A stretch of 31,813 bases of DNA from Eledone cirrhosa (taxonomy: Eukaryota). The position numbers and the translations under genes were made by a program. This document shows positions 1 to 31,813 of the stretch, piece by piece; within the stretch, counting starts at the first letter, position 1; every line of letters starts with the position of its first letter. The notes below the pieces were generated by a model that was not told where the DNA came from, did no database searches, and saw only the letters and a program-made list of their open reading frames with translations. The stretch covers positions 1 through 31,813 of the forward strand of contig CAXHJY010000566.1 in the NCBI GenBank assembly GCA_964016885.1, read 5' to 3'.

Positions 1-490
<490 letters not shown>

Positions 491-561
491 CTACGCCCTC
501 GGTAAGACTTGCATAAAACAAAAGCCGGAGCCGCTGGGCGCTGCGATCGCGAATTTACATG

Positions 562-565
<4 letters not shown>

Positions 566-633
<68 letters not shown>

Positions 634-675
634 TTATATATATATGTATGTATTTATATATATATATATATATAT
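566..675. repeat. (TA)n microsatellite
   Basis: Direct reading. Confidence 0.97.
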
Positions 676-1089
676 CGTCCATCTCTCATTCCGGTCTGAG
701 TTGGACTTACATTTATAATATAAATAATTCATTAAAAAGGATTATTTATACCACACATGGGGAAACGATGTAATTTATATACCTACAGATATAAAACACG
801 CATATTAGAAAAAAACATACACACGTGTGTATGTTTGTGTATGTGAAGCGCACATACACAACAGTAGCAGATGGTTGTGATGCAACGAAAAAATGAATGG
901 CGAGAGAGAGAGAGAGAGAGAGAGAGGGGGAGTATGTATGTACGGAGAGGTTAAAGGAAGGGGGATGGAGGATAGGAAAGCACTCAGGGAACAAAAGGTG
1001 AAAAATACACGTTGATCAATTTCTATCTCTCTATCTATATATATATATATATAAGCAAAAGGGATATAGATAGATAGATATATATATAT

Positions 1090-1200
1090 AGAGAGTGAGA
1101 GAGAGTGGGAGTGAGAGAGAGTGAGAGGCAGTGAGAGAGTGGGAGTGAGAGGGAGTGAGAGAGTGGGAGTGAGAGAGAGTGGGAGTGGGAGTGAGAGAGA
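1090..1200. repeat. Purine-rich GAGAGT/GGGAGT simple repeat
   Basis: Repeated gagagt/gggagt units. Confidence 0.9.
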
Positions 1201-2067
1201 AGGCAACTGAATGGTAAAAAGAGTATGATTAGACCAAATATAAGGGAGTTGAGAAGGGGACGAGAGAGAGGGAGAGAGAACGTGATGAAATATAGAGTGT
1301 GAGACAGAGGGGAAGGAGTTGTAACAAAATGACATAGAGAGGCTGGAACAAGGTAAGAGAGAGAGAGGGGTGTGGGGGGGGGGGGAATAATGGCAGAGAC
1401 AAATGTGTTAATTCCTATTGTTTGCTGGCAACACATTAAACCTCTCTTTAAAATGTCCCAGATCCCTGCTTTTCCAATGGAGGGGTTAGTTGGTTCCCTT
1501 GCCTGCCTGCCTCTCTCTCTCTCTCTCTCTGTCTCTGAAACACCTGCTAGGGTGGTGGAGATGGAGGCGATGGCGGTATAAAGGGACAAGTGTGGAAACT
1601 CCCTTAGTGTATAGAATCCCTTTCTTGTAAACAAGAACAACCACCATTGGTCACCAAAACTGGGACATCGTTACTGTGCATGTATCTGTTTAACGTATGT
1701 TTGTTCATATTCGTGTATAATGTGTATGTGTGTGTGTATGTATGTGTCTGGAATTCTTCTTTCAACGGGAGCTTCCTTGTACAATAGTGTTCCGATTGCA
1801 CACAAAAAGTTTTATGTTAACGTCGTTTATAGTTTATCCCGTATGTAAATAAATACATTGTTCCATTTATTACATTGATTGCTAGAAATCTTTAAGATAG
1901 CTAAAAATTGAAACCAACAGTGAGGAACTATATAACTTCGGCATAAAATTACATTTATAATCTACGCTATATCCAAATCGAGTGATTTAATTGATAGGGG
2001 CTCCCGGGAAGCGTCTTGCTTAAGAACACATCACCCATAGTCCAAATTTCGGACAAACTACCATATA

Positions 2068-2831
2068 TGGTCGTGAGTCGTTAACCAATAAGCCATGCGA
2101 GAAGATGTAAGACGGACTCTGAAGTTTAAAAGGAAATTATATTACTTGTTTGATGGTCGGACCGTCAGCAGCCAAAACGGCAACGCCACACTCGGATACC
2201 TTAACAAGCAGGACTATAGCTGTTTACAAGGAGAGAGAATCTCAACAATGAGTCAAGGGCCATCCATCCTACAAATAAGAGTGGGGTCCCCATTCCCGAT
2301 TTTGAGTCAATCACAACCAACTCTCTTGGTAACCCTTGTATCCACATGATTGTCCCTCCCAGACGTACTGACCGTGCCTTTCCTCTGAACTAGAGAGAAA
2401 CCAAGCGAGAAAAGACCCATGATAAATGCGAGGGCCACTCAATGTAGTTTTGGCTAAGATTATCATCTCTTCTTAACCCTTGCCTTTCCCCTGAGCAAGG
2501 AAGAGTCCGAGGCAGAGTCCGAGCGAGAGAAGACTTTTGATAAATGGCGCTTAAAACCAGTTTTGGCTAAGATTATCAGTCAAGTATCGGGACCGATTCT
2601 TCCGGTATCTCTTTTTCATTTCCATTCTCTCACTATTCTTCACTGGAAGAAATCTACTGTATTCAGACCTGGAGATGGGATGAGCTCCTCCAAGTTTAAA
2701 AATGTTCTAGAAACGCCGTATGTTAATACGGCACGCCTACGACTCCCTCAGGAGTTACGGGACAACCATCCATCATTATCTCATCTATCACTCTGTCGGA
2801 AACGACCGACTCATACCGTTATGTCGCAACA
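2068..2831. mobile_element. Candidate solo LTR (764 bp)
   Basis: Starts TGGTCGTGA, ends TCGCAACA (TG...CA); flanked by TATA (2064-2067 and 2832-2835), consistent with a 4-bp target-site duplication; internal ~60-bp direct repeat (2404-2465 vs 2522-2578, exact 20-mer AGTTTTGGCTAAGATTATCA); no recognisable protein. TATA is a weak TSD in AT-rich DNA. Confidence 0.55.
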
Positions 2832-3159
2832 TATAATATACTGAGTTCATAAACACTGAAATTATTCAATTGATTAGCAGGAAAACTTGCTAGTGATGCT
2901 GTTCAAAATTCAAAACCAACAACGAAGAGATATAACTCCAGTAATATCAAGTAATCAAAATTTTCCAAAAACTAAAGATACAGATGGCGGTGTATCTTAT
3001 CTTTAAAGCCAACTGGTGAAAATAATAAATATATTTCGATTTTATACGATCTCCTCAGCGAAGCATATTCAGTTTAACTGGCAAAACCGTGATGTCTCAA
3101 ACTATTTAAATTGAAAATACGACAGAGATATCATTAATGGTGTTGGTGATTAGGTTATT

Positions 3160-3345
3160 GATGTTTAACACGGGGTCAGCCCTGATCGAGAAGACTTATG
3201 ATCGAAGACATTCCAGCCGCAATCATCCTGTGTTTTCTCAAGCTACAATGAAAACTCAGGAACATCTTATTCAATGCCACCCTTTTCAAGTCAGTGGCAG
3301 TGTGATCTCAAGACTTGACTGCTGATTCTAGCAGCTCGAGCGACC
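3160..3345. mobile_element. Diverged short interspersed repeat fragment
   Basis: GGTCAGCCCTGATCGAG...ATGATCGAAGACATTCCAGCCG resembles an interspersed repeat I recall from octopus DNA; recognition from memory only, boundaries approximate. Confidence 0.4.
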
Positions 3346-4491
3346 ATGTAATGGTTAGTGGGTGGGGAATGAGGTAGTGATGGTTATGAGTGAGAGATGG
3401 GGGGGGGGGGGTAGACAGTTTAATCTAGGTATCTGACTCCCATTTAACCGCCCCATCACCGACTCAACTTCCTTCAACATGGATTTTTTCTCAACCCAAT
3501 CACTTCCATCTTCTAGATTCATGTGTGTGTGTGTGTCCGTATATGTATATGTAAACAATTCGCACACACACACACGTCTGTGCATGTTCCAACAAGGTAC
3601 ATGTGTATGTGCTATACATATGGCTTTCATACGTACAGGTGTTTGTGGGGGAGAGAGAGAGAGAGGGAGAGAGGGGGAGAGCAAGAGAGAGGGGCAGAGA
3701 GAGAGAGAGAGAATATTAATGTATAATGCTGCATCTATATATGCAGATACATGTGCGTTACGAGTGCACGTGTGTGAAAGTGTATGGGTGTAAGTGTATG
3801 GGTGTAATGTGTCATTCGAATTAAAAGAACGGGAAGAACCTGAGGGGAATAGGCGGAGAAAACTTTTAGCGTTAAATTTACAATACACACACACACACAC
3901 ACACACGTGAATACACACAAACACATGTACAGGTACAGAGGCACACACGAACACATACAGAGAGGGTGTTAGGAAGTGTCTGTCACTTGACACACACAGA
4001 CACTTCACAAAGCCACACACAAACACATGAATACACCAAACACACACACACCTGAATACACAGAGAGAGAGGTGTTTCCTCAGGAAAGACGTTAAAATAT
4101 ATTTCGCTCATTCACACATCATCATCATCGTTCACTTCCTCATCATATACACACTTGTCAGTCACCTTCTCACACTACAAACACACACACAAACACAGCT
4201 ATCACCTTACACTACACACACACATGCAGCCAGCCACACACTCACACGCACGATGGTATTTCCTCAGGAAACATACTTAAACACACACACAAAGTTATAC
4301 AGGAAAGACACTAAAACACATTTATCATACAACACATACATAGACACACTACATACACACAACACACTACAGAGCACACACCACACTACAGAACACACCA
4401 TACTCAGAGTAAAAATTAGAAAACATCCTGTTTGGTGTAATAACAAACGTCAACAAGAATGTGATGAAATGGCGAAAGAGGTGAGAATGTT

Positions 4492-4532
4492 TGTAGCCAG
4501 GGGGTAGAGAAATATATATAACAGAGACAGGT

Positions 4533-4565
<33 letters not shown>

Positions 4566-4709
4566 AAAAGAGACAGGACCCCGTTTCGAAACGGCCGGAG
4601 CTCAGCCGTCGGGGTCCTGACAGTTTTCCTATTACCCACTCTACTACCCTAAGTATCGAGTACTCTGGTGCGTTACGGTCCACCTGGTTCTTTCACTTGC
4701 TCCGTTACG
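4492..4709. mobile_element. Short LTR-like or MITE-like insertion containing a (TA)n run and a GC-rich hairpin
   Basis: TGTAGC... start and ...GTTACG end resemble TGTARC...GTTACA LTR termini with one mismatch; flanks TGTT/TGTG match 3 of 4; CpG-rich against background. Confidence 0.3.
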
Positions 4710-4922
4710 TGTGTGTGTGTAGTTGTAGTAGTAGTAGTAGTAGTAGTAGATAGATGAGGCAGTACGTGAAAAAGTGGGCGTAAGAGAGAGAAAGTAAGAG
4801 AAAAGCAATGAGGAAGACAGAGAAAGAGAGAGAGGTGATAAAATGAGAGACGGACATATTGAGAAGACGGAGAGATGTAGGGAAATAGAAAAACAGGAAA
4901 AAGACAGAGAGGGATGGTGGAC

Positions 4923-4924
<2 letters not shown>

Positions 4925-5003
<79 letters not shown>

Positions 5004-5017
5004 CGAGAGAGAGAGAG
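4925..5017. repeat. (GA)n microsatellite
   Basis: Direct reading. Confidence 0.98.
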
Positions 5018-5065
5018 TGTCTTAAACAACTTAAGAGGTTCAATAATGACGGTCAAAAATGATGA

Positions 5066-5578
5066 CAGTGTTGGTGGTGTTGATAGTAAATGTGATGGTG
5101 GTGGTGTTGATAGTAAATGTGATGGTGGTGGTGTTGATTGTAAATGTGGTGGTGGTGGTGTTGATAGTAAATGTGATGGTGGTGGTGGTGGTGATGGTAA
5201 ATGTGATGATGGTGGTGGTGGTGATGGTAAATGTGATGATGGTGGTGGTGGTGGTAAATGTGGTGATGATGGTGGTGATGATAGTAAATGTGATGGTGGT
5301 GGTGGTGTTGATAGTAAATGTGGTGATGATGGTGGTGTTGATAGTAAATGTGGTGATGATGGTGGTGTTGATAGTAAATGTGGTGATGATGGTGGTGTTG
5401 ATAGTAAATGTGATGATGATGGTGGTGTTGATAGTAAATGTGGTGATGATGGTGGTGATGATAGTAAATGTGATGATGGTGGTGGTGTTGATAGTAAATG
5501 TGATGATGATGGTGGTGATGATAGTAAATGTGATGATGGTGGTGGTGATGATAGTAAATGTGATGATGGTGGTGGTGA
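5066..5578. repeat. Minisatellite, 24-30-bp units: GATAGTAAATGT core plus (GGT/GAT)n
   Basis: About 17-18 units; length varies by whole trinucleotides, which explains the long repetitive ORFs over it. Confidence 0.95.
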
Positions 5579-5794
5579 CAACGAATTGTTCTCCCCCTCT
5601 CTCAAGCACACCCTTCATTTATACAAAGGGGGATATAAACAAAAACAAAGTCTTTCATATGAAATGGGTGACGAGGCGACATAGTAGTGATCGATATACA
5701 CAGAGAAAGTTATATGAAATGGGTGGCAGAGACATACACATGCACAGAGACACCGATATAAAGAGAGGGGGAGCGGCATTAGGAGTAGAAACAC

Positions 5795-5971
5795 GAAGAG
5801 AGAGGGGGAACAAAGAGAGAAAGAAAGAAAGAGAGAGAGAAAGAAAGAGAGAGAGAGAGAAAGAAAGAAAGAGAGAGGAAGAAAGAAAGAAAGAGAGAGA
5901 GAAAGAAAGAAAGAAAGAGAGAGAGAAAGAAAGAGAGAGAGAAAGAAAGAGAGAGAGAGAGACAGAGATAC

Positions 5972-6004
<33 letters not shown>

Positions 6005-6152
6005 GAGGCAGACAGAGAAAGAGAGAGAGAGACAGAGAAAGAGAGAGAGGGCAGACAGACAGACAGACAGAGAGAAAGAGAGAGACAGACAGAGAGAGAG
6101 AGACAGGGACACAGAGAAAGACAAAGAGAGAAAGAGAGGAAAAGAAAAGAAG
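5795..6152. repeat. Compound (GAAA)/(GA)/(GACA) simple repeat
   Basis: Direct reading. Confidence 0.93.
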
Positions 6153-6430
6153 TGACAGGAGTTGTGAGATCGATACATAAGTTTGAAAAAGATATATAAT
6201 GAAAGAAAGAATATCACCAAAAGTGGATGTGGGTTGTGTGAGGGGGTTAGTGGTGACGGTGGGACGTTACGGTTCGGTCGAGTCATGGAGAACAATATAC
6301 AAGCATGTGTGTGCGCGCGCGCGCATCTAAGTGTGCATGTATATATAAATGTATGTACGTGTATACGTATAAATATATGTATGTATATGTATAAATATAT
6401 GTATGTATATGTGTGCATGGATGCACACAA

Positions 6431-6467
<37 letters not shown>

Positions 6468-6639
6468 CGTGTGTATGTATGTGTGTGAACGTGTTTGTGA
6501 GAAAAGAAAAAGAGAAAAGATGAATAAGCAAACGTAGTGAATAATAAAGGGGAGTGAATAAAAGAATAAACGACAGATGATATGGAGATAAAAACAAAAG
6601 AATGAACAACATAACCTCACGACAGATATGAGATGTAAA

Positions 6640-6990
6640 AGACGAATGGAACAAAAAACAAACAAACAAACAAAAAAAAAACGGGAATTAAAAGACAACA
6701 AAATATGTAGAAAACGTACAAAAAAAAATGAAAAGAAATGTTTAGAAAAAAAAAAAAAATAAGAAAAAAAAAAAGTAGAAACGATGAAGAAAAGAAAAAG
6801 ATGAAAATAAAATGTAACAAAAGCAAAAAAAAAATGTATGAAAAAGAAAAAAATGGTAAATGAATAAATATAGATGTGAAGAGACACACAACAAAAAAAT
6901 GTGATAAAGGTGAAAAATAATTTGAAGAAAGAACAAAAATTATGTGAAATAAATAAATAAATAAAAAAGAATATGCGGAAGAAAAATGGG
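6640..6990. repeat. A-rich low-complexity tract
   Basis: Multiple oligo-A runs. Confidence 0.85.
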
Positions 6991-8241
6991 AGACGAACGG
7001 ACAGATGGTTGGATGGTTTAGTTTTTTATGTTCCGGCGCGAAGGAAGTAAAATATCCATGACATCACATGCACACACTAACACACGTGTGTGTGTACACA
7101 CACACACAAAGAGAGACAGTATTGGAAGGACAACCTGTTCATACACCAACGAACGCTGTCCATTCACTAAGATAAAATTTGCCATCTATATTGGAAGTGA
7201 TTTAAAACTTGTCTTTCGTCAAATCGCCCCTCCTCCCCTGTCTATCTGTTTCTCAGTCTTTATCCCTCAGCAGCCTGCCAGGGAACGGAACCCCGGGGGT
7301 TGGAGTGGCTGCTGCAGCGGGTGTCGCTGGCCATTCTTCACGGCAGTACTTTTGCTATTTTATCCGCGGGGGTGCAGCTGAAACACCGCCCAGACTAAGG
7401 TGTAGAGCCTGTCACCTCCTCTTCCCCTCTTTTGGTGCTTATTATTTTTCTTTTTTGCTATGTACATCGTACAGTGTTTAGGGTTTTGTTTTTTTACTAC
7501 TGGATTTTTGCATTGCAATAAATCTTTTTAACATGCTGTTAAACATAGTAAAAACAGTGAAAAAAATCAACTAAACTGAACTGAAGGTTCACCTGTTCGA
7601 TATTGCTATCGAAGATACCAAAATAAGAACCTAACAATGTAACCCAGGTAGTGAAATTTAAAAGCATGCGGAACTAACTATGGCACTGGCATTTATTCTA
7701 TCAATAACCCACCGATTCCAGGTTTACACACATAAACATATACAATATAAAGGATGGCACAAAAGTAGCACCAGCAAAATAACTGCCATAATTTCATATC
7801 ATAATTATTTTTAATCTCGTCTGAGAAGGGTTGAAGAATTAAAAAAACAAAAACCCCCCCAAAAAACATAAGAGCTCAATGTGCAAAGATTGATACCGAA
7901 GTCTTGAATAGTGTACAATATTCTCTTTGGGTTTCGTTTTCAGAATGTAATGAATGTGAGTGAAATCAGTTTGTACAATTATTGTAACCAATTTTTTGTT
8001 AATAATTTTGTGATAGGTGAATATTATATAAATAGAATAAAAGATTATCGTCTCTCTTATATAAACGGCATTTCTCGTGATTAGAGTGGTGCGTGACTTT
8101 TTCGCTACCCTTTATATGCGATTATTCAAAAGACGCTGATGATAAAAGTGTGCACAGCCTGGAATGATACACCGTATACACACAGCTTCGAACTCGTTCA
8201 AGATGAGAGCGAGTTATACGATACATGGATATGGATTCAAT

Positions 8242-8460
8242 CAGAAGTTCTCAACGTGGGCGTTGAGAAGGTCCAGTGGGACACTGGGGCCTGAGGGGGC
8301 GGTAGAGATGATCTATATTAAATATCAAATGATACATATTATATATATTTATTTATACATAGTATTTATTATATATAAATTTTATTTATTATATATTATT
8401 TACAATTTACGTGTAGGCAGGTCTCTCTGGAAATAGTTGTTGGGGGCGCTGAGGGTAATT
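8242..8460. mobile_element. Possible degenerate hAT-type non-autonomous DNA transposon fragment
   Basis: CAGAAGTTCTCAACGTGGG resembles CAGTGGTTCTCAAC-type hAT termini, with GGGGGCG motifs inside; no matching second terminus found. Confidence 0.3.
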
Positions 8461-8739
8461 ACTTTTTCCATCAAATAACTACAAAAGAGTGAAAGCATCC
8501 ATTGTTACACTGATTAGAACCAATTGTCTTGACTAAAGAGGAAAAATCCGATCGCTAGATTGGACCAGAAAAACGATGTTTCCAAAGGTTTTTTCCATTG
8601 CTGATGATGTCTGTAAATCGGAACTCATGGAAGAAGAAAAGAGCCAATCATCAGATTGGACCAACCAGAGAAACAAAGTTTCCAATGGTCCTTCCATTGC
8701 TGGTGTTGTTTATTGAAAATCCTTGGAAGCAACTCATCG

Positions 8740-8910
8740 GAAGTACTGTACATGTAATTCAAGGGGCAACCTTGTTAATGCGTCACGTTGAATTATGTTA
8801 AGGATACACATGTCAGTGGAATACTCAAACACTTACACGTTAACTTCATGAACAGGCTGTTCCGTTGATCGAACAACTGAAACACTCATCGTCGAAAACC
8901 AACGAGGAAC
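8740..8910 (+). mobile_element. 3' part of a SINE (second family)
   Basis: TGTCAGTGGAATACTCAAACACTTACACGTTAA is the near reverse complement of ACGTTTAAGTGGCTGAGTATTCCACAGACA (~12495-12525) and of a second copy at ~12558-12592; orientation inferred from the tRNA-like head of the 12455-12785 copy. Confidence 0.6.
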
Positions 8911-9125
8911 CACTCAATTACATACAAATAGGTGTGAGCATGAATATCTGAACAGGCCGAAAAATAAACGAAAATGGAACACGCAGTGGTGTATGCATGC
9001 GCTGACTATAACCGTTATAAATGTACCTTTAAGTGACCAGATGACCATCAGTGATGGCGGCGGGTGTGACACGCGGCACGTGCCCAGAATGGCCACTCGT
9101 GTCGTCTAATACATTTACACACACG

Positions 9126-9184
<59 letters not shown>

Positions 9185-9875
9185 GGCGTCGCATGCCCCT
9201 TCCTAACCAACCAACCAACCATTTTATATACATACATACGCACACGCCACATCTAAACACTACCTCTCCAACCACAACAACAATTATTACACCCATCACC
9301 CCCCTCCCTCACGTATGTGTGTGAGTGTTATATGAATCTCTTAACATCAGCTAAACCGGCACACACTAACTATCACACATACATATACACACATCCTTTC
9401 CTCTCATACCTGACGAACGGCGGCGAGATAGTCGCCCGTGTCTATGGCCAGCAACCACAACAGCGACACCCGCCCAGCAGTCAGGCCACCCGCCCACCCA
9501 GGCAAATGAGGACCAAAGGTGAAGATGAAGCGGTGGAAGAAAACAACACATAACAATACATGGTTGCCTCCACCCCACCAACCCCGCCATCACCAATAAA
9601 TATATATGAAAGAAAGGTAAGACGCCGTGCAGCTGACAAGCAGTTGGCGAGCTTCAGCGGGCGTACAACCACACGTACCTACACACACCTGGTCCTCTCC
9701 CGTCATCTAATTGTTAAAAAGTATATTTTCTAATGCTTCAAAGCGCCACTATACATACTTCTCTCTCTGCCTCTGTGTGTGTCTGTGTGTGTGTGTGTGT
9801 TTGTGTTTGTGTGTCTGTGTCTGTGCCTATCTAGCACGCTCTCTATGTATGTATGTACGTATGTATGTATGTACG

Positions 9876-9909
<34 letters not shown>

Positions 9910-10146
9910 TGTATGAAATAAATATCGTTTTTTTTTTATAAAAACAATATAAAAAATTAGAAACAGGAGAATTTAAAAAAACACCTCAAAATAGAGTAAT
10001 TTACTATAATAAGCAGTACAAAAGGCATTGAAAGAAGTTTCCCCCAAAAAAACATGCATACAAAATCCTATTGTGCTAAAAATAATAATTACACTAGAAG
10101 CAAATTATTCATTAAAATAGACACCAAACACGTTTTTACATTAAAT

Positions 10147-10194
10147 GCTGATTTGCGAACGTTTCATCCCCTCCTGGGACTTTTCAAAATCAGC
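10147..10194 (-). ncRNA. Degenerate type I hammerhead-like motif (U3-A8 variant; C at 16.1)
   Basis: Minus strand: GCTGATT-TTGAAAA-GTCCC aggag GGGAT-GAAA-CG tt CG-C-A-AATCAGC. Stems I, II and III all pair. Confidence 0.45.
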
Positions 10195-10469
10195 TATTTA
10201 AGAGTAAAGAACTTCACTATAATAACCTCACGAAAACACTCGACAGCCAGCAGCCAAAGAAAATGTTTACATTTAAGAAGTCCGAAATGACGCCATAATG
10301 CATAGAAAATCTTTGTTGTCCAACTACAGAAATCTTACGTCAAACCACTCTAACACGTTACTATAACAACTTATTTTTTAAATTAATAGATGATAAATAT
10401 AAAAAGAGAAATAAAGAGAAATATTAACTTAGTTCCTTTAAAGTAAATAGTGGATCTTTAACTAATACT

Positions 10470-12275
10470 TAGGCCCCTTAGAAATAGTATTGCCACACCG
10501 ACAGCCATTGCTGACATCCCAAAAGTCACACCAGTGTTGCTGTTGAATGTCAAAGGCCTCCTGAAACTCACTAACATGGTAAAATTCCATAATTGAGAGA
10601 CTTAGCCATAAGCAATCAAGCAATATGCATGGCACTGACCGAAACGCACCTGACATGCAGTATAGCACATGCGGAAATACATATACCAAAATATACTGTA
10701 TTTCGTTCAGGCAGGAAGGAGAGAACTCATGGTGGAGTTGCCCTGTACATCCGTGAAGATGTCACATCCATTGTACTGTTGACACATTCAAACTCAGCCT
10801 GTGACACACTGGTAGTACATATGAAGCAACTGAAATCGGTAATATGTGTCACATATCGGCCACCCGACGCCCCCAGTCATGAAGGTAAGTTTGAGTATAG
10901 CCTCAGAAGGATGGAAGTCCTTGACAAACTGGACCAGGGTCTCAACATTCTGCTACTGGGAGACTTTAACTTACCAAAGGTCAATTGGCCTGAGGGCCAC
11001 CTCCTCCCTGGAATGACATCACTAGAACAGAGACAGACGGAGTCCCTGCTGGCCCTCACACACAGGCTGTTCATGGAAGAAGCAGTTCTCCTCCCAACAA
11101 GAGACGAGAATGTCCTGGATCTCTGCTTTACAAACAACGCAGTGCTCATCCACAATGTAAAGGTGACACCAACGATTTTATCGGATCATAACTTAGTAGA
11201 ACTAATGATATGTGGTCCGAGAGAGTCAACAGAGAATCAACCATCAAGAAGCACCGGGAACTTATCCAGCCTTAACTTTCACAAGGCTAACTGGAAAAAG
11301 ATCAAGAAAGAAATCCGGAAGCAAAACTGGAGCGACATCACCACACAAGACACCAACACACAGTTTCAACATTTCATGACAATACAAACTATATGCTGTA
11401 AGTTTGTCCCGGAGAAAAAGGCCAACGGACGCAAAAATCTCATTCCCAGAGACAGGAAAATCCTTATGAGACGAAGACCTAAGCTTTCAAACCAGTTAAA
11501 TGCACAACAGAAAAACAAAAAGGACCCTATCAGAAACATGCACTACTTGAAATTGAAACTGCACTCAAAATTTCCCATGAAAAAGAGAGGGCAGAGAGAG
11601 AAATCAGTACCATAGCAAATATTAAAACAAACCCTAGGGCCTTCTTTAAATTTGCAAAAGAGACTGCCTCGGTACACTGCAAGATTGGGCCACTCTTCCA
11701 TAAAGATGGTTCATTAACCGAGGATCACCACGGGATAAATGAAATACTGAATGAACAGTACAAAAGTGTGTTCACACCCCCATTGAGAGACATGCAAATA
11801 ACAAAACCGGAGGATTTCTTTGACGCCACAACACTCCAAGAAGAAATGGCGACCATCAACCACATAGACATAACGGAGGAAGATGTGATATTTGCCATAG
11901 ACGAAATTAGAACAGACTCAGCTGCTGGACCTGATGGATTCCCAGCGGTCCTCATAAAAACTTGTAAGCGTGCCTTAGCAAGACCACTGAAGACCCTCTT
12001 CAAAAGTTCTTTGGCTAACGGTAAACTACCCAGAGAGCTCAAAGAAGGCACAATATGCCCTATCCATAAAGGAGGAAGCAGAGCGGAGGCCAAAAACTAC
12101 AGGCCAGTCTCCCTGATGTCACATATCAGTAAGGTAATGGAACGAATCATCCGAAAGAAATGGATCACGTTCCTCGAGGAAAATGACCGCCTAACTAGCA
12201 CGCAGCATGGCTTTCGCTCAGGAAGAAGCTGCCTTACACAGCTGTTACAACACTGTGACTGGGTACTGAAACAAT
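10470..12275 (+). mobile_element. CR1-like non-LTR retrotransposon (LINE) ORF2 fragment, frameshifted and 3'-truncated
   Basis: APE endonuclease motifs LLNVKGL (10540-10560, different frame), ALTET, GGVALY, YRPP, GDFN, LDL, SDH; tether region NPRAFFKF...LNEQYKSVFT; RT N-terminal motifs AAGPDG, PIHKGG, NYRPVSL, QHGFRSGRSC; similarity ends near DWVLKQ, well before any YADD motif. Clade assignment by motif style. Confidence 0.93.
10537..11615 (+). pseudogene. LINE apurinic-like (APE/EEP) endonuclease domain and start of tether region
   Basis: ORF 10593-11615 holds TET, GDFN, LDL and SDH; the first motif (NVKGL) is in another frame at 10546-10560, implying a frameshift near 10570-10592. Confidence 0.88.
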
Positions 12276-12301
12276 TTGTTTCTCTGATTTTTCATATTTA
12301 G
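11600..12301 (+). pseudogene. LINE reverse transcriptase N-terminal fragment
   Basis: Frame of ORF 11768-12301 extends upstream through IKTNPRAFFKFAK; GPDG, NYRPVSL, QHGF motifs; catalytic YxDD absent. Confidence 0.88.
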
Positions 12302-12307
12302 CCATCA

Positions 12308-29892: not shown

Positions 29893-30313
29893 CGTATGTA
29901 TGTATGTATGTATGTATGTACATATACATCCACAAGACGGGAGAACAGTAGCATTTCTAAGTATTGCGGCTGTGACTAGCTGGGACAGTTTGTATGTATA
30001 ATTGTGTATGTGTAAGTGGCTGGCATTCTCCTGCACTTAGCTAATTACGAGTGAAAACATGCAAGAGAACCGAGAAGGGAGGAAAGGAAACCCCCCCCCC
30101 CTCTCTTACAGGACACCAGGAACCAAGACACGTATGTATGTATGTATGTATGTATGTATGTATGTATGTATGTATGGATATAAACACGCACACATAAATA
30201 TGTATATATAATGTATATGGGACATTATACGTAAACACGTGTGAGTTATGTAAGGAGGTTTATAAATGCAAAAAAATAAAAGAAAAACAGATGTATGTGT
30301 ATAGGTGTACATG

Positions 30314-30377
<64 letters not shown>

Positions 30378-30455
30378 CAAAAGTTTAACAATTGATTAAT
30401 CAATGAATAAAGACTGGAATTGAACTATCAGCACAGTTGAGGTATGTCAGACATC

Positions 30456-30529
30456 AATATATTTTATCTGATGAGGGCGTACTGATGAAATAGCTCAGTA
30501 TCTCTGAAATATGTATAATAAAATATATT
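30456..30529 (+). ncRNA. Type I hammerhead ribozyme motif
   Basis: AATATATTTTAT-CTGATGA-GGGCGTACTGA loop TCAGTATCTCT-GAAA-TATGTA-TA/ATAAAATATATT; 12-bp Watson-Crick stem I, 10 of 11 pairs in stem II; predicted cut after 30517. Confidence 0.82.
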
Positions 30530-30592
30530 TGATCACATTAATGTCTATATTTATTAATATTTGATCACATGAATGTCTATATTTATTAATAT
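30524..30592. repeat. ~32-bp tandem duplication TATTTGATCACAT(T/G)AATGTCTATATTTATTAA
   Basis: Two adjacent copies, one mismatch, directly after the hammerhead. Confidence 0.9.
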
Positions 30593-30599
30593 TTTGAAG

Positions 30600-30632
<33 letters not shown>

Positions 30633-30658
30633 TATAGATAGATATAGATATATATATA

Positions 30659-30815
30659 ATCATCACTGTTTAACGTCCATTGCATGGTTCAGACGGGTTG
30701 ACCGTGCCGAGAGGTATGTCTGGCAAGCGTTATCCATGTCGCACCTTCTTCCAGGTATTTTACTGCTGGATGCCCTAACACCAACCACATTTACAGTGTG
30801 GAACTGGATGGCTCG
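30659..30815 (-). mobile_element. Diverged short retroelement with RTE-type tail
   Basis: Tail matches 22229-22272 in reverse; CTGGATGCCCTAACACCAACCAC resembles a recalled octopus repeat; right boundary approximate. Confidence 0.5.
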
Positions 30816-30863
30816 GTTATGAGGAAGGACAGGCCAGATGGCCTCACTGAACCTGTCTCACAA

Positions 30864-31512
30864 TCGATATATATATATATATAATAAAGAAAGCAGTGCG
30901 GGACTGCATCCAGAATATATTTTTTTTTACTCCGTTTGTAAAATAAGTTGAATTACTTTGAATAAATAATTGTTTCTACTTTAGGCACAAGGCCAGCAAT
31001 TACCCAGTGCATTACTGGTACTTTATTTTATCGACCCCGTAAGGATGAAAGGCAAAGTCAACGTCGGCGGGATTTGAACTCAGATCGTAAAGGGACGTAA
31101 CTATGCTGGAAAGCATGGCGTCCGACCCTCTACCGATACTGCCAATCCACCGCCCGTACCTAACGACACTAAATAATGAATGAATATTACATAATTTATC
31201 TACTAAAATCCGTGGCTGTTGATTAAATACATTTTATAGCTTATTTAAAGATTCACTTCTTTAAAATTGTCAAATGTCAACACTTCCGGTTAGCGGCCGT
31301 TATATTGTAACACTTATAATCGCATATATTTCCGTCGCTAATTTTCTCCTAATGCAGTTTATATATATCGTCTGTTTTTTATGTATCATGGATTACGTTA
31401 CTGATTACAGAAGAGAGTGTAACATAGACTTCGTTCAATTTCTGTGTATAATATCAATATACACACCACACATGCTTACAGAAAACCACCCGAAAGGTGG
31501 TTTTTCTGCTGG
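30864..31512 (+). mobile_element. Candidate non-autonomous Helitron interrupted by a SINE
   Basis: 3' end: hairpin AAAACCACC-cgaaa-GGTGGTTTT (31482-31504) 8 nt before CTGG|T (CTRR, T); 5' end either A|TCGATATA...TAATAAAG (30864) or A|TCTACTAAAA (31199). 5' end uncertain. Confidence 0.55.
30971..31155 (-). mobile_element. Full-length tRNA-derived SINE
   Basis: Differs from 15896-16080 at one position by eye (AATTAACC vs AATTACCC). Confidence 0.93.
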
Positions 31513-31601
31513 TATATATAATATATATGTATATATAATATAATATATATTATATATGAAATACATATATAAATATATAGTTATGTAATAAACAACATAA
31601 G

Positions 31602-31680
31602 ATAAATTCATTTACCGATGGTTTCTTGAAGACAGACGAGCTTGACACTTATCTGCCTTCATTCATCAGAACGAATTTAT
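31602..31680 (-). ncRNA. Type I hammerhead ribozyme motif (left arm of foldback)
   Basis: Minus strand: ATAAATTCGTT-CTGATGA-A-TGAAGGCAGAT loop GTCTGTCTTCA-A-GAAA-CC atc GG-TA/AATGAATTTAT; 11-bp stem I, 11-bp stem II, GUA site; A.A instead of the usual G-C at the base of stem II. Confidence 0.75.
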
Positions 31681-31684
31681 TAAA

Positions 31685-31751
31685 CGTTCTGATGAATGAA
31701 GGCAGACATAAGTGTCAAGCTCGTCTGTCTTCAAGAAACCACTGGTAAATG
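31685..31751 (+). ncRNA. Type I hammerhead ribozyme motif with shortened stem I (right arm of foldback)
   Basis: CGTT-CTGATGA-A-TGAAGGCAGAC loop GTCTGTCTTCA-A-GAAA-CC act GG-TA/AATG; only 4 bp of contiguous stem I remain. Confidence 0.62.
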
Positions 31752-31813
31752 AATTAATTATCTTATGTTGTTTATTACATAACTAAAAAGCTTTGTCGCC
31801 TGCATAGAGCACT

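Follow-up and report, generated by a model that had tools for sequence, protein, structure and literature searches.

A 208-bp palindrome near the right-hand end of the window (the whole 31,813-nt stretch of Eledone cirrhosa DNA that was analyzed) is very probably the stump of a Penelope-like element (PLE), and its sequence is most likely of the Hydra type. On balance it is probable that the locus as a whole records one Hydra-type insertion that was truncated and then folded back on itself, with its two hammerhead ribozyme motifs carried along as passengers. The features on which this reading draws, with the method behind each in brackets where one applies, are:

31518-31577, no strand: TA-rich left flank, GC 0.05, likely insertion target
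31578-31680, minus: left arm, a 5'-truncated, tailless copy of an element 3' end that stops 35 nt past the predicted cut (arm alignment)
31602-31680, minus: type I hammerhead motif, stem I of 11 bp, predicted cut 31613/31612 (descriptor and folding)
31676-31684, no strand: head-to-head junction, palindromic to the single base 31680, likely fold-back point
31681-31785, plus: right arm, likewise a 5'-truncated copy, with 2 nt deleted from one strand of stem I and 3 nt inserted in the other (arm alignment)
31685-31751, plus: type I hammerhead motif, stem I of 4 bp, predicted cut after 31747 (descriptor and folding)
31786-31813, plus: likely one-sided PLE tail, clipped by the window end, with an 8-bp hairpin at 31790-31810 (supplement comparison and folding)

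Results

Structure of the palindrome

The inverted repeat occupies 31578-31785, exactly where an earlier note on this DNA had placed it. Aligned outward from the centre at 31680, the arms were identical in 98 of 108 columns, the remainder consisting of two mismatched columns, seven gap columns and one central base. The earlier note had described an 11-bp stem I in the minus copy whose 5' strand ran into a spacer; the stem was recovered, while the supposed spacer is mostly arm, the sequence being palindromic down to a 1-nt centre.

Four differences separate the arms. In stem I, the plus arm has a deletion of 2 nt on the 5' strand and an insertion of 3 nt on the 3' strand; the other two are an indel of 2 nt at the upper end of stem II and a change in loop III (ACT vs ATC). 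As two of the four fall in stem I, the statement that the differences lie mainly in loops was wrong. The plus arm has indeed lost most of stem I (4 bp remain), but the insertion in the 3' strand had been overlooked. From the pairing and the pattern in Hydra elements, the plus arm would be ancestral in stems II and III and the minus arm in stem I.

Not one of the four differences is a single substitution; each is an indel of 2-3 nt or a change of two adjacent bases, a pattern for which neutral ageing does not readily account; template switching in a hairpin and sequencing error are both possibilities. The change in loop III increases complementarity to the core, as hairpin template switching would. 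The core is kept in both arms, as had been claimed, and the probability that three random events would spare it is 0.61; conservation of the core between the arms is thus expected by chance and gives no indication of selection.

An assembly or library artefact (a chimeric foldback) would suit a palindrome that lies 28 bp from the window end and whose arms differ by indel-like changes. Against it, the left arm stops where published tailless Hydra ends stop and the flanks are non-palindromic on both sides, which makes an artefact very improbable.

Hammerhead motifs in the arms

A descriptor built on the type I hammerhead consensus was run on the whole window and on 200 block-shuffled windows. 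It gave three matches in the window and any match in only three of the 200 shuffled windows, none of which (0/200) held a match with a stem I of at least 5 and a stem II of at least 8. Descriptor and folding agree with the earlier note that each arm, read on its own strand, is a type I hammerhead motif: CUGANGA, GAAA and NUH with three stems, open at stem I, are present in both arms, the plus stem I being only 4 bp. The minus motif has stem I at 31680-31670/31612-31602 (11 bp), C3 at 31669, A.A at the base of stem II (31662/31626), a stem II of 11 bp, G12 at 31625, and a stem III region at 31622-31614 (3 bp and a 3-nt loop). The plus motif has C3 at 31689, A.A at 31696/31734, a stem II of 11 bp and G12 at 31735, and its stem III is a 4-1-4 palindrome (31738-31746). 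In both motifs the cut is at GUA. Both cut sites predicted in the earlier note, 31613/31612 on the minus strand and after 31747 on the plus strand, were right. Positions 10.1-11.1 (usually G-C) are A.A, and so mispaired, in both arms.

The Rfam search that the same note had proposed returned no hammerhead among 24 matches at E<=10. Rfam likewise misses the two other hammerhead-like motifs of the window (see below), and its sensitivity for such motifs therefore looks low. Rfam microRNA matches on the palindrome scored far under the gathering thresholds and were rejected.

Likeness to Hydra-type elements

The arms were compared with 25 Hydra family rows from the tables of PMC8557442, counted by eye after the antisense duplicate of Penelope-13_HM was dropped. 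A 9-nt stem III segment occurs in 19 of the 25 rows and is a 4-1-4 palindrome in 16, as in the plus arm; the stem III tabulated for Hydra-1_Obim has the same four pairs as that arm. The base of stem II is U.U in 14 rows, G-C in seven, G.U in two, U.C in one and A-U after an extra base in one, so that a mispaired base is found in 15 of the 25 rows and A.A in none. A U-U at this position is also reported in PMC3088659. GTTGT lies 4-7 nt past stem I in nine rows, all from Hydra magnipapillata, and 5 nt past it here. The distance from cut to end, taken for 24 rows (Penelope-18_HMa, with the motif at its 5' end, was excluded), is 30-48 nt in 10, 49-87 nt in two, 88-155 nt in 11 and 355 nt in one; the tailless arm ends at 35 nt, compared with 36 nt in Hydra-1_Obim.

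The locus also shares with the Hydra clade a (TA)n target, listed in PMC8557442 for 26 of 27 Hydra families, and a hammerhead near the 3' end; the left flank has a GC of 0.05, and the target is seen on the left only. An inverted, 5'-truncated copy is listed there for Penelope-13_HM. Other features set the palindrome apart. Stem II is 3-7 bp in the Hydra hammerheads of these tables vs 11 bp here, and, compared with the entries for Hydra-1_Obim, Hydra-2_Ajap and Penelope-13_HM (PMC8557442), the palindrome is ORF-less, has longer stems I and II and carries A.A. By eye the sequence is unlike that of Hydra-1_Obim, and it therefore represents a different family. The Hydra-like ends, together with the likely tail on one side, back the origin from a PLE with an inverted pLTR structure that the earlier note had put forward.

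The window contains no PLE ORF with linked RT and GIY-YIG, and a six-frame scan of it for seven short PLE motifs gave no matches. The features by which PMC8557442 defines the Hydra clade are the RT phylogeny, RWK and DKT motifs, a CxCX5C linker and an EN lacking CCHH. The Craig supplement (PMC8557442, files as compared) contained neither three words taken from the arms nor two others, two exact words gave no matches in viral contigs, and a pattern scan of plasmids found no match. A gapped pattern matched three metagenome and three viral loci; all six are without the stems, and these apparently chance matches were rejected. An ORF starting at stem II, as described for the Anolis Poseidon in the text of PMC11167929, was also considered and rejected: an ATG is present, but the frame closes within 20 codons in both arms (by eye).

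A probable tail on one side only

The right flank (28 bases, GC 0.46) is best read, from its sequence, as the tail that PLE insertions bear on one side, and the feature looks to run past the coordinates first assigned to it, with 31786-31813 being element-derived. Comparison was made with the supplement content for Naiad, Chlamys and six Hydra consensus sequences. The last 12 nt of the tail equal the 3' extension of Hydra-2_Ajap and end at +66 from the cut here vs +64 there (by eye), or at +63 if the insertion in the plus arm is discounted. The 11-mer occurs in at least two places in the 584,047-character supplement, the Hydra-2_Ajap extension and the 5' start of Hydra-1_Ajap, where ~0.14 would be expected; line breaks in the files could conceal more. 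The rough chance of the positional match is 3e-5, for a match picked after the fact.

A segment of the form GCT...GCACT, 26-29 nt long with pairable ends, is present in all three consensus sequences of the supplement that extend beyond +60 (Hydra-2_Amil, Hydra-2_Ajap and Hydra-1_Crog; by eye), the end pairing of Crog being the weakest; the remaining three end between +36 and +47. Among the complete 5' ends, also by eye, the motif opens two of three (Ajap-1 and Crog, with C-G for U-A), and Hydra-1_Obim is without it. The 24-nt segment in the window folds into a hairpin of 8 bp at -5.8 kcal/mol, a stability that does not exceed that of shuffled sequences (z -1.1). Judged by these comparisons, the hairpin seems to be conserved among elements of Hydra type from a coral, a sea cucumber, a copepod and Eledone cirrhosa. 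The ends of Neptune, Nematis and Poseidon lie outside the comparison, and the motif may therefore not be specific to Hydra elements. The main text of PMC8557442 contains neither "hairpin" nor "stem-loop", and a search of the open literature, which does not take in Repbase entries, found no description of a tail hairpin.

No target duplication adjoins the palindrome, which a one-sided tail in the right flank would explain; the right junction is outside the window. These ends bear on the possibility that the palindrome is a MITE-like non-autonomous unit copied whole, whether a PLE acts on it in trans or it moves as a DNA transposon. A compact, ORF-less palindrome of 208 bp has the look of such a unit; its ends, however, carry no adjoining target duplication and are not symmetric, an element-like tail stands on one side only, and an RNA copy of the full palindrome would form an extended duplex. 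A MITE-like origin is improbable.

Folding of the palindrome RNA

The hairpin ensemble of a read-through RNA lies at about -150 kcal/mol and a forced hammerhead fold costs 83 kcal/mol (folding energies). Read-through on either strand makes the antisense arm first, and 16 nt of leader were computed to lower the probability of the ribozyme fold ~100-fold. The minus motif alone prefers, by 6.6 kcal/mol, a pairing of the core with the changed loop III (6 bp). The self-dimer of stem III is weak for the minus motif (-3.9 kcal/mol) and reaches -8.2 kcal/mol for the plus motif. As monomers the motifs have fold probabilities of 2e-5 and 2e-3, values that ignore tertiary contacts and were not taken as proof of inactivity. 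In the accounts consulted (PMC4209133; review PMC6765202), PLE hammerheads are weak cleavers that act as dimers. Because each strand contains a single sense hammerhead, the dimeric form reportedly required by PLE hammerheads is unavailable in cis.

The earlier note had proposed that a read-through transcript could form either dsRNA or the ribozyme fold, as mutually exclusive structures. A functional RNA switch of this kind, under selection, could draw on the cores, intact in both arms, and on the minus motif, which retains its 11-bp stem I. It is opposed by the 83 kcal/mol penalty, by the prior synthesis of the antisense arm and the loss of fold probability that even a short leader brings, by core sparing at chance level, and by lesions in each arm (stem I broken in one, the core mispairing in the other), with no dimer available in cis. 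The switch is not supported and is very unlikely. If the locus is transcribed at all, its RNA is predicted to be dsRNA, a double helix of ~100 bp, and by the same folding model the palindrome itself would shut its ribozymes off.

Origin of the head-to-head pair

The course of events under the preferred reading would be as follows. The endonuclease of the element would nick a TA-rich target, and reverse transcription would start in the tail, cross the hammerhead and halt ~10 nt upstream of the core. The end of the cDNA would then fold back (TTT/AAA with a 3-nt loop) and copy itself up to the tailless end, 35 nt past the cut, leaving a head-to-head pair with a tail on one arm only. Four small changes would have damaged the arms later. 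The hammerheads would be passengers; in tandem transcripts made from the parent element they would be active, probably in dimeric form.

Fold-back is the probable route. The shared truncation point of the two arms and a junction that is palindromic down to a single base are explained most simply by one truncation followed by fold-back; on this route, the tail-bearing strand is the first strand, and the 2-nt deletion has to have arisen afterwards. The main rival is twin priming from two nicks, in which opposite strands are nicked, cDNAs start from the tail and from the tailless position, both abort, and the two are joined at microhomology. According to the text of PMC11167929, the Poseidon PLE protein nicks and extends both strands, two starts of reverse transcription bound the tail and a dimer is predicted; two template RNAs would, moreover, account for the differences between the arms. 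Twin priming nevertheless needs two independent truncations within ~10 nt as well as a junction palindromic to its centre, and the start site in that report is no different between strands. It is unlikely, and fold-back after a single truncation is preferred.

Other elements in the window

The window is microsatellite-rich, animal-like DNA, and microsatellites dominated the repeat and Rfam searches of its whole length (150 of 350 rows listed). A ~9-kb degenerate (TA/CA)n microsatellite with extreme GC skew spans 19100-28070 in two blocks, and a frameshifted, 3'-truncated non-LTR retrotransposon with an endonuclease domain and the start of the RT lies at 10593-12301 (plus). No tRNA genes were called in the window, and the ORF at 31265-31540 matched no Pfam family. 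For 30660-31813, 23 sequencing runs are listed (best share 0.38), with no RNA run among them. The sequence at 30968-31150 looks like an octopod SINE-type repeat. A GC-cored hairpin at 31479-31508, ~70 bp left of the palindrome, folds at -14.4 kcal/mol (z -3.8, 0/200 shuffles as stable); a CTRR-type tetramer comes after it, an arrangement reminiscent of a Helitron 3' end.

Single type I hammerhead-like motifs are found on the plus strand at 29398-29460 and 30456-30529, with C3 at 29409 and 30468, respectively; the descriptor passed only the latter. Over 74 nt the two agree at 77%, and beyond the core neither resembles the foldback; they have an 8-nt near-palindromic stem III and a decayed stem II, and a (TA)n tract lies within 45-85 nt after each. 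A second PLE family, represented here by truncated ends, is the probable source of both. The 30468 motif is immediately followed by two tandem copies of a unit of ~33 bp (30522-30593; by eye).

Discussion

The locus is ordinary retroelement debris, with a structure of a kind that has already been published. Paired opposite-strand hammerheads, inverted truncated copies, tails and an inverted copy in a Hydra family are all in print in the sources cited here; inverted, 5'-truncated PLE copies and one-sided tails, in particular, are described in PMC8557442 and PMC3846280. For the Penelope of Adineta vaga, PMC3846280 describes inverted pLTRs joined head to head, with palindromes at the junctions and a tail of 31 bp, read as self-priming, and PLEs have been reported from an octopus genome (PMC13282606). 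The Adineta elements and those in the legend to fig. 2 of Craig (PMC8557442) have the same head-to-head arms and palindromic junction, with one arm shorter by the tail. As described, however, those inverted pLTR insertions retain ORF sequence and often an 8-10-bp target duplication, whereas the arms here are only ~100 bp each and any duplication would fall past the end of the window.

The close pairing of hammerheads on opposite strands is likewise seen in the minimal hammerheads of Schistosoma that PMC4209133 ascribes to truncated PLEs, although the pairs in that account are 100-700 bp apart vs cores 20 bp apart here, and the G10.1-C11.1 pair it calls highly conserved is A.A in the palindrome. 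Non-LTR retrozymes, as presented in bioRxiv 10.64898/2026.07.22.740005, are also non-coding, PLE-related and equipped with a type I hammerhead; they consist of head-to-tail tandem units, whereas the palindrome is an inverted arrangement in which each strand has a single sense hammerhead. Membership in that group was rejected, the window holding only the two inverted copies and no tandem head-to-tail units.

In the text of PMC11167929, the Poseidon PLE protein nicks AT-rich DNA on both strands, and hammerhead cleavage is dispensable in vitro. It is possible, and suggested here only tentatively, that the tail hairpin is the recognition and start signal for the reverse transcriptase of the element, a counterpart of the Poseidon start stem-loop. 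The hairpin offers a concrete cis-element that could be mutated in the in vitro assay already available for PLEs, and it could serve as a tag for finding ORF-less Hydra stumps that escape Rfam. The palindrome is a near-minimal record of how the inverted ends and one-sided tails of PLEs form. If the proposed role of the hairpin is true, a hammerhead and hairpin of ~130 nt would be the smallest unit that a Hydra enzyme mobilises, and the palindrome its smallest footprint.
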